From sequence record SRR33789315_95: a stretch of DNA of 64,000 nt; one strand, written 5' to 3'. The position numbers and the translations under genes were made by a program. Under the pieces are notes generated by a model. The model searched no databases. It was not told the DNA's origin and saw only the letters and a list, made by a program, of their open reading frames with translations. This document shows, piece by piece, positions 1 through 64,000 of this stretch (its first letter is position 1; every line of letters begins with the position of its first letter).

Positions 1-36
1 GATATGAATTTAAGTACTGACCTCTAAAAATTTATT

Positions 37-1884
37 CTAATAGCTATCTTTCACATTGTCTTTGATGTATTTCATACAATCCTGAAAGTTTCTAAAAACT
101 TGATCTTTACCCACCAAATCTGGGAGAATATCTATTTTTTCCATTAAATATCTGGGCTGTTTCTTCACATTTACAATCAATGGCGTTATTCCATTCTGTT
201 TAAGCTGAAGCAATACTTCTTCTAACGCATATAACCCAGATTGATCTATATAAGGCACTCGAGACATCCTGATAATCACATGTGACGCTGTGCTGGGTAT
301 TTCTGCAGCTAAAGCTTGAAAATTGTTTGTTGAGCCAAAAAATAGTGGTCCTTCTAGGCGTTTAATATAAACCTCTTCTTTTAGATTCTTTGGAAAGTTG
401 AGCTCATCTGCCCACTTATTTAAAGTAGCATCTGCATCATCAAGACGCACAACGTCTGAGGTAGCTGCCGTATGATCTCCCATTTTCTTCATAAAAATAA
501 GTGATGCTATAACCAGTCCTATTCCTACGGCATAAACTAAATTCCAAAACGTAGCCAGTAATAAAACAACCACCATAATCACAACTTCTGTTTTAGGCAT
601 GAATGGTATTGCTTTTAGCCCCTTATAATCCATAACACCTATCCCAACTGTTATCAATATTCCCGCTAATACGGCGGCAGGGATTTTTGAAGCAATGGGA
701 CCCATAGCGAGTAATACCACTAGAAGTAAAACAGCCGCAACCATTCCAGACAATCTTGTTTTACCTCCAGACTTAATATTTACCACTGTACGTATAGTAG
801 CACCAGCGCCAGGTATTCCGCCAAAAAGAGCAGCTATCCCGTTTCCTATTCCTTGACCTACCAATTCTTTATTAGGGTTATGTTTAGTCTTAGTCATATT
901 ATCTGCTACGACAGAGGTAAGTAAAGAATCAATACTCCCTAAAAGAGACAAAGTAAGTGCCGTAAAAACGTAAGGAGAAATCATGGCCATGTTCATATTG
1001 GCAAAAATTTCAAAATGCGGTATTGGGAATCCACTAGGTATGGTTTCTATGGGTCTGTAATCTATACCTAAAAAGTAGGCTCCTAATGATACAACAAGTA
1101 AAGCAACCAAGGTACTGGGTACTGTGGTTGTAATACGTTTAAATCCATAAATTATAAAGATGGTGATTAAAGCAAGCCCTACTTCTAGCCAATTTATATT
1201 TTTAATAGCCTGTGGTAATGTTTTTATGGCACCTATTACCCCAGAACTGCTTCTTTTAGCCATATTACGAGCTTCAGCATTAATCTCCTCAGCAGTAAGC
1301 TGGCCTGCGCGCTCTATTGTAGCCTCAAAATTTTCTAAAACTAATATTCCTTCACCAGCTTCATCTTTTAAAATTTTATCCAGTAAAACTTCTTCGGCTT
1401 GCGGTTTAAAATCTCCAATATAGGTCTTATCATCTTGAACATAGTACCCAAGCAATGGTAACAGTTGTGTAATTAAAATAATGACTCCTATTGCCGTCAT
1501 AAATCCCGAAACTACAGGATAAGGAATATAGCGTATGTATTTACCAAGTTTTAAAAAACCTAATGCAATCTGCATTAAACCAGCGAGAAGAAATACAATT
1601 AATATAAAAGGCAAGGCTACAGCCACATCACCCTCATTTGCCGCAATAATACCTCCAATAATGACCATTGATACTGCAGTCATTGGTGCCGTAGGTCCAG
1701 AAATTTGTGTGTTAGTTCCTCCAAATAAAGATGCAAAAAACCCAATAAAAATAGCTCCATAAAGACCTGCATCTGGTCCCAGTCCAGATTGCACTCCAAA
1801 GGCTAAAGCTAAAGGTAGCGCCACAATTCCTGCTGTTATTCCTCCAAAGAGATCTCCCTTAAAATGTTGAAATAATTTACTCAT
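37..1884 (-). CDS. SulP/SLC26 anion permease with STAS domain, BicA-like bicarbonate transporter
   Basis: GDLFGGITAGIVALPLALAFG start, SGPT, GATIRT motif, C-terminal STAS (GPLFFGS...DQSG). Confidence 0.9.
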   Translation of the reverse strand: MSKLFQHFKGDLFGGITAGIVALPLALAFGVQSGLGPDAGLYGAIFIGFFASLFGGTNTQISGPTAPMTAVSMVIIGGIIAANEGDVAVALPFILIVFLLAGLMQIALGFLKLGKYIRYIPYPVVSGFMTAIGVIILITQLLPLLGYYVQDDKTYIGDFKPQAEEVLLDKILKDEAGEGILVLENFEATIERAGQLTAEEINAEARNMAKRSSSGVIGAIKTLPQAIKNINWLEVGLALITIFIIYGFKRITTTVPSTLVALLVVSLGAYFLGIDYRPIETIPSGFPIPHFEIFANMNMAMISPYVFTALTLSLLGSIDSLLTSVVADNMTKTKHNPNKELVGQGIGNGIAALFGGIPGAGATIRTVVNIKSGGKTRLSGMVAAVLLLVVLLAMGPIASKIPAAVLAGILITVGIGVMDYKGLKAIPFMPKTEVVIMVVVLLLATFWNLVYAVGIGLVIASLIFMKKMGDHTAATSDVVRLDDADATLNKWADELNFPKNLKEEVYIKRLEGPLFFGSTNNFQALAAEIPSTASHVIIRMSRVPYIDQSGLYALEEVLLQLKQNGITPLIVNVKKQPRYLMEKIDILPDLVGKDQVFRNFQDCMKYIKDNVKDSY

Positions 1885-2023
1885 AAAACATTTTTCTTGC
1901 GCTAGTAGTGAACGTTATTTAGATAAAATCTCTTTATATTTTATGTATAGAAATCGTAAAATTTCATCTTTTAAATATACATTAAATTGCTATCCTAGCA
2001 GGAAAAATGATTTTTTATAAAGT

Positions 2024-2053
2024 AAAAGCGCCGGAAATTTCCGGCGCTTTTTT
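2024..2053. terminator. Intrinsic terminator / perfect palindrome between the two SulP genes
   Basis: AAAAGCGCCGGAAATTTCCGGCGCTTTT is a perfect 28-bp palindrome (2024-2051) with A/T tails, about 20 nt past the stop of 2071..3672. Confidence 0.85.
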
Positions 2054-2070
2054 ACATATGCTTGAATAAA

Positions 2071-3672
2071 TTAAGCCGTAGCACGCAGCCGCTGCTTATT
2101 TACTTGATTAAAAAATTGTGCGTAGCTTTCAGGATTTTCGATGGTTCCCGCATTAGAAAAAATCTTTATATTAATATTCTTTTCTCTTGCTTTAATGCCA
2201 AAATCCTCTAATATCTCAATAATGTCATTGTCCATAAATTTTGTTTTAGTGACATCTATTTCTAAAAAGCTATTCTTTTCTAAAAGATTAAGTTCCTTAG
2301 TTATAGCTCCTTTATTAATAAAAGTCACTTCTTCTGCTAAAGTCATGTTAACCACATTTTCACCATTCTCTCCTTTAATTATATGAAGAAAGTGAGAATT
2401 TTGATAGCTTTTTATCAAAATAACAATTATGCCTACTGTCAATCCCAAACCTATTCCTATAAGTAAATCTCCAAAGACTATACCTACTACGGTTACAATA
2501 AAAGGCACAAACTGTTTCCAGCCCATATCATACATCTTTTTGAAAAGAGACGGCTTGGCCAATTTATAACCCACCAAAAATAAGATGGCAGCCAAAACCG
2601 AAAGTGGAATTAGATTGAGCACATTCGGAATAATTATCACAGAAATCAACAGAAGAAAACCATGAATAATGGCAGACATTTTAGTCTGACCTCCTGATTG
2701 AATATTAGCAGAGCTTCTTACAATTACCTGCGTTACAGGTAAACCACCAATCATTCCAGATATAATATTTCCTATTCCTTGAGCATACAATTCTCGGTTT
2801 GTAGGGGTGGTTCTTTTATGCGGGTCTAGTTTGTCTGTTGCTTCTACACACAATAATGTTTCTAGGCTTGCAACAAGGGCGATTGTAAATGCCGTTATCC
2901 AAACATCCATATTACCAACTATATTAAAATTGGGAAAAGTGAATTGCCCTATAAACGAACTAAAATCGTCAGGAATAGGTACGTTTACTAAATGATCATC
3001 AGCTATCGCTAAAGTTTCGGAGTCTTTAGTAAACAAGTAGAAAATAATCCCAGCTGCCACGGCTACCAATGGTCCTTGTACTAGCTTAAAAAATTTCCCC
3101 TTATTAGATAAAACGGCTTCCCATAAAATAAGAATTGCCATTCCTATCACAGCTATAAGAGTTGCTCCTGAGCTAATATTAGTAAGCATATTTCCCAATG
3201 AAGAAAACGTGTTTTCCCCATCAGCCTGCATAAAAGCAAAATCTCCCTCAGGATCAATATCATAACCGAAAAAATGAGGGATCTGCTTTAGGATAATAAT
3301 AATCCCTATACCTGTTAACATACCTTTTATCACTGATGACGGAAAGTAATATCCTATCACACCTGCTTTCAATAATCCAAATACAATTTGTATTACTCCA
3401 CCAAGAACAACAGCAACAAGAAGATTCTCATATCCTCCTAAAGTCGTAAGTGCCGTAAGCACAATGGCCGTAAGGCCTGCTGCGGGGCCACTTACTCCAA
3501 GACTAGATCCACTAATGGCTCCAACCACTATTCCTCCTACAATTCCTGATATTAATCCAGAAAAAAGAGGTGCACCACTTGCTAGTGCTATTCCCAAACA
3601 AAGCGGTATGGCAACAAAAAACACCACCACACTTGCCGGAAAATCATTTTTGAAATTCTTAAATATATCCAT
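2071..3672 (-). CDS. SulP family inorganic anion permease with short STAS-like tail
   Basis: NDFPASVVVFFVAIPLCLGIALASG, SGPAAGL, VIVRSS; 11 nt downstream of the carbonic anhydrase. Confidence 0.9.
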   Translation of the reverse strand: MDIFKNFKNDFPASVVVFFVAIPLCLGIALASGAPLFSGLISGIVGGIVVGAISGSSLGVSGPAAGLTAIVLTALTTLGGYENLLVAVVLGGVIQIVFGLLKAGVIGYYFPSSVIKGMLTGIGIIIILKQIPHFFGYDIDPEGDFAFMQADGENTFSSLGNMLTNISSGATLIAVIGMAILILWEAVLSNKGKFFKLVQGPLVAVAAGIIFYLFTKDSETLAIADDHLVNVPIPDDFSSFIGQFTFPNFNIVGNMDVWITAFTIALVASLETLLCVEATDKLDPHKRTTPTNRELYAQGIGNIISGMIGGLPVTQVIVRSSANIQSGGQTKMSAIIHGFLLLISVIIIPNVLNLIPLSVLAAILFLVGYKLAKPSLFKKMYDMGWKQFVPFIVTVVGIVFGDLLIGIGLGLTVGIIVILIKSYQNSHFLHIIKGENGENVVNMTLAEEVTFINKGAITKELNLLEKNSFLEIDVTKTKFMDNDIIEILEDFGIKAREKNINIKIFSNAGTIENPESYAQFFNQVNKQRLRATA

Positions 3673-3683
3673 GGATGTTGTTT

Positions 3684-4307
3684 TTATAAAAGTTCAACCT
3701 TACCGGTAGAAATTGCATAAACCCCTCCTACTATTTTTATTTCTCCATTAGCCTCCATTTCACTTAAAAGAGGACTCTTATCATGGATTCTTTTTATAGT
3801 AAATTTTACGTTATTTTCTACAACACCATTAACAAACTCAGTATTACTAGAGTTACGCTCACCAGAAGTAGGAGTAGCTTCAACAGCGGGTTTTATCTTA
3901 CTTAGAAGATTTGTGATATTGCCAAGTTTGACATTATCGCATGCTGCTTTTACAGCGCCACAAGATTCATGTCCTAAAACAAGAATTAGTTTACTGCCAG
4001 CGACCTTACAGGAATATTCAAGACTCCCTAGTATATCTATATTTTCAAAATTTCCAGCAACACGAGCAACAAATAGATCACCTAATCCTTGATCAAAAAC
4101 CATTTCTACCGGCACACGAGAATCTATGCAGCCCAGAACCACAGCTTTAGGCCACTGCCCTTCATGTGTTTTTTCCATTTGTGAGGCATGATCTCTAGCC
4201 AACATGGTGTTTGTAATAAAACGTTTGTTCCCCTCCATTAAGTCTTGTAACACCCCATCTGGTGTGAGTTGACTCTGTTTTTCTTTATCTATAATTGTAT
4301 TTATCAT
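3684..4307 (-). CDS. Beta-class carbonic anhydrase
   Basis: Zn ligand motifs CIDSR and GHESCGA; RVAGN. Confidence 0.95.
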   Translation of the reverse strand: MINTIIDKEKQSQLTPDGVLQDLMEGNKRFITNTMLARDHASQMEKTHEGQWPKAVVLGCIDSRVPVEMVFDQGLGDLFVARVAGNFENIDILGSLEYSCKVAGSKLILVLGHESCGAVKAACDNVKLGNITNLLSKIKPAVEATPTSGERNSSNTEFVNGVVENNVKFTIKRIHDKSPLLSEMEANGEIKIVGGVYAISTGKVELL

Positions 4308-4389
4308 AATAATTCTAATTTATTGAAGTAATAGCATAGCAAACACTTTGTAGTATAGAGTATTTACTTTAATTAAATTGCAGAAAAAA

Positions 4390-4683
4390 TTAGGATAAGC
4401 GGGGAGGAGGAGATACGGGTTCTAAATAAACCTTCCTTTTAAATTGAAAAATATTGAATGGCAGAATCTTATTCTCAACAATTGGTATAACAATAAGAGC
4501 ACAGTATCCGTCAGTAATGATTTTTAGCTTTTTTTCAAATTCAAGATTATTATCCTTTCCTTTTTCCTCTTCTACTAAAGATACCACATTGGTATCACCA
4601 TCAGTTTGGAGCATATCCAAAACACTGGGTGTTATCAAAAAGAGAACAAACAAAATGAAGAAAAAAGAAGCTATAGTCCTCAA
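4390..4683 (-). CDS. Small exported/membrane protein ending in SPPP (possible leader peptide)
   Basis: TTG start, hydrophobic N-terminus, C-terminus LEPVSPPPRLS; -7 promoter element just upstream. Confidence 0.7.
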   Translation of the reverse strand: MRTIASFFFILFVLFLITPSVLDMLQTDGDTNVVSLVEEEKGKDNNLEFEKKLKIITDGYCALIVIPIVENKILPFNIFQFKRKVYLEPVSPPPRLS

Positions 4684-4705
4684 TAAATTTATTTTTTAAG
4701 AATCA

Positions 4706-4713
4706 CAAAACTA
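4706..4713 (-). promoter_or_regulatory. Bacteroidota -7 element (TAGTTTTG) for the leader-CA-SulP unit
   Basis: Matches TAnnTTTG, 22 nt upstream of the TTG at 4683. Confidence 0.6.
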
Positions 4714-5016
4714 AATTATCCCAACCAAAAACCTGTTAATTTCTTACTAAAAATATTGCCTAAAAGAAGAAAATCAACGCTTTGACAAATTTTACTCAAC
4801 AGATTTTAAGAAAGCTAAAATTGTCGAAAGGCTATATAATTAGCAATGTGAAATTTACGCCCTATGTGTTTTTGCAAATAATTCAATATTCTCTTTAATA
4901 TTTTATCTTAAATTATCAAATTCGCGCCCTTTAAATTATTGATCAATTATCATTATCAAATCTTTATTTCTACTATTTTTAACCACACAAGAAACCAAGA
5001 AAACCCCCATATCCAC

Positions 5017-8000
5017 ATGAGAAATTCTATTCTAACATGCTTTGTTAGCTTATTGCTATCATTTACAGCATTTTCACAAATTACAACCGCAGAAGTAAGC
5101 GGAATCGTTTATGACGACCAGAATACCCAATTGCCTGGAGCCAATATTACTGCAGTGCATATACCTACAGGTACTTCTTTCGGAACTATAACAAATCTTG
5201 ACGGAAGATTTATAATTCCTAACATGCGCGTAGGCGGACCTTATACTATTACGATAAGCTATGTGGGCTTCTCTGACTACACGCTTAATGACATTTACCT
5301 CACACTGGGACAGACATTTAATCTTAAAACTACAATGACTACCAGTGCAACAGAGTTAGATGCTGTTATTGTTACTACTGATAAAAACACAATTATCAAT
5401 AATGATAGAACGGGTTCTGAAACAAATGTAGGAAGTCGAGAACTTACCCGTTTACCAACAATTAGTAGATCAACAGAAGATTTTACAAGATTAGAACCCA
5501 CTGCTAGCGGCGGTTCTTTTGGTGGTAGAAATGACCAGTTTAACAACTTTTCATTAGATGGGGCCATTTTTAATAACCCATTTGGATTAGATGCAGCTAC
5601 ACCTGGTGGTCAAACAGGTGCGCAACCGGTATCAATTGATGCTATTGAGCAAATTCAAATATCTAATGCTCCTTATGATGTAACTCAATCTGGATTTACG
5701 GGAGCTTCTGTAAACGCTGTTACAAAAAGTGGTACTAACGAAATTAAAGGTACCGTTTACGGCTTTTTTAGAAATGAAGGTCTTACTGGAGGTAAAATAG
5801 ATGGTGACAAAGTATTTAAAGGAGATCTAAAACAAAATCAATATGGAGTAAGCTTAGGTCTACCCATTGTTAAAAACAAATTGTTCTTTTTCTTTAATAT
5901 GGAAGGAAATGATAGAACTGATTTAGGTTCTAACTTCTATCCTAATACAGGTTCTGGCGGTGTAAGCGAGTCACGTGTATTAGAATCTGATTTAATTGCT
6001 GTACAAAGTGCGTTATTAGGATTGGGCTATGACCCAGGTAGCTATCAAGGTTTTACTCATGACACTAAATCTTTTAAAGGTATTTTTAAACTGGATTGGA
6101 ATATATCTGATAACCATAGAGCAGCGATAATTTATAACTTCCTTGATGCTTCACAAGAAAAACCAGCACATCCTACTGCAATTATGAGAAGAGGACCAAG
6201 CGCCTCTACCTTACAATTTGAAAATTCTGGTTATGAGATGAATAATAACTTGAATTCTATTCAGTTTGAATTAAACTCTACTTTCTCAGAAAAGGTTACC
6301 AATAAATTTCAGGCTGGATATACTCATTTTGATGACTATAGAAAACCATTTTCAACTCCTGCTCCTGTAATTTCGATATTAAAAGATGGTTCTCCTTATA
6401 TCATAGCAGGTCACGAACCTTTCTCTCTTAATAACAAACTAGACCAAAAAGTTTTCCAAGTAACTAACAATTTAAATTACTTTTTAGGAGATCATACGCT
6501 TACCGCAGGTGTTTCTTTTGAAAGATTTGAGTTTCAAAACTCATTTAACCTGACCAGTTATGAATCATTCAATTTCGGAATATTCCCCTATTATGGTCTT
6601 TTTGCTCCTTACTCAAGTGTACAAGAATTCTTAGACAATGCTCAACCTGGAGGTGTAGTTGATCAATATCTTGCTGCTACACAAAATGCGTACGACACAT
6701 TTAACTCGAATGGTGATGGAAATGATGGCGGATGGAAACTTTCTGAACTAAATGTTGGGCAACTTTCTTTCTATCTTCAAGATAAGTGGAATGTTAATGA
6801 AGAGTTTAAATTGACTTACGGCTTGCGTTTTGACAAACCATTATACTTTAATACAGATGAATTAATCCAAAAATTTATCGATACAGAAAATGGCGCTACT
6901 CGTGATAATGCTGTAGAATACTACAACCCGCAAAGTGGCAAAATGGTTACTTTAAATTCTACCGATATGCCAACCAATGACATCCTAGTTTCACCAAGAC
7001 TTGGTTTTAACTGGAATGTGAATAATGAAGGAATCACTCAAGTGCGCGGTGGTACTGGTGTCTTTACAGGAAGATTGCCATTTGTATGGTTAGGAAACCA
7101 AGTGAGTGGTGCAGATGATGGTTATTTCCAAATTGTTGATCCAGATTTTAAATGGCCACAAGTATGGAGAACTAATATTGGTGTTGATCAAAAATTAGAG
7201 GGTGGAGTTACTTTAACTGCAGATGTTTCCTATACAAAAGATATTAATGGGGCTCATGTACAAAACTGGGGCTTAACACCTCCATCAGGATCTTTACAAG
7301 GTGTAGACAACAGACCTTATTATACTGCTGCAGATCACTTAAATAATGCTTATGTATTTAGTAACTCAGACAAAGGAAGAATCTGGAACTTATCTGTTAA
7401 AGCTCAAAAATCTTGGGATAATGGCTTATACACAAGTCTTGCCTACAGTTATTTAGATTCTAAAGATGTAAACTCTATTGAAGCTGAAATAACTGGTGAT
7501 GCTTTTGATTTTAACCCTGCTTATGGAAATGTAAACGACGATGCGTTGTCTTATTCTAAATATGGTGATACCCATAGAATAATAGGTTTAGCCTCAAAAG
7601 AATTTAAATATGGTAATGGTACTTGGGCTACTACTATAACTACCTTCTTTGAATACGCACAAGGAGGTCGTTTTAATTATACTTATGGTGGAGACATTAA
7701 TGGTGATGGATCTTCAGGAAATGATTTGATCTATATTCCTACTTCTACAGAAGTTTCTCAAATGCAATTTTCTGGTTCTGGTCAAGCACAGGCTTTTGAA
7801 TCTTATATCCAACAAGATGATTACTTAAATGATCACAGAGGTCAATACTTTGAGCGTTATGGTGCCTTAGCTCCTTGGAGAGGTCGTTGGGACTTAAAAT
7901 TAATGCAAGATTATAATTTCACTGTCGCTGGTGATAAGACCAATACAATCCAACTTAGTTTAGATGTTCTAAACGTAGGTAACTTATTAAATTCTGAATG

Positions 8001-8169
8001 GGGATTAGTAGAACAACCTAATAATGTTCAACCCATAGGTGTTACAGTAGATGAGAATAATGTGCCTACTTATACTTTTAACACAGATCAAGTGAACACT
8101 TTTGTTTATGATTCTAGCTTACTTTCTAGATGGCAAGCTCAGATTGGAGTGCGTTATATATTTAACTAA
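5017..8169 (+). CDS. TonB-dependent receptor, Oar-like, with N-terminal carboxypeptidase-regulatory-like domain
   Basis: Signal peptide from ATG 5017, GFTGASVNAVTKSGTN plug motif, C-terminal SRWQAQIGVRYIFN. Confidence 0.9.
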   Translation: MRNSILTCFVSLLLSFTAFSQITTAEVSGIVYDDQNTQLPGANITAVHIPTGTSFGTITNLDGRFIIPNMRVGGPYTITISYVGFSDYTLNDIYLTLGQTFNLKTTMTTSATELDAVIVTTDKNTIINNDRTGSETNVGSRELTRLPTISRSTEDFTRLEPTASGGSFGGRNDQFNNFSLDGAIFNNPFGLDAATPGGQTGAQPVSIDAIEQIQISNAPYDVTQSGFTGASVNAVTKSGTNEIKGTVYGFFRNEGLTGGKIDGDKVFKGDLKQNQYGVSLGLPIVKNKLFFFFNMEGNDRTDLGSNFYPNTGSGGVSESRVLESDLIAVQSALLGLGYDPGSYQGFTHDTKSFKGIFKLDWNISDNHRAAIIYNFLDASQEKPAHPTAIMRRGPSASTLQFENSGYEMNNNLNSIQFELNSTFSEKVTNKFQAGYTHFDDYRKPFSTPAPVISILKDGSPYIIAGHEPFSLNNKLDQKVFQVTNNLNYFLGDHTLTAGVSFERFEFQNSFNLTSYESFNFGIFPYYGLFAPYSSVQEFLDNAQPGGVVDQYLAATQNAYDTFNSNGDGNDGGWKLSELNVGQLSFYLQDKWNVNEEFKLTYGLRFDKPLYFNTDELIQKFIDTENGATRDNAVEYYNPQSGKMVTLNSTDMPTNDILVSPRLGFNWNVNNEGITQVRGGTGVFTGRLPFVWLGNQVSGADDGYFQIVDPDFKWPQVWRTNIGVDQKLEGGVTLTADVSYTKDINGAHVQNWGLTPPSGSLQGVDNRPYYTAADHLNNAYVFSNSDKGRIWNLSVKAQKSWDNGLYTSLAYSYLDSKDVNSIEAEITGDAFDFNPAYGNVNDDALSYSKYGDTHRIIGLASKEFKYGNGTWATTITTFFEYAQGGRFNYTYGGDINGDGSSGNDLIYIPTSTEVSQMQFSGSGQAQAFESYIQQDDYLNDHRGQYFERYGALAPWRGRWDLKLMQDYNFTVAGDKTNTIQLSLDVLNVGNLLNSEWGLVEQPNNVQPIGVTVDENNVPTYTFNTDQVNTFVYDSSLLSRWQAQIGVRYIFN

Positions 8170-8187
8170 ACGCTATTAAGATGTATC

Positions 8188-8218
8188 AAAAAAGCCGCCC
8201 TCTTGGGGCGGCTTTTTT
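8188..8218. terminator. Bidirectional intrinsic terminator
   Basis: AAAAAAGCCGCCC-TCTTG-GGGCGGCTTTTTT between the convergent TBDR and batE. Confidence 0.9.
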
Positions 8219-8220
8219 AT

Positions 8221-8985
8221 TTATAATTCTTTTATTTCTTCGGCTAGAATCCAACCTTCTGTCCCATCTGCTATACGTATACGCTTCCATTCGTCTACGT
8301 CTTCCATTACCCGTACTTTAGTGCCTTCGTGTAACACGAAAGCTTCTGCACTTTCAAGGCTTGGCTCCCCTTTTACTTCTACTTGTGAAGCAAAAACAAT
8401 TGCGGGCCTGTCTGTGCCATTTTGCGATCTGGATTGAAAAGCAAAGGCCAAAGAGATCAGACCTATGAACAAGGCCACAAATGAGGCTGTAAATAGTAAA
8501 CGCTTCCTGCCTGTTGTGCGCATAAAATAATATCCTAAAAAGAATACTGCACTTAGCATCATAAGCGTAACGGTTAATCTAGCCCAACCATCAATACTTA
8601 ATAAATTAAGAACCCTATTGCGCCACTTTTTAAATGTGTTTTCTGGTAAAGGTGTAATTGCATCTACCGTCATTTTTCGGGCAAATGCTATATTATTTCG
8701 TGCAGCAGCATCAGCGGGATTAAGCTGTAAAGCTTTTTCGTAGTAATATATACTAGGCCCAATACGATTGAGCTTATAACTGGCATTACCCATATTAAAA
8801 TATAACGAAGCCGACTCAAATCCTTTATCGAGCACTTGGTTATACTGGTCTAATGCTCCTTTCCAATTTTCGGAAGCATATTCCTTATTGCCTAATTCAA
8901 AATAGCTTTCGGCATTTTGCGCAACTACTATTTGCCCTGCCAAAAATATACATATTGCTAACGTTTTATATAAATAGCTTCTCAT
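8221..8985 (-). CDS. batE: BatE, TPR + SH3 membrane protein
   Basis: TPR (LYFNMGNASYK), two TMs, LHEGTKV SH3; last gene of the bat operon. Confidence 0.88.
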   Translation of the reverse strand: MRSYLYKTLAICIFLAGQIVVAQNAESYFELGNKEYASENWKGALDQYNQVLDKGFESASLYFNMGNASYKLNRIGPSIYYYEKALQLNPADAAARNNIAFARKMTVDAITPLPENTFKKWRNRVLNLLSIDGWARLTVTLMMLSAVFFLGYYFMRTTGRKRLLFTASFVALFIGLISLAFAFQSRSQNGTDRPAIVFASQVEVKGEPSLESAEAFVLHEGTKVRVMEDVDEWKRIRIADGTEGWILAEEIKEL

Positions 8986-10736
8986 AACTGCTTATCAATT
9001 TGAGCGATTACACTTGATGCTTTATCATAATCTTGCTGCATAGTCACCGAGCTAGCTGGTGTATATCTTGCAAATTCACAACTCTTAAGGAGCTCTATAA
9101 AAGCTGAGGTAGTCGTGTTATCTACTTGACGTTCTTCTAATAAATTCTGAATGCGTTCCTTGCTCATATCACTGGTCTGGATATTGAGCTTTGCTTTTAA
9201 ATAATTATGTAGTGATCTCTCTAAGGCGAGGTAAAAAGGTTTTTGATCACCCATACTCTTTTTGGCATCGCTCAAGAATTTCCTTGCCATTTTATCTGCT
9301 TTTCTAAGACGTTGTCCTTTAATATCACTTCTGTAAGCTTGTCTTTTACGACCTGCTATAATAAACAATGGAATTAGCAAAAAAGGTGTCGCCACTAAAG
9401 ACCAGAATACCGTTGAATTGAAAAATGATTTTTTATCTATTGCTTGCAAATTTGCATCAGACTTAATGTACTTAAATTGATTTCCTGCTTCTGCTACACC
9501 TGTAATAGGATCGTTTGTGCTCTCTGTAACTGCATTTAACGGTCCGTTTTCAACATTTATAATCAACTCTTGAGAGCTAAGTGTTTTGTATGTTTCTGTT
9601 GAAGGATCAAAATAGGAAAACTCAATGGGCGCTATAGGATACTTACCTTTGCTTTGTGGTACAACTGTATATCTATTTGAAATGCTACCTCGCATCCCAC
9701 TCATAGTTGTACTCACATTACTCTCTAATTGCGGTTCATATACCTCTAAAGAGCTAGGTAATTTAGGTTGAGGAAGAGTAAATAGCTTTAAATTACCAGT
9801 TCCAGATACAGACACGGTTAAATCTAATGCTTCTTGTGCATCTAGACTATTACGACTAGTAATTACATTAAAGTCAAAATTACCCACAGCACCACCAAAT
9901 GTATCTGGTTTTCCGGCTTCTGGTAATGGTTTTACATTTATGGTTCTGTTTTTTGCAGCCACAGCCACTTGCTCAGAACGCATCATCATACCGCCAAACA
10001 TATTTCTCCTATTGGTGGGAACTTCTACGCTGATACTTAAAGCCAGCGGCTCAATAACCAATTCACCTGTCTTTTGTGGATATAATACAGATCGTCTCAA
10101 AATGACATATCTATAAGACTCCCCATTATATTGACCGTCGTAAACTTTAAACTGTTTTTCGTCTATATTTTGGCTCCAAAAATTTTCAAATTTTGGCGCA
10201 TCTATTTCATTCCAACCATTAACAGCGGTTTCCTTGGACACATATAGTTTATAAACCACATTAATAGCCTCATTTAGAAAGGGATTTGTGTTAGAAACCT
10301 CAGCTACTAAATGCAGCTTATCTGATACATCAAAAATAGGTTCTACTCCATCTGTAGGGGTGTCTACAGCCGCGGTAACTTCAACCGTTATGGGTATTGT
10401 TTTATAGACCTCTCCATCAATTACAATCTCTGCTTGAGCAATCGTAATATTACCTCGTTTTTTGGGTGCGAGATAATACGAATAGACCTTTTTAAAACTA
10501 CTCTTGCCATTTAAGTATTGTCTGCTAACAGATTGATTGGGTCCGCCGACAACGGTAAATCCTTCAAAACTTGGTGCTTTAAAGTTGTCACCATCTTTAT
10601 TCATTTCAAAATCAACTCGTAATCGTTCATTGATTCCAAGTTTTTTTCTACTGACTAAGGCATCAAATTTGACCTGTGACCAGGTGGTTAACCCAGTTAA
10701 CAAAAACAACACAATCATTAGATTCTTAGTTTTCAT
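8982..10736 (-). CDS. batD: BatD aerotolerance protein
   Basis: Signal peptide from ATG 10736, FGGAVGNF, SCEFARYTP; operon position. Confidence 0.88.
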   Translation of the reverse strand: MKTKNLMIVLFLLTGLTTWSQVKFDALVSRKKLGINERLRVDFEMNKDGDNFKAPSFEGFTVVGGPNQSVSRQYLNGKSSFKKVYSYYLAPKKRGNITIAQAEIVIDGEVYKTIPITVEVTAAVDTPTDGVEPIFDVSDKLHLVAEVSNTNPFLNEAINVVYKLYVSKETAVNGWNEIDAPKFENFWSQNIDEKQFKVYDGQYNGESYRYVILRRSVLYPQKTGELVIEPLALSISVEVPTNRRNMFGGMMMRSEQVAVAAKNRTINVKPLPEAGKPDTFGGAVGNFDFNVITSRNSLDAQEALDLTVSVSGTGNLKLFTLPQPKLPSSLEVYEPQLESNVSTTMSGMRGSISNRYTVVPQSKGKYPIAPIEFSYFDPSTETYKTLSSQELIINVENGPLNAVTESTNDPITGVAEAGNQFKYIKSDANLQAIDKKSFFNSTVFWSLVATPFLLIPLFIIAGRKRQAYRSDIKGQRLRKADKMARKFLSDAKKSMGDQKPFYLALERSLHNYLKAKLNIQTSDMSKERIQNLLEERQVDNTTTSAFIELLKSCEFARYTPASSVTMQQDYDKASSVIAQIDKQL

Positions 10737-10786
10737 AGGGTTTTTATTGGGGTAATTACTTCTTTTAACTGCTACACATTTAAGCA

Positions 10787-11668
10787 CTACCAGTCTTTTT
10801 CTGCTTTTACCTTAACGCCTTTTGCTTTTTTGGCATTAATTTTTTGTTGTACTTTATTTTCTTCGTTTTTCATTGCTTCCAACAAACTCTTTACTTGCTG
10901 AGGAGAAAGTTGTCCTTCCCCTTGTTGAGGTTGAGGCTGTTTTTGATCTTTTTGGTCTTTCTGATCTTCTCCTCCTTTATCTCCTTGATCGTCTTTAGGT
11001 TTTCCGTCTTCATCTTTTTGATCTTCACCTTCACCCTTTTTATCCTCTCCTTTTTCATCTTTTTCTTTGGGTTTTCCATCATCACCTTCCTGTTCTTTTC
11101 CATCGCCATCTTTGTCCTGATCTTGCTGCTTATCGTTTTGCTGATCTTCTTTTTTATCCTCTTTATTATCTTCGCCGCCACTACCATTTTTCTCATCCTC
11201 TTTTTTGGCCATGGCTAGGTTATAACGCGTTTCCTCATCTGTAGGATTACTGCGAAGCGCGTTTTTATAGGCTTCTACAGCTTGTTTAAAATCATTTTTC
11301 TGATAATATGCATTTCCTAGATTATGAAAAGCACGATGTTTTTCTGTTTTTGTAGAAGCTACTTGTACAGCTTGTAAATAGCGGGATAACCCTTCATCGT
11401 ATTTTTCACTGCGATAATAATTGTTACCCGCATTATATTTAGCTGCTATATTATTAGGATCTTTTGCGATAGCCTTACGGTAGGAAGCTTCGGCAATCGA
11501 AAAATTATTTTCTTCTACGCTCTTATTGCCTTCTGCTACAAACTCAACAGCTTCGGCAATTGCTGGATCTACCTTTTCCTTTTTTTGTGCAAATAGTGAG
11601 GTTGTAGAAACTAGTAACGCAAAAAACAGCTTTATCAATCCATTAAAATTTGTTTTCTCCTTCTTCAT
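10787..11668 (-). CDS. batC: BatC, TPR protein with D/E/K/Q-rich linker
   Basis: TPRs (AFHNLGNAYY, ETRYNLA), low-complexity linker, C-terminal EKDW. Confidence 0.88.
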   Translation of the reverse strand: MKKEKTNFNGLIKLFFALLVSTTSLFAQKKEKVDPAIAEAVEFVAEGNKSVEENNFSIAEASYRKAIAKDPNNIAAKYNAGNNYYRSEKYDEGLSRYLQAVQVASTKTEKHRAFHNLGNAYYQKNDFKQAVEAYKNALRSNPTDEETRYNLAMAKKEDEKNGSGGEDNKEDKKEDQQNDKQQDQDKDGDGKEQEGDDGKPKEKDEKGEDKKGEGEDQKDEDGKPKDDQGDKGGEDQKDQKDQKQPQPQQGEGQLSPQQVKSLLEAMKNEENKVQQKINAKKAKGVKVKAEKDW

Positions 11669-11669
11669 C

Positions 11670-12716
11670 TTATTCCTTTTTCTTTTCGTTAAATAAATTT
11701 AACTGTCTAACCCAATAGGTTTTACGCTCTAATAAGAACATATCTAAAAATAACAATAATAATGCCGCGCCTATAAACCATTGAAATTGATCCTTAAAAT
11801 CGGCAAATTGTTTGGCCTCAAACTCTTTTTTATCCATCGCATTGAGACTATCTGTCATAATTTCTACAACTTCTGCAGTATTATTACCTTGAATATATTT
11901 TCCATTAGCCTGGCTTGCAATTTGTTTTAAGGTTTCTGGAATTAACTTTGTAATAACTGTTTCTCCTTGATTGTCCTTTTTAAAAGACTGGATAATGCCG
12001 TTTTTCTTTAATGGTATCCTTCCTCCTTTTTCTGTTCCCACACCAATGGTGAATATTTTAATCCCATTGTCTATAGCAGATTCTACCATTTGAGTTACAT
12101 CACCCTCGTGATCTTCACCATCTGAAATAAGTACCAAAACTCTATTGGTTTGCTCCTCGTCATTATAATAGGTTTGAGCCAATTCTATTGCTTCTTTAAT
12201 GGCTGTTCCCTGACTAGAAAGCATGTCTGTATTCATAGAATTAAGAAACATTTTTGCGCTACTGTAATCTGTTGTAATAGGCAATTGCGGAAAAGCACTT
12301 CCAGCATAGGCGATAATTCCTACTCTATCGCTTCCTAAATTATTGATTATTTGTGTAACGAGTTGCTTGGCTTTTTCTATTCTATTGGGTGCAACATCTT
12401 CTGCAAGCATACTTTTTGAAACATCTATTGCAAAAACAACATCTACACCTTCTCTTTTTACCGTTTCCAGTTTAGTTCCTATCTTAGGATTAACTAGCCC
12501 AATAACTATAAACCCTAGAGCTGAGCAGAAAACGATAAGCTTTAGAATAGATTTAAAACGTGAACGATTAGGTGCTAGTTTATCAAGTAGCTCTGTATTT
12601 TTAGTGAATCGTTTTTGAGCATGTCTTTTCCATATAGCTAATATTAGGTATAAGACGATGATTGCGGGTATAACCAACAATAACCAAAACCATATTTTCT
12701 CTTCTAATAGGTACAC
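11670..12716 (-). CDS. batB: BatB, vWA domain membrane protein
   Basis: MIDAS DVSKS, SDGED, adjacent to batA. Confidence 0.9.
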   Translation of the reverse strand: MYLLEEKIWFWLLLVIPAIIVLYLILAIWKRHAQKRFTKNTELLDKLAPNRSRFKSILKLIVFCSALGFIVIGLVNPKIGTKLETVKREGVDVVFAIDVSKSMLAEDVAPNRIEKAKQLVTQIINNLGSDRVGIIAYAGSAFPQLPITTDYSSAKMFLNSMNTDMLSSQGTAIKEAIELAQTYYNDEEQTNRVLVLISDGEDHEGDVTQMVESAIDNGIKIFTIGVGTEKGGRIPLKKNGIIQSFKKDNQGETVITKLIPETLKQIASQANGKYIQGNNTAEVVEIMTDSLNAMDKKEFEAKQFADFKDQFQWFIGAALLLLFLDMFLLERKTYWVRQLNLFNEKKKE

Positions 12717-12735
12717 CTAACTTTTTCTTTTTGAA

Positions 12736-13743
12736 TTATACAAAACTTCTAAAAATCGTAAATCGTAATAAAAGCTCTATCAGTAGTAAAAGACCTGCAA
12801 AAAGCGCAAAGGGTCTAAACTTTTCTTCATAGTTAGTATACTTAAACTCCTCTACTTCGGTTTTTTCTAACTTATTGATTTCCTGATAAATTTCTTCTAA
12901 TTTTTGATTATCTGTTGCTCTAAAATAAAGGCCTCCTGTTTTATTGGCTATTTCGGTCAATAACTCTTCGTCTATCTCTACTTTACTTCTTCCGTATTGA
13001 AAAGAACCGTCAGGCAATAATGCAATGGGAGAAAGCGCCTCGCCATTAGTCCCAAGACCTATGGTATAGACCTTAATACCATATTCTACGGCCAATTCGC
13101 TTGCTGTTGAAGGCTCGATGAAACCTGCGTTATTCACACCGTCTGTCATCAAGATAATAACTTTACTTTTTGCCTTACTATCTTTTAGCCTATTTACAGA
13201 AGTGGCCAGTCCCATTCCTATTGCTGTACCACCTTCTATGATGGTATTGTATTGTATGTCTGCTAACGAACTTAAAACTATGCTTTTATCACTTGTAATT
13301 GGGGTGCGCGTATAGCTTTCGCCAGCATATTCTACTATTCCTATTCTATCATTAGGGCGTCCTTGTATAAAATCTGCCGCTACTTCTTTTAAGGCTTCCA
13401 GTCGATTAGGTCGTAAATCCCGCGCTAGCATACTGGCAGAAACATCAATAGAAATTACAATATCTATACCTCTGGTTGTTTTTGTTTTTGTCGAAACGTC
13501 TACCGTGCGCGGCCTTGCTAAAGCTGTAATTAGAGCTGCCATTGCTGCTAATCGCAAAGCGAGCAATAAAGGTCTAAGTTTTGCTAAAAAACCTCTTCCA
13601 GCTTTAAATCCGTTAAGACTGGAAACCTTAAGCTGCGGTGTTAACTTCTTTCTTTTCCAAATATACCATGCTACTATTATTGGCAATAACAAGAGTAGCC
13701 AAAAGAACTGCGGATTTGAAAATTCAAAATTATCAAACATCAT
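12736..13743 (-). CDS. batA: BatA, vWA domain membrane protein
   Basis: ALARP, DVSAS MIDAS, GTAIGMG, TDGVNN. Confidence 0.92.
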   Translation of the reverse strand: MMFDNFEFSNPQFFWLLLLLPIIVAWYIWKRKKLTPQLKVSSLNGFKAGRGFLAKLRPLLLALRLAAMAALITALARPRTVDVSTKTKTTRGIDIVISIDVSASMLARDLRPNRLEALKEVAADFIQGRPNDRIGIVEYAGESYTRTPITSDKSIVLSSLADIQYNTIIEGGTAIGMGLATSVNRLKDSKAKSKVIILMTDGVNNAGFIEPSTASELAVEYGIKVYTIGLGTNGEALSPIALLPDGSFQYGRSKVEIDEELLTEIANKTGGLYFRATDNQKLEEIYQEINKLEKTEVEEFKYTNYEEKFRPFALFAGLLLLIELLLRFTIFRSFV

Positions 13744-15389
13744 TTGCTATCTGTATTTTCAAGTTCTACAGAATTAATTATTCTGTCTGCTATTTCTTTA
13801 GCATACTTATCATCACTTCTCCAAGAAACAAAAACCTGATTCATTATTCCGGGAGCCGAAAAAGTAAGCATCACATATTCTCCTTTCCCAAATTTATCTT
13901 TTTTGGCAGATAGCGGAAACTCACCCGTACCGTAGGTTTTTAAGCCTTCTGTCCCGTGTGGGGTTTTATATTCCTCGCTTTTAACCACTAGATTTTTAAC
14001 TCCCTGAGTTTCTATCTGGTTCATGGTTACATTTGCCGCTTGTTTTAGATCTACTTCTTGTTCTGTAGAATATCTTGTATTATTAACAAAAATGGTAAAC
14101 TGGTCAATGATACTACCATAACCAAAACTACTCATGGTTAATTGCTGCTGTACCTCTGGTGGCAAGTTTACTTCCATACGCTTTAAAACTTTAGGCGTAG
14201 AAATAACAATAGGCGGCACACCGTATTCGCTCCTAATCCAGTCAGTCTCTAATAATTCTTTTGTGGGATGCCCAAGTATATTGTCTTTAAGGAAATCTAC
14301 TCCTTTAACAGCCGTTAGAATTCCGCCAGAAATTATTAAAATTGCCAAAACCCCTAAAACACTCGTAAGAATGAGCTTTCTTTTTCTTCGCTTCTTTAGA
14401 TTTTCCTGATAGACCGCATCACGCATTAATTCCTCAGGAGTAGGCGGTGGTATCGCTTCTCGGGTTTCTTTTACTACTTCTTCTATCGCGATTCTATCTG
14501 CATGAAATTGACCACTTCTAGGTATTGTTCTTGCAAATTTGGTAAGGTCTGCGGTTTGTAATACACTTTCTAATTTTTCTATAGTTTGAGTGCTTAGATT
14601 AATTTTTCCGCTTTGCTTTTGCTCATACAACCTCTGTATAAGTTCACCTGTTGTACTTTCTAAAGAATGATCATAAACCTCATCATCCAGATAATTTTTT
14701 ACAATATCTGTTAGTTTTGAATAGTAGGCTTTTGTTATTTTCTGGTCTGCTCCTTCTGTGGGAACTGCAAAAGTATGATCCAGTTCTTCTAAAGCCACAA
14801 GTGCTTGTTCAAACGGCGGAAGTGTTTTTGCGGCTTCTGCTTTTTTCTTACTTCTGTGGTATAACCAATATAGAAAAGCGCCTATAAGAGCTAATATTCC
14901 TAATGCCCAAAGCAAAGGCTCCAGCCACTTTCTACTATTGCTTTCGGCCTGAATAATATTTTTAATATCAAAAAGACCTTGTTTTGTAGTGTCTACTTGA
15001 ACATTATATACTTCTACACGAGCGCTATCTGTAAAAATAGGACGATCATTAATTAATATGCGTTGTGGTGGAATTTGATAGGAGCCGCTATCAAATTGGG
15101 TTAGGGCATATTTTTTAAGCAATTTGAATTTTGCTTTGTCATAAATCGTATCTGCTTCTAAGGCTTCAACAACTTCCATTGGAGAAAAGGTTTGCCCTTC
15201 TGGGAAAACAACCAAATCTGTAGTGTCTACTAAAACCTCTATGGCATAATTTACTTGCTCACCTATCAATATACTGTCACGATCAACAGTAAAACCTACT
15301 TCTTGCGCCTGTGCACACAGCCCAAAGTAGGTTACGGTAAGTAGAAATACGAGTGGTTTTATATTTTTAAATATTCTTTTTCTTATCAT
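13740..15389 (-). CDS. Bat-associated membrane protein (DUF4381-like)
   Basis: Signal peptide, two TMs, ESTT, ADLTKFA; between DUF58 and batA. Confidence 0.75.
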   Translation of the reverse strand: MIRKRIFKNIKPLVFLLTVTYFGLCAQAQEVGFTVDRDSILIGEQVNYAIEVLVDTTDLVVFPEGQTFSPMEVVEALEADTIYDKAKFKLLKKYALTQFDSGSYQIPPQRILINDRPIFTDSARVEVYNVQVDTTKQGLFDIKNIIQAESNSRKWLEPLLWALGILALIGAFLYWLYHRSKKKAEAAKTLPPFEQALVALEELDHTFAVPTEGADQKITKAYYSKLTDIVKNYLDDEVYDHSLESTTGELIQRLYEQKQSGKINLSTQTIEKLESVLQTADLTKFARTIPRSGQFHADRIAIEEVVKETREAIPPPTPEELMRDAVYQENLKKRRKRKLILTSVLGVLAILIISGGILTAVKGVDFLKDNILGHPTKELLETDWIRSEYGVPPIVISTPKVLKRMEVNLPPEVQQQLTMSSFGYGSIIDQFTIFVNNTRYSTEQEVDLKQAANVTMNQIETQGVKNLVVKSEEYKTPHGTEGLKTYGTGEFPLSAKKDKFGKGEYVMLTFSAPGIMNQVFVSWRSDDKYAKEIADRIINSVELENTDSK

Positions 15390-15397
15390 TTTTCTTT

Positions 15398-16264
15398 CTA
15401 TCCCCTTCTTTTGAAATAGCCCAACAATTTTTTTACATAGCTTTCATCTGTGCGCACATCTATAACACCGGCTCCGCTTTTTCTAAAAGATTCGTGATAA
15501 TAGTCTACTTTTTCACGATAGTATGTAGCATAATTGTTACGAACCTTTCTTGATGAAGTATTAACCAAAAGTTGTTCTCCTGTTTCTTCGTCTTCTAGCT
15601 GAACAACGCCCAAATTAGGCATTACTTCTTCATGTCTATCATAAATACGAATTCCAGTTATGTCGTGTCTTCCGGAAGTTATTTTTAAAGTGTCACGGTA
15701 ATCATCAGCCATAAAATCTGACAGTACAAATACGATGGCTTTCTTTTTCATCACATTTGACAAAAACTTTAATGCTTGAGCGATGTCTGTTTTTTTGCTT
15801 TTAGGCTGAAATTCCAGTAATTCGCGAATGATGCGCAATACATGGGACTTTCCTTTTTTAGGCGGAATGAACAGTTCTATTTCGTCAGAAAACAAAATTA
15901 ATCCTATCTTATCGTTATTCTGTGTAGCCGAAAATGCTAAAGTTGCAGCGACTTCTGTAATAATTTCAGATTTAAACTGCTCATCTGTTCCAAAAAATTC
16001 TGAGCCACTAATATCTGCCATAAGCATCATTGTTAGTTCTCGTTCTTCCTCAAAAACTTTTACAAAAGGCTCATTATAGCGTGCAGTAACATTCCAATCT
16101 ATACTTCGCACATCGTCCCCAAACTGGTATTGACGCACTTCACTAAAGGTCATACCGCGACCTTTGAAAGTAGAATGGTATTCTCCTCCAAAAATATGAT
16201 CAGACAACCGGCGTGTCTTAATCTCTATTTTCCGTACTTTTTTTAAAAGTTCTTTTGTATCCAT
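15398..16264 (-). CDS. DUF58 / vWA-like MoxR partner
   Basis: EVRQYQFGDDVRSIDWNVTAR, DISGS. Confidence 0.92.
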   Translation of the reverse strand: MDTKELLKKVRKIEIKTRRLSDHIFGGEYHSTFKGRGMTFSEVRQYQFGDDVRSIDWNVTARYNEPFVKVFEEERELTMMLMADISGSEFFGTDEQFKSEIITEVAATLAFSATQNNDKIGLILFSDEIELFIPPKKGKSHVLRIIRELLEFQPKSKKTDIAQALKFLSNVMKKKAIVFVLSDFMADDYRDTLKITSGRHDITGIRIYDRHEEVMPNLGVVQLEDEETGEQLLVNTSSRKVRNNYATYYREKVDYYHESFRKSGAGVIDVRTDESYVKKLLGYFKRRG

Positions 16265-16342
16265 AATTTACAGTAGGTAGTTTGCAGCAGTCTTGAGTCA
16301 ATTACAAAAATTATATAGACTACTAATGGGCTCATACTGGAT

Positions 16343-17347
16343 TTACGGCACCTCTATTTCGTTTACGATTTTATTGATGATTTCCTCGCTGGTAATGTTT
16401 TCTGCTTCGGCTTCATAGGTAATTCCTATACGATGACGCAATACATCGTGTACTATTGCGCGTACATCTTCAGGAACAACATAACCTCTTCCTTTAATAA
16501 ATGCATAACATTTTGATGCAATCGCTAAGTTTATACTTCCACGAGGAGATGCCCCAAAGCTAATTAGCGGTTTCAGGTTTGCAAGTCTGTAATTTTCTGG
16601 ATAGCGAGTCGCAAAAATGATATCGAGGATATATTTTTCGATTTTTTCATCCATATAAACCTCTTTCACGGCTTCTTGAGCACGTAAAATTTGCTCTACA
16701 GTCACTACTGGATTTACCTGTTCGTAACTCCCTTTAAGGTTTTGTCTAATAATTAACTGTTCTTCGTCCTGTTTAGGATAGTCAATAACTGTTTTCAACA
16801 TAAAACGGTCAACCTGAGCTTCGGGCAAAGGATAGGTGCCTTCTTGCTCTACTGGGTTCTGAGTAGCCATAACCAAAAATGGTTTGTCTAATACAAAGGT
16901 CTCATCACCTATAGTTACTTGTTTCTCTTGCATGGCTTCCAGTAAAGCACTCTGTACTTTAGCTGGCGCTCTGTTAATCTCATCGGCAAGCACAAAATTG
17001 GCAAAAATAGGCCCCTTTCTTATGCTGAAATCATTGAGTTTCATGTTATAAATCATCGTTCCCACAACATCAGCAGGTAAAAGATCTGGTGTAAACTGTA
17101 TTCTACTGAAGCTTCCATGGACAGCTTTTGATAAGGTATTAATAGCAAGTGTTTTTGCTAATCCCGGAACTCCTTCTAGCAAAATATGTCCGCGACCTAA
17201 AAGACCAATGAGCAATCTTTCGATCATATGTTTCTGACCTATGATTACTTTGTTCATTTCTAGGGTAAGCAACTTCACAAAAGCACTTTCCTGTTGTATC
17301 TTCTCATTAATAGCCCCTATATCTACTGTCCTTCCTGATTCTTCCAT
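16343..17347 (-). CDS. moxR: MoxR family AAA+ ATPase
   Basis: GVPGLAKT, RIQFTPDLLPAD, ADEINRA, ATQNP. Confidence 0.95.
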   Translation of the reverse strand: MEESGRTVDIGAINEKIQQESAFVKLLTLEMNKVIIGQKHMIERLLIGLLGRGHILLEGVPGLAKTLAINTLSKAVHGSFSRIQFTPDLLPADVVGTMIYNMKLNDFSIRKGPIFANFVLADEINRAPAKVQSALLEAMQEKQVTIGDETFVLDKPFLVMATQNPVEQEGTYPLPEAQVDRFMLKTVIDYPKQDEEQLIIRQNLKGSYEQVNPVVTVEQILRAQEAVKEVYMDEKIEKYILDIIFATRYPENYRLANLKPLISFGASPRGSINLAIASKCYAFIKGRGYVVPEDVRAIVHDVLRHRIGITYEAEAENITSEEIINKIVNEIEVP

Positions 17348-17608
17348 ATTAATTTTATAAGTTATTGTTCAAAAACTATGTATTTTCACACAAATTGCAC
17401 ACCTTCTTGTTAATCCGAGGTTAAAAACCAAATGTTAAAAAAAGCTTTCGGTGTTTTTGCTTATTTTCAATTTAAATTAAGAGGGCGGAAATTAACAAAC
17501 CGCAGCTTAAATTTCAAGTTTAAAAGCCTTTATTAACCAATAATGGTTAGACTTGTAAAAAGACGAAAAGTTTACGTCAATGTTGCAATTCAAATCAAAG
17601 AAATATCT

Positions 17609-18367
17609 ATGACTAATAAAACAGCCTTAATAACAGGAGCAACTAGCGGAATAGGGCGTGCTACCGCCAAAGAATTTGCCAAAAATGGGATCAATATAAT
17701 TATTTGTGGCCGAAGACAAGAACGTCTAGACGAACTAAAGGCTGAACTCAGCCCAATGGTCAAAGTGCATGCTTTAAATTTTGACATTCGACAAAAAGAA
17801 AAAGTAGCCGAAGCAATAGCTTCTTTACCTGAAGATTTTAAAAATATAGATATTCTTATTAATAATGCAGGTAATGCATACGGTCTTGATACCATACAAG
17901 ATGGATTGGTAAATGATTGGGATGCCATGCTTGATATTAATGTCAAAGGATTACTCTATGTAAGCAAAGCCATTATCCCAAAAATGATTGAACGCAATAG
18001 CGGTCAGATTATAAACATTGGCTCTACGGCTGCAAAAGAAGTTTACGCTAAAGGAAATGTGTATTGTGCAACAAAACACGCGGTAGATGCAATTACTAAA
18101 GGAATGCGTCTGGATTTAAACCCATATAACATTCGCATAGGCGCAGTACATCCTGGAATGGTAGAGACTGAATTTAGTGACGTGCGCTTTAAAGGAGATC
18201 ACGAGAAAGCATCCCGTGTATACGCAGGCTTCAAACCACTTGTAGCAGAAGATATTGCAGAAATTATACAATTTGTAATTTCTAGACCTTATCACGTAAG
18301 TATCGCAGATCTTGTTGTTACGTGTACAGCTCAAGCTTCATCTGGAGTCGTTAATAAAAATAATTAA
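17609..18367 (+). CDS. Short-chain dehydrogenase/reductase (YdfG-like)
   Basis: TGATSGIG, NNAG, YCATK; start at ATG 17609. Confidence 0.92.
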   Translation: MTNKTALITGATSGIGRATAKEFAKNGINIIICGRRQERLDELKAELSPMVKVHALNFDIRQKEKVAEAIASLPEDFKNIDILINNAGNAYGLDTIQDGLVNDWDAMLDINVKGLLYVSKAIIPKMIERNSGQIINIGSTAAKEVYAKGNVYCATKHAVDAITKGMRLDLNPYNIRIGAVHPGMVETEFSDVRFKGDHEKASRVYAGFKPLVAEDIAEIIQFVISRPYHVSIADLVVTCTAQASSGVVNKNN

Positions 18368-18421
18368 ATGCTGGTTTTGCCTATTTAAACCTAAAAATAG
18401 CTTCTCAAAACAGCCCAAATC

Positions 18422-19558
18422 ATGATTAATAAACGCCTTCTTATTAAAAGCCTTCTTGCGCATAATGATGAGAATAGTTTTTATGATAAAAAAAGACTGA
18501 TAGATGTAAGCCGCAAAGAGGGCAAAGCCAAGTTTCTAAAGCACATTTGTGCGCTTTCAAATTCAAACCCAAAAAATAATTCGTATATCGTAATAGGGGT
18601 TGAAGATGATAACAATGAAATTGTGGGTGTTCCATTTTTTGACGATAGCAAGATCCAAAATCTTATTAACGCATATCTTACTAATCCTCCTATTATTTCC
18701 TACGAAAACATTCCGTTTCCCAACCTTCCTGCAGATTTAGTTGTGGGTCTTGTAACGATTAGACCCATTCAAAAACTCACTGCTCTCAAAAAAAATATTT
18801 GGAAATATTGGGGAGGAAGTGTTTTTATGCGGGACGGAAGCATCTCTATGCCAAAAGTATTTGATATAGAAATTGAAGACGTAAATAGCGAAATAGTAGC
18901 GAGCATAGAGAATCATGCTCAAAACAATATTGAATATACTTTAGATGGCGTGATTGATTTTATTAATTATAGACATAAAGATCTGTACACAGATTATAAA
19001 GTTTTTAAAGAGCAATTTGTAGTCTGCTGGGCGGGACATGTTAAAAAAGTAAAAGATAATATTTATTATAGCCGCGTAGATATTGAGCTTATAAATGAGC
19101 AGGTAAGGTTATTTTATTCAGCTTTAGATGAAGTGAGTATTACTATAACCGATGATAGTTTTATCATTTTAGAATATGTACTGCTAGGTCTTCGGGACAA
19201 GTACAAGTATTATCCGCTAGAAGAAATAAATATTACATTTAAGGAAAATGGTTCCTATGCAATAGATAGTAAGCTTGTATTTAGACCACCACAGTTTGAT
19301 AAAAAGCTCTTATATCACATCTACAATAATAATAATACGATTCTAAAAAAGCTTAAAGAAGGCCAAGATCTCAATAAAGGTGAACTTGAAGATTTAAAAA
19401 ATCTTGCTCCCACTTATATGATTTGCTATCTAAATGGTTTTGAAGATGCTATTGAAAAACTAGAAGCTTCAAAGCCTTACCTTAAAAGTTTTGGCGAAAA
19501 ACTCTATAATTCTTACAAAGAAAACATCCGCATTCTGCGTAAAGTTAAATACAATTAA
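18422..19558 (+). CDS. Schlafen/AlbA_2 domain protein with uncharacterised C-terminal domain
   Basis: ENSFYDKK...KHICALSNS...YIVIGVED is the AlbA_2 signature. Confidence 0.75.
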   Translation: MINKRLLIKSLLAHNDENSFYDKKRLIDVSRKEGKAKFLKHICALSNSNPKNNSYIVIGVEDDNNEIVGVPFFDDSKIQNLINAYLTNPPIISYENIPFPNLPADLVVGLVTIRPIQKLTALKKNIWKYWGGSVFMRDGSISMPKVFDIEIEDVNSEIVASIENHAQNNIEYTLDGVIDFINYRHKDLYTDYKVFKEQFVVCWAGHVKKVKDNIYYSRVDIELINEQVRLFYSALDEVSITITDDSFIILEYVLLGLRDKYKYYPLEEINITFKENGSYAIDSKLVFRPPQFDKKLLYHIYNNNNTILKKLKEGQDLNKGELEDLKNLAPTYMICYLNGFEDAIEKLEASKPYLKSFGEKLYNSYKENIRILRKVKYN

Positions 19559-19560
19559 TA

Positions 19561-20289
19561 ATGGGGAGAACCTTGGTCGTAGGAGATATACACGGTGCAT
19601 TAAAAGCTTTAAAACAAGTTTTGGAGCGAGCAAATGTAAACGAAAAAGATCATCTCATTTTCCTAGGAGATTATGTTGATGGATGGGGCGAAAGCGCACA
19701 AGTTATAGATTATTTGATTTTATTAAATAATGAATGGACTTGTACTTTTCTAAGAGGTAATCATGACGAACTCGCGTATGACTGGTTAACTACTGGTGAA
19801 ATGAATGAAAGTTGGTTGCGTCATGGAGGCAGAAAAACTATGGAATCCTATAAAGAAAAAAGCAACCGGGAAGTTGAAGTACACTTAGAGTTTTACCAAT
19901 CCATGATTAATTATAGGATAGATCCTAAAAAAAGACTTTTTCTTCACGCTGGATTTCAAAAGCAAGATGGACCACAATATGAATTTTATGAAAATCTGGT
20001 GTATTGGGATCGTACGTTATGGGAAATGGCTTGCGCACTAGATCCCAACATTTCTAAAGAAGATGACTTATATCCTAAACGTCTCAAACTATTTGATGAA
20101 ATATATATTGGACATACTCCTGTTACCCGTATAGGCTATACCACACCTGTAAAAAAAGGCAATGTCTGGAATGTAGATACGGGTGCCGCTTTTAAAGGTT
20201 CCATCACGATTATGGATATTGATTCTAAAGAATTTTGGCAAAGTGAACCCGTACACCTTTTATACCCTGATGAAAATGGGAGAAATTAA
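19561..20289 (+). CDS. Calcineurin-like metallophosphoesterase (PrpA/PPP-like)
   Basis: GDIHG, GDYVD, RGNHD, HAG, GHTP, VDTG. Confidence 0.92.
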   Translation: MGRTLVVGDIHGALKALKQVLERANVNEKDHLIFLGDYVDGWGESAQVIDYLILLNNEWTCTFLRGNHDELAYDWLTTGEMNESWLRHGGRKTMESYKEKSNREVEVHLEFYQSMINYRIDPKKRLFLHAGFQKQDGPQYEFYENLVYWDRTLWEMACALDPNISKEDDLYPKRLKLFDEIYIGHTPVTRIGYTTPVKKGNVWNVDTGAAFKGSITIMDIDSKEFWQSEPVHLLYPDENGRN

Positions 20290-20437
20290 AATAGTCCCAC
20301 ATAGAAACCCTACGTCAATGCCTATTTATTTCTTATTATTTAAAAATAAGACTGCCTTTTCCCCTTTACCCTTTAACTCATTTTTATAACCTCTAAATTA
20401 GAGTTATATTTATTGCAATCAAAAAGCATTTTTCATC

Positions 20438-21568
20438 ATGGGAATATTCGATAAAATAAAAGAAAAACTTACCAATGAATTTATCGACATAATCGAATGG
20501 CTCGATTATTCTGAAGATACCATTGCCCATCGTTTTGAACGCTATCAAAACGAGATCAAAAACAACGCAAAGCTTATTGTGCGCGAAGGACAAACAGCCG
20601 TTTTTGTAAATGAAGGACAAATCGCTGATATTTTTGGTCCGGGCACTTATACATTGAACACCCAAAACCTTCCTATTTTAACTACCCTTAAAAGCTGGAA
20701 ATACGGTTTTGACAGTCCCTTTAAAGCCGAAGTTTATTTCATAAATACCCACTTATTTACAGATGAAAAATGGGGTACTAAAAACCCAATCACTTTAAGT
20801 GACGAGCGCTTTGGATTGGTAGAAATTCGGGCTTTTGGTACGTATGCCTTCCGCATTAGTGATCCGGGAATATTCATCAAAGACATTGTAGGGACCGATA
20901 GCAATTTTACCAATTTTGAGATCAACGAGCATCTTAAAAGCCTTATTGCCACACGATTTACAGATACCGTAGGTCAAGCTAATCTTCCTATAGAACTATA
21001 TGCTGCCAATACCAGCGAACTTTCTGAAACCTGTAAAGAGGTGATGAAACCCGAGTTTGAATCTGTAGGTATCGAGCTCGCAAAATTCTATATAGAAAAC
21101 GTCTCAATGCCCGAAGAGCTCAAAAAAGAAATCTTTGAGTACAGCCGTCTTGACAAACTCGACATGGACAAGCTTACCCGTTTCAAAACTGCAAAAGCTA
21201 TTGAAGCTGCTGCAAAAAATGAAGGTGGTACTGCCGGTGCGGGTATGGGTATGGGCATGGGTTTTGTTCTTGCCAATCAAATGGGTGGATTGATGAATCC
21301 ACAAATGGGAGGTGCGCAAGCTGCTCCTGCTGCAATGAGTGCGCCGCCGCCAATGCCTGCTGCTGTTCAATATTATTATGCCGTAAATGGTCAACAACAA
21401 GGCCCTGTAGCATTTGAACAATTACAATCTTTATTTGCCAACCGTACCATAAACCGCAATTCCTTAATTTGGAAACAAGGGATGGATGGATGGAAAGGCC
21501 TTCAGGAAATAGACGAACTCAAATCTTTTTTAGGTGGAAATACCCCACCGCCACTTCCCACAGAATAA
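20438..21568 (+). CDS. SPFH/Band-7 protein (YdjI-like) with C-terminal GYF_2 domain
   Basis: LIVREGQTAVF, GFDSPFKAEVYF, KWGT, GAGMGMGMG, NGQQQGP...WKQGMDGW. Confidence 0.85.
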   Translation: MGIFDKIKEKLTNEFIDIIEWLDYSEDTIAHRFERYQNEIKNNAKLIVREGQTAVFVNEGQIADIFGPGTYTLNTQNLPILTTLKSWKYGFDSPFKAEVYFINTHLFTDEKWGTKNPITLSDERFGLVEIRAFGTYAFRISDPGIFIKDIVGTDSNFTNFEINEHLKSLIATRFTDTVGQANLPIELYAANTSELSETCKEVMKPEFESVGIELAKFYIENVSMPEELKKEIFEYSRLDKLDMDKLTRFKTAKAIEAAAKNEGGTAGAGMGMGMGFVLANQMGGLMNPQMGGAQAAPAAMSAPPPMPAAVQYYYAVNGQQQGPVAFEQLQSLFANRTINRNSLIWKQGMDGWKGLQEIDELKSFLGGNTPPPLPTE

Positions 21569-21601
21569 CAGTACGTTATTTCATTTAAGAGGTAAACTTT
21601 C

Positions 21602-22711
21602 ATGAGCGAACCCATTTCCCGAAAATCAGAATTAAAAAAAGCCTGTAAAAATTGTGGTGCTGAACTTAAATATAAGCCAGGCACCACTTCTGTTACTTGT
21701 GAATATTGTGGTTTTGAAGAAGCCATAGAACCGGATATCGATCGGTTAAAAGAACTTCCGCTTCGGGAATATCTTCAAGATATGGGTGGGCAGGCGCATA
21801 GCCAAGAAATCAGTATTTTAAACTGTAAAAACTGTGGCGCCAACCAGCACGTAGAAGAAAATTATAAATCCCTACAGTGTGTCTATTGTGGTACGCCATT
21901 GATTATGGAAGATGTCACCCACGAGCAATGGATTTTACCCGGTGCCGTATTGCCTTTTCAACTCGACCAAAAGAAATCACAAGCCATCTTTCAAGATTGG
22001 GTTAAAAAACTATGGTTTGCCCCAACCAACCTCAAAAAGGCAACGCTGGATCCTAAATTTACAAAAGGGCTTTACCTGCCGTATTGGACCTTTGATGCGC
22101 AGCTATATGCTAAATATAGTGGGCAACGTGGTGATTATTATTATGTCGAAAAAACCTATCGGGATCAAAAAGGACGAAGACAAACCCGTCAAGAACGCCG
22201 CACAAGTTGGACGCCAACTAGCGGAAGCGTGCAAGGTTTTGTAGATGATACCTTGATCAAAGCATCCCAACAGCGTACAGAACGGGTGCCTACCAAAATT
22301 GCCCGTTGGGACCTCAAAAAATTACAGCCTTTTGATAACAAATTCTTAGCCGGTTTTGTGACCGAAAAATATACCATTCCGTTAAAAGACGGACATCTGG
22401 CCTCAAATGAGGAGATGAAGCAAATAGCCTCGCGTTGGGCTAGGCGGGACATTGGTGGAGATGAACAGCGCATTTCCGGTTTATCCATGCAACTGGAAGA
22501 AGAAACCTTTAAACACATCCTTTTGCCCGTGTATGTAAGCGCCTACTCGTTTAATGGCAAAGATTATAACTTCTATATTAATGGCGAAAACGGAACCCTT
22601 TCCGGAAACAGACCCTATTCAGTTTGGAAAATCGTATTTGCTGTTTTAGCCGCTTTACTTTTAATTCTTGTTATTTATTTCTTTGCGGAAGGAAATGTGG
22701 TGAAGTATTAA
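21602..22711 (+). CDS. Zinc-ribbon membrane protein (YdjG-like)
   Basis: Four CxxC motifs (CKNC, CEYC, CKNC, CVYC), YLPYWTFD, LLPVY, C-terminal TM. Confidence 0.75.
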   Translation: MSEPISRKSELKKACKNCGAELKYKPGTTSVTCEYCGFEEAIEPDIDRLKELPLREYLQDMGGQAHSQEISILNCKNCGANQHVEENYKSLQCVYCGTPLIMEDVTHEQWILPGAVLPFQLDQKKSQAIFQDWVKKLWFAPTNLKKATLDPKFTKGLYLPYWTFDAQLYAKYSGQRGDYYYVEKTYRDQKGRRQTRQERRTSWTPTSGSVQGFVDDTLIKASQQRTERVPTKIARWDLKKLQPFDNKFLAGFVTEKYTIPLKDGHLASNEEMKQIASRWARRDIGGDEQRISGLSMQLEEETFKHILLPVYVSAYSFNGKDYNFYINGENGTLSGNRPYSVWKIVFAVLAALLLILVIYFFAEGNVVKY

Positions 22712-22712
22712 C

Positions 22713-24266
22713 CTACAAATCAAATTTAATTCCTTGCGCCAGCGGAAGCTCAGTCGTATAATTAATCGTATTGGTTTGTCTGCGCATATATACCTTCCAC
22801 GCATCAGAGCCGCTTTCACGACCGCCACCGGTTTCTTTTTCGCCGCCAAAAGCACCACCTATTTCTGCCCCAGAAGTGCCTATGTTCACATTCGCTATCC
22901 CGCAATCACTTCCTGCCTGACTCAGAAAAAGTTCGGCTTCGCGTAAATTAGTAGTCATAATCGCAGAAGACAAGCCTTGTTTCACACCATTTTGTATGGC
23001 AATAGCGTTTTCAACACCACCAGTATATTTTAATAGATACAAAATAGGAGCAAAGGTTTCATGCTGCACGATTTCAAAACTGTTCTTGGCTTCGGCAATA
23101 GCAGGTTTTACATAACAACCGCTTTCATAACCTTCGCCTTCCAGAACGCCACCGGGAATAAGCAATTTTCCACCTTCTGCTTCCACTTTTGCCAATGCTT
23201 TTTCATACATCGCAACGGCACTTTTATCAATCAACGGACCCATATGATTGTTTTCATCCAACGGATTTCCGATTTTAATCTGCTTATACGCACTCGCAAT
23301 CGCTTCTTTTACCGTGTCATACATGCTTTCGTGAATAATCAATCTTCGGGTAGACGTACAGCGTTGCCCGGCAGTTCCTACAGCACCAAAAACAGCACCG
23401 ATTACAGTCATTTTTACATCTGCATCTGGAGTAACGATAATGGCATTGTTTCCGCCTAATTCTAATAGCGTTTTGCCTAACCGACCCGCTACAGTTTTAG
23501 CCACTTCTTTCCCCATTCGGGTAGAACCAGTTGCAGAAACCAGTGGAATTCGAGCTTCGTGTGTCATCATTTCGCCCACTTTATAATCTCCGTTTATCAA
23601 GCAAGAAACACCTTCTGGCACGTCGTTTTTTGCAAAAACCCGAGCCGCTATTTGTTGACAAGCGATTCCGGTAACGGGCGTTTTTTCTGAAGGTTTCCAG
23701 ATTGCAACATCGCCACAAATCCAAGCCAACGCCGTATTCCAACTCCACACAGCCACGGGAAAATTAAATGCCGAAATAATACCCACAATTCCTAACGGGT
23801 GATATTGATCGTACATACGATGTCCGGGACGTTCAGAATGAATGGTGTTACCATACAATTGTCGGGAAAGTCCAACTGCAAAATCGCAGATATCGATCAT
23901 CTCCTGTACTTCGCCCAACCCTTCTTGATAAGATTTTCCCATTTCGTAAGAAACGAGTTTTCCCAAAGGTGCTTTTAACCTTCTCAACTCTTCGCCAAAC
24001 TGCCGTACGATTTCTCCACGTTGTGGCGCGGGTTTCATGCGCCAGTGCTTAAAAGCTTTGGTAGCAGTAGCCACCACTTTTTCAAATTCTTCTGGTGTAG
24101 TCGTGGTTACTTTCGCGATAAGCGCACCATCTACTGGAGAATAAGAGGCCAAGGTTTCGCCTTTCATATAACTTTCCTGACCTGTTGAGGTTCCTGCGTT
24201 TAAAGATTGAACGCCGAGTTCTTCAAGTATAGGTTGTATATCAAAAGATAAAGTGGTTATAGACAT
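22713..24266 (-). CDS. ALDH7-type aldehyde dehydrogenase (aminoadipate-semialdehyde / piperideine-6-carboxylate dehydrogenase-like)
   Basis: AFNFP, ELGGNN, GQRCTS, GGRESGSDAWK, LPLAQGIKF. Confidence 0.9.
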   Translation of the reverse strand: MSITTLSFDIQPILEELGVQSLNAGTSTGQESYMKGETLASYSPVDGALIAKVTTTTPEEFEKVVATATKAFKHWRMKPAPQRGEIVRQFGEELRRLKAPLGKLVSYEMGKSYQEGLGEVQEMIDICDFAVGLSRQLYGNTIHSERPGHRMYDQYHPLGIVGIISAFNFPVAVWSWNTALAWICGDVAIWKPSEKTPVTGIACQQIAARVFAKNDVPEGVSCLINGDYKVGEMMTHEARIPLVSATGSTRMGKEVAKTVAGRLGKTLLELGGNNAIIVTPDADVKMTVIGAVFGAVGTAGQRCTSTRRLIIHESMYDTVKEAIASAYKQIKIGNPLDENNHMGPLIDKSAVAMYEKALAKVEAEGGKLLIPGGVLEGEGYESGCYVKPAIAEAKNSFEIVQHETFAPILYLLKYTGGVENAIAIQNGVKQGLSSAIMTTNLREAELFLSQAGSDCGIANVNIGTSGAEIGGAFGGEKETGGGRESGSDAWKVYMRRQTNTINYTTELPLAQGIKFDL

Positions 24267-24300
24267 GAGCTTTTTTTAAGGTATTCTTTAGGGTAAATAG

Positions 24301-24843
24301 TTAATCTTCAGTAGCTACAAAACGGGGATCGGCTTCCATCACATGGCCGCAATTATCACACGTGCGTAATTCCTCGCTTCCGTAGAAAATTTCAAAATGT
24401 TTTAAGAAATCTTTTTCGATATCATTAAGCGGAAAATACACTTCATACAATTTATGATTGCAGTTGTCACAGAACCAAAGCAGTCCGTCTTTGCCTTCCA
24501 GATCGGCACGTTTGCGCTCAACTACAAGCCCTATTGAATTTTCCTTGCGCACGGGAGAATGTGGCACTTTGGCTGGGTGCAAATACATATCGCCGGGACC
24601 TAGTTTCATGGTGCGTTTTACACCTTCGTCCTGTACATGAACTTCAATCTCACCTTCCAGTTGAAAGAACAATTCTTCGGTCTCATTATAATGGTAATCC
24701 TTGCGGGCATTAGGCCCGGCAACTACCATCACGATATAATCGTCAGCATCTTTGTATAGGTTTTTGTTCCCAACAGGTGGCTTTAATAAATCTCTATTTT
24801 CTTCAACCCATTGGGTAAGGTTAAAGGGTTTTGCAATTGCCAT
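24301..24843 (-). CDS. nbaC: 3-hydroxyanthranilate 3,4-dioxygenase
   Basis: LKPPVGNK, GPNARKDYH, HSP, rubredoxin-like CDNC...CDNC. Confidence 0.93.
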   Translation of the reverse strand: MAIAKPFNLTQWVEENRDLLKPPVGNKNLYKDADDYIVMVVAGPNARKDYHYNETEELFFQLEGEIEVHVQDEGVKRTMKLGPGDMYLHPAKVPHSPVRKENSIGLVVERKRADLEGKDGLLWFCDNCNHKLYEVYFPLNDIEKDFLKHFEIFYGSEELRTCDNCGHVMEADPRFVATED

Positions 24844-24974
24844 AATCTTGATTTTATTTTAAAATTACGATAATAATCATGGGTTCAAAAATTAAAATTA
24901 TTCTATGCGTTTTAAATTCGGTTTTAAGCGACAGACCTATTGGTTTTATTAACTTTAACCCAAACTCCTTTTTG

Positions 24975-26045
24975 ATGAAACCAATCTACTTTTTATGCAC
25001 GCTTTTAATGCTTTTATTTTCCTGCGAAAGCAAAACAACAAACACTTCTGATACGGCTAAAGCTGAAATCACTAGCGAAACACACGAACCTTTTGCGATC
25101 GTAATTCACGGAGGCGCAGGCACCATTTTAAAGGAAAATATGACCGATTCTCTGGAATTAGCCTACAAAACCATACTCACCCAAGCTATTAAAACTGGTC
25201 ATAAAATCCTTGCAGATGGTGGCACCGCCATAGAAGCCGTGCAACGTACTATTAATGTGATGGAGAATTCACCCTTATTCAATTCTGGAAAAGGTGCTGT
25301 ATTTACCCACGAGGGCAAAAACGAACTCGATGCCTCAATTATGGATGGCAAAACCCTCAATGCAGGCGCAGTGGCCGGCGTAACGGTAGTGAAGAACCCT
25401 ATTAATCTCGCTTATGAAGTCATGGTAAATTCGGAGCATGTCTTGTTGAGCGGTAAAGGCGCCGAAGAATTTGCGAAAGAAAAAGGACTTGAAATTGTAG
25501 ATCCCAGTTATTTCTATACCGAAAACCGCTACCAAGCGTTGCAACGTATTTTAGAAAAAGAAAAAGCCGAGCTTGACCACGATGGCGGTACGGCATTTTA
25601 TGATCCTTTTATCAAAGATGAAAAATTTGGAACCGTAGGTTGTGTCGCTCTCGATAAAGACGGAAACCTTGCTGCAGGCACCTCAACCGGCGGGATGACC
25701 AACAAGCGCTGGAACCGTATCGGGGATTCACCCATTATTGGTGCAGGAACGTATGCCAACAATGCCACATGTGGTGTTTCATCAACTGGTTGGGGAGAAT
25801 ATTTTATACGTGGGATGGTGGCGCACGATATTTCGGCGATGATGGAGTATGGTCACCTCACACTCACCGAAGCCACGCACAAAGTCATTCAGGAAAAACT
25901 CACGCAGTTGGGCGGAACCGGTGGCGTGATTGCACTTGATAAAAACGGGAAGGTTTCTATGGAATTTAACACCGCAGGCATGTATCGCGCTTATATGAAT
26001 GGTACTGGTGAACTTACGTTAGGTATTTATAAAACAGAAGAATAA
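24975..26045 (+). CDS. iaaA: Isoaspartyl peptidase/L-asparaginase (Ntn hydrolase), predicted lipoprotein
   Basis: HGGAG, GTVG nucleophile, TSTGG, RIGDSP; lipobox LLFSC after ATG 24975. Confidence 0.9.
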   Translation: MKPIYFLCTLLMLLFSCESKTTNTSDTAKAEITSETHEPFAIVIHGGAGTILKENMTDSLELAYKTILTQAIKTGHKILADGGTAIEAVQRTINVMENSPLFNSGKGAVFTHEGKNELDASIMDGKTLNAGAVAGVTVVKNPINLAYEVMVNSEHVLLSGKGAEEFAKEKGLEIVDPSYFYTENRYQALQRILEKEKAELDHDGGTAFYDPFIKDEKFGTVGCVALDKDGNLAAGTSTGGMTNKRWNRIGDSPIIGAGTYANNATCGVSSTGWGEYFIRGMVAHDISAMMEYGHLTLTEATHKVIQEKLTQLGGTGGVIALDKNGKVSMEFNTAGMYRAYMNGTGELTLGIYKTEE

Positions 26046-26362
26046 TGCAACTGGAATCACCTTATTATGCGGTTATTTTTACTTCTACGCTTCGCGAAAA
26101 CACCGTCGGCTATTCCGAAATGGCGGATAGAATGGAATTCTTAGCGAGACAACAACCCGGTTATTTGGGAATAGATCACGCACGAAGCGAGCAAGGAATT
26201 ACCATTTCCTATTGGAAGGATTTGGCTGCTATTCAAGCCTGGAAAGAGCATCCGGAACATCTGGAAGCACAAGAAAAAGGAAAATCGCATTGGTACGAAA
26301 AATACGCCTTGCGCATTTGTAAAGTAGAACGAGAATATTTCTTTTCAAAAACAACCTCATAA
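26045..26362 (+). CDS. Antibiotic biosynthesis monooxygenase (ABM) domain protein
   Basis: PYYAVIF, QPGYLG, GITISYW, HLEAQEKG. Confidence 0.85.
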   Translation: MQLESPYYAVIFTSTLRENTVGYSEMADRMEFLARQQPGYLGIDHARSEQGITISYWKDLAAIQAWKEHPEHLEAQEKGKSHWYEKYALRICKVEREYFFSKTTS

Positions 26363-26421
26363 CCATACCAATATCCAACTTTAGCCGTTCAAAATACAAC
26401 TACTCAAACCTTTGCGCCACC

Positions 26422-29400
26422 ATGAATTCTAAGATCTTATTTTCGCTTTTTCTATTTGCACTTCTTACGGCTTGTGGTAAAAAGGAACAAACAGAAACAG
26501 ATAACCTGTTTAAATTCAAAGAATATATTTCGTACAATACCAGCGGGATTCAATCGGTTGCGGCGCCCATACGTATTGAACTGGCAAAGCCGGTAACCCA
26601 ATACGAACTTACGCAAGAATTACCTGCCGAATATGTTCAAATAAGCCCAAAAACAGCAGGAATACTTACGATAGAAAATGGGCGCACGCTTGTTTTTCAA
26701 CCCTCAGAACCGCTACAAGCAGACACCGAATATTCGGTCACCGTTAAGCTTTCTAAATTTTATACCAACCTCGAAAAGGAGTTTGCTAGTTATACCTTCA
26801 GTTTTAAAACCATTGCCAAAAATTTTAAAGTAGATCTTGGTAATTTACAATCCTATAGCAAAGCCTGGCAGTATGTCACCGGCACGTTAGAAACTTCTGA
26901 TGTAATTTCGTTAGCACAAGCCCAAAAGCTAATTGCTGCCCAACAAGATAAGAAAGCACTCCCTATTACCTGGCCAAAAACAGCTGAAGACGGACGGTTT
27001 TTCAACTTTACCATAGACAGCATAAGCCGTAAAATAGACGACGATCAAATCTTGGTACAATGGGATGGAAAGTCTATAGGCGCAGACAATCAAGGTGAAA
27101 ACACCCTAGGCATTCCCGGTCAAAATAATTTTACGGTCATCGATGTACGCACCACTATTGGCCCAGAATCTTCTCTTGCCATAAACTTCTCAGATCCCAT
27201 TCTAGAAAAACAAAATTTTGCCGGTTTGGTTACGCTAGAAAAAAGCGAAAACCTACGTTTTGAAGCCAATGGCAACGTTTTATATGTGTATCCGGCAAAT
27301 CCCATAACAGGAAATACCAGAGTCACGGTTTTTAATGGTATTAAAAATACCGAAGGTTTTAAACTAAAAACCGAATTCTCAGAACTGGTTTCTTTCGAAC
27401 AACTCAAACCTGCTGTGCGTTTTCTCACCAGCGGCACGATTTTGCCCAGTGCTCAAAGCACGCCAATCTATTTTGAAGCGGTTAATCTTTCGGCAGTCGA
27501 TGTGCGGGTCATTAAGATTTTTCAAAACAACATCCTTCAGTTTTTACAGGAAGAAGACCTCAGCTCGCTGTATGACCTGAAACGGGTAGGCAGGCGCATT
27601 GCCAAAAAAACAATTGTTCTTGAGGATGCATCAAATTCGATGGGTACTTGGAAAGCACACGGCATCGATTTATCTGAATTGTTTCAGGCGGATCCCGGTG
27701 CCTTGTACAGTATTGAACTGAGTTTTAAACCAGAATATAGCTTGTATAGATGTGACGGTGTTTCCGAAGAAATAAAAAAAGAAAACTTAACCTATACCGA
27801 TAACCTTCCTACTGCTGAAGATTTACGCGAAGAAGCCTATTGGGATAACGAACTTTATAGCTGGCGCAATACGGAGTATAACTGGAATGAGCGTGATAAT
27901 CCTTGCCATCCTGCCTATTATGATGATGAGCGCTTCCCGCAGACCAATGTTTTGGGTTCAGACTTGGGGCTAATTGTGAAAGAAAGTGACAATCAATCGT
28001 ATCATTTTGTGGCAAACAACCTGCTCACAACAGCTCCTGAGATGGGCACAACCATCAAATTATACAACTACCAGCAGCAATTAATCGCTACGGTTACCAC
28101 AGATGAGCAAGGCTTTGCGGTTTATGATAGTGATCGTGACGCGGCTTTTGCAGTGGCTCAAAAAGGAAATAATTACGCTTACGCGAAATTAGATGACGGC
28201 AATGCGCTCTCGTTGAGCAAATTTGACATTTCCGGGAAACGCCTCCAACGCGGATTAAAAGGATATCTCTATACCGAAAGAGGCGTACATCGCCCCGGTG
28301 ACAGCATTCACCTAACCTTTGTGCTGAATGACAATGCAAACCCGTTACCCGATAATCACCCCATAAAACTCGAGGTCAAAGATGCCCGCGGAACGTTGAT
28401 ACAACGCGAAGTTACTACCAAAGGAGCTGCTACGGCAAACGCAGCAAATGGATTTTATTATTTCCCAATAACTACGACGGCAACAGCACCTACCGGCAAT
28501 TGGAACGCCACTATAAGCGTAGGCGGCGCCAAATTTAGCAAGACTTTAAAAGTGGCTACAGTTAAGCCCAACCGTTTAAAATTAAAATTGGATTTTGATG
28601 ACGAAATCCTTTCAGGTACTAAACCCATTACTGGCACCGTGAGTGCCATGTGGTTACACGGCTCCCCGGGACGTAATCTGGATGTAGAGATGGAAGCTAC
28701 CATAACGGCTTCAACGAGTGGTTTTGCTGCCTTTCCAACCTATGAATTTACAGATCCCGTGCGGGAGTTTGAAAAAGTGGAATTTCCGATTTTAAAGAAG
28801 ACGCTTTCCGAAGCAGGTAGCACAAGTTTTAGTAAGCAACTCGAGCTCAATACCCAAGCGCCCGGTATGCTGGAAGCGACTTTTCTGACTAAGGTTTTTG
28901 AAGGCGGTGGCGATTTTTCAATGGACGTATTTACTAAAAAACTGGCTCCATTTTCTTATTTTGTGGGATTGCACGCTCCCGAACCGCGAGAATACGGTTC
29001 GTATTTTACAGACGAAAACACCGTCTTTGATGTGGTCACGGTAAATGATCAAGGCCAAGTTACGCCCAACCGAAAGCTGGAAGTCAAGATTTTTAAAATA
29101 GAATGGCGCTGGTGGTGGAATCGCGGCAGCGATAACCTTTCGCGTTATGAAAATGCTTCGGTGCATCGTCCTGTAAGAGAATTTGAAATCACTTCTGGAG
29201 GGAATGGTAAAACCAGTTTTACAGTTAATATTCCAGATCGTGACGGCGGCCGTTATCTCATTCGGGTGATCGATAAGGCATCGGGTCACGCTGTAGGAAA
29301 AACAGCTTATTTCTATAGAAATTGGGATTCTAGTCCGCAAGATGGTGATGCAGAAAGTGCTAAAATGCTCGTCTTTTCTGCCGATAAAGACAAATACCAA

Positions 29401-31956
29401 GTTGGTGATGAGGCGGTGATTACTTTTCCGTCCAGTTCAGGCAGTCGGGCATTGATCAGTATTGAGAATGGCACAGAAGTACTTGACAAAAAATGGGTAG
29501 AAACCGGTAGTAAGGAAACCCGGGTAACGCTTGCCCTTACGCCCGAAATGGCACCCAATGTCTATGTAAATATTTCCTTATTACAACCCCATGCGTGGAC
29601 AACAAACGACAGGCCGATTCGCTTGTATGGCGTTATTCCGCTTGCAGTAGAAGATCCTACAACCCTTTTACAACCCCAATTGCAAATGCCTGATGTACTC
29701 AAACCAGAAACCGATTTTAACGTCACGGTCTCTGAAGCCCATGGTCGTGCGATGACCTATACCTTAGCAGTCGTTGATGAAGGCTTGCTGGATCTTACCC
29801 GTTTTGCAACCCCTGATATTCACAATGCCTTTTACTCTCGAGAAGCCCTTGGCGTAAAAACATTTGATATTTATGATGATGTCATCGGTGCTTATTCAGG
29901 TAGCGTGGGTAATATCTATGCGATAGGTGGTGGCGATGTGGGCGCAGGTGCTAAAAACCGAAAAGCCGATCGTTTTAAACCCGTCGTGACCTATTTGGGT
30001 CCGTTTCAGTTGGAAGCCGGAAAAACAAGATCACACAAAATCCACATGCCCAATTATATAGGTTCGGTACGCACCATGGTCATTGCGGGTGATAATACTA
30101 GCGGTGCTTATGGCAGTACCGAAAAAGCGACGCCTGTACGCAAACCGTTAATGGTGTTGGCATCGCTTCCGCGAAAGCTTTCTCCCGGTGAAACCGTCAC
30201 ACTTCCTGTGACTGTTTTTGCAATGGAAGACAAGGTGAAAAACGCCAAAATTTCTGTAAAAACCACAAGCGCATTGATCCCGCTAGATGCATCGAGCCAG
30301 ACGATTGCTTTTGCAAGTCCGGGTGAACAAATCGTCAACTTTAAATTTCAGGTAAACCCTGCCGATATTTTTCAGAAAATTACCGTAACCGCTACCGGTG
30401 CAGGAGAAACAGCCACCTATGAAGTAGAAATTGATGTAGAAAACCCGAATCCCGTTACCGTAAATTCCAAACAATATACACTAGAAGCCAATGCAAATTT
30501 GGAACTGCCTTATGCCCCTTTTGGTGTGGAAGGAAGTAATGCCGCGACTATAGAGCTTTCCACTTTACCTCCTATGGATCTTTCGGGTAGGTTAGAATAC
30601 CTCACGGGTTATCCTTATGGATGTATTGAGCAAACGGTTTCTTCGGTGTTTCCGCAGTTATACCTCAAAGAAGTCATGGATGTTACTTTCGACAGTAAAA
30701 AAGCAATGGATGTTCATATCAAAGAAGCTATTTCTAGAATAAGTCGTTTTCAAAATGCAGATGGCGGACTCAGTTACTGGCCAGGAGAATCTAGAAACGA
30801 TGCTTGGGCAACCAATTATGCGGGACATTTTATGCTCGAGGCCAAACAACAAGGGTATGCGCTTCCCCTTTCGTTTTTAAGCAATTGGTTGCGCTACCAG
30901 CAAGCACAAGCACGGCAATGGCGCAATACGACCACTTCATATAATGCGAGTTTGACACAAGCGTATCGCTTATATACCTTAGCACTTGCGGGGCAACCCG
31001 AACTGGCCGCTATGAATCGCCTGCGGGAATCGAATACGATGAGCAATGATGCCAAATGGCGTTTGGCCGGTGCCTATGCGCTTTCCGGAAAACCAGAAAT
31101 AGCCAAAGCGATTGCACAAACCGCCAATATATCTTTTATACCGCAAGATTATAATTACCATACCTATGGTTCACCATTTAGAAATAAAGCCATGGCTTTG
31201 GAAACTGCCGTTTTGCTGGGTATGGATGAACAACAGGAAATGGCGGTTTCATTAGCAAAAACCCTTTCTTCCCATCAATGGTTGAGTACCCAAGAAACGG
31301 CATTTGCTTTATTGGGAATGGCAAAAATGGTAGCCAAAAATGGTGGAAAAAGTATGCAGATCGCGATAAGCCAAGATGGAAAAACCACGAATTATACCTC
31401 AGAACGAGCGGTTATTCAGCGGGATTTGGAATTAGGCGATCTAGCGAAAACGCTCTCTTTAACTAACAAAAATGCGAATCGGGTATTTGTAAATTTTGTA
31501 CAAAAAGGAAAACTGCCCGTAGGGCAAGAAATTGCTGAAAACCGAAACCTAGTCGTAAAAACAGGCTTTTATGGGGCTGATAAAAAACCGTTGGGTGTGA
31601 GCTCTTTACAGCAAGGAACATCCATCACGGTTAAAATTGCCGTAACCAATACCTCGACGGATGCGATTGACAACATTGCGCTATCGCAAATTTTCCCCAG
31701 TGGTTGGGAAGTGGTCAATACCAGTTTTACTCAACTTGCCGGTGGTGCTTCGGGACAAGCACGTTATACCGATATACGGGATGATAGGGTGTATTTTTAT
31801 TTTGATCTTAAGGCTAGGGAAACGCGTACGTTTACCGTAGAACTTAATGCTTCCTATTTGGGTAATTATTATTTACCGGGAACCCAAGCCGAAGCCATGT
31901 ATGACAATACTTATTTTGCACGTAACGAAGGAAAATGGATTCTGGTTAACGAATAA
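26422..31956 (+). CDS. Bacterial alpha-2-macroglobulin lipoprotein
   Basis: Lipobox LTAC, TERGVHRPGD, AVVDEG, thioester motif YPYGCIEQ, DIRDDR, EAMYD. Confidence 0.95.
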   Translation: MNSKILFSLFLFALLTACGKKEQTETDNLFKFKEYISYNTSGIQSVAAPIRIELAKPVTQYELTQELPAEYVQISPKTAGILTIENGRTLVFQPSEPLQADTEYSVTVKLSKFYTNLEKEFASYTFSFKTIAKNFKVDLGNLQSYSKAWQYVTGTLETSDVISLAQAQKLIAAQQDKKALPITWPKTAEDGRFFNFTIDSISRKIDDDQILVQWDGKSIGADNQGENTLGIPGQNNFTVIDVRTTIGPESSLAINFSDPILEKQNFAGLVTLEKSENLRFEANGNVLYVYPANPITGNTRVTVFNGIKNTEGFKLKTEFSELVSFEQLKPAVRFLTSGTILPSAQSTPIYFEAVNLSAVDVRVIKIFQNNILQFLQEEDLSSLYDLKRVGRRIAKKTIVLEDASNSMGTWKAHGIDLSELFQADPGALYSIELSFKPEYSLYRCDGVSEEIKKENLTYTDNLPTAEDLREEAYWDNELYSWRNTEYNWNERDNPCHPAYYDDERFPQTNVLGSDLGLIVKESDNQSYHFVANNLLTTAPEMGTTIKLYNYQQQLIATVTTDEQGFAVYDSDRDAAFAVAQKGNNYAYAKLDDGNALSLSKFDISGKRLQRGLKGYLYTERGVHRPGDSIHLTFVLNDNANPLPDNHPIKLEVKDARGTLIQREVTTKGAATANAANGFYYFPITTTATAPTGNWNATISVGGAKFSKTLKVATVKPNRLKLKLDFDDEILSGTKPITGTVSAMWLHGSPGRNLDVEMEATITASTSGFAAFPTYEFTDPVREFEKVEFPILKKTLSEAGSTSFSKQLELNTQAPGMLEATFLTKVFEGGGDFSMDVFTKKLAPFSYFVGLHAPEPREYGSYFTDENTVFDVVTVNDQGQVTPNRKLEVKIFKIEWRWWWNRGSDNLSRYENASVHRPVREFEITSGGNGKTSFTVNIPDRDGGRYLIRVIDKASGHAVGKTAYFYRNWDSSPQDGDAESAKMLVFSADKDKYQVGDEAVITFPSSSGSRALISIENGTEVLDKKWVETGSKETRVTLALTPEMAPNVYVNISLLQPHAWTTNDRPIRLYGVIPLAVEDPTTLLQPQLQMPDVLKPETDFNVTVSEAHGRAMTYTLAVVDEGLLDLTRFATPDIHNAFYSREALGVKTFDIYDDVIGAYSGSVGNIYAIGGGDVGAGAKNRKADRFKPVVTYLGPFQLEAGKTRSHKIHMPNYIGSVRTMVIAGDNTSGAYGSTEKATPVRKPLMVLASLPRKLSPGETVTLPVTVFAMEDKVKNAKISVKTTSALIPLDASSQTIAFASPGEQIVNFKFQVNPADIFQKITVTATGAGETATYEVEIDVENPNPVTVNSKQYTLEANANLELPYAPFGVEGSNAATIELSTLPPMDLSGRLEYLTGYPYGCIEQTVSSVFPQLYLKEVMDVTFDSKKAMDVHIKEAISRISRFQNADGGLSYWPGESRNDAWATNYAGHFMLEAKQQGYALPLSFLSNWLRYQQAQARQWRNTTTSYNASLTQAYRLYTLALAGQPELAAMNRLRESNTMSNDAKWRLAGAYALSGKPEIAKAIAQTANISFIPQDYNYHTYGSPFRNKAMALETAVLLGMDEQQEMAVSLAKTLSSHQWLSTQETAFALLGMAKMVAKNGGKSMQIAISQDGKTTNYTSERAVIQRDLELGDLAKTLSLTNKNANRVFVNFVQKGKLPVGQEIAENRNLVVKTGFYGADKKPLGVSSLQQGTSITVKIAVTNTSTDAIDNIALSQIFPSGWEVVNTSFTQLAGGASGQARYTDIRDDRVYFYFDLKARETRTFTVELNASYLGNYYLPGTQAEAMYDNTYFARNEGKWILVNE

Positions 31957-31960
31957 ACCC

Positions 31961-34324
31961 GTGAAAAACACAACCCAAAAGCCCACATTTTTCAAAAAGC
32001 ATCGCATAAAACTCTTGCTTTTAGGTGTGCTGGTTGTGGTTTGGTTTTTTTGCCTTCCCAAGCCTCTTTTTAAGGATCCCACAGCAACGGTGGTTTTTAG
32101 TCGGGAAAATGAATTAATAGGTGCGCGTATCGCAGCAGATGGTCAATGGCGTTTTCCGGAGATGGATAGTATACCCTATCGATTTGAGGAAAGCATTTTG
32201 CAATTTGAAGACGCACATTTCTATACCCATCCTGGGTTTAATCCCGTAGCGATGAGCAAAGCCCTTTGGGATAACTTAACCACCTCAAACAGGCGTGGTG
32301 CCAGCACAATAACCCAACAAGTGATTAGACTGTCGCGAAAAAACAAAACCCGTTCTTATGGCGAAAAGTTGATCGAACTCTTTTTGGCCACACGACTGGA
32401 AGCTGGAACTTCCAAAAAAGAAATTCTTATGGACTATGCTTCGCATGCGCCCTTTGGTGGAAACGTTGTTGGGCTAGAAACCGCTTCGTGGCGGTATTTT
32501 GGGATTCCCGCTTCACAACTCAGTTGGGGACAAGCTACAGCACTTGCCGTGCTGCCCAATGCGCCCGCACTTATTTTCCCTGGAAAAAATGAAACTATTT
32601 TAAAGGAAAAACGCGATCGATTGCTACAAAAACTATTGAACAAAAAGATTATTGATACGACCACTTTTGAACTTGCCATCGCGGAAAGACTCCCCGGAAA
32701 GCCTGTCCTCTTACCCAATATGGCTCCCCATTTTACAGAAAGATTACGCGCCGAGCATCCTGGCGAAAAGCTCCAAACTACACTGGATTACCAGCTTCAA
32801 AACCAGTTGAATGCGCTTGCAAAACAACATTACCAAAAATTGTTGGACAACGAAGTGCATAATTTGGCCATTTTGGTTTTGGATGTCAATACGCGGGAAG
32901 TATTGGGATATGTGGGCAATGCACCTACAACCCGACAGCACGGCAATTATGTGGATGTGATCACAAAACCTCGTAGTACGGGAAGTGTACTCAAACCGTT
33001 ACTTTATGCCTCTATGCTGGGAGCGGGCGATCTATTACCCAATACCTTGATTGCAGATGTGCCCACTACTATAAATGGATACAGTCCGGAAAATTTTAAC
33101 AAGAATTATTCTGGAGCCGTACCCGCTTCAGAAGCGATTTCTCGCTCACTGAATATTCCTGCTGTGCGTATGTTGCGTTCTTACGGACTCGAGCGTTTTT
33201 ACCGCAGGCTACAAGAAATGCATATGGATCACATCAATAAACCCCCTTCCTATTATGGGTTGGCTCTTATTCTAGGTGGCGCTGAAAGTTCCTTGTGGGA
33301 AATCACAAACACCTATGCTGGATTGGCTTCTACGCTTAATTATTTTGGTCAATCCTCAAGTACTTATCATGCTAATGCGTTCGCACAGCCAGTTTATCAA
33401 AGAAATATTTCTATTGATTTAGGTGAAACTGTAGCAGAACCTACTGCATTAGATGCTGGATCTATTTATTATGCTTTTGAAGCCATGCGGCAGGTAAATC
33501 GACCTGTTGAAGAAACCAACTGGAATTTTTTTAACGGTTCGCAAGCTATCGCGTGGAAAACAGGAACCAGCTTTGGGTTTAAAGATGCTTGGGCTGTAGG
33601 TGTTACTCCAAAATATGCAATAGGCATTTGGGCGGGAAATGCAGACGGTGAAGGCAGGCCCGGAATTACGGGATTAAGTGCCGCAGCACCTCTTTTATTT
33701 GATGTGCTGCAATTGCTTCCGGAATCATCATGGTTTCAAAAACCCTATGATGAACTTGTAGAAGCCGAAATTTGTACCCAAAGTGGTATGCTGGCCGGTT
33801 TATACTGTGAGCATAGTTCTAAAAAATGGATTCCTGCACAAGGAAGTAAAACGGCGGCTTGTACCTACCACCAACGTATTTTTTTAGATCAAAATGAAAC
33901 CTATCAAGTTCATAATTCATGTTATGATCCTACTTTGATGCATTCTAAAAACTGGTTTACACTCTCGCCAGCTATGGCATTTTATTATGCGAAAGGGCAT
34001 CCGGAATACAAAATGCTTCCGCCCTTTTTACCCAATTGCGATGCGCTTCCTGGTGAACCGATGCAGTTTATTTTTCCGAGAAAAAATGAAGACGTAATCT
34101 TGGCAAGGGATTTTGACAAGGAACGCAACGATGTTATTTTTCGCGTAGCGCATACTAACCCAAACACTACACTATTCTGGTATCTTGATGAACATTTTTT
34201 AGGAACAACACGTACTTTTCATGAGTTGCCTGTACAACCCGATCCAGGGCACTATACCTTAACCGTAATAGATGCAGAAGGAAATGAATTAAAAGAGCAA
34301 ATTACCGTAAGTGCCGGTATATAA
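31961..34324 (+). CDS. pbpC: Penicillin-binding protein 1C
   Basis: FEDAHFYTHPG, GASTITQQ, SVLK, SLN, KTGT; follows A2M; likely GTG start at 31961 (start uncertain). Confidence 0.92.
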   Translation: MKNTTQKPTFFKKHRIKLLLLGVLVVVWFFCLPKPLFKDPTATVVFSRENELIGARIAADGQWRFPEMDSIPYRFEESILQFEDAHFYTHPGFNPVAMSKALWDNLTTSNRRGASTITQQVIRLSRKNKTRSYGEKLIELFLATRLEAGTSKKEILMDYASHAPFGGNVVGLETASWRYFGIPASQLSWGQATALAVLPNAPALIFPGKNETILKEKRDRLLQKLLNKKIIDTTTFELAIAERLPGKPVLLPNMAPHFTERLRAEHPGEKLQTTLDYQLQNQLNALAKQHYQKLLDNEVHNLAILVLDVNTREVLGYVGNAPTTRQHGNYVDVITKPRSTGSVLKPLLYASMLGAGDLLPNTLIADVPTTINGYSPENFNKNYSGAVPASEAISRSLNIPAVRMLRSYGLERFYRRLQEMHMDHINKPPSYYGLALILGGAESSLWEITNTYAGLASTLNYFGQSSSTYHANAFAQPVYQRNISIDLGETVAEPTALDAGSIYYAFEAMRQVNRPVEETNWNFFNGSQAIAWKTGTSFGFKDAWAVGVTPKYAIGIWAGNADGEGRPGITGLSAAAPLLFDVLQLLPESSWFQKPYDELVEAEICTQSGMLAGLYCEHSSKKWIPAQGSKTAACTYHQRIFLDQNETYQVHNSCYDPTLMHSKNWFTLSPAMAFYYAKGHPEYKMLPPFLPNCDALPGEPMQFIFPRKNEDVILARDFDKERNDVIFRVAHTNPNTTLFWYLDEHFLGTTRTFHELPVQPDPGHYTLTVIDAEGNELKEQITVSAGI

Positions 34325-34539
34325 TCTTTTTAAAATTCATTCTAACGGAGCGTTAACCAAATGTGTCGATACGCGTCTACAGCTTCAAATCAGAAGACAG
34401 ATATAGAAATTATGAAATCTTCATCAAACAATTAACACGCCACTTTAATTCCTAAAATTAGACTTTAAAACACGCTGTATTCTTATTTATTACAGCTAAA
34501 AATGCGGCTTTGTGAATTAACAAATCTTTAAGCATTTGT

Positions 34540-34574
34540 TTGGTTCGTTTTGTTCCGAACCAATCCTATATTTG
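34540..34574 (+). promoter_or_regulatory. Promoter with overlapping palindromic operator
   Basis: TTGGTTCG-N8-CGAACCAA (34540-34563) directly upstream of -7 TATATTTG (34567-34574). Confidence 0.75.
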
Positions 34575-34595
34575 CGGCTTTAAATTTTCTAATTT

Positions 34596-35081
34596 ATGTA
34601 TGAATGTTCTCCAGAAAAGATAAAGCTTGTAGAAGAGATGGGTGTGCACTTTGAGAAAAAACATGACTTCTCGCCTTTAGCAGCACGTATCTTTTCTATT
34701 ATGGTAGTATCGCCTAATGATGGGCATACGTTTGAAGAAATTGTTGAGATCACTAAGGCCAGTAAAAGTACAGTTTCCACACACCTCAATCTTTTATTAC
34801 AACTGAAAACGGTGGAATACTTTACGATTTCTGGAGACCGTAAAAGGTATTTTAGAGCTAGTAAGAATTATTTGAGAGTCACTTTAGAAGAATATTTACT
34901 GCATGTGACGGAAGAAATACAAATGCTAGAAAAAATAAGCTCCTTTAATGAAAAGAACAACAAGCAAAAATTTGAAAAAAATAAAAATTTTGATGTGATT
35001 TTTAAGAATTATTTGAAAAATCAAAAAATCAATCTTGAAGAAATGATTGAAAAGATGTCTAAACTTAATGAACAAAAATAA
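34596..35081 (+). CDS. GbsR/MarR family transcriptional regulator
   Basis: SPLAARIF, TFEEIVEITKASKSTVS, GDRKRYF; heads the efflux operon. Confidence 0.88.
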   Translation: MYECSPEKIKLVEEMGVHFEKKHDFSPLAARIFSIMVVSPNDGHTFEEIVEITKASKSTVSTHLNLLLQLKTVEYFTISGDRKRYFRASKNYLRVTLEEYLLHVTEEIQMLEKISSFNEKNNKQKFEKNKNFDVIFKNYLKNQKINLEEMIEKMSKLNEQK

Positions 35082-35103
35082 AATCAATCCGCAATATTAT
35101 ATA

Positions 35104-36228
35104 ATGAAAACAATAATCTCCCAAATCGTCATTTTATCAAGCATTTTACTCCTCTCATGTGGAGACAAGCAAGATGCCCAACAAGCTCAGGCTCAACCGC
35201 AGGCAAAAGCTCTTCCTGTAGTATCTATCCCTACTAAAACCGTTACTGCATATACTACTTACCCTACCAGTATTGAGGGTGTCATTAATAGTGAAGTGCG
35301 TGCAAAAGTATCTGGTTATATTACAGATGTACTTGTAGATGAAGGCCAAAAAGTTAAAAAGGGACAAACCTTATTTAAACTGGAGACTCAATCTTTAAGC
35401 CAGGAAGCAAACGCGGCAAATGCAAATGTAAATGCAGCACAAGTAGAAGTGGATAGGTTAAAGCCCTTAGTTGAAAAAAAAATCATTAGTGATGTGCAAC
35501 TTAATACGGCAAATGCAAAACTTCAACAAGCAAAAAGCAGTTACAATAGCATTGCAGCAAATATAGGTTATGCCAATATTAAAAGTCCTGTAGATGGCTA
35601 TGTGGGTTCTATTCGACTACGAAAAGGATCTCTGGTAAGTCCTACTAGTCAAATTCCGCTTACAACGGTTTCAGATATCAGTAAAGTATATGCTTTCTTT
35701 TCTATGAATGAAAAAGAGTATTTAGACTTTATACAAGATGCTGAAGGCTCAACGATAGAAGAAAAAATCAGCAAGATGCCAGAAGTAACTCTTCTCCTTG
35801 CAAACGGAAGAGAATTTAGCCAGAAAGGTAAAATAGAAACCATTAACTCGCAGATTAATGCCAATACGGGTTCTGTTTCTTTTCGCGCAATTTTTGACAA
35901 TCCTGCAAGAATCCTGACCAATGGAAACAGTGGAAAACTTCAAATTCCCCAAACATTTACAGACGTTGTTGTGGTTCCTAAAGAATCAACTTATGATCAA
36001 CAAGGTAGTATATACGTTTATAAACTAGACGACAAGAATATGGCTACTGCTACTAAAATCACAACAAAAGGCGAAGTTGGTAATTTATACCTAATAGATT
36101 CTGGAGTAGAAAAAGGAGATCGTATTGTAGCCAAAGGAGTGAGTTCCTTACGTGGTGCTACCCAGATACAACCTCAAGAAGCTTCTTTTGACAGCATAGC
36201 CAAGCCGCTAGAAACAACATTCAGATAA
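35104..36228 (+). CDS. RND efflux periplasmic adaptor (lipoprotein)
   Basis: Lipobox LLSC, VDEGQKVKKGQ, IKSPVDG. Confidence 0.92.
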   Translation: MKTIISQIVILSSILLLSCGDKQDAQQAQAQPQAKALPVVSIPTKTVTAYTTYPTSIEGVINSEVRAKVSGYITDVLVDEGQKVKKGQTLFKLETQSLSQEANAANANVNAAQVEVDRLKPLVEKKIISDVQLNTANAKLQQAKSSYNSIAANIGYANIKSPVDGYVGSIRLRKGSLVSPTSQIPLTTVSDISKVYAFFSMNEKEYLDFIQDAEGSTIEEKISKMPEVTLLLANGREFSQKGKIETINSQINANTGSVSFRAIFDNPARILTNGNSGKLQIPQTFTDVVVVPKESTYDQQGSIYVYKLDDKNMATATKITTKGEVGNLYLIDSGVEKGDRIVAKGVSSLRGATQIQPQEASFDSIAKPLETTFR

Positions 36229-36253
36229 ATCCCCGAAGAAAATATAACGTACT

Positions 36254-39200
36254 ATGTTACAAAAATTTATAGAAAGACCTGTACTCTCTACAGTGATTTC
36301 GATTATTATCGTGATTCTTGGAGTTCTTGGTCTTTCCACACTTCCAATAACGCAATATCCTGATATTGCTCCGCCTACTATTATGGTAAGTGCTTCTTAT
36401 CCAGGAGCAAATGCAGAAACCATTTTAGAGAGTGTTATTATTCCATTAGAAGAGCAAATAAATGGTGTAGAAGGCATGACCTATCTTACCTCTACTGCTA
36501 CCAATAATGGTACCGCGTCAATAACTGTGTATTTTGATCAGGAAGTAGATCCAGACATTGCAGCGGTAAACGTGCAAAACCGAGTAGCACGTGCAAATTC
36601 CTTGCTGCCACAAGCGGTAATTCAAACGGGTGTTACTACCCAAAAACAACAGACCAGTGCGCTTATGTTCATGTCTTTTTACAGCACTAATAAAGATTAT
36701 GACGACACTTATCTTCAAAATTATTTAAAGATTAACGTAATACCTGAAATACAAAGGGTTAATGGTGTAGGAAATGTAAATGTTTTTGGCTCAAAAGATT
36801 ACGCAATGCGTATTTGGTTAAAGCCTCAAAAACTTACGGCTTATGGATTAATTCCTTCAGATATTACTGCTGCCTTAAAAGAACAAAGTTTAGAAGCTGC
36901 GGCTGGTTCATTAGGTGAAAACGACGGGGAATCATTTTCGTATGTAATAAAATATGGCGGTCGTTTTAAAACTGAAGATCAATACAGTGATATTGTGATT
37001 AAAGCTCTGGGTGACGGTCAGTTTTTAAGGCTTAAAGATATTGCAGATATCGAACTGGGTGCCCAGTCTTACTCTAGTTCTTCTGCAACCAATGGGTATC
37101 CTGCAGTGAATATGGGTATTTTTCAAACCAAAGGATCAAATGCTCAAGAAATTATTGATGAAATAAAATTGAAGTTAGATGATGTTAAGCAAAATCTTCC
37201 TAAAGGAATCGAAATCTTTATCCCTTATGATACCAATAACTTTTTAAATGCCTCGATAGAAAAAGTTGTACATACGCTTATTGAAGCCTTTATTTTGGTT
37301 TTTATTGTGGTGTTTATTTTTCTTCAAGATTTTAGGTCTACCCTTATTCCTGCAATCGCGGTACCTGTTTCAATTATAGGTACTTTTTTCTTTCTCAATT
37401 TATTTGGCTATTCGGTTAACCTGCTTACGCTTTTTGCGCTGGTGCTGGCTATTGGTATTGTGGTAGATGATGCTATTGTTGTGGTAGAGGCCGTGCATGC
37501 AAAAATTGATCAAGGAGAAAAAAGTGCTAAAACCGCCACGGTAAAAGCTATGAATGAGATATCTGGTGCGATAATCTCGATTACGCTTGTAATGGCCGCG
37601 GTTTTTATTCCAGTGACGTTTGTACAAGGTCCAACGGGAGTATTTTATGAGCAGTTTGGTATTACGCTTATTGTTGCCATTATGATTTCGGCAGTAAACG
37701 CTTTAACATTGAGTCCTGCCCTATGTGCCCTCTTTTTAAAAGGTCATGATGAGAAAGAAGGAAAGAAAAAACAAAAATTTTCGCAACGCTTCTTTGCAGC
37801 TTTTAACCGAGGTTTTAATGCTACTATAAAGAGATATGGCCGTTCTATTCATTTTTTATACCGAAATAAATGGGTGACTATACTCATTTTTATACTGGCG
37901 CTTGGTGGAATCTGGTGGTCTTCTTCATCTGTAAAATCTGGTTTTGTACCCGATGAAGATCGTGGAATTATTTTTGTGAATGTAGAACTTCCTGCAGGAG
38001 CATCTATAGACCGAACTCATGAGGTAAATGCAAAGCTATACGACCTAATTAAAAAACTAGACGGTGTTCAAGGGATGTCCTTTATTGACGGCCGAAGTTT
38101 AATTAATGGCGAAGGAAGCAATTATGGTTTAGGCTTTATTCGTTTAAACGATTGGGATGAGCGTGATGGTGATGCACTTTCATTACAGGCTATTACAGGA
38201 CAACTTTTTGGTCTTGCCGCTCAAGTTCCTGAAGCGAATGTTATTTTCTTTGCTCCGCCCAGTATACCTGGATTTGGGAATGCTGCAGGAGTTGAAGTCA
38301 ACTTACTAGATCGTTCTGGAGGAAGTTTCACAGATTTAGACAATACAAACAAGGATTTTATTGGTAAACTTTTTCAGCGTCCAGAAATTCAATATGCACA
38401 GTCTTCATTTAACACAAAGTATCCACAATATGAGATGGAGATTAATGTGCCTGTAGCTAAAGAATTAGGTGTTCCTATTAGTAGTATCTTTTCTACACTT
38501 CAGGGTTATATAGGAGGTGTTTTTGCTGCTGACTTCTCGCGTTTTGGAAAGCAATACCGTGTTTACATTCAGTCACTTCCTGAAGATCGTGCAGACTTAG
38601 CTGATCTTGATCAACTATACGTTAGAACCGGAAGTGGGGAAATGACACCCATTACGCAGTTTATTAGTTTAGAACGTGTTTATGGACCACAATCTGTAAC
38701 GCGCTTTAACCTATTTAATTCAACTAAAATTACAGCCGCTGCAAATCCAGGATATAGTTCTGGAGATGTAATTACTGCTGTAGAAGAAGTTGCCAAATCT
38801 TTACCGGCTAATTATACCACCGCTTATTCTGGATTAACTCGTGAAGAAGTAAATGCTGGAAATCAAACAACAACAATCTTTATTTTATCATTAGTGTTTG
38901 TTTATTTCTTACTCGCGGCTCAATATGAAAGTTATTTATTACCGCTAGCCGTTATTTTTTCTTTGCCATTTGGAATATTTGGAGCCTATGCTACCACACA
39001 ATTTATGGGGCTTCAAAATAATATCTATTTCCAGATAGCCTTGATTATGCTTTTAGGTTTACTGGCAAAAAATGCCATTCTAATAGTAGAATTTGCTATT
39101 CAGCGCAGAAAAGAAGGTGAAAGTATTGTTGATGCTGCTGTACACGGTGCAGAAGCCCGACTACGACCTATTTTAATGACCTCCTTTGCTTTTATTATGG

Positions 39201-39400
39201 GACTAATGCCTTTAGTATTTGCCGGTGGAGTAGGCGCAGAAGGTAACAGATCTATAGGTACAGGCGCCGTAGGTGGATTGTTAATAGGTACTATTATTGG
39301 TGTGTTTATCATTCCTGTTTTATTTATTCTATTTCAATGGCTTCAAGAAAAAATAAGTACGAAGCCATTACCAACCGCTATCGAAACATCAGAAAATTGA
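36254..39400 (+). CDS. RND efflux permease, HAE1/AcrB family
   Basis: QYPDIAPP, GIVVDDAIVVVE, AKNAILIVEF, RLRPILMTS. Confidence 0.95.
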   Translation: MLQKFIERPVLSTVISIIIVILGVLGLSTLPITQYPDIAPPTIMVSASYPGANAETILESVIIPLEEQINGVEGMTYLTSTATNNGTASITVYFDQEVDPDIAAVNVQNRVARANSLLPQAVIQTGVTTQKQQTSALMFMSFYSTNKDYDDTYLQNYLKINVIPEIQRVNGVGNVNVFGSKDYAMRIWLKPQKLTAYGLIPSDITAALKEQSLEAAAGSLGENDGESFSYVIKYGGRFKTEDQYSDIVIKALGDGQFLRLKDIADIELGAQSYSSSSATNGYPAVNMGIFQTKGSNAQEIIDEIKLKLDDVKQNLPKGIEIFIPYDTNNFLNASIEKVVHTLIEAFILVFIVVFIFLQDFRSTLIPAIAVPVSIIGTFFFLNLFGYSVNLLTLFALVLAIGIVVDDAIVVVEAVHAKIDQGEKSAKTATVKAMNEISGAIISITLVMAAVFIPVTFVQGPTGVFYEQFGITLIVAIMISAVNALTLSPALCALFLKGHDEKEGKKKQKFSQRFFAAFNRGFNATIKRYGRSIHFLYRNKWVTILIFILALGGIWWSSSSVKSGFVPDEDRGIIFVNVELPAGASIDRTHEVNAKLYDLIKKLDGVQGMSFIDGRSLINGEGSNYGLGFIRLNDWDERDGDALSLQAITGQLFGLAAQVPEANVIFFAPPSIPGFGNAAGVEVNLLDRSGGSFTDLDNTNKDFIGKLFQRPEIQYAQSSFNTKYPQYEMEINVPVAKELGVPISSIFSTLQGYIGGVFAADFSRFGKQYRVYIQSLPEDRADLADLDQLYVRTGSGEMTPITQFISLERVYGPQSVTRFNLFNSTKITAAANPGYSSGDVITAVEEVAKSLPANYTTAYSGLTREEVNAGNQTTTIFILSLVFVYFLLAAQYESYLLPLAVIFSLPFGIFGAYATTQFMGLQNNIYFQIALIMLLGLLAKNAILIVEFAIQRRKEGESIVDAAVHGAEARLRPILMTSFAFIMGLMPLVFAGGVGAEGNRSIGTGAVGGLLIGTIIGVFIIPVLFILFQWLQEKISTKPLPTAIETSEN

Positions 39401-39402
39401 AC

Positions 39403-40812
39403 ATGAAATCATTACAGATGAAAAACATATCAAAATATATTATTATAATTGTTACTTCTTTCAGCTTGCATTCCTGTTTTGTAGCAAAAGATTATAGCCG
39501 TCCAGAAACGATGGTTGAGGAGCAATACTATCGCACAGATAGTATCTCACAAGACAGTACTTCTATGGCAGATCTTTCTTGGAAAGAAATGTTTACAGAT
39601 CCTGAACTCATCTCTCATATTGAAGAAGGTCTTGCTAACAACATAGATATTCGTGTGGCAATAGAAAATATCACTATTTCACAAGCCTATCTCAAACAAG
39701 GAAAAGCTGGCTACCTGCCTACCCTTACTGTAGGACCCAATTTTGTGCATCAAGAACTTTCTGCAAATGGCCAATTAGGAGCGCAATTTTCTTCTCTTGA
39801 TCAATATGAGGTAAGTGCAGATTTGTCTTGGGAAGCAGATATTTGGGGAAAAATTAGAAGCCAAAAAAGAGCTTTTGATGCTACCTACTTGCAATCTGTA
39901 GCAGCGCACCAGGCTGTTAAAACCCGATTAATCGCTGACATTGCTTCTAATTATTATCAATTATTGGCAGTAGATGAACAGATGCGTATTACGCAAGAAA
40001 CCATTACTACGCGAGAAAACAGTCTGGAAACTACCCAAGCATTAAAAGATGCGGGAAGCCTTACAGAAGTAGCGGTTAAACAAACCGAAGCTCAACTCTA
40101 TAATGCGCAAGCTATTCTGGTCGATTTAAAAAATCAGTCCAGATTACTGGAGAATGCGCTTTCTTACTTACTAGGCAAGTCACCTGAAGCGATTACCAGA
40201 ACAAGTCTGGAAGACCAGCAGATTACTACAGCACTTAAAGTGGGTGTGCCTGCTTTGTTACTTAGCAATAGACCCGATGTAATGGCGGCAGAATATAATC
40301 TGGTAAATGCTTTTGAATTAACTAATGTGGCTAGAAGCAATTTCTATCCTTCATTAACACTTTCAGGATCTGCAGGAATGCAAAGTTTAGATTTTGATAA
40401 ATTATTTAATGCCAATTCCTTTTTTGCTTCTATTGCAAGTGGTTTAACTCAACCTCTTTTGAACGGAAGAAGAATTAGAACGCAATATGAAATAGCTGAA
40501 GCACAACGCAATCAAGCGCAACTCAATTTTAAAGAAGCTATCCTAAATGCTTCACGAGAAGTGTCTGATGCTTTATATACTTATGAAGCAAATTCTGAAA
40601 CAATTACCATTAAAGAAAAAGAATATGATGCGTATGATAAAGCAGTATCATACTCTGAAGAATTATTGAATTATGGTTTGGCAAATTATCTCGAAGTACT
40701 TACTGCTCGAGAAAATGCTTTGAATGCAAATCTTAGCTTAATCAATGCTAAATATAACCAACTTCGAGCTGTTGTGAATCTTTATGAAGCCTTAGGCGGC
40801 GGTTGGAAATAA
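39403..40812 (+). CDS. Outer-membrane efflux lipoprotein (NodT/OprM family)
   Basis: Lipobox LHSC, WEADIWG, RPDVMAAE, LYEALGGGW. Confidence 0.93.
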   Translation: MKSLQMKNISKYIIIIVTSFSLHSCFVAKDYSRPETMVEEQYYRTDSISQDSTSMADLSWKEMFTDPELISHIEEGLANNIDIRVAIENITISQAYLKQGKAGYLPTLTVGPNFVHQELSANGQLGAQFSSLDQYEVSADLSWEADIWGKIRSQKRAFDATYLQSVAAHQAVKTRLIADIASNYYQLLAVDEQMRITQETITTRENSLETTQALKDAGSLTEVAVKQTEAQLYNAQAILVDLKNQSRLLENALSYLLGKSPEAITRTSLEDQQITTALKVGVPALLLSNRPDVMAAEYNLVNAFELTNVARSNFYPSLTLSGSAGMQSLDFDKLFNANSFFASIASGLTQPLLNGRRIRTQYEIAEAQRNQAQLNFKEAILNASREVSDALYTYEANSETITIKEKEYDAYDKAVSYSEELLNYGLANYLEVLTARENALNANLSLINAKYNQLRAVVNLYEALGGGWK

Positions 40813-40842
40813 AAAGTTTTATTTCAGTTTAGTGTTTTTAGA

Positions 40843-40876
40843 AGCAGTCTCAAGAATAAAATCTTGGGACTGTTTT
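40843..40876. terminator. Intrinsic terminator between convergent genes
   Basis: AGCAGTCTCAAGA...TCTTGGGACTGTT stem followed by T-run. Confidence 0.7.
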
Positions 40877-40899
40877 ATTTTGTGGCTTTTCTAACTTTT

Positions 40900-41373
40900 T
40901 TACCAAGATTTATAAGGATTTTTACTTAATTGAGAATTATAATACCGCATATCTCCAGTCACTTCCTCGCCTAACCAATCGGGTTTTGAGAAAGACTCCA
41001 TAGGGTCATTCAGTTCTATTTCGGCAACAATAAGACCCTTATTTTCTTCCAGAAATTCATCAACCTCATACGTGTGCTCTCCGGCTTTTATTAAATAACG
41101 TATTTTTTCTATTACACCGGGTTCGCAAAGCTTTATTAAAGAAATAGCCTCAGCATAGGATATTTCTTTTTCCCATTCAAAACGCACCAGGCCTTCAGCA
41201 TCTGGGATGCCTTTTATAGTAAGAAATCCTTTTTCATCTTTGATACGTATACGCACCGTGCGGTGCGGATTGCTATTGAGATACCCTTGAATAAGTTTTG
41301 CAGCTTCAAAAGCTTCCGTTTTAAAAATATTGTTTTTGACTAAAAACTTTCTTTCTATTTCAATTAAACTCAT
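40900..41373 (-). CDS. CYTH domain (triphosphate tunnel) protein
   Basis: EIERKFLV, QGYL, RIR, EVDEF, AEIE. Confidence 0.92.
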   Translation of the reverse strand: MSLIEIERKFLVKNNIFKTEAFEAAKLIQGYLNSNPHRTVRIRIKDEKGFLTIKGIPDAEGLVRFEWEKEISYAEAISLIKLCEPGVIEKIRYLIKAGEHTYEVDEFLEENKGLIVAEIELNDPMESFSKPDWLGEEVTGDMRYYNSQLSKNPYKSW

Positions 41374-42016
41374 TGGCTAAATTTTGAATTTCATCAGAAG
41401 GAATCCTTGATCGTTGATAACCATCTTGGTCTAGTTTAATCATTGCTTTAACAATAGATTCTGGATGAATACTACGGTATTTTTTAAAATTTCCTAGGAG
41501 AATGGGATTAATTAATTTCATGAACTGTTTCATCATATATTCTCCTTTTCGGGTTTCTTGACGTTCACCTGTAATTAATGAAGGTTGTAGGAAATAGGTG
41601 TTTTTGACTCCTATATCTTGTACATCGCGCTCCATTTCACCTTTAATTCGATTATAAAAAAAGAGACTATTTGCATTAGCTCCTAAAGCTGATATAATGA
41701 TTAAGTTAGGAATGCCATTAGTATAACAAAACCGCGCCGCTTGAAGCGGGATTCCATAATCTACGGCTCGGTAAACCTCCTTATCAGGAGTCTTGGCTTG
41801 CGTGGTTCCAACACAACAGAATAGGACATCTGCTGTTATTTTTTGTGGATATTCTTTCAGGCTTCCTACATACTCTTTAAATTTAGGATGTTCTATACCA
41901 GAAGGTCTTCTATGTATACTAATTACTTGAGAATAGCGCGCATCTTCCAGCAGCTTTTTAGCAAGTTCTGTACCGCTAACGCCCGTTATACCTAATATAA
42001 TTGCAACTCTTTCCAA
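41360..42016 (-). CDS. NAD(P)-binding epimerase-like protein (TIP30/YraR-like)
   Basis: ILGITGVSG, CCVGTT, YNRIKG, QPSLI. Confidence 0.85.
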   Translation of the reverse strand: MERVAIILGITGVSGTELAKKLLEDARYSQVISIHRRPSGIEHPKFKEYVGSLKEYPQKITADVLFCCVGTTQAKTPDKEVYRAVDYGIPLQAARFCYTNGIPNLIIISALGANANSLFFYNRIKGEMERDVQDIGVKNTYFLQPSLITGERQETRKGEYMMKQFMKLINPILLGNFKKYRSIHPESIVKAMIKLDQDGYQRSRIPSDEIQNLANEFN

Positions 42017-42087
42017 CGGTCATTATCCTTTGCCTAAAAATAGTTTTTTTGCAGCATTTTTTAAAAGGAAAAAGAGAAGTGGTTGTT

Positions 42088-42095
42088 TAAATTTG
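42088..42095 (+). promoter_or_regulatory. -7 element for dinB (very short leader)
   Basis: TAAATTTG ends 6 nt before ATG 42102. Confidence 0.55.
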
Positions 42096-42101
42096 AAGGT
42101 T

Positions 42102-43202
42102 ATGCCGAATCAAATTCCTTTGCGAAAAATCATCCACGTAGATATGGATGCTTTTTATGCTTCTGTTGAGCAGTTAGACAATCCAGATTTAGCAGGCAAA
42201 CCACTGGCTGTAGGCGGAAGCTCTGCTCGCGGCGTGGTAAGTGCGGCAAGTTATGAGGCGCGTAAGTATGGCGTGCGCAGTGCTATGTCGGGTCAAGTCG
42301 CCCGAAAATTATGTCCGGAATTAATTTTTGTAAAACCCCGTTTTGAACGCTATCGCGAAATAAGTAACCGCATACGCGCAGTATTTTATGAGTATACAGA
42401 TCTGGTAGAGCCTTTATCTCTGGATGAAGCCTATCTGGATGTTACTCAAAATAAAAAAGGGAATCCCAGCGCTACCTTAATTGCAAAAGAAATAAGGAAC
42501 GAAATCAAAAAGCGTACAGGCTTAAATGCTTCGGCCGGAATTTCTATTAATAAATTTATTGCAAAAATCGCGAGTGACATCAATAAACCAAACGGGCAAA
42601 AAACGGTAGAACCTGAGGAGGTTGAATCTTTTCTAGAGGCTCTGGACATAAGAAAATTTTATGGTGTTGGTAAGGTCACTGCAGAAAAAATGTATGGTCT
42701 CGGGATTTTTACAGGAAAGGATCTTAAAGCTAAAGAGCTGGAATATTTAACAACGCATTTTGGCAATAGTGGCAGCTACTATTATCAGGTTTCAAGAGGC
42801 ATACATAATAGTCCTGTAAAGCCTGATCGCATTCGAAAATCTTTAGGTGCAGAACGTACTTTTTCAGAAAATATCTCTTCAGAGATTTTTCTTATTGATC
42901 GGCTGGAAAGCATTGCCGAAGAGATTGAAAGACGCCTCTCTAAAGCTGATATTGCGGGGAAAACTATTACTTTAAAGCTAAAATATAGTGACTTTAGCTT
43001 AAAAACAAGGAGTAAAACGCTACCCTATTTTGTACGTAATAAAGAAATTATCCTTGAAACAGCAAAGGAGTTATTATTTCAAGAAAAGCTAAACAATTCG
43101 GTGAGACTAGTCGGGATTACACTTGCTAATTTAAATACACATCCTCAAAATTCGAGTCGAACAGCAAAGGAAATCGCTGTTCAACTCAAGTTTGAATTTT
43201 AG
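42102..43202 (+). CDS. dinB: DNA polymerase IV
   Basis: HVDMDAFYASVE, SYEAR, SLDEAY, KPNG. Confidence 0.96.
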   Translation: MPNQIPLRKIIHVDMDAFYASVEQLDNPDLAGKPLAVGGSSARGVVSAASYEARKYGVRSAMSGQVARKLCPELIFVKPRFERYREISNRIRAVFYEYTDLVEPLSLDEAYLDVTQNKKGNPSATLIAKEIRNEIKKRTGLNASAGISINKFIAKIASDINKPNGQKTVEPEEVESFLEALDIRKFYGVGKVTAEKMYGLGIFTGKDLKAKELEYLTTHFGNSGSYYYQVSRGIHNSPVKPDRIRKSLGAERTFSENISSEIFLIDRLESIAEEIERRLSKADIAGKTITLKLKYSDFSLKTRSKTLPYFVRNKEIILETAKELLFQEKLNNSVRLVGITLANLNTHPQNSSRTAKEIAVQLKFEF

Positions 43203-44635
43203 TCTTTTGTGATTTCTCTTACCCGAAGTGTATTAACCATACCCTTTTCTGCAATAGGCATAGAAGCAAGACTAATTACCATATCTCCTTTTACAACAAA
43301 GCCATATTGTTTAGCAATATTGTTGAGATCTCTTATGGTTTCATCTGTGGAAACATATTTGTCATAATAAAAAGCGCGTACACCCCATAACAGATTTAAA
43401 CGGGCTACAATATGTTTGTTTGAAGTAAATGCTAAGATGTGTGCATTAGGCCTCCATGCTGAGATCTGGAAAGCTGTATAACCACTGTTAGTAAGTGTAG
43501 TAATTGCTTTTGCTGGCATTTCATTTGCCATAACAGCCGCATGGTAGCATATAGATTTTGTAATATATCTCTTAGTACGCACATTTGGCGGAGACATAGG
43601 TACTTTTATCAATGGAGAGTTTTCTACACTTAAAAGAATAGAGGCCATTTTTTCTATAACTTGGACTGGATATTTACCTACAGAAGTTTCTCCACTTAGC
43701 ATTACCGCATCTGCTCCATCCATAGCTGAGTTAGCCACATCGTTTACCTCTGCACGTGTAGGTGTGAGGCTACTGATCATGGTTTCCATCATTTGGGTAG
43801 CGATGATTACAGGTATTCTTGCCTTCTTTGCTTTTAATACCAATTCCTTTTGTACTAATGGCACCTCTTGAGCAGGAATCTCAACGCCTAAATCGCCTCT
43901 GGCAACCATTATTCCGTCACTATGTGCTATGATTTCATCAATATTCTTTACCGCTTCCGGTTTTTCGATTTTAGAAATAATAGGAATCTTATAAGCGGCA
44001 TGCTCAGCGATAAGATTCTTCAGTAGTTTTACATCTTCACCATGGCGCACAAATGAAAGTGCCATCCAATCTACATTTAGTGAGCACGCAAAAATAGCAT
44101 CACTTACATCTTTTGGCGTTAATGCCGGAAGAGATATAGCGGTATTAGGAAGGTTTACTCCTTTTCTTGATCGTAAAGGACCTCCTTGAACCACTTTTGT
44201 TTCTACCTCACTTACTCCATCTGTTTTTAGGACTTCAAACATGAGTTTTCCGTCATCTAGAAGGATGTTTTCACCAGCCTTTACATCTCTAGGAAACTCT
44301 TTGTAGTTCATGTAAACACGCTCTTTAGTGCCCTCAAAAACAGATTTAGTAGAAAATGTAATTATATCACCAGGCTCAACTTCAACCTCTTCTTTCATTT
44401 TGCCAACACGCAATTTGGGCCCTTGTAAATCTGCTAGAATAGCAGTATTAAAGCCATACTCCATATTCAAACTACGGATCATATTGACTCTTTCTGTGAC
44501 GTCATCGCGATCTGCATGAGAAAAATTAATTCGAAACACATCTACACCAGCCTCCATCATTGCTAATAAAGTTTCTTTTTTGCTTGTTGCTGGTCCTAGG
44601 GTAGCTACGATTTTAGTCTTTTTTCTATTTGGCAT
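43199..44635 (-). CDS. pyk: Pyruvate kinase
   Basis: TKIVATLGP, NFSH, DLQGPK, ARGDLG, ATQM, SGET. Confidence 0.97.
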   Translation of the reverse strand: MPNRKKTKIVATLGPATSKKETLLAMMEAGVDVFRINFSHADRDDVTERVNMIRSLNMEYGFNTAILADLQGPKLRVGKMKEEVEVEPGDIITFSTKSVFEGTKERVYMNYKEFPRDVKAGENILLDDGKLMFEVLKTDGVSEVETKVVQGGPLRSRKGVNLPNTAISLPALTPKDVSDAIFACSLNVDWMALSFVRHGEDVKLLKNLIAEHAAYKIPIISKIEKPEAVKNIDEIIAHSDGIMVARGDLGVEIPAQEVPLVQKELVLKAKKARIPVIIATQMMETMISSLTPTRAEVNDVANSAMDGADAVMLSGETSVGKYPVQVIEKMASILLSVENSPLIKVPMSPPNVRTKRYITKSICYHAAVMANEMPAKAITTLTNSGYTAFQISAWRPNAHILAFTSNKHIVARLNLLWGVRAFYYDKYVSTDETIRDLNNIAKQYGFVVKGDMVISLASMPIAEKGMVNTLRVREITKD

Positions 44636-45120
44636 TATTCAAATATTAAATTTCTTTTAGATTTTAGCTGTTCTACATTAATAGGGTAAGCCGTAATTAT
44701 ATGCGGTATTGAATTTATAGTCTTTATAAGACTAGTCAATGGTGGAGTTTGTATTTCTGATTCTATTTTCAATATATAATCTGCCTGCTTAATTTCAGGG
44801 ATCAAATTTAAGGTTTTCGTCTTTTCTTCAATCGCAAAAAGATTATTTGTATCAGTTTTATTTAAAGCTTTTGCTAACCGCCTATTTGACACTAAGCTAT
44901 ACTTTAAATATTTCCTGTAATCTGTATAAGTGAATATTGGAAATGTCGCTGTGAAACCTTTGCTTTTATAATCTACATCTGTTCTCGTTCTTTTTAACTG
45001 CATATGTAAGAATCGATTGAGTAAAAAAGCAATTTTATATTCTTCTTGGGTGCAATGAATGGCCAATAGACTAAAGTCATAATCCATTAGATCATCTAAT
45101 AACAATTTCACCTGTCCCAT
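44635..45120 (-). CDS. IPExxxVDY family protein
   Basis: LIPEIKQADY motif; typical position between rnc and pyk. Confidence 0.8.
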   Translation of the reverse strand: MGQVKLLLDDLMDYDFSLLAIHCTQEEYKIAFLLNRFLHMQLKRTRTDVDYKSKGFTATFPIFTYTDYRKYLKYSLVSNRRLAKALNKTDTNNLFAIEEKTKTLNLIPEIKQADYILKIESEIQTPPLTSLIKTINSIPHIITAYPINVEQLKSKRNLIFE

Positions 45121-45210
45121 ATAAGTTATAAGCAAGTGCTAAATATAACTAAAACATTGGTTTATTATAAGAATCGAATTTTAAGAATCAGTAAAGGTTA
45201 CCTTTTTCTA

Positions 45211-45960
45211 TTAGGAATTAAACTGTTGTAAATCAATTTTATCCTGAAAAACATAGAAGGCTCTTTTTGAAGCTATTTCTTCTGCTTTCTTTTTTGAAGT
45301 AGCTCTTCCTTTAGAAATTTGTTTTTTATCTATATAAAGTTTAACCGAAAAATGTTTTAAAACATCTTGCCCTGTATCTTCATAAGTCTCAAAGAAAAAC
45401 TTCTTTTTCTCTTTCTGACACCATTCTATTACTACGCTTTTATAACTAATAATTCTTCCCTCTAGCTTTTCTATATCTACATAGGGCTGAATTACTTTTT
45501 TATCAATAAATTTCTGTGCATAAGGAAATCCTCTATCTAGGTAAATGGCTCCTACTAACGCTTCAAAAAGGTTCCCATGTATGTTGTCTCCAAAATTATC
45601 TTTTGAAATGGCAGATCGCGCCATCTCTAACAAATTAAGATCTCGTCCAAGTTCATTTAGATGTTCTCTACTTACAACTTTAGATCTCATCTTGGTAAGA
45701 TAACCCTCGTCACCACGCTCTACTTCATCAAACAAATATGCGGCAATTACAGCCCCTAATATGGCGTCTCCTAGAAACTCAAGCCTTTCATAATTAAAAG
45801 AGTTGCCGTTTTCATTTTTAAGATTTAGAGACCTATGCGTGAATGCTTCTTGGTAATGTTGAATGTTTTGGGGCTTAAATCTTATAATTTTGTGGATTTT
45901 TTCAAAAAAAATCCCGTCCTTTTCAGAACGGGAATTAAATATTTTTCGAAAAGAAACCAT
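45211..45960 (-). CDS. rnc: Ribonuclease III
   Basis: NYERLEFLGDA, C-terminal dsRBD (SKKKAEE). Confidence 0.96.
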   Translation of the reverse strand: MVSFRKIFNSRSEKDGIFFEKIHKIIRFKPQNIQHYQEAFTHRSLNLKNENGNSFNYERLEFLGDAILGAVIAAYLFDEVERGDEGYLTKMRSKVVSREHLNELGRDLNLLEMARSAISKDNFGDNIHGNLFEALVGAIYLDRGFPYAQKFIDKKVIQPYVDIEKLEGRIISYKSVVIEWCQKEKKKFFFETYEDTGQDVLKHFSVKLYIDKKQISKGRATSKKKAEEIASKRAFYVFQDKIDLQQFNS

Positions 45961-45964
45961 CTCG

Positions 45965-47218
45965 TTATTCTTTTATTTTCTTGAACACCACACAAGCATT
46001 GTGACCACCAAACCCAAAAGTATTGCTCATAGCTATATTTACTTCTCGCTTTTGAGCTACGTTTAAGGTTAAGTTAAGTGAAGGATCAATATTCTCATCA
46101 ACAACACTGTGATTAATCGTGGGTGGCACTAGACTATACTTCATAGCTAGTATAGAAGCAATAGCTTCTATAGCGCCTGCTGCACCTAATAGATGCCCAG
46201 TCATAGATTTTGTTGAATTAATATTAATATCTTCGGTATGATCACCAAAAATTTTTGATATCGCTTTTAACTCTGCCACATCACCTAAAGGAGTTGATGT
46301 GCCGTGAGTATTGATAGCATCTACTTCACTAGGATCTATACCCGCGTCTCGTAAACAATTTATCATAACGCGTTCTACACCTAATCCTTCAGGGTGAGGA
46401 GCTGTCATATGATAAGCATCACTAGACATTCCACCACCTATAAGTTCTGCATAGATTTTTGCACCTCTTTTCTTCGCATGCTCATACTCTTCAAGAATTA
46501 AAGCACCAGCACCTTCTCCTAGTACAAACCCATCTCTGGTAGCGTCAAAAGGTCTAGAGGCTGTTTCCATGCTTTCATTTCTAGTAGATAAAGCGTGCAT
46601 GGCGTTAAATCCGCCAATTCCTGCTTTTGTAATAGTAGCTTCGCTACCACCAGATACAATAATATCACAATGCCCTAAACGTATATAGTTTAAAGCATCA
46701 ATCATTGCATTTGCAGATGAAGCGCAGGCAGAAACAGTAGTGTAGTTAGGCCCCATAAATCCATGTTTAATAGATATATTACCTGGTGCCATATCTGCAA
46801 TCATTTTGGGAATAAAGAATGGGTTGAAACGCGGTGTTCCGTCACCATTAGCGAAGTTTATTACTTCGTCTTGAAAAGTTTCTAATCCACCTATTCCTGC
46901 TCCCCAGATTACTCCTACTCTAAATTTATCTACCTCATTAAGATCAAAAGCTGCGTCTTCAATAGCTTGATCGGCAGATATGATTGCCAACTGTGAAAAG
47001 CGATCCATCTTACGAGCCTCTTTCCTGTCAAAATAATCTAACGGGTCAAAGTTTTTGATCTCACAAGCGAATTTAGTTTTAAACTTTTCGGCATCAAAGA
47101 AAGTAATGGGTGCGCAGCCACTTTTGCCCATGCGCAGCCCATCCCAATATTCTTCAATATTATTGCCAATAGGGGTTATAGCCCCAAGTCCAGTTACAAC
47201 AACTCGCTTAAGTTCCAT
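45965..47218 (-). CDS. fabF: 3-oxoacyl-ACP synthase II
   Basis: SACAS, HGTST, GHLLGA, FGFGG. Confidence 0.97.
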   Translation of the reverse strand: MELKRVVVTGLGAITPIGNNIEEYWDGLRMGKSGCAPITFFDAEKFKTKFACEIKNFDPLDYFDRKEARKMDRFSQLAIISADQAIEDAAFDLNEVDKFRVGVIWGAGIGGLETFQDEVINFANGDGTPRFNPFFIPKMIADMAPGNISIKHGFMGPNYTTVSACASSANAMIDALNYIRLGHCDIIVSGGSEATITKAGIGGFNAMHALSTRNESMETASRPFDATRDGFVLGEGAGALILEEYEHAKKRGAKIYAELIGGGMSSDAYHMTAPHPEGLGVERVMINCLRDAGIDPSEVDAINTHGTSTPLGDVAELKAISKIFGDHTEDININSTKSMTGHLLGAAGAIEAIASILAMKYSLVPPTINHSVVDENIDPSLNLTLNVAQKREVNIAMSNTFGFGGHNACVVFKKIKE

Positions 47219-47236
47219 TAATATATTTCTGGTATA

Positions 47237-47470
47237 TTATTTTGCCTCTTCTATATAGGAGATTGCTTGACCTACTGTACCGATATTTTCTGCTTGATCG
47301 TCTGGAATCTGGATATCAAATTCCTTTTCAAACTCCATGATAAGCTCTACCGTATCAAGTGAATCTGCACCTAAGTCATTTGTGAAGCTTGCTTCTGCAA
47401 CAACTTCGTTCTCATCAACGCCTAATTTATCAACGATGATGGCTTTTACTCTTGAAGCAATGTCTGACAT
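47237..47470 (-). CDS. acpP: Acyl carrier protein
   Basis: [11 protein letters not shown]. Confidence 0.98.
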
Positions 47471-47500
47471 AATGTTTAAATTTAATTTTTAATTAGACCG

Positions 47501-47508
47501 CAAAAATA
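47501..47508 (-). promoter_or_regulatory. -7 element of the acpP operon
   Basis: TATTTTTG on the minus strand, 30 nt upstream of the acpP ATG. Confidence 0.6.
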
Positions 47509-47647
47509 ACAAACTTTACGATATACTCCGCCACAATAATAAAATGTCCTATTAATTTAGGGATTTTAAATAAAAATGTCAAAATACAATAGCTTATAGC
47601 TATAGTTTTGCCATTTCTTTTGCAACAATGCAATAAAACGCCACATA

Positions 47648-48217
47648 ATGAAGAAAATTGTCATCTTAGCTTCGGGCAATGGTTCTAATGCTGAGTGTAT
47701 TATGGATTATTTTAAGCGAAATAATACTATAAAAATCGCACTTGTCCTATCTAATAATCCCCTTGCAAATGTCCTTAATCGTGCCAAAAAGTTTGGCATA
47801 AGTGCCATTTCATTTAATCGTGAGGCGCTATACAAAGATAACTATGTTCATGATATTTTAACTAAAATTAATCCTGATCTTATCGTTTTGGCGGGTTTCC
47901 TATGGCTAATTCCGACTAAAATCATCGAATCTTTCAGTGGAAAAATCATTAATATTCATCCTGCTCTCTTGCCTGATTTTGGGGGAAAAGGGATGTATGG
48001 CATGCATGTACATAATGCGGTAATTGGGTCTGGAAAGAAAGAATCTGGTATTACTATTCATTATGTAAGTCCCGAATATGATAAAGGAAATATAATTTTT
48101 CAAGCCAGAACAACTATAGAATCAACAGATAATCCAGAACAATTGGCTCAAAAAATCCATAAATTAGAACACGAGCATTTTCCAAAAGAAATTGAAAAGC
48201 TTTTAATTAAAGGCTAA
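47648..48217 (+). CDS. purN: Phosphoribosylglycinamide formyltransferase
   Basis: ASGNGSN, LAGF, NIHPALLP, SGITIH. Confidence 0.95.
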   Translation: MKKIVILASGNGSNAECIMDYFKRNNTIKIALVLSNNPLANVLNRAKKFGISAISFNREALYKDNYVHDILTKINPDLIVLAGFLWLIPTKIIESFSGKIINIHPALLPDFGGKGMYGMHVHNAVIGSGKKESGITIHYVSPEYDKGNIIFQARTTIESTDNPEQLAQKIHKLEHEHFPKEIEKLLIKG

Positions 48218-48853
48218 ATGGCAAAAAAAGAAAAATTCTATGTTGTTTGGAAAGGGAAAAAACCCGGAATATACATGTCTTGGGGGGATTGCAAAGCCAT
48301 GATTACGGGTTATACAGGTGTTCAGTATAAATCTTTTTCAACATTTGCCGAAGCAAAAAAAGCATTTAACGGTAGTTATGCAGATTTTAAAAATAAACCT
48401 AAAAACTCGATTGGTGGAGATCCAGAATTAATTAAAAAAATTGGCTTACCTAATTATCATTCTATTTCAGTTGATGCAGCATCAAGCGGTAATCCCGGAA
48501 TAATGGAATATCAGGGTGTAGATACTAAAACCAAAAAAGTCTTATTTAAAATGGGGCCTTTTCAACAAGGCACCAATAATATAGGTGAATTTCTTGCCTT
48601 AGTTCATGGGTTAGCACAACTCAAAAAAGAAGGAAGTGACAAATTGATTTATACAGATTCAAGAACCGCAATGAGTTGGGTAAGAAAAAAGCATTGCAAC
48701 ACAAAACTGGAACAAAAACCCACAAATGAATCCTTATTTAAGCTGGTAGGTCGTGCTGAAAAATGGCTAAATACAAATGATTATGAAACCACTATCGTGA
48801 AGTGGGAGACTAAAGCCTGGGGCGAAATTCCTGCAGATTTTGGGAGGAAATAA
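48218..48853 (+). CDS. rnhA: Ribonuclease HI with N-terminal hybrid-binding (viroplasmin) domain
   Basis: KFYVVWKGKKPGIY, VDAASSGNPG, TNNIGEF, YTDS, WGEIPADFGRK. Confidence 0.92.
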   Translation: MAKKEKFYVVWKGKKPGIYMSWGDCKAMITGYTGVQYKSFSTFAEAKKAFNGSYADFKNKPKNSIGGDPELIKKIGLPNYHSISVDAASSGNPGIMEYQGVDTKTKKVLFKMGPFQQGTNNIGEFLALVHGLAQLKKEGSDKLIYTDSRTAMSWVRKKHCNTKLEQKPTNESLFKLVGRAEKWLNTNDYETTIVKWETKAWGEIPADFGRK

Positions 48854-48900
48854 TATACAAGGCATATTTAAAATAGTTAATTCAGGCAAACGCAAAACCG

Positions 48901-48908
48901 TATATTTG
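48901..48908 (+). promoter_or_regulatory. -7 element for pfkB
   Basis: TATATTTG 13 nt before ATG 48922. Confidence 0.65.
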
Positions 48909-48921
48909 CAAAAAACGTTGG

Positions 48922-49848
48922 ATGAACAAATTACTAATTGTGGGCACCTGTGCCTTTGACGAGATAGAATCACCTTTCGGGAAAACAGGTAAAATATTGG
49001 GCGGTGCAGGAACTTTTATAGGTCTAGCTGCTTCTCATTTTGAATTAGAAGCGGGCATTGTTTCTGTTGTTGGGGATGATTTTCCGCAAGAATATATTGA
49101 TATTTTAAAACAAAAAAATATCAATCTAGAAGGATTAGAAATTGTTGAAGGCGGAAAAACTTTTTTCTGGAAAGGGAAATACCATAATGATCTTAACTCC
49201 AGAGACACGTTAGTCACAGAACTCAATACGCTTGCAGATTTCAATCCTACCGTACCAGAATCATTTACAGATGCTTCTATAGTAATGTTAGGAAATCTTC
49301 ACCCTCTAGTACAATTAAGTGTACTAGATCAAATGAAGAAAAAACCAAAGCTCGTGATTCTAGATACCATGAATTTTTGGATGGATAACACTCCAGAAGA
49401 TCTAGAAAAAGTAATAAAACGCGTTGATGTCATTACGATTAATGACGAAGAGGCTCGCCAACTCAGCGGTGAATATTCATTAGTAACGGCGGCTCAAAAA
49501 ATTCATAAAATGGGTCCTAAATTTGTTGTGATCAAAAAAGGAGAACACGGCGCATTGCTTTTTGAAGGAAAAAATATGTTTTTTGCACCCGCCTTACCTT
49601 TAGAAGAAGTTTTTGATCCCACTGGAGCCGGCGACACCTTTGCGGGAGGATTTGCAGGTTACTTAACCAGTACGGGGAATATTTCTTTTGAAAACATGAA
49701 GCGCGCTATAATATATGGCTCTAATCTCGCTTCTTTTTGTGTAGAAAAATTTGGCACTGAGCGAATGCTTACTCTTCGAAAGGAAGAAATTACTAGCAGG
49801 CTGCAAGAATTTAAGAAGTTAACACAATTTGATATTGAATTGAAATAA
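48922..49848 (+). CDS. PfkB/ribokinase family kinase
   Basis: GGAG, NDEEA, DPTGAGDTFAGG. Confidence 0.93.
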   Translation: MNKLLIVGTCAFDEIESPFGKTGKILGGAGTFIGLAASHFELEAGIVSVVGDDFPQEYIDILKQKNINLEGLEIVEGGKTFFWKGKYHNDLNSRDTLVTELNTLADFNPTVPESFTDASIVMLGNLHPLVQLSVLDQMKKKPKLVILDTMNFWMDNTPEDLEKVIKRVDVITINDEEARQLSGEYSLVTAAQKIHKMGPKFVVIKKGEHGALLFEGKNMFFAPALPLEEVFDPTGAGDTFAGGFAGYLTSTGNISFENMKRAIIYGSNLASFCVEKFGTERMLTLRKEEITSRLQEFKKLTQFDIELK

Positions 49849-49850
49849 CC

Positions 49851-49883
49851 AACGCCCTCCTAAATATTTAGGAGGGCGTTTTT
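49851..49883 (+). terminator. Terminator-like perfect palindrome between pfkB and purF
   Basis: AACGCCCTCCTAAATATTTAGGAGGGCGTT (30-bp perfect palindrome) followed by TTT. Confidence 0.8.
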
Positions 49884-49895
49884 GTTACTATATAT

Positions 49896-51794
49896 ATGAG
49901 TGATGCAATAAAACACGAATGCGGTATATCTTTAATTAGACTACTAAAGCCACTATCTTTTTATAAAGAAAAATATGGTACCGCTTTTTATGGGGTTAAT
50001 AAAATGTACCTCATGATGGAAAAGCAACATAACCGCGGTCAGGATGGAGCAGGATTGGCGACCATTAAACTGGATATGGCTCCTGGAGAACGCTACATAA
50101 GCAGGCAACGCTCCATAGAACAACAGCCTATTCAGGATATTTTTGCAAAAATTAATACTAGAATAAATGAAACAATAGCAGAAAATCCCGAACTGGCAGA
50201 CGATGTTGAATTACAAAAAAAGCATGTACCCTATATAGGCGAATTATTATTAGGACATGTAAGATATGGTACGTTTGGCAAAAATAGCGTGGAAAGTGTT
50301 CACCCATTTTTGCGTCAAAATAATTGGATGCATAGAAATCTAATTGTTGCCGGTAACTTCAACATGACCAATGTTTTTCAGTTATTTAATAAATTGGTTG
50401 AACTTGGCCAACACCCCAAAGAAAAGGCTGACACCATAACGGTGATGGAAAAAATAGGTCATTTTCTAGATGATGCCGTAGCCAAAATTTACAAGCAATT
50501 AAAAAAGGAAGGCTACTCAAAATTTGAAGCGTCACCCCTTATTGCTGAACGTCTAAATATCGCTAAAATACTTAAAAAGGCAGCTAGAGATTGGGATGGT
50601 GGCTATGCTATGGCAGGATTACTAGGGCATGGTGATGCTTTTGTTCTTAGAGATCCCTCTGGAATACGACCAGCTTATTATTATCAAGATGATGAAGTTG
50701 TGGTTGTAGCCAGTGAGCGACCAGTTATACAAACTGTATTTAATGCACCTTTTGAAGCCGTAAAAGAACTTGATCCAGGACACGCCTTAATTGTAAAGAA
50801 AAGCGGAAAAATGTCGATAGAGCTTGTTCACGAACCATTAGAGCGTAAAGCATGTTCTTTTGAACGTATTTATTTCTCTAGAGGAAGCGATGCTGAAATT
50901 TATCAAGAAAGAAAACAACTGGGGCGTTTACTTATGCCTCAAGTATTAAAAATTATTAATAACGATACCCAAAACTCTGTTTTTAGTTATATACCAAATA
51001 CAGCAGAAACCTCTTTTTATGGTCTGGTAGAAGCTGCACAAGATGAGTTAGACAAACAGAAAGTTGCTCAAATTCTTAAAAGCAAAGACAACTTAGACGA
51101 AACAGAATTAAACAGAATTTTAGACTTAAAATTAAGGAAAGAGAAAATTGCTATAAAAGATGTCAAACTACGCACCTTTATTACAGAGGACAGCAGTCGT
51201 GATGATCTTGTTGCCCATGTGTATGATGTGACTTATGGTGTGGTTAAACCCACAGACAATCTTGTCATTATAGACGATAGTATTGTTAGAGGAACTACCT
51301 TGAAAAAAAGTATCATAAAAATGTTATCGCGTTTAAATCCTAAAAAAATTGTGGTGGTCTCCTCAGCCCCACAAATACGATATCCAGATTGTTATGGGAT
51401 TGATATGGCAAAACTCCAAGATTTTATTGCCTTTAGGGCTGCCATAGCACTTCTTAAAGATGAAGGGAAAGCTTCTCTTATTGAGGAGGTTTATGAAAAA
51501 TGCTTGATTCAACTAGATTTCAAGGATAAGGATGTCAAAAATTATGTCAAAGAAATCTATGATCCTTATACAGATGATCAAATTTCTGCTAAAATAGCCG
51601 AACTACTTGTTGATAATGATAACAAAACAGAGGTCAGTGTAGTTTACCAAACTGTTGAGAACCTACATACAGCATGTCCAAAGAATTTAGGCGACTGGTA
51701 TTTTACTGGAGATTACCCAACACCTGGTGGAAATAGAGTGGTCAATAGAGCCTTTATAAATTATGTTGAAGGCAGTAAAGAGCGCGCATATTAG
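49896..51794 (+). CDS. purF: Amidophosphoribosyltransferase (Bacteroidota long form)
   Basis: HECG propeptide/Cys, NRGQD, GHVRY, CSFERIYF, DDSIVRGTT. Confidence 0.93.
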   Translation: MSDAIKHECGISLIRLLKPLSFYKEKYGTAFYGVNKMYLMMEKQHNRGQDGAGLATIKLDMAPGERYISRQRSIEQQPIQDIFAKINTRINETIAENPELADDVELQKKHVPYIGELLLGHVRYGTFGKNSVESVHPFLRQNNWMHRNLIVAGNFNMTNVFQLFNKLVELGQHPKEKADTITVMEKIGHFLDDAVAKIYKQLKKEGYSKFEASPLIAERLNIAKILKKAARDWDGGYAMAGLLGHGDAFVLRDPSGIRPAYYYQDDEVVVVASERPVIQTVFNAPFEAVKELDPGHALIVKKSGKMSIELVHEPLERKACSFERIYFSRGSDAEIYQERKQLGRLLMPQVLKIINNDTQNSVFSYIPNTAETSFYGLVEAAQDELDKQKVAQILKSKDNLDETELNRILDLKLRKEKIAIKDVKLRTFITEDSSRDDLVAHVYDVTYGVVKPTDNLVIIDDSIVRGTTLKKSIIKMLSRLNPKKIVVVSSAPQIRYPDCYGIDMAKLQDFIAFRAAIALLKDEGKASLIEEVYEKCLIQLDFKDKDVKNYVKEIYDPYTDDQISAKIAELLVDNDNKTEVSVVYQTVENLHTACPKNLGDWYFTGDYPTPGGNRVVNRAFINYVEGSKERAY

Positions 51795-51878
51795 TATAAA
51801 ACTACTTTTTTAACTAATATTTTATGATTTTATCTAAATTTTAGTTTTAATGTCAAAAAACAACACTATATTAGCAGA

Positions 51879-51949
51879 ACCATTACATAAGTAGGTTAAG
51901 TATATGGTAGATTTGGGGCAAAAAAGGTGGAAGATTTTCCACCTTTTTT
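51879..51949 (+). ncRNA. Candidate ~70-nt small RNA
   Basis: TATATTAG -7-like element (51867-51874), ACCAT/ATGGT stem, then a strong terminator; no ORF. Confidence 0.4.
51920..51949. terminator. Intrinsic terminator
   Basis: AAAAAAGGTGGAA-GATT-TTCCACCTTTTTT. Confidence 0.9.
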
Positions 51950-51985
51950 ATTTTAACCCCTATTTTTTTGTCTATATAATAAATA

Positions 51986-52007
51986 AGCCCGGTTTAAAAA
52001 CCAGGCT
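51986..52007 (-). terminator. Probable sod terminator
   Basis: AGCCCGGTT...AACCAGGCT imperfect stem with minus-strand T-rich tail, 26 nt after the sod stop. Confidence 0.5.
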
Positions 52008-52033
52008 CATAAAGTTAAAATAACATCTTAATT

Positions 52034-52642
52034 TTAGATTGCAGCAGCATATTTTTTAGCTACTTCCGTCCAATCTATTACATTAAAAAAGGCATTAATA
52101 TAGTCTGGACGTTTGTTTTGATAATTTAGATAATACGCATGTTCCCACACATCAATTCCTAATATAGGAGTACCACCACATCCTACTCCAGGCATAATTG
52201 GGTTATCCTGATTAGGTGTAGAGCAAATCTCTACTTTTCCACCTTCATGAACACATAACCAAGCCCATCCAGAACCAAAACGTGTTCCAGCAGCGGTTGA
52301 GAAAGCTTCTTTAAAAGCTTCAAAAGAACCAAAGGCAGCAGTAATTGCTTCGGCTAGTGCACCTGTAGGCTCCCCGCCTCCATTAGGAGACATTACTTCC
52401 CAAAAAAGAGAGTGGTTATAAAATCCGCCTCCATTATTACGTACGGCACCATTACCCATATCTAGTGTAGTCAAAATCTCTTCGATAGTTTTACTCTCAA
52501 GATCAGTCCCTTCTATTGCAGCATTCAGTTTTGAAGTATATCCCGCATGGTGTTTCCCATGATGTATCTCCATTGTTTTCGCATCAATATGCGGTTCTAA
52601 CGCATCTTTTGCATATTTTAAATCTGGAAGTTCAAAAGCCAT
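52034..52642 (-). CDS. sodA: Fe/Mn superoxide dismutase
   Basis: [30 protein letters not shown]. Confidence 0.95.
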
Positions 52643-52679
52643 TTGTATAAATTTTATTTATTAATATTTAATTGTTCAT

Positions 52680-52687
52680 CAAAGATA
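52680..52687 (-). promoter_or_regulatory. -7 element for sod
   Basis: TATCTTTG on the minus strand, 37 nt upstream of the ATG. Confidence 0.6.
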
Positions 52688-52793
52688 CGCATTACAGTAT
52701 CCTGTCAAAACATTTACAATGTTATAAAACTCTTAACTTTTAGTTTTATTCTTTAAAATTATTACTATAGCTACTTTATGTAAATTAGATGCC

Positions 52794-55700
52794 ATGCAAC
52801 AACCTCATACCATTACACTTTATGATGCCTCGGCAGGATCTGGGAAAACTTTTACCTTAGTTCGCGATTATTTAGTGACGCTACTATCCAATCAAAATGG
52901 TTACGGCTATAGGTCTATGCTAGCTATCACCTTTACTAACAAGGCTGTAGCCGAAATGAAAACGCGAATTATTAAAAGCCTTAAAGCCTTTAGTAAGCCA
53001 GAAATATTGATTAATCCCACAGATTTATTCAATGCAATTGTTGCTAAAACAGGTATGGATGCCGAAACTATACATAAAAGAGCTGCTCAAAATTTACACA
53101 ACATACTCCAAGACTATGCCTCGTTTGACATCGTTACGATAGACACATTCACACATAGAATAATTAGAACATTTGCCAGAGACCTTAAAATTCCTCAAAA
53201 TTTTGAAGTTGAATTAAATTCGAAAGAAATAATTAGACTCGCCGTAGATAAGTTAATTGATCGTGCCGGAACAGACGATCAACTCACAAGTATTCTAGTA
53301 GAATATGCGCTTGAAAAGACAAATTCTGATAAAAGCTGGGATATTTCTAGAGAGTTTTACGATATCGGAAAATTATTAATGAGTGAAAATGACAGGTTAC
53401 AAATCAACTTGCTTAAAAGTAAATCCCTTACCCATTTTTCTGATCTTAAAAAGTATTTAAACAACAAAATTAACGGCTTAGATAAAAAAATAAGACTGGA
53501 TGCCAGAAAACTTCTTAATTATATTGAAGAGCAAGGTTTAACCGAAAAAGCCTTTAGCGGCGCATATTTTCCTAAAGCAATTACTAAATGTACTGAGGGA
53601 GACTTTAATTGGAATATGGACACAAAGTGGATAAAAGAAATAAAAGACAAACCACTATATGCAAAAAGCCAGCCCGCACAAATCAAGGCCATTTTAGAGG
53701 ATATAAGTCCTAAACTAATAGCAGATTTTCTTGTTATAAAAAAGGATGTGTTAACCTACAGACTCGCAGAAGACTTGTTAAAAAAAATAACGCCACTTTC
53801 TGTGCTGAGTGTCATTCAGCAAGAAGTAAATCGTATTAAAGCCGATAAAAATATCGTTTTAATAAATGATTTTAATGAGCTCATCAACCAACAAATTATT
53901 GATCAACCCACTCCCTTTATTTATGAGCGTCTAGGCGAAAGATATCGCAACTATTTTATAGATGAATTTCAAGATACCTCAAAATTACAGTGGACTAATC
54001 TTATTCCGTTAATTGATAATGCGGTGAGTTCTGAAAACACGAGTGGAGTTTCTGGAAGCCTAATGTTAGTGGGTGACCCTAAGCAAGCTATTTATAGGTG
54101 GCGAGGTGGTTATGCTGAACAATTTATTGATTTATCCCTTGGAAAAGGTCCTTTTCCCTCTTTAAGTAAAGAGCCATTAGATACTAATTATAGAAGTCAA
54201 GAGGTCATAGTAACTTTTAATAATAAGTTTTTCTCCCATTGTGCCGCATATCTCGAAAGTTCTATTTACTCCCGAATATATGCTGACGGAAATAAACAAT
54301 TACCCAATACTAAAGCAGACGGCTTTGTTTCGATAGAATTTATAGAAGCTGCCAATCAAGCCGAAGCCACTCCACTTTTTTTAGAACGCACTTTAAATAC
54401 GGGAAAAGAAATATTAGAAAGAGGAATTGCACTTAAAGACATCTGTATTTTGGTACGAAGAAATGCCGAAGGAGTTGAGCTTGCAACGACTTTTCAAGAA
54501 GCTGGTATTCCTGTTATATCTAGCGAAAGCCTTTTATTAATGCAATCTTCTGAAGTAAATCTTATTATCAACCTGTTTAAGTTTTCAATTTCACCAGATG
54601 AAGCTGAAATCGCATTATCTATCCTAGAATTCTGTGCGCAAAACTTGAAATTGCCTAATCCACACACCTTTTATCAGGAAAATATTACGCTTTCAGGACA
54701 AGCCCTTTTTCAAGCATTGGAAAATTATGGGTTTACCTTCAGCCTGACGAAGTTGACCGAATTGCCCTTATATGAAGCCACAGAATATATAGTAAGGAGT
54801 TTTAGCTTGAACACAAAAGCTGGATCTTATCTGCAAGCATTCTTAGAAAATATATTTGTTTTCGCAGAAAAAAATAATTCGGGACTGTATGGTTTTCTAG
54901 AATGGTGGGAAAACAATAAAGATAAACTCAGTATTAGCACACCACCTGGAATTAATGCGATTCAAATCATGTCCATTCATAAGGCAAAAGGACTTGAATT
55001 TCCCATCGTAATTTATCCTTTTGCAACTAGTAAAATTTATAAACACGACGTTTCAAATTGGTATCCCACAGATCCAGAAGAATATAGTGGTTTTGAACAC
55101 TTGCTGTTAAGTCAAAAATCGGCTATACAAGATTATAACACTACAGCAGAAAGTCTTTATCTTCAAAAAAAGCAAGAACAACAACTTGATGCTCTTAATG
55201 TGTTATATGTTGCACTTACCCGAGCATCAGAAGAATTATACATTCTAACAAGTTCTAAAGCTAAAACGCCAAGTGAACCCTCAGATTATTCAGATTTTTT
55301 CATTTCTTATTTAAATGAGTTATCTCTTTGGGATCCAGAAACAGCGCATTATACTTTTGGTAAAATTCCCCAAACTTTCGAATATAATACTAATGATACA
55401 ATAGATACACTGGAGCTCAAACTTATTTCTTCAGAAAAGGAAGAACACCAACTCAAAGTTGTTACGCACCCCGCATCTAGTCTAAGTGACGCTATTAACG
55501 AAGCTATAATTGCGGGAAATAAAACGCACGCTATTTTAGCTCTAATAGTCCACGAAAAAGAAGTAGCCCAAAAAATACAGAAAGCAATAAATCTGGGGTT
55601 AATTTCATTAGAAGAGCATCTAAATTATGAAGAATTAATAAAAAAGTTGATAAGCCAACTCAAACCTCTTGGTTTTTTTAATTCAAAACATGAGGTTTAT

Positions 55701-55934
55701 AATGAGCGTGATTTTCTTTATAAGAATGTAATATATAGACCAGATCGTGTTGAGATCTCGGCTTCTAAAGAAGTATTCCTTTTAGACTATAAAACAGGCT
55801 TGCCTCAAGAAGAGCACAAACTTCAGCTTGCATCCTATGCTCAAGTATTAAAAAGTATGGGATATCGTTTAAAAATGCAGGTTTTGGTCTATTTTACTAA
55901 TTTAGAAACCCTAAAAATCTTTCAAATCAACTAG
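52794..55934 (+). CDS. addA: UvrD-family helicase-nuclease, AddA-like
   Basis: ASAGSGKT, TFTNKA, DEFQD, GDPKQAIYRWR, HKAKGLEF, YVALTRA, C-terminal RPD...DYKTG nuclease. Confidence 0.88.
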   Translation: MQQPHTITLYDASAGSGKTFTLVRDYLVTLLSNQNGYGYRSMLAITFTNKAVAEMKTRIIKSLKAFSKPEILINPTDLFNAIVAKTGMDAETIHKRAAQNLHNILQDYASFDIVTIDTFTHRIIRTFARDLKIPQNFEVELNSKEIIRLAVDKLIDRAGTDDQLTSILVEYALEKTNSDKSWDISREFYDIGKLLMSENDRLQINLLKSKSLTHFSDLKKYLNNKINGLDKKIRLDARKLLNYIEEQGLTEKAFSGAYFPKAITKCTEGDFNWNMDTKWIKEIKDKPLYAKSQPAQIKAILEDISPKLIADFLVIKKDVLTYRLAEDLLKKITPLSVLSVIQQEVNRIKADKNIVLINDFNELINQQIIDQPTPFIYERLGERYRNYFIDEFQDTSKLQWTNLIPLIDNAVSSENTSGVSGSLMLVGDPKQAIYRWRGGYAEQFIDLSLGKGPFPSLSKEPLDTNYRSQEVIVTFNNKFFSHCAAYLESSIYSRIYADGNKQLPNTKADGFVSIEFIEAANQAEATPLFLERTLNTGKEILERGIALKDICILVRRNAEGVELATTFQEAGIPVISSESLLLMQSSEVNLIINLFKFSISPDEAEIALSILEFCAQNLKLPNPHTFYQENITLSGQALFQALENYGFTFSLTKLTELPLYEATEYIVRSFSLNTKAGSYLQAFLENIFVFAEKNNSGLYGFLEWWENNKDKLSISTPPGINAIQIMSIHKAKGLEFPIVIYPFATSKIYKHDVSNWYPTDPEEYSGFEHLLLSQKSAIQDYNTTAESLYLQKKQEQQLDALNVLYVALTRASEELYILTSSKAKTPSEPSDYSDFFISYLNELSLWDPETAHYTFGKIPQTFEYNTNDTIDTLELKLISSEKEEHQLKVVTHPASSLSDAINEAIIAGNKTHAILALIVHEKEVAQKIQKAINLGLISLEEHLNYEELIKKLISQLKPLGFFNSKHEVYNERDFLYKNVIYRPDRVEISASKEVFLLDYKTGLPQEEHKLQLASYAQVLKSMGYRLKMQVLVYFTNLETLKIFQIN

Positions 55935-56133
55935 GATAAAAATTACAATTTAATTACATCAATTTCATCTTATAAACAGCAAAAAGAATTATACAAATAG
56001 AACTCGCAACCACTAACCGCAATCTTTGCGTATTTTTCTGATTTTTTCTTAAAAAATTAAATTTCACACAATTAGGAAAGCCAAACTTCAAGATATTAAT
56101 CAATTTGGTTAACAGAATTTTATTATTTTCCCC

Positions 56134-56164
56134 TTTGTTGATAAATTTTAACAACTTACATTTG
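56134..56164 (+). promoter_or_regulatory. Consensus Bacteroidota promoter for ompA
   Basis: TTTG (56134-56137), 19-nt spacer, TACATTTG (56157-56164). Confidence 0.75.
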
Positions 56165-56195
56165 CTTAATTAACACTTAAAACTACATTTTGAAT

Positions 56196-57566
56196 ATGAA
56201 AAATATTAACAAATTAATTGTGTTTGCACTTTTGGTTTTTATTGGAACCTTTTCTGCTAACGCACAGGATGAAAATAACCCGTGGGCTTTAAATTTTGGT
56301 ACTAACGCAGTTGATTTTTCATCTGCTGGAGGTGATGAATCATGGAACGCTGGGATGTTTGACGAATTTTTCAACACAGATCATTTTAATATACTTCCTT
56401 CTATAGGTTATTTAGAAGTAGGAAGATATGTAGGGAATGGTTTTAGTGTAAGTGCTATGGGAAATTTAAATCACATAGATATTTTAGGAGATGCCTCGGT
56501 TTCTCAATTTACTTACATGTCACTTGACGCTGGGGTTTCATACAGTTTTAAAGATATTTTAAAATCTAACTGGTTTGATCCATCATTAGGTGTAGGTGGT
56601 GGTTATACTTGGCTTGAAGATTGGAGACCTAATTCTGCAACTGGAAATGCTGCTCTTGGGTTTAAAATATTATTATCAGAATACTTTAACATAAACGTAA
56701 AATCAACTTACAAACACCCATTTAACGATAGAGGTTACAACCATTTTGTACATACAGTGGGTCTTGGTATCGTGTTTGGCGGTACAGATACTGATGGTGA
56801 TGGTATCTACGACAAAAATGATGAGTGTCCAGAAGTATTTGGTTTAGCTGCTTTTAACGGTTGCCCTGATACAGATGGTGACGGTATTAAAGATTCTTTA
56901 GATGCATGTCCTACTGTTGCTGGTCCTCCAGAATTAAACGGATGTCCTGATACTGATGGTGATGGTATTGCAGATAAAGATGATATGTGTCCTAATGTTG
57001 CTGGTCTAGCTGCTCTAGGTGGTTGTCCTGATGCTGATGGTGATGGTGTAAAAGATGGAGATGACAAATGTCCTAATGAAGCTGGTCCTGCAGAAAATGA
57101 CGGTTGCCCATATGTAGATACAGATGGTGATGGCGTTCTTGATAAAGATGATGACTGTCCAACTGTAGCTGGTCCTGTGGCAAATAATGGTTGCCCAGAA
57201 GTAACTGTTGAAGCTCTTGAGGAATTAAACATGCAAGTGCGTTCAGTTCTTTTTGATTTAAACAAAGCTAAAATTCGTCAAGAATCTGAAGAAACGCTAG
57301 ATGCTGTTGCAGATGCTATGAAAGCTTATCCTAATACAAGCTTCTTAGTAGAAGGGCACACAGATAGTACAGGTAGTGCTAAATACAACAAGCAATTGTC
57401 AAAAGAGCGTGCTGCCTCTGTTATGACCTATTTGGTAAATAAAGGAATAGATGCTGAAAGACTTTCTTCTGAAGGATTTGGTGAAGAAAGACCGGTAGCA
57501 AGTAATAATACCAATGCGGGTAGACAACAAAACAGACGTGTAGAGCTATCTCTTATTGAAGACTAG
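56196..57566 (+). CDS. OmpA family protein with thrombospondin type-3 Ca-binding repeats
   Basis: Signal peptide, beta-barrel, five DxDGDG...CP repeats, GHTD...LS..RA...NRRVE. Confidence 0.93.
56787..57197 (+). repeat. Five coding TSP3 repeats (~81-nt period)
   Basis: GATAC(T/A)GATGGTGA(T/C)GG-like units encoding D(T/A)DGDG..D..D.CP...G....GCP. Confidence 0.9.
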
Positions 57567-57589
57567 TTCTCTATAAAATAATCTTAAGA

Positions 57590-57616
57590 AAAACGCTCCA
57601 CAATGTGGGGCGTTTT
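57590..57616 (+). terminator. ompA terminator
   Basis: AAAACGCTCCAC-AAT-GTGGGGCGTTTT. Confidence 0.85.
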
Positions 57617-57629
57617 CTATTTTTATACA

Positions 57630-60344
57630 ATGACGACATTCATAGATGAGCTTAAACAATCACTTATCCAGGCCAACATCCCTTTTGAGAAACTTACGGT
57701 GGTTTTACCCTCAAAAAGAGCTGGAACTGTTTTAAAAAACAAACTTGTTCAAGAGATACCTTCAGAAAGTAGTTTTTTACCTCAAATCATAGGTATAGAA
57801 GAATTAATAGAGGACATGTCTGGTCTAAGTTCTTGCGATTCTTTAGAGCTTTTACTAGAGCTTTATTCGGTTTATGCACAGTATTCTACTCAAACCAATA
57901 AAGATTCTTTTTTAGAATTTATGAGTTGGGGCCAAACCTTACTGGCAGATTTTAATGAAATTGATCATTATTTAATAAACACAACTGATTTTTTCAACTA
58001 TTTAAAAGCGGTAAAAGACCTAAATCACTGGTCTCTTCAAGCAGATGAAAAACCCTTAATAGCAGATTATATTAAGTTTTGGCACACATTACCTGATTTG
58101 TATGCACAACTAAACAAGACACTTCTGGCCGAAAATAAAGGCTATCAAGGTATGTTGTATAGAAAAGCAGCAGAACGTGCTAATATTTATATTTCTGAAG
58201 AGCAAGGTCATTTTGTTTTTGCCGGTTTTAACGCTTTAAATGCGGCCGAGCAGCTCATTATTCAGGAATTTCTAGAGCAAAAAAAAGCTGATATCATTTG
58301 GGATATTGACACGCATTTTCTTTCAGAAAGCAATAATGCAGTAAGCCATTTTATTAAGAGTTATTATAGGAATTGGCCACAACTTAAAGATCAAAATCTC
58401 CAACAAATAGGCCGAAACAATTTCAATACTAACAAAACTATTTTCACTTATAGCGCTGCCCAGCAAATAGGCCAAGTAAAATGGGTGGGTAATTTGTTAG
58501 AAAACCAATCAACCGAAGAACTTCAACAAACCGCTGTGGTTTTAGGGGAAGAAAGTCAACTATTACCGCTTCTTAATTCGCTCCCAGAAAATGTTCAAGC
58601 GCTAAACGTAACTATGGGAATCCCATTAAAGCAAATTCCGGATACTGCATTTTATTCGGCTTTGTTTCAAATGCAGCAAAATAATAATACCTCACGTTAC
58701 CATTATAAAGATGTTCTCGCACTTATCAATCAGCCATTAACCAAAAGACTTTTGGGCACCTATTGTGACATTATTAAAACCCAATTGGTCAAAAACAACT
58801 ATACCTACATCCCTGTTCAAAAATTAATAGAGTTATGTGCTCCTATAGAAAACATAGCTAGCGCGCTATTTGCACTGTGGGAAAATAATTCGGGTACCGC
58901 ACTTTTACAGATTAACTTCTTAATTAAAGAACTTAAAAGCACCCACGCTACCCCAAACCGTTTTCTGCAAATTGAGTATCTCAATAGATTTGAAAAACTT
59001 TTTAGCAGACTACAAGAGCTCGTGCTCAAGTATTCCTTTATAAGCAGTGTTAAGGCACTCGCACTGTTTTATGAAAGTCTTCTAGCCGAAGAAACACTTG
59101 ATTTAATAGGAAGTCCCTACACGGGATTACAAATAATGGGTGTGCTAGAATCCAGAACTTTAGATTTTAAAAATGTTATTATAACTGCATTAAACGAAGG
59201 CACATTACCTTCTGGAAAAACACAAAACAGTTACATTCCTTTTGATCTTAAAGTAGAATATAAACTGCCTACTTACCGAGAAAAAGATTCCATTTATGCC
59301 TATCACTTTTTTAGGTTATTGCAGCGGGCAGAAAATGTTCATCTTTTATATAATAATCAAGCTGAAGGATTGTCTAGTGGTGAAAAAAGCCGCTTTATCC
59401 TACAACTCGAAGCTGACCAAACCGCAAATTTCAACTACAAAGAAATTGCTGTTGTAGCGCCTACTATACTAAAACAAACCCAGCTCAAGCACATTGAGAA
59501 AAGTCCAGCTATTCTAGAAAAATTGGCAGCTCATGCGCAATCTGGATTTTCGCCTTCGGCACTTACAACCTATATTAGAAACCCCTATGATTTTTATACT
59601 AGATATGTTTTAGGCGTAAAAGAAGTAGAAGAAGTAGAAGAAACCGTTGCTTTTAATACGTTGGGTACCGTTGTACATCAGGCGTTAGAAAATTTATATG
59701 ATCCTTTTTTAAATACCATGCTTTCAGTCCCCATTTTAGAGCAAATCTTAAAAAAAGTTCATCAGGAAGTACACCAGCAATTTGAAAAAGAATACGGACT
59801 AGAAAATCTTGAAACGGGAAAAAACCTCATTATTTTTAATGTCGCCAAGCAGTTTGTTATCAATTTCATTCAGATGGAAAAAAGAGCCATTGAAGACGGT
59901 AACACCATAGCCATTAAAGAGCTGGAAGCCAACTATAAAATAGGTTTCACGACTAAATTGCACAGCGTAAATCTGCGAGGTTCTATAGACCGAATAGATC
60001 TTTTTAATGATACACTGCGCATTATAGATTATAAAACCGGAAGAGTTGAGCCTGCACAATTAAAAATAAACGACTGGGATTTATTAATAGAAGACTATAC
60101 CTATTCTAAAGCTTTTCAAGTACTTAATTACGCCCTTTTATTATCTAAATCTGGGCTTCTTACTCCAAACACCGAAGCTGGTATTTTTTCTTTTAAAAAC
60201 ATAGGAAGCGGGTTTATGAAATTTAACGAAAATAAAAATTCATATATAACCGAAGAGGTGTTACAGCGTTTTGAAATTGAATTGGGTTTTTTAATCGATG
60301 AGATTTTAGATCCTGAAAAGCCTTTTATGGAAAAACTTACTTAA
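57630..60344 (+). CDS. addB: AddB-like inactive helicase + PD-(D/E)XK nuclease
   Basis: VLPSKRA, AGFNAL, MGVLESR, SPSAL, GSIDRID...DYKTG, QVLNY; start ATG 57630. Confidence 0.85.
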   Translation: MTTFIDELKQSLIQANIPFEKLTVVLPSKRAGTVLKNKLVQEIPSESSFLPQIIGIEELIEDMSGLSSCDSLELLLELYSVYAQYSTQTNKDSFLEFMSWGQTLLADFNEIDHYLINTTDFFNYLKAVKDLNHWSLQADEKPLIADYIKFWHTLPDLYAQLNKTLLAENKGYQGMLYRKAAERANIYISEEQGHFVFAGFNALNAAEQLIIQEFLEQKKADIIWDIDTHFLSESNNAVSHFIKSYYRNWPQLKDQNLQQIGRNNFNTNKTIFTYSAAQQIGQVKWVGNLLENQSTEELQQTAVVLGEESQLLPLLNSLPENVQALNVTMGIPLKQIPDTAFYSALFQMQQNNNTSRYHYKDVLALINQPLTKRLLGTYCDIIKTQLVKNNYTYIPVQKLIELCAPIENIASALFALWENNSGTALLQINFLIKELKSTHATPNRFLQIEYLNRFEKLFSRLQELVLKYSFISSVKALALFYESLLAEETLDLIGSPYTGLQIMGVLESRTLDFKNVIITALNEGTLPSGKTQNSYIPFDLKVEYKLPTYREKDSIYAYHFFRLLQRAENVHLLYNNQAEGLSSGEKSRFILQLEADQTANFNYKEIAVVAPTILKQTQLKHIEKSPAILEKLAAHAQSGFSPSALTTYIRNPYDFYTRYVLGVKEVEEVEETVAFNTLGTVVHQALENLYDPFLNTMLSVPILEQILKKVHQEVHQQFEKEYGLENLETGKNLIIFNVAKQFVINFIQMEKRAIEDGNTIAIKELEANYKIGFTTKLHSVNLRGSIDRIDLFNDTLRIIDYKTGRVEPAQLKINDWDLLIEDYTYSKAFQVLNYALLLSKSGLLTPNTEAGIFSFKNIGSGFMKFNENKNSYITEEVLQRFEIELGFLIDEILDPEKPFMEKLT

Positions 60345-60346
60345 GT

Positions 60347-61090
60347 TTAATCTTTACAAAAATACTTTGTAACGATATAGGGAGTGATGGGCTTAAGCGC
60401 TTTTCCAGTTTCAGGATGTAGCCCTAGTGTTGTGAAAATTTCAAGCGTTCCTTCAGGATTTTTTCCATACCAAGTTTTCACGTTTCCGTCAGGATTAAAG
60501 AATTGAATAGTACAATTGGGCTCTAATTTTTTAAACTTCAAAATACGGTCTTCTTTGTAAATTTTCAGTTTTCCTGCACTCAAAAGATCCTCGCTAAAAT
60601 CTGCTTCTTCATAATGATCTTTTTCCCAAATCATCCATTGTTGTTCTTCTTTAAATACAAAAACAGAAACGATGATCATTAAGCTTATGCCTAATAGTCC
60701 TATAAGTAAGTTGCCTTTATGCTTAATAAGCCAACTTTTTATAAAAAGAGGCTTAGTCGTTTGCTCCTTTTCAATATTCACAAAAGGGGCAACCTCATCC
60801 TTTTTAAGAGAACGTATAAAATCCTCATACGAGTTAAATTCTAAGTAGTTTAATAATGCGTTAATAACATCTAATTGAGCAATCCTTATGTCTTCTTTCT
60901 CATTTTTTAAAGCCTCATTATAGTAATCTCTTAATCGCTTTTCCCCAAACTTAAAATGCGCATTTTCAGAAATAGCATCAGAAATAGCTGTGGCCATAGC
61001 CGTCTTTGAGGGATTTTTATTCCCTTTTTTTAACTCTTCTCTTTCCGCTTTTTCAAAAGCCTGAAGTATCAATTTTTTATGACTCATCAT
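60347..61090 (-). CDS. Bitopic membrane protein: helical (HTH-like) N-domain, TM, small periplasmic C-domain
   Basis: One TM (LLIGLLGISLMIIVSVFVF); N-terminal helical region ending INALLNYLEFNSYEDF; C-terminal GLHPETGKALKPIT with two Cys. Confidence 0.7.
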   Translation of the reverse strand: MMSHKKLILQAFEKAEREELKKGNKNPSKTAMATAISDAISENAHFKFGEKRLRDYYNEALKNEKEDIRIAQLDVINALLNYLEFNSYEDFIRSLKKDEVAPFVNIEKEQTTKPLFIKSWLIKHKGNLLIGLLGISLMIIVSVFVFKEEQQWMIWEKDHYEEADFSEDLLSAGKLKIYKEDRILKFKKLEPNCTIQFFNPDGNVKTWYGKNPEGTLEIFTTLGLHPETGKALKPITPYIVTKYFCKD

Positions 61091-61158
61091 GGTGAGTTAG
61101 CGTATTCTTTTAGATTTTAAATCTATCAGAAAAATCTCGGAAATACATTAGAATTTGA

Positions 61159-61196
61159 TTTCCAGCATGTTTCCAAAACCTTTCCCACTGCTTTCC
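61159..61196. promoter_or_regulatory. Four TTTCC direct repeats at 11-bp period (putative regulator binding array)
   Basis: TTTCC starts at 61159, 61170, 61181 and 61192. Confidence 0.7.
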
Positions 61197-61295
61197 AATA
61201 CTATTTTACAAATCTCCTTTCATTTGTTTCAGAATTATTCACACCCCATATGCAAATGGGTTTTGCAATGTGTTCAAGTTCTAAAAATGGAGTTG

Positions 61296-61437
61296 TGGTT
61301 GATGTTGATTTGACCATTTGAGAAGTAATCAAAGCTTCATCTGCTACACTCCTACTTCTCAATCGAAGAGAGACGTCTCTTTCCATTAAACAATGCGATA
61401 ATCTGTCGTGAAAAACTGAAAAAAATAATTCGGACAG
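61296..61437 (+). other. Multi-hairpin structured 5' leader (candidate cis-regulatory RNA)
   Basis: Stems TGGTTGA/TTGACCA, TTGAGAAGTA/TACTTCTCAA, palindrome AGAGACGTCTCT, CTGTC/GACAG. Confidence 0.5.
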
Positions 61438-61468
61438 CCACAGGTATGTCCAAATAAAACATACAAAA

Positions 61469-61627
61469 ATGAAAAAAATAACACTTATTCTATTTACGGT
61501 TTTCCTCAATATAGGACTCTATTCTTGTACTCCAGAAGTTATTAAAGAAAATACTATGCCTCAAGCCTGTTGTGGAGAAGATATTCCTTTTCCACCACCT
61601 CCTACAGATAGTATTCCTGATAACTAA
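61469..61627 (+). CDS. Small (52 aa) lipoprotein/peptide absent from the ORF track: MKKITLILFTVFLNIGLYSCTPEVIKENTMPQACCGEDIPFPPPPTDSIPDN
   Basis: Hand translation; A-rich context before ATG; MKK + hydrophobic core + lipobox LYSC; TAA at 61625-61627, 29 nt before the kinase ATG. Confidence 0.85.
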   Translation: MKKITLILFTVFLNIGLYSCTPEVIKENTMPQACCGEDIPFPPPPTDSIPDN

Positions 61628-61656
61628 TATCTTTTGATTAATTGTATTTTAGAGGA

Positions 61657-63327
61657 ATGGAAATCAAAAAGAAATCATTCCTCTTTTTTTTTATAAGAAT
61701 AGTTCTTTTATTCTCTTCCACATATGGTGTTCATGCAAACAAGTTAGTATTCCAAAAAACAGATAGTGGTGCCTATTATTACAAAGTAATTATAGAAGCT
61801 GAAAATCGCAACGATTTCCAAAAGGCAATTTCTTACTACTTAAAACAGTATCAAAAAAATATTGAGGAGAAAAAGACTTCTAAAGCCGCCAACGACTTAG
61901 AAATATTGGCAACTGGTAAATACAATGTCGGAAGTTTTAATGAAAGTGAGCAGTTCCTTATTTCTGCGGCAAAACTTTATGCAAAAGACACTACAAATAA
62001 TGCAAATTTAGCCAGGAAACGAATATATACTCGGTTAGGTATTATTTATCGAAATCTTAAATATTATGATAAAAGCCTAGAGTTATACAAAACCGCTTTG
62101 AAAACTGCTAAAACAAAATCAGACAGCCTATACATTATCAATAACATTTCAAATGTTTTGCGCGAAAAGGGCAGTTATCATCAAGCCATTGATACCTTAA
62201 AATACATAGTACATTCTACAGGTCTCTTAAATAATAACATATTAAAAGCCTTGGCCTTGGACAATCTGGGGTATACTCAACTTGAAATTTCAGATAAGAA
62301 TAGTTTACATAACCTTAATGAATCACTTAAAATAAGAATGCTCATTAAGGATTCGTTGGGTTTATTTTCTAGTTATAGGCATTTATCTATTTACCATAGA
62401 AAGATAGGCGACAAAAAGGTGGCTTCTGATATGGCAAAAAATGCTTTTGTTATAGCTAAAAAACTTAAAGACCCAAATTACGAATTTGAAGCCCTGGGTT
62501 TACTTGCTGAACTGAGCCCTGACAAAAATTTAAAAAGATTCAAATTGCTAAACGACAGCCTAACGCTAGCAGATCACGAGCAAACAAATAAATATGCTAC
62601 ATTAAAATATGATGTAGAAAAAGAAAAAGAACAGACTCAAATAGCCAAATTACAAAGTGAAAAAGAAAAGCAACGAAAAACAGTTTACTTAGCTTTAACA
62701 CTAATTCTCACGCTTATTTTTAGCGCAATAACCGCACTCATCCTTTCTAACCGTAAGAAAAAACAACTTAAAACCATATTTGATACCGAAACTCGTATAT
62801 CTAAAAAATTACATGACGAGTTGGCAAATGATACTTTTCAGGTCATGGCTCAACTTCAAACACTAAAAGAAATTCCCAAAGAAATAATTGATGATCTTGA
62901 TAAAATTTATACTAAAACTCGTGACATATCAAAAGATCATAACCCACTATACAAAGACATTAACTTTTATGAGCAACTTACTACAATGTTGGCCTCTTAT
63001 AAAAGAGCAGATTTTAATGTGATGGTTAGAAATGACCAAAAAATAGAATGGGACTCCCTAAAATATTTAAGAAAGAAAACCATTTATATCGTGCTAAAAG
63101 AGTTAATGACCAACAATAGAAAACATAGTCAATCAAATTTTGCCTTAATAACATTTAGCCAAAAAGGTAAAAAACTAAATATTATTTATAAAGATGACGG
63201 TATAGGTGGAATATTTTCTAAAAGCAATGGGCTTCAAAATGTGGAATCCCGCATAGAAGCCCTAAACGGAACACTTACATTTGATGCTGAACCAAATAAT
63301 GGTTTTAAGGTTATAATCCAGATATAA
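61657..63327 (+). CDS. TPR-repeat sensor histidine kinase (HisKA_3 type)
   Basis: N-terminal signal/TM, TPRs (IYTRLGIIYR, IINNISNVLR, ALDNLGY), TM, H-box RISKKLHDE, ELMTN, DDGIG, GLQN; start ATG 61657 (TTG 61642 alternative). Confidence 0.92.
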   Translation: MEIKKKSFLFFFIRIVLLFSSTYGVHANKLVFQKTDSGAYYYKVIIEAENRNDFQKAISYYLKQYQKNIEEKKTSKAANDLEILATGKYNVGSFNESEQFLISAAKLYAKDTTNNANLARKRIYTRLGIIYRNLKYYDKSLELYKTALKTAKTKSDSLYIINNISNVLREKGSYHQAIDTLKYIVHSTGLLNNNILKALALDNLGYTQLEISDKNSLHNLNESLKIRMLIKDSLGLFSSYRHLSIYHRKIGDKKVASDMAKNAFVIAKKLKDPNYEFEALGLLAELSPDKNLKRFKLLNDSLTLADHEQTNKYATLKYDVEKEKEQTQIAKLQSEKEKQRKTVYLALTLILTLIFSAITALILSNRKKKQLKTIFDTETRISKKLHDELANDTFQVMAQLQTLKEIPKEIIDDLDKIYTKTRDISKDHNPLYKDINFYEQLTTMLASYKRADFNVMVRNDQKIEWDSLKYLRKKTIYIVLKELMTNNRKHSQSNFALITFSQKGKKLNIIYKDDGIGGIFSKSNGLQNVESRIEALNGTLTFDAEPNNGFKVIIQI

Positions 63328-63993
63328 ATGTTTAAAAGGATACTTATTGCAGAAGATTTTGGGAGTATTACTAAAATGCTTCAGGATCTTTTCAACGAAT
63401 TAGGTGCTGATCAGGTTGATTTTACGCAATACTGTGATGATGCCTATTTAAAAATTAAAAGTGCTATTAATAAGAAAGAGCCCTATGATTTGTTAATTGC
63501 AGATCTCTCCTTTAAGCCAGACTACCGTACCCAAAAATATCCCTCTGGTGAAGATTTGATAAAGGCAGTACGGCAAGAAAATCTGGAGATGAAAATAATT
63601 GTTTTTTCTATGGAAGAAAAATTACAACGGGTAAAAAGCCTTATTATAGAGCAACAAGTAAACGCTTACGTTTGTAAAGGTCGCAATGGGGTAAAGGAGC
63701 TTAAAGAAGCTGTTAAATACTGCATCCAAAATAAAACGTACCTGTCTCCACAAGTTTCTCAAGCTTTAAATAAAACTAGAACTCTAGAAATTCAAGATTA
63801 TGATATTGAGCTCATGCGCTATCTGGCAGATGGATATTCTAATAAAGAAATTAGTTTACGTTTTGAAAAACTCAAAATGAGTCCCAGTAGTGTAAGTTCT
63901 ATTGAGAAACGATTAAACAGACTTCGCATTCAGTTTAGTGCAAACAATGCCACTCATCTTGTGGCCATTGTAAAAGATTTAGGATTGATATAA
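63328..63993 (+). CDS. Response regulator, REC + LuxR/NarL-like HTH
   Basis: ILIAED, phosphoacceptor ADL, FS, CKG; GYSNKEIS...SSIEKRLNRLR...HLVAIVKDLGLI; abuts the kinase. Confidence 0.92.
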   Translation: MFKRILIAEDFGSITKMLQDLFNELGADQVDFTQYCDDAYLKIKSAINKKEPYDLLIADLSFKPDYRTQKYPSGEDLIKAVRQENLEMKIIVFSMEEKLQRVKSLIIEQQVNAYVCKGRNGVKELKEAVKYCIQNKTYLSPQVSQALNKTRTLEIQDYDIELMRYLADGYSNKEISLRFEKLKMSPSSVSSIEKRLNRLRIQFSANNATHLVAIVKDLGLI

Positions 63994-64000
63994 TTTAGCA

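Follow-up and report, generated by a model that had tools for sequence, protein, structure and literature searches.

Does the segment between positions 60347 and 63993 of the window (the whole analysed stretch of 64,000 nucleotides, from sequence record SRR33789315_95) encode a peptide that is released and sensed from outside, or one that stays with the cell and reports on its envelope? The sequence-only reading of this DNA had noted a small lipoprotein gene ahead of a sensor kinase gene and had proposed a peptide quorum-sensing or envelope-monitoring circuit. The best explanation of the present results is a conserved signalling module that monitors the envelope through a tethered accessory lipopeptide with an added RNA layer, not diffusible quorum sensing, and it is given about an even chance of being correct. 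If true, the module would probably represent a new way of monitoring the cell envelope. The cluster is uncharacterised and occurs across many related bacteria of sea and soil. Its features are as follows.

60347-61090, minus strand: bitopic membrane protein, 247 aa (ORF, hydrophobic segment, structure model)
61139-61196, no strand assigned: phased repeat array in the divergent promoter region, putative operator
61219-61226, plus strand: TTCATTTG, putative promoter of the peptide operon
61231-61384, plus strand: 5' domain of the leader RNA (covariance model R1, covariation)
61385-61468, plus strand: 3' part of the leader RNA (P8, P9, and P10, then an A/U-rich stretch to the ATG)
61469-61627, plus strand: predicted small lipoprotein precursor, 52 aa (ORF, homologue alignment, lipobox pattern)
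61657-63327, plus strand: sensor histidine kinase, 556 aa from the ATG (Pfam/NCBIfam, homologue alignment)
63328-63993, plus strand: response regulator, 221 aa (REC domain and LuxR/GerE-type HTH, DUF5932)

Locus organization and conservation

All four genes were found where the sequence-only reading had placed them, with the bitopic gene on the minus strand and the divergent peptide, TPR kinase, and regulator genes on the plus strand. The bitopic and peptide genes are separated by an intergenic region of 378 nt, a gap of 29 nt lies between the peptide stop codon and the kinase ATG at 61657, and the regulator ATG at 63328 directly abuts the kinase stop codon. Homologous loci likewise have a short gap of conserved size (20-82 nt) between the peptide gene and the kinase start.

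Gene linkage holds under three independent selections, namely by the peptide, by the bitopic protein, and by the RNA. In 12 metagenome loci picked via the peptide, the kinase gene was located downstream in 10 and the bitopic gene upstream in nine. Genomes picked via the bitopic protein contained the peptide in 38 of 40 cases, with kinase and regulator directly after it in 33 of the 38, and loci new to the analysis that were picked via the RNA model contained the kinase, a bitopic homologue, and the peptide ORF in 12 of 13 cases each. In dozens of species the peptide gene occurs together with the genes for the TPR kinase, the regulator, and the divergent bitopic protein. Its association with two periplasm-facing sensor proteins extends over >60 loci, and the module has no further conserved structural genes. 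In the 12 metagenome loci and the bitopic-picked genomes, the conserved module was found to contain neither an exporter nor a processing protease nor an Opp-type importer. Most of the missing neighbours in the 12 peptide-picked loci correspond to contig ends.

A homologue of the bitopic protein was present in 100 of the 401 genomes sampled from one family, while the leader RNA was detected in 28 of 151 genomes, nearly always in a single copy. A single strong kinase orthologue per genome was observed in five genomes. Among the genomes sampled the system is confined to one family of Bacteroidia, probably Flavobacteriaceae.

The peptide gene is retained without a kinase gene following it at five loci (L056, L060, L073, L090, and L093). 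The kinase is located elsewhere at L056, L060, and L073/G490, and there the peptide still stands beside the bitopic gene and the RNA, so the kinase may not be the only or main partner of the peptide; the bitopic gene and the RNA are more tightly linked to the peptide than the kinase is. In genome G490 the kinase and regulator genes lie 700 kb away from the bitopic gene, RNA, and peptide gene, and the kinase has no small ORF upstream. Retention of all parts despite this separation suggests that the peptide acts in trans.

The small lipoprotein and the two-component pair

Judged from sequence comparison, the 52-aa ORF is a real gene under protein-level selection, since variation is highest at third codon positions and 48 of the 51 distinct homologues retain the lipobox. 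The peptide alignment comprised 52 sequences, and counts were based on the 51 distinct genes. Identity at codon positions 1, 2, and 3 was 0.615, 0.693, and 0.442, respectively, and the conserved Ser, Gly, and Pro residues each use four codons. The predicted product begins with MKK, followed by a hydrophobic core, the lipobox L-Y-S-C20, a variable acidic linker, the motif P-Q-A-C-C-G-E-D, and a run of prolines. The pattern applied was of the PROSITE PS51257 type, i.e. N-terminal basic residues, a hydrophobic core, and a lipobox with Cys at position 15-35, and it fits the window peptide as well as the 48 homologues. The lipobox Cys is invariant (51/51) and is preceded by Ser in 50 of 51 sequences. 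The peptide therefore has the features of a bacterial lipoprotein and is a predicted substrate of Lgt/LspA.

The mature form of the window peptide would contain 33 aa, compared to 31-47 aa (about 36 in the module description) and a net charge of -2 to -15 among homologues. It is disordered-looking, of low complexity, very acidic, and proline-rich, with runs of 5-13 prolines near the stop codon in 39 of 51 peptides. Of the 51 peptides, 44 contain a Cys-Cys pair flanked by acidic residues and about seven lack the pair, so cysteine chemistry cannot be universal. The T-V-F-L-N core of the signal peptide is 63-78% conserved across the 51 sequences, a degree of conservation as strong as that of QACCG in the mature part and uncommon among hydrophobic cores. 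Peptide type shifts with the length of the kinase sensor, as peptides without Cys-Cys occur alongside kinases of 632-655 aa at L086, L088, L089, and L094. The peptide had no Pfam match, and its sole NCBIfam match was at chance level (E 0.036).

The kinase contains a signal-like N-terminus (residues 1-27), a TPR domain (28-340), a transmembrane segment (343-365), an H-box at H386, and an ATPase domain. The ORF list offers an alternative upstream start (TTG at 61642); all 38 aligned homologues begin with a signal-like MK..SFLFF sequence corresponding to the ATG at 61657. The TPR region, with a TPR_12 match at residues 128-187 (E 3.9e-10), lies between the signal-like N-terminus and the sole later transmembrane segment and is predicted to be extracytoplasmic. 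With this topology the TPR domain and the mature lipopeptide are predicted to share the periplasm, and contact between them is topologically possible. Matches to Pfam HisKA_3 (E 0.064) and HATPase_c (E 0.012) were below cut-offs, while NCBIfam matches to UhpB and LiaS had E values of 1e-9 to 5e-8. Residues H386, D387, N391, N486, D513, G515, and G517 are invariant in 38 kinase homologues, and the H-box HDxxxN/Q together with the N and G boxes identifies the protein at the sequence level as a HisKA_3-type kinase. Two claims of the sequence-only reading, that the small lipoprotein ORF is a gene and that the kinase has an extracytoplasmic TPR region, are supported by these data.

The response regulator matched DUF5932 above its cut-off (25.8 bits against 23.7), Response_reg just below (29.7 bits, E 7.5e-7, cut-off 30.2), and GerE below (E 0.0048). 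All 41 homologues compared share residues D10, D59, and K117. The predicted REC acidic pocket, phospho-acceptor Asp, Lys, and LuxR/GerE-type HTH are those of the NarL class. RcsB was among the best NCBIfam matches, at a score far below cut-off (E 5.6e-7).

Signalling models and related systems

According to the envelope-monitoring explanation, the peptide would be lipidated at Cys20 and would stay tethered in the periplasm, where it may serve as an accessory co-sensor or a tethered ligand, much like QseG with QseE and NlpE with CpxA. The tail of the peptide, which is extended, acidic, and rich in proline, would lie in the groove of the kinase TPR domain, on the periplasmic part of the bitopic protein, or both. 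Kinase output could then depend on how much peptide is present, on how it is sorted between membranes, or on the redox or metal status of its vicinal cysteines.

Alternatively, the lipopeptide may be an output of the operon, e.g. a metal- or redox-active envelope lipoprotein that functions via its Cys-Cys pair and is co-transcribed with the regulators without signalling to them. Consistent with such a role, the peptide gene opens the operon, most homologues carry the CC motif between acidic residues, and the kinase is less tightly linked to the peptide than the bitopic gene and the RNA are. Yet the peptide is tied to two periplasm-facing sensors in >60 loci with no other structural genes conserved, and peptide type covaries with kinase sensor length; an output role is considered unlikely.

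Diffusible quorum sensing, in which a released C-terminal fragment or the cleaved signal peptide would be sensed outside by the TPR kinase, is considered very unlikely. Enterococcal pheromones are cleaved lipoprotein signal peptides, and the unusual conservation of the T-V-F-L-N core, the cassette order of peptide, kinase, and regulator, and two tandem peptide genes at one metagenome locus (L013) would suit this explanation. The lipobox, in contrast, predicts a membrane-tethered product, the mature part is a long, strongly acidic chain of low complexity, and the module lacks an exporter, processing protease, and Opp-type importer. Nor is the kinase of the polytopic peptide-sensing type. RRNPP proteins (Rap/NprR/PlcR/PrgX/AimR) are cytoplasmic TPR receptors fused to an HTH or phosphatase that sense re-imported peptides, and agr and comCDE systems rely on an exporter or protease of their own, a kinase of polytopic type, and a LytTR regulator. 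The locus resembles these in having a TPR domain as possible peptide receptor and in gene order, the analogies that had been drawn earlier. As memberships, both were rejected: RRNPP since the TPR domain is predicted to be extracytoplasmic and is fused to a HisKA_3 kinase, agr/comCDE since the kinase has one membrane span after the sensor, the regulator is LuxR-type, and no exporter or protease is linked. Of the circuit proposed earlier, the envelope-monitoring part is favoured, as the lipobox argues for a tethered rather than diffusible peptide, while the quorum-sensing part is unlikely.

Finally, a role of the small ORF mainly as a cis-acting leader peptide, with EF-P-dependent ribosome pausing on the proline run setting kinase translation or transcription, would fit the prolines near the stop codon, the short size-conserved gap to the kinase, and the position of the ORF at the end of a long regulatory leader, but it is highly improbable given that signal peptide, lipobox, and QACCG are kept at the amino-acid level with synonymous variation, that the ORF is kept at the five loci without a kinase following, and that the G490 kinase has no such ORF upstream.

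Envelope monitoring by a tethered lipopeptide has parallels in accessory-lipoprotein systems. RcsF has a proline-rich linker and cysteines. By analogy, the module may resemble NlpE-CpxA and RcsF-IgaA-Rcs, in which a lipoprotein reports on the envelope to a kinase. NlpE is reported to signal the condition of the envelope to the inner-membrane kinase system Cpx through its sorting or its redox state (PMC6538781). The proteins are not homologous; the peptide described here has no folded domain and occurs in the samples in one Bacteroidia family only. Searches of Pfam and NCBIfam revealed no homology of the peptide to QseG, NlpE, or RcsF.

In QseEGF of Enterobacteriaceae, the lipoprotein QseG is reported to contact the periplasmic domain of the kinase QseE and to control its activity (PMC6075780, PMC12691602). 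As in QseE-QseG-QseF, a lipoprotein gene stands here in one operon with a sensor kinase and regulator, and the linkage to a kinase expected of an accessory lipoprotein is observed, with the kinase gene directly downstream at 33 of the 38 genome loci and at 10 of the 12 from metagenomes. The two systems have no sequence relation (no family match in Pfam or NCBIfam) and differ in that the peptide is short, disordered-looking, acidic, and proline-rich, the kinase sensor is TPR, and the regulator is LuxR-type. The module further includes a structured RNA leader and a divergently encoded, membrane-bound protein that is HTH-like.

The bitopic protein, phased repeats, and leader RNA

The bitopic protein comprises a cytoplasmic N-domain of five helices (residues 1-~100), a transmembrane segment (~126-146), and a periplasmic C-domain with two conserved Cys (147-247). 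It has no Pfam (E<=0.1) or NCBIfam family. The AF2 model had a pLDDT of 91.4 and the C-domain model one of 94.2. The N-domain looks XRE/Cro-type HTH-like in the model, with middling VIA-align Z scores of 5.0-5.7 to many XRE-type HTH proteins over residues 1-~100 and no Foldseek match at E<=0.001; the nearest Atlas cluster (score 0.97) is auto-named 'Helix-turn-helix domain-containing protein'. No PDB entry matched the C-domain (best Z 2.6; E 1.3 with Foldseek), and its model is that of a new domain which resembles nothing solved. ToxR and CadC are membrane-bound one-component regulators with a DNA-binding domain, a transmembrane segment, and a periplasmic sensor. The bitopic protein has the same layout, with a DNA-binding-like N-terminal domain in the cytoplasm, a single transmembrane segment, and a domain with two cysteines in the periplasm. 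ToxR and CadC have OmpR-type winged helices, whereas the bitopic N-domain resembles XRE/Cro HTHs, only at the Z scores above, and the periplasmic domain matches nothing solved. RodZ has an XRE-type HTH at its N-terminus.

Both regulatory elements seen earlier in the shared intergenic region, phased repeats and a structured leader, are conserved across loci. Four TTTCC words stand at exact 11-nt spacing (61159, 61170, 61181, and 61192; array 61159-61196), with a GGAAA-type word on the bitopic side (61139-61143) and a degenerate second copy near 61150. The phased TTTCC array is the sole match in the 64 kb and was found in none of 100 shuffles, and most of the 44 intergenic regions that were aligned have a repeat array at the corresponding position; as far as sequence can tell, the array probably serves as an operator. 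The repeat word varies with the subtype of the bitopic N-domain, for which identity was 45% within the subtype compared to 25% to the others, while the recognition helix of the regulator is constant, and loci with a changed word are scattered on the kinase tree. The link between repeat word and subtype rests on a few lineages. In the envelope-monitoring explanation the bitopic protein would read the phased GGAAA/TTTCC words and control the divergent promoters.

The element TTCATTTG resembles the Flavobacterium sigma-A -7 box, for which PMC9723704 gives the consensus TAnnTTTG, and is the putative promoter of the peptide operon. Across 43 loci T3, T4, and G5 of ATTTG are invariant or nearly so. 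The distance from this putative box to the peptide ATG is 182-256 nt, mostly 240-250.

The leader is a conserved structured RNA of about 240 nt with two pseudoknots. In the 5' domain P2 and P3 form a pseudoknot of the H type that is enclosed by P1. The long stem P4 makes the other pseudoknot with P6 (61318-61327 with 61353-61362), and a P7 hairpin follows at about 61366-61382. Covariance model R1 matched the window with 94 bits (E 8e-17). Covariation was counted on an unfitted MAFFT alignment and on 62 model matches. In the latter, 87.4% of cells were paired compared to 40-49% in slid controls, and compensatory double changes occurred in 40 of 44 pairs, values reached by none of 500 shuffles. 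The two pseudoknot helices, which were left out of the model, were still 81% and 95% paired. The 3' part is conserved in sequence among aligned loci and contains a variable hairpin, P8, recognized by eye only, followed by P9 (61416-61420 with 61429-61433) and P10 (61432-61436 with 61447-61451), which have a GG in common. P9 and P10 were 76% paired compared to 23-44% in slid controls. An alternative register in this part did not exceed shuffles.

The leader matched no Rfam 15 family (cmscan E<=1, window positions 60000-64000 and five further loci), and a literature search found no riboswitch-like RNA ahead of a lipopeptide and two-component operon. A chance-level SpF39 match was recorded within 60000-64000, outside the leader. 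As part of the envelope-monitoring circuit the RNA may control synthesis of peptide and kinase in cis, in a riboswitch-like or attenuator-like manner. The attenuator mechanism is less clear, since the U-rich tail after the P7 hairpin is present in just 33 of 62 leaders and absent in the window. The leader differs from known riboswitches in its lack of an Rfam family, and resembles them in its length and conservation, its location at the predicted mRNA 5' end, its helices and pseudoknots with covariation, and, in about half of leaders, the short hairpin with a U-rich tail.

Gene layout and the small lipopeptide gene

Four ORFs were read in the module, in exact agreement with the coordinates proposed in the sequence-only reading; the kinase ATG follows the peptide stop after a gap of 29 nt, as stated there:

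60347-61090, minus strand: bitopic membrane protein, 247 aa
61469-61627, plus strand: small ORF (lipopeptide), 52 aa
61657 (ATG; alternatively TTG 61642) to 63327, plus strand: kinase
63328-63993, plus strand: regulator, abutting the kinase stop

Pfam matches of the kinase comprised TPR repeats (TPR_12, E 3.9e-10, residues 128-187) and, weakly, HisKA_3 and HATPase_c, and its core matched UhpB, LiaS and MctS-type families of NCBIfam. A hydropathy scan found a signal-like N-terminus and a single later membrane segment (343-365), so that the TPR region (28-340) is predicted to be extracytoplasmic, as had been proposed. The kinase catalytic residues are intact (H386, N and G boxes). Family searches identified a receiver and a DUF5932/GerE C-terminus in the regulator, with D10, D59 and K117 present in 41 of 41 regulators. 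The bitopic protein contains one membrane segment (126-146) in the hydropathy scan, and neither this protein nor the peptide had any family match in Pfam or NCBIfam. Upstream of the module lie genes for a 458-aa protein, read by eye as rich in D-x-D-G-D-G repeats and OmpA-like at its C-terminus (56190-57566), and a 913-aa PD-(D/E)XK nuclease-family protein (57603-60344; PDDEXK_1, E 2.9e-25); neither neighbour is conserved beside the module in other loci.

Only two relatives of the peptide were found in a large protein collection. Since small ORFs often go uncalled, DNA was scanned instead, and a search of metagenome DNA with a three-peptide alignment yielded 12 loci. Together with the genome loci, 52 peptide genes were gathered, of which 51 are distinct. 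Averaged over pairs of the 51 distinct genes, identity was 0.615 at codon position 1, 0.693 at position 2 and 0.442 at position 3, and four codons are used in each conserved Ser, Gly and Pro column. Judged from these alignments, the small ORF is a real, conserved protein-coding gene.

The peptides share a common plan. The N-terminal MKK is followed by a hydrophobic core with conserved T-V-F-L-N residues and an invariant lipobox Cys, just preceded by Ser; a PROSITE-type lipobox pattern fits 48 of the 51. Next come T/N/S-P and an acidic linker, variable and 8-15 residues long; (P)QACCG follows, and after it acidic residues, Ile or Leu, a run of 2-13 prolines, and a short Gly- or Asp-rich tail. 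The mature part comprises 31-47 residues with a net charge of -2 to -15; the CC pair is present in 44/51 and a run of at least five prolines in 39/51. The T-V-F-L-N residues of the hydrophobic core (core at 61478-61510, peptide residues 4-14, alignment A2) are each conserved in 63-78% of the 51 peptides, a level equal to that of QACCG and unusual for a signal peptide.

Two departures from this pattern were observed. Metagenome contig L013 carries the peptide gene twice in tandem (596-1013); the copies encode 54 and 58 aa, the sequences ahead of them are nearly identical, and none of the leader RNA, bitopic gene or kinase lies beside them within the 2.2-kb contig. At loci L086, L088, L089 and L094, the peptides have no CC pair, are of the GDDGEILPPE type and carry long acidic tails; the kinases beside them reach 632-655 aa, being longer in the N-terminal sensor region. 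Such co-variation of peptide type with kinase sensor length fits a coupling of the two and also fits shared descent.

Linkage of the module across genomes

Three independent ways of choosing loci, by peptide, by bitopic protein and by leader RNA, each showed the module to be conserved. Selection by peptide (12 metagenome contigs) recovered a downstream kinase homologue in 10, with identities of 32-46%; the two without a kinase were L006, whose contig runs on for only 424 nt, and L013. A divergent upstream bitopic homologue was found in 9/12 (contigs L004 and L005 end too early, and L013 has none), and the regulator came next wherever the contig extends that far (7 loci).

The bitopic protein had matches in 11 of 401 genomes in an even sample of the class, full-length in only 2, and in 100 of 401 genomes (E<=1e-5) of the family of genome G207, both samples showing presence and not absence. 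Stretches of 8 kb were taken from 40 of these 100 genomes, comprising the best near-full-length matches and G419 (C-terminal half only); the selection excluded short contigs, matches that were split or partial, and the weakest matches. A divergent small lipoprotein ORF of the family was present in 38/40, the exceptions being L083, which has a truncated bitopic gene with the kinase directly beside it, and L084. Kinase and regulator directly follow the peptide in 33 of the 38. At L056 and L060 they lie on the opposite side of the bitopic gene, the L056 stretch including only the 3' part of the regulator, and they are absent from the fetched stretches of L073, L090 and L093.

Selection by leader RNA employed R1, a covariance model of the leader built without pseudoknots (151 positions). 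Run over 53 sources, R1 matched 48 times at E<=0.0036, in every case on the peptide's strand and shortly ahead of the peptide gene. The only match in the window was 61231-61384, at 94 bits. L012 and L088 matched weakly, and no match was obtained in L013 or in the peptide-less L083 and L084. Among 151 genomes of the family, 28 matched, with one copy each save G510 (two) and always beside a bitopic homologue. At 13 previously unseen loci, the kinase was downstream in 12 and the bitopic homologue present in 12 (tblastn), and the peptide was present in 12 (ORF reading).

A single strong kinase orthologue per genome was found in five genomes. In one genome (G490; loci L073 and L125), a distance of ~700 kb separates the kinase orthologue and regulator from the other three elements (bitopic gene, RNA, peptide), and both peptide and leader are absent upstream of that kinase. 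Retention of the peptide though unlinked from the kinase argues for function in trans. The gene immediately before this kinase-regulator pair was judged by eye to be acetyl-CoA-synthetase-like. A scan of genome contigs with the kinase found no more than two loci, both distant ones from Prolixibacteraceae that match at the ATPase end. In G207, a second, distant kinase paralogue of 655 aa with its own regulator (L128, C1:695571-699950) is preceded by a 48-aa ORF whose tail is acidic and Gly-rich and which lacks a signal peptide; this ORF could be a decayed relative of the peptide or have arisen by chance.

The leader RNA and the divergent intergenic region

Alignment of 44 intergenic regions revealed that the stretch from the putative promoter to the peptide ATG is a mosaic of helices. 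The structure was drawn by hand, with 27 leaders aligned by plain MAFFT (A6) as its basis. Helix P1 surrounds an H-type pseudoknot (P2/P3); the long stem P4 is interrupted, and its apical loop base-pairs to a segment on the 3' side of P4, forming P6 (GGGAAGU with ACUUCCC). A short hairpin was designated P7. A further helix in the variable apical region, P5, was only 49-56% paired and was dropped. In the unfitted A6 alignment, 83.6% of cells were paired compared with 39-53% for slid partners, double changes occurred in 34/47 pairs, and the observed values were reached by none of 500 shuffles. Of these helices, RNAalifold retrieved just P6 and P7 when given the raw MAFFT alignment; hand drawing and the covariance model were needed for the rest.

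Similar values were obtained for all 62 R1 matches, in an alignment fitted to R1 for the nested helices: 87.4% of cells were paired (40-49% when slid), double changes were found in 40/44 pairs, and both-side changes numbered 386 cells versus 114 +/- 9.5 in shuffles. The pseudoknot helices, left out of R1, were 81.4% and 95.4% paired, and one P6 pair is GC in 35 leaders and AU in 27. Many G-U pairs agree with the peptide-sense strand. Two downstream hairpins (P9, P10) had weaker support, and an alternative register for them performed no better than shuffles. A U-rich tail follows P7 in 33/62 leaders and is missing from the window. The structured leader noted from sequence is present and conserved, and qualifies with good support as a new structured RNA motif, with 62 examples and two pseudoknots.

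Searches of Rfam 15 with the window and five other loci gave no family match to the leader. Sub-threshold matches to the Streptococcus sRNA SpF39 (gathering score 60) were seen at 61606-61689 in the window (30.5 bits) and at L003:1279-1387 (37.2 bits); both fall on the junction of peptide stop and kinase start and are probably composition-driven chance.

Upstream of the leader, four TTTCC words with exact 11-nt spacing (61159-61196) are unique within the 64-kb window and were matched in 0 of 100 shuffles. The phased repeats first noticed in this single intergenic region proved to recur in most of the 44 aligned regions, at the same place in most loci, as two GGAAA-type words followed by three or four TTTCC(A) words, all 11-nt spaced. 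Five distinct loci (L008, L079, L080, L081 and L085; L071, identical to L008, is a sixth) lack TTTCC words, and other words occupy the same architecture in some of them, namely TTGAC in L008/L071 and [AG]GACA with TGTC in L080 and L085. The bitopic N-domain of these loci forms a distinct subtype (45% identity within, 25% to the rest), whereas their regulators keep the common recognition helix. The loci are scattered on a quick kinase tree, on which the label needs at least five changes. Because the change of words tracks the N-domain subtype while the regulator helix stays the same, the comparison suggests, from few lineages, that the words are read by the HTH-like domain of the bitopic protein and not by the regulator.

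An AF2 model of the bitopic protein from a 45-sequence alignment (pLDDT 91.4) places five helices in residues 1-~100, whose best structural alignments among 48,161 chains were to XRE/Cro-type HTH proteins (NHTF, CapH, C.Esp1396I, HipB, SinR, and the P22 c2 and 434 repressors) at a middling Z of 5.0-5.7. Foldseek with the whole protein returned nothing at E<=0.001, and the nearest Atlas cluster is an auto-named HTH protein. The overall architecture recalls that of ToxR, CadC and RodZ.

A putative promoter, TTCATTTG, lies ~20 nt downstream of the phased words and 182-256 nt (mostly 240-250) from the peptide ATG. It is close to the Flavobacterium sigma-A -7 box, reported as TAnnTTTG at -12 to -5 (PMC9723704). 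We infer that transcription starts just after TTCATTTG. A leader of ~240 nt would be unusually long, as the same paper reports a median 5' UTR of 24 nt (PMC9723704). Generic scans, a method ill-suited to Bacteroidota promoters, did not exceed chance, with 13 sigma-70 promoters versus 14.4 expected and 2 terminators versus 1.9.

Proposed mechanism and relation to known systems

To our knowledge, signal input to two-component systems is poorly understood in Bacteroidota, in which TPR-sensor kinases are common and uncharacterised. In the mechanism proposed here, the lipidated peptide would be tethered in the periplasm and serve as a co-sensor or ligand, either of the TPR domain or of the periplasmic domain of the bitopic protein, or of both; the bitopic protein would control the divergent promoters, and the leader RNA would gate expression in cis. 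In other systems, TPR domains bind extended acidic or polyproline peptides. The RRNPP and agr/com systems, to which the module had been likened in the sequence-only reading, differ in topology and kinase type and in the exporter, which is absent here, so membership in either is rejected. Among known systems, QseEGF and NlpE-Cpx come closest in logic, and the module may be regarded as a variant form of two-component signalling with an accessory lipoprotein. Were the peptide a co-sensor, signalling of the QseG/NlpE kind would reach a further phylum, and its ligand there would be minimal and disordered.

A more far-reaching version is considered improbable. It would make the module a self-signalling circuit new to Bacteroidota, in which the lipopeptide, or the conserved signal peptide once released, is the ligand, is read by the TPR kinase and by a membrane-bound HTH regulator with an unseen periplasmic fold, and is produced under the gating of a new riboswitch-like leader RNA class with two pseudoknots. 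Were it true, it would represent a peptide-based autocrine or quorum-like system outside the Firmicutes together with a new orphan riboswitch class.

The module is compact and lends itself to testing: a tethered peptide of ~36 residues stands beside two candidate receptors, and both the operator and the RNA are defined. Furthermore, an effector of the leader is searchable because its gene association is narrow and consistent. Literature searches found no paper on the module, the peptide family or DUF5932; the supplementary list of structured 5' regions belonging to PMC9723704 could include a related leader.

Two components have no known relatives: the RNA motif of the leader and, in the bitopic protein, the periplasmic domain. 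The latter is the most conserved part of the protein (W155, H225-P226 and two Cys) and, folded alone, reached a pLDDT of 94.2 and a pTM of 0.81, a confident prediction that resembles no solved structure (best VIA-wide Z 2.6, best Foldseek E 1.3). In loci L017-L025 and many matches of the family sample, this domain forms the C-terminus of larger proteins, encoded by open frames of ~290-450 aa, that show no N-terminal match to the bitopic protein. The domain is therefore mobile and more widely distributed in the class.

Follow-up and report, generated by a model that had tools for sequence, protein, structure and literature searches.

A conserved 52-residue lipoprotein-type peptide of marine Flavobacteriaceae, encoded upstream of a sensor kinase with a predicted periplasmic TPR domain

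A small gene at 61469..61627 (+) of the window, the 64,000-nt stretch of DNA analysed here (SRR33789315_95), encodes a 52-aa lipoprotein-type peptide of a conserved, unnamed family of marine Flavobacteriaceae. In every locus examined, the peptide gene lies directly upstream of a histidine kinase with a periplasmic (by topology) 7-TPR domain, followed in nearly all of them by a LuxR-type regulator. We consider the peptide to be a putative ligand or co-sensor of this kinase (probability about 0.5), with binding itself inferred. In addition, a conserved structured RNA of ~155 nt with two pseudoknots and no Rfam match precedes the peptide gene. The features of the region are as follows.

60347..61090 (−): divergent 246/247-aa membrane protein, with a predicted N-terminal five-helix XRE-like HTH domain (about 1-100), one TM (about 125-147) and a C-terminal periplasmic beta-rich domain with two conserved Cys
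61139..61197 (+): array of TTTCC boxes at 61159, 61170, 61181 and 61192 (exact 11-nt phasing), preceded by an inverted GGAAA at 61139; likely regulator binding sites in the divergent promoter region
61219..61226 (+): TTCATTTG, a box resembling the Bacteroidetes −7 promoter element, a few nt before the start of the RNA model
61230..61385 (+): conserved structured leader RNA with helices P1, P1a, P2, P2-outer and P3, pseudoknots PK1 and PK2, and a terminal hairpin at 61367-61382
61386..61468 (+): rest of the leader, with variable hairpins and a conserved GGACA...UGUCC hairpin (61432-61451) just before the A/U-rich stretch and the ATG
61469..61627 (+): peptide gene; signal peptide aa 1-19 (61469-61525), lipobox Cys20 (61526-61528), Cys34-Cys35 (61568-61573) and Pro42-45 (61592-61603)
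61657..63327 (+): sensor histidine kinase; signal peptide aa 1-27, periplasmic TPR domain aa 28-340 (61738-62676), TM about aa 343-365, HisKA_3-type His386 and HATPase_c; a TTG at 61642 is an alternative start
63328..63993 (+): response regulator with a receiver domain and a LuxR/GerE-type (DUF5932) output domain

The peptide gene is real and under purifying selection

The ATG-started ORF encodes MKKITLILFTVFLNIGLYSCTPEVIKENTMPQACCGEDIPFPPPPTDSIPDN. An earlier note, made from the sequence alone, had described a 52-aa lipopeptide with lipobox Cys20, a mature part of 33 aa, vicinal Cys34-Cys35 and a proline run near the stop, and this observation was confirmed in each of these respects. Its description of the gene as hidden was only partly true, because gene callers do call it and public records name relatives "hypothetical protein" or, in UniRef, "Lipoprotein". 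Pfam, NCBIfam and PADLOC gave no family for the peptide, and the ESM Atlas gave only unnamed Bacteroidota clusters.

The ORF is far more than a chance occurrence. A pattern scan of one genome per species identified 30 loci with the same architecture. A profile search of 1.84 billion representatives returned 172 proteins at E<=1e-3 and 33 at E<=1e-10. The peptide was found in 91 of 301 sampled genomes of the family Flavobacteriaceae, whereas no match was found outside that family in a 401-genome sample of the phylum. Of 150 listed representatives, P0102 (a 657-aa repeat protein) was dropped as a false hit, leaving the 149 used below; P0157 (481 aa) sits in a peptide cluster by a clustering error.

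Purifying selection, whose absence had been named beforehand as a ground for rejecting the proposal, was detected. The invariant residues (Cys20, Pro22, Ala, Cys, Cys, Gly, Asp and the prolines) are written with 2-4 synonymous codons across the 31 genes. Moreover, pN was below pS in 465 of 465 pairs, and dN/dS was 0.09-0.45 in 12 of the 13 close pairs computed and 0.85 in one (loci L008/L024).

The peptide carries a conserved lipobox and a core motif with fixed spacing

The N-terminus has the features of a Sec/signal peptidase II substrate. In the window, MKK is followed by the hydrophobic stretch ITLILFTVFLNIGLY, and M-K-K is invariant or nearly so in 31 sequences. Cys20 follows L-Y-S, within the 15-35 residues from the start that are typical of a lipobox. 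A PROSITE-style lipobox pattern matched 128 of 149 representatives, with S (119), A (8) or G (1) at position −1; the other 21 still carry the lipobox Cys preceded by S (Y in one) and followed by T. Positions +2 and +3 are T/S and P in most members. The surface-export signal of Bacteroidetes lipoproteins, a polar or Lys residue followed by two or more acidic residues within +2..+6, must lie next to the Cys (PMC5080379). Only 37 of 177 family members have two consecutive acidic residues there, and the window (T-P-E-V-I) has none. Lipidation and orientation are inferred from these sequence rules only.

Following the lipobox, members share a short variable linker and an acidic core, usually PQACCG[DE]D, followed 6-7 residues later by a proline run. 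The gap from Cys-Cys to the proline run is 6 or 7 residues in 94 of 108 cases. Tandem duplicated cores occur in the representatives P0017, P0113 and P0123.

The earlier note had read the mature part as a linker plus a linear motif and offered three alternatives: a ligand of the TPR groove, a redox or metal switch at Cys-Cys, and an EF-P-sensitive stall coupling lipoprotein export to kinase translation. This interpretation was supported in part: the general reading of a short lipoprotein-type peptide functionally tied to the kinase was borne out and the first alternative is compatible with the evidence, whereas the second was neither established nor excluded and the third found no support.

With respect to Cys-Cys, the pair is invariant in 31 of 31 loci of the window's subfamily, although this set was partly ascertained with the pattern PQACCG[DE]D, and it is present in 122 of 149 representatives, always in the context CC-[GDS]-acidic. 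The peptide might itself be the sensor, with Cys-Cys next to acidic residues reporting periplasmic redox state or binding a metal, and the kinase or the membrane HTH protein reading its state, resembling NlpE reporting to CpxA. The fact that the core is more conserved than the kinase would be expected if it recognises a universal chemical. However, 27 of 149 representatives replace Cys-Cys by T-G, T-E or similar and yet keep the acidic core and the same neighbourhood, indicating that the pair is frequent but dispensable. A disulfide partner in the kinase's outer domain was rejected, since this domain has no conserved Cys and 20 of 29 domains have no Cys. We regard this explanation as unlikely.

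With respect to the proline run, 122 of 149 representatives have 3 or more prolines, a median of 5 residues before the stop, and these could stall ribosomes unless EF-P is active, tuning kinase translation with the peptide product being secondary. However, run length varies from 1 to 11 and is under 3 in 27 of 149, and the whole amino-acid sequence, not only the proline run, is under purifying selection. In the window the last Pro codon lies 54 nt before the kinase ATG, beyond the reach of a stalled ribosome, and the stop-to-start gap is about 20-70 nt in relatives. Such a translational device is very unlikely.

The peptide gene lies upstream of a TPR sensor kinase in every locus examined

The kinase lies directly downstream of the peptide gene in 30 of 30 loci and in 20 of 20 loci of a second set, and the regulator follows in 29 of 30 (L012 is cut inside the kinase) and 19 of 20. 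Pfam and NCBIfam identified the domains of the regulator. In the kinase, Pfam detected TPR_12 (E 3.9e-10) and related families. HisKA_3 and HATPase_c scored below the Pfam cut-offs, but His386, the H-D-E-x-A-N box and the N/G boxes are invariant in an alignment of 29 sequences, and NCBIfam gave a UhpB-like match (E 1.4e-9) over 388-559. These features agree with a TPR-containing HisKA_3 kinase with a NarX/UhpB-like core. According to the alignment and hydropathy, the order is signal peptide, TPR domain, single TM helix and kinase core, which places the TPR domain in the periplasm.

The structure model of the TPR domain (pLDDT 88, pTM 0.79) has 14 helices. Its best Foldseek matches are the TPR domains of LGN/Pins, KLC1 and Rap solved with bound extended peptides (E 2.5e-7 to 3e-5; among them 4a1s, 3ro2, 4wnd, 6swu and the Rap-Phr structure 6t46), suggesting a peptide-binding-type fold.

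Whole modules are duplicated: second copies in one genome carry their own peptide, kinase and regulator, as in genome G099 (loci L072 and L073). Kinases that follow Cys-Cys peptides form one clade with SH-aLRT 100, and the peptide type needs 2 changes on the kinase tree against about 14 for shuffled labels, although this was a quick tree in which related rows share labels. On the other hand, the core has a mean pairwise identity of about 0.90 across genera, whereas the kinases are only about 0.37 identical to each other. A co-evolving ligand-receptor pair would be expected to drift together, so the core may instead contact something more conserved. Charge complementarity was also considered and rejected: mature peptides are always acidic (net −2 to −19), but the TPR domains range from net −8 to +19.

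The divergent membrane protein is a further conserved neighbour

The divergent gene was present in 28 of 30 loci by clustering, 26 of 30 by tblastn and 15 of 20 loci of the second set. Pfam, NCBIfam and PADLOC gave no family for its product. The structure model (pLDDT 88) showed no PDB match at E<=1e-3 with Foldseek. VIA-align of residues 1-100 gave almost only XRE-family HTH proteins in the top 50, at modest Z of 5.5-4.2, with the C-terminal domain barely covered by this comparison, and the nearest ESM Atlas cluster is named HTH domain-containing. As the model shows a confident periplasmic beta-rich domain with two conserved Cys, this protein could be the true partner of the peptide, with the kinase sensing something else. 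However, it is missing or not detected in 5 of the 20 loci, whereas the kinase is never missing, and in Dokdonia only its C-terminal domain is similar. This alternative is unlikely.

Clustering of all ORFs of the 30 loci showed that only these four gene families are conserved. The genes downstream of the regulator in relatives are small and varied, and no modification, protease, processing, export or transporter gene is conserved. This argues against a precursor of a modified peptide natural product or bacteriocin, which might be considered for a short Cys-containing peptide with a conserved core and in view of a weak NCBIfam match of the kinase's TPR region to a RiPP-associated TPR protein (E 1e-4, far below the cut-off). 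Moreover, the N-terminus is a lipoprotein signal, not a leader with a double-glycine or similar site, and this possibility is very unlikely.

A phased box array and a structured RNA precede the peptide gene

Across 75 upstream regions, 36 have 2 or more TTTCC boxes and 20 have 3 or more. The spacing was 11 nt 39 times and 22 nt 12 times. The promoter-like box further downstream corresponds to a conserved ATTTG column block in the alignments.

In the structured RNA, PK1 pairs the P1a loop with the 3' flank, and PK2 pairs GAGAAGU (61320-61326) with ACUUCUC (61354-61360). A structure drawn by hand on a MAFFT alignment paired 84.3% of cells, against 36-49% when slid; 38 of 51 pairs showed compensatory change, and 0 of 500 shuffles scored as high. 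A covariance model hit 61 of 75 sources at this position, with 96.5 bits for the window, and gave one hit per genome in 4 of 5 genomes. None of the 4227 Rfam 15 families matched: the best hit within 60900-61800 was 30.5 bits against a gathering score of 60, and there were 0 hits at E<=0.01 in five homologous loci. The fixed position 5' of one gene family and the covariation are as expected for a riboswitch or other cis-regulatory leader RNA.

A U-rich tract (5 or more T in 8) was found around the end of the hairpin in 33 of 62 hits, the window included by that count, although the window's Ts belong mainly to the hairpin's own 3' arm and a terminator scan did not call it. In the rest of the leader, the GGACA...UGUCC hairpin (RNAalifold pairs 247-250/261-264 of the alignment) paired 97% of cells, but with little variation. 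A long-range pairing GUGUUGC/GCAACAC in the 3' part of the leader holds only in one subgroup, pairing 65% of cells against 43% for a local alternative, and was left out of the model.

A putative ligand or co-sensor of the TPR kinase

In our preferred explanation, the product is a small secreted protein made with a Sec/signal peptidase II type signal, probably lipidated on Cys20 and probably staying on the periplasmic side of a membrane. There, its 33-residue, strongly acidic, unfolded mature part would present one linear motif, PQA-CC-G-[DE]-D-x2-3-[IL]-Pro(n), to the TPR domain of the kinase encoded 30 nt downstream, acting as its dedicated ligand or co-sensor. The kinase would pass the signal to the LuxR-type regulator, which probably feeds back on the operon through the phased TTTCC boxes, and the structured leader RNA would add further control. 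The analysis itself demonstrates the existence of the gene and the selection on it, the conservation of the lipobox, the invariant synteny, the periplasmic location of the TPR domain by topology and the peptide-binding-type fold of its model; lipidation and cleavage, periplasmic orientation, physical binding, the direction of the effect on the kinase and autoregulation are all inferred.

Alternatively, the lipopeptide or a fragment released from it might leave the cell, freely or in vesicles, and be sensed by the TPR kinase of neighbours, which would make this a quorum-sensing-like cassette like agr or comCDE of Gram-positive bacteria. The operon order of peptide, kinase and regulator, the repeated promoter boxes, the tandem cores of some members, reminiscent of multi-copy pheromone precursors, and the duplicated modules with distinct peptide types are consistent with this idea. 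However, most members lack a surface-export signal, no processing or export gene is conserved, and the core is nearly invariant across genera rather than diversified into pherotypes, although two deep peptide types do track kinase clades. This possibility is likewise unlikely.

Comparison with known systems

Envelope lipoproteins are coupled, genetically or physically, to the outer domain of a histidine kinase in NlpE-CpxA, RcsF and LpqB-MtrB. LppA is reportedly linked with ExoR-ExoS-ChvI (PMC10659215), where a periplasmic repeat (Sel1/TPR-like) protein is part of the sensing. There is no sequence relation to these lipoproteins; here the lipoprotein has only about 33 residues, is unfolded and acidic, and is the first gene of the kinase operon, and the TPR domain is part of the kinase itself.

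The agrBDCA and comCDE cassettes share the gene order, repeated boxes in a divergent promoter region and module duplication with distinct peptides. They differ in having a dedicated processing or export protein (AgrB, ComAB), a polytopic HPK10-type kinase rather than a single-TM TPR sensor with a HisKA_3 core, and a hypervariable peptide, and the present host has an outer membrane.

In the RRNPP receptors (Rap, NprR, PlcR and PrgX), a TPR superhelix also serves as receptor for a short secreted peptide encoded next door, and an XRE-type HTH is part of the system. However, these receptors are cytosolic, usually fused to the HTH, and need peptide re-import, whereas here the TPR domain is periplasmic and fused to a kinase, with the HTH in a separate membrane protein.

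The LGN/Pins and kinesin light chain domains, with seven to eight TPRs wrapping an extended peptide of 20-40 residues (acidic in the KLC1 case), are eukaryotic cytosolic proteins with 14-19% identity, so the likeness is of fold only.

The leader RNA resembles orphan structured leaders and riboswitch candidates found by comparative genomics (the CMfinder and 104-candidate papers) in its covarying helices and pseudoknots, in its fixed position before one gene family and in the hairpin plus U-tract that follows in about half of the loci. It differs from them in matching no Rfam family and in preceding a signalling operon rather than a metabolic or transport gene. A literature search for an RNA motif of this kind in Flavobacteria found nothing relevant.

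Implications

More speculatively, and with low probability, the leader RNA, the lipidated acidic Cys-Cys/polyproline peptide, the TPR kinase, the LuxR-type regulator and the membrane-anchored XRE-type HTH protein might form one self-contained envelope signalling cassette private to Flavobacteriaceae. A genome-encoded peptide as the cognate ligand of a TPR sensor kinase would be the first peptide-ligand/kinase communication system described in Bacteroidota, convergent with agr and RRNPP systems, and its leader would be a new riboswitch or protein-binding RNA class.

How the many TPR-type sensor kinases of marine Flavobacteriaceae receive their signals is, to our knowledge, undescribed, and literature searches found no description of this peptide family or of a peptide ligand for such kinases. 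Here, the candidate ligand is encoded next to the receptor, is only 33 residues long and can be synthesised, which makes the idea directly testable by binding, reporter and mutant assays. The same locus supplies a well-supported orphan structured RNA and a phased array of likely operators. Thus, one small region offers a complete, tractable regulatory circuit in an ecologically important bacterial family.

The gene and its conservation

On the + strand of the window, an ATG-started ORF at 61469..61627 encodes a 52-residue product that is exactly the one given in the earlier note, so the observation on which that note was based held. Cys20 follows L-Y-S, the mature part comprises 33 residues, and Cys34-Cys35 and Pro42-45 are in place. 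Neither Pfam nor NCBIfam contains a family for this protein. The tail also holds D-S-I (Asp47-Ser48-Ile49, 61607-61615), which fits the general O-glycosylation sequon of Bacteroidetes, D-(S/T)-(A/I/L/V/M/T), although such a short motif could occur by chance.

A word-index search identified two close relatives besides the window's own protein (3 of 3 candidates). Based on their alignment, a scan of one genome per species matched 56 stretches, of which 30 encode a relative, in 30 loci. Twenty-nine record titles name Flavobacteriaceae genera or 'Flavobacteriaceae bacterium', and one names only 'Bacteroidota bacterium'. All 30 translate to the same architecture: M-K-K, a hydrophobic stretch, [SAG]-C, [TSN]-P, a variable linker of about 10 residues, PQACCG[DE]D, a proline run and often G-G at the end. 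Because this set was ascertained with the patterns PQACCG[DE]D and [LM]FTVFLNI[GC], the invariance of those motifs within it is partly by construction. The unbiased profile search of 1.84 billion representatives returned 172 proteins at E<=1e-3 and 33 at E<=1e-10. Of the 150 listed, a 657-aa repeat protein was dropped. Among the remaining 149 representatives, 128 match a PROSITE-style lipobox pattern, whereas the other 21 still have the lipobox Cys preceded by S (Y in one) and followed by T. Additionally, 122 have Cys-Cys, 92 have CCG, 122 have a proline run of 3 or more, 95 have a run of 5 or more, and 37 end in GG. A 481-aa unrelated XRE-type protein (P0157), listed as a member of the 90% cluster of a 56-aa family member, looks like a clustering artefact of the collection.

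Selection acts on the protein. Invariant residues are written with 2-4 synonymous codons, and pN is below pS in all 465 pairs. The dN/dS ratio was 0.09-0.45 in 12 of 13 close pairs and 0.85 in the remaining pair (loci L008 and L024), whose linkers align poorly. Public records call relatives 'hypothetical protein' or 'Lipoprotein'.

In an even sample of 301 genomes of the family, 91 have a match at E<=1e-4. By our count, the match runs past the lipobox into the core, to model position 41 or beyond, in 71 genomes, whereas the rest match the signal part only and are uncertain. In an even sample of 401 genomes of the phylum, six match at E<=1e-6, and all six were already among the genomes of the family sample; therefore, no match was found outside the family in the genomes searched. 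Most genomes have one copy, and some have two.

Gene neighborhood

In the window, the peptide gene is followed by a gene for a 556-aa kinase starting 30 nt downstream (ATG at 61657; a TTG lies at 61642) and then by a gene for a 221-aa response regulator. Upstream lies a divergent gene (60347-61090, - strand) for a 246/247-aa protein without any family. In the 30 loci, tblastn found the kinase directly downstream in 30 of 30, the regulator in 29 of 30 (locus L012 ends inside the kinase) and the divergent protein in 26 of 30. Clustering of all ORFs found the divergent protein in 28 of 30, and the two others have too little upstream DNA. In a metagenome-assembled genome (L017, 5181-6839), the kinase is split into ORFs of 140 and 333 aa, which could reflect a frameshift or an assembly error.

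Beyond these four genes, the neighbors differ between loci. Relatives carry, 0.3-3 kb downstream of the regulator (L007, L009, L010, L013, L015, L023, L024 and L026), a variable run of small genes of 70-180 aa, including a recurrent 130-aa protein (one ORF cluster, in 8 loci) and small Cys-rich lipoprotein-like ORFs. This region is not conserved with the module, and the corresponding part of the window lies beyond base 64000. Two other genes of the window are as follows.

56190-57566 (+), an OmpA-family protein with a run of D-x-D-G-D-G-type (thrombospondin type 3-like) calcium-binding repeats, named from inspection of the translation and not from a family search
57603-60344 (+), a 913-aa AddB-like protein with a C-terminal PD-(D/E)XK nuclease domain (Pfam E 2.9e-25), not syntenic with the module in the 30 loci

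Twenty further places, chosen among weaker or second matches, were then examined. All 20 have a peptide followed by a related kinase, 19 of 20 have the regulator and 15 of 20 have the divergent protein. Seventeen of the peptides whose kinase could be read whole lack Cys-Cys and carry A-T-[EG]-G-D-D-G-[DE]-[IV] instead, often with an acidic rather than a proline tail. The acidic core, not the cysteines, is therefore the universal element. This Cys-less subfamily (loci L073-L090 and representatives P0048, P0074, P0081 and others) precedes longer kinases (about 600-690 aa) that form separate clades, and one genome (G099) holds both types. On a quick maximum-likelihood tree of 48 kinases, those following Cys-Cys peptides form one clade (SH-aLRT 100) of 31 Cys-Cys and 2 nested Cys-less rows. 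The peptide type needs 2 changes on this tree against about 14 for shuffled labels (0 of 500 as low), although related rows share labels. This shows that the module diversified as a unit, not that the two proteins touch.

Topology and predicted fold of the kinase

The alignment of 29 kinases shows a signal peptide (aa 1-27), about 310 residues of TPR, a coiled stretch, one TM helix (about 343-365) and a HisKA_3-type core with an invariant H386-D-E-x-A-N box and invariant N and G boxes. The TPR domain is thus extracytoplasmic, in the compartment a lipoprotein reaches. Its AlphaFold model, built from the 29-sequence alignment, has 14 helices, with a pLDDT of 88 and a pTM of 0.79. The best Foldseek matches are LGN/Pins TPR domains in complex with NuMA, Inscuteable or Frmpd peptides (E 2.5e-7 and up, TM 0.5-0.64). 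Additionally, kinesin light chain TPR with cargo peptide and Rap proteins, including a Rap-Phr peptide complex, were matched. This is a fold likeness with receptors of extended peptides and nothing more. The domain has no conserved Cys (0 in 20 of 29), and its net charge varies from -8 to +19, whereas the mature peptides are always acidic (-2 to -19, median -7).

Inferred location of the peptide and its linear motif

The lipoprotein export signal is C-X-K-(D/E)2-X in Capnocytophaga and S-D-D-F-E in F. johnsoniae, and its position next to the Cys is critical (PMC5080379). The family consensus is C-[TS]-P-[EQD]-x-[IL]-x-[DE]-[DE]. Only 37 of 177 members have two consecutive acidic residues at +2..+6, and the window's peptide has none. 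By that rule, it is inferred that the peptide would stay on the periplasmic side.

The mean pairwise identity in the 31 sequences is 0.45 for the signal part, 0.38 for the linker, 0.90 for the core and 0.58 for the tail, whereas the kinases average 0.37. The distance from Cys-Cys to the proline run is 6 or 7 residues in 94 of 108, and three representatives (P0017, P0113 and P0123) carry the core and proline run twice in tandem within one precursor. This is the behavior of a linear recognition motif. However, the high conservation of the core relative to the kinase counts against a simple co-evolving ligand-receptor pair and keeps alive the alternative that Cys-Cys acts as a redox or metal sentinel. 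The earlier note also proposed that the proline run is an EF-P-sensitive stall. This is the weakest idea, as the peptide sequence as a whole is constrained, proline runs vary from 1 to 11, and the run ends 54 nt before the kinase start.

The divergent membrane protein

The model of the divergent protein (19-sequence alignment, pLDDT 88) has a five-helix N-terminal domain, a TM helix and a C-terminal beta-rich domain with two conserved Cys. Foldseek returned nothing at E<=1e-3. The top rows of a VIA-align search with residues 1-100 are almost all XRE-family HTH proteins at Z 5.5-4.2, which is modest, and the nearest ESM Atlas cluster is named 'Helix-turn-helix domain-containing protein' (score 0.97). 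In the Dokdonia loci (L029-L031), only the C-terminal domain is similar, inside a 453-466-aa protein. The protein is best described as a membrane-anchored XRE-like regulator with a periplasmic domain, and it is an alternative partner for the peptide.

Boxes and a structured RNA in the intergenic region

The 378-nt divergent region is conserved at the DNA level and contains the following elements.

61139-61197, next to the divergent gene, TTTCC boxes at 61159, 61170, 61181 and 61192 (spaced by exactly 11 nt) after an inverted GGAAA at 61139
61219-61226, TTCATTTG, resembling the Bacteroidetes -7 promoter box
61230-61385 (+), conserved structured RNA with two pseudoknots, in the leader of the peptide operon (61230-61468, +)
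61367-61382, last helix of this RNA

Across 75 upstream regions, 36 have at least two exact TTTCC boxes and 20 have at least three, with spacings of 11 nt (39 times) or 22 nt (12 times). Phasing by one helical turn suits an array of regulator sites, as expected of a putative operator in the divergent promoter region.

For the RNA, a structure of six nested helices and two pseudoknots was written on a plain MAFFT alignment of 29 sequences. In this structure, 84.3% of cells pair, against 36-49% with the partners slid by 1-3 columns, and 38 of 51 pairs show changes on both sides. The covariation score is 0.341, against 0.19 for shuffles (0 of 500 as high) and 0.10-0.13 for slid versions. In pseudoknot 2, one pair is G-C in 16 and A-U in 13 sequences, with none broken, and frequent G-U pairs fix the strand as +. 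A covariance model of the nested part (152 positions, 39 pairs) finds one hit at the same place in 61 of 75 sources, as well as one weak antisense hit in locus L026. Of the 61, 32 were not in the seed, and loci of Cys-less peptides are among them. In the window, the hit lies at 61230-61385 and scores 96.5 bits. On the model-fitted alignment, which leans towards the structure, 39 of 39 pairs show compensatory change. In five whole genomes, the model hits once in each of four, always about 60-85 nt before the peptide's ATG, and nowhere else. Rfam 15 has no matching family.

The last helix has a U-rich tract around its end in 33 of 62 hits, by a count of 5 or more T in 8. The window passes that count mainly through the helix's own 3' arm, and the terminator scan does not call it; therefore, 'attenuator' is a suggestion and not a result. 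The single-sequence fold of 61230-61480 has z = -3.0.

Interpretation

Small lipoproteins that modulate kinases and peptide-kinase-regulator cassettes have both been described. By contrast, this peptide family, its fusion of a TPR receptor to the kinase in a diderm, and the leader RNA are not described in the libraries searched or in our text searches, which were judged from their listings apart from PMC5080379.

The gene is real, and its product is almost certainly exported with a lipoprotein-type signal. The product is too short and proline-rich to fold, and it is inherited as a unit with a kinase whose sensor is a periplasmic TPR superhelix, as predicted by topology and modeling. The analysis itself establishes the gene, the selection on it and its linkage to the kinase, whereas the lipidation and periplasmic position of the peptide, its binding to the TPR domain, its effect on the kinase and any feedback by the regulator are inferred. 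The interpretation in the earlier note was partly supported. A TPR ligand remains compatible with these data and the EF-P stall does not gain support. Less likely alternatives are a diffusible signal, the redox or metal sentinel, the membrane HTH protein as partner, the EF-P device and a natural-product precursor. The most economical mechanism, to which we assign a probability of about 0.5, is that the tethered peptide would occupy, or under some condition leave, the TPR groove and thereby set kinase activity, and the regulator would act back on the phased boxes.
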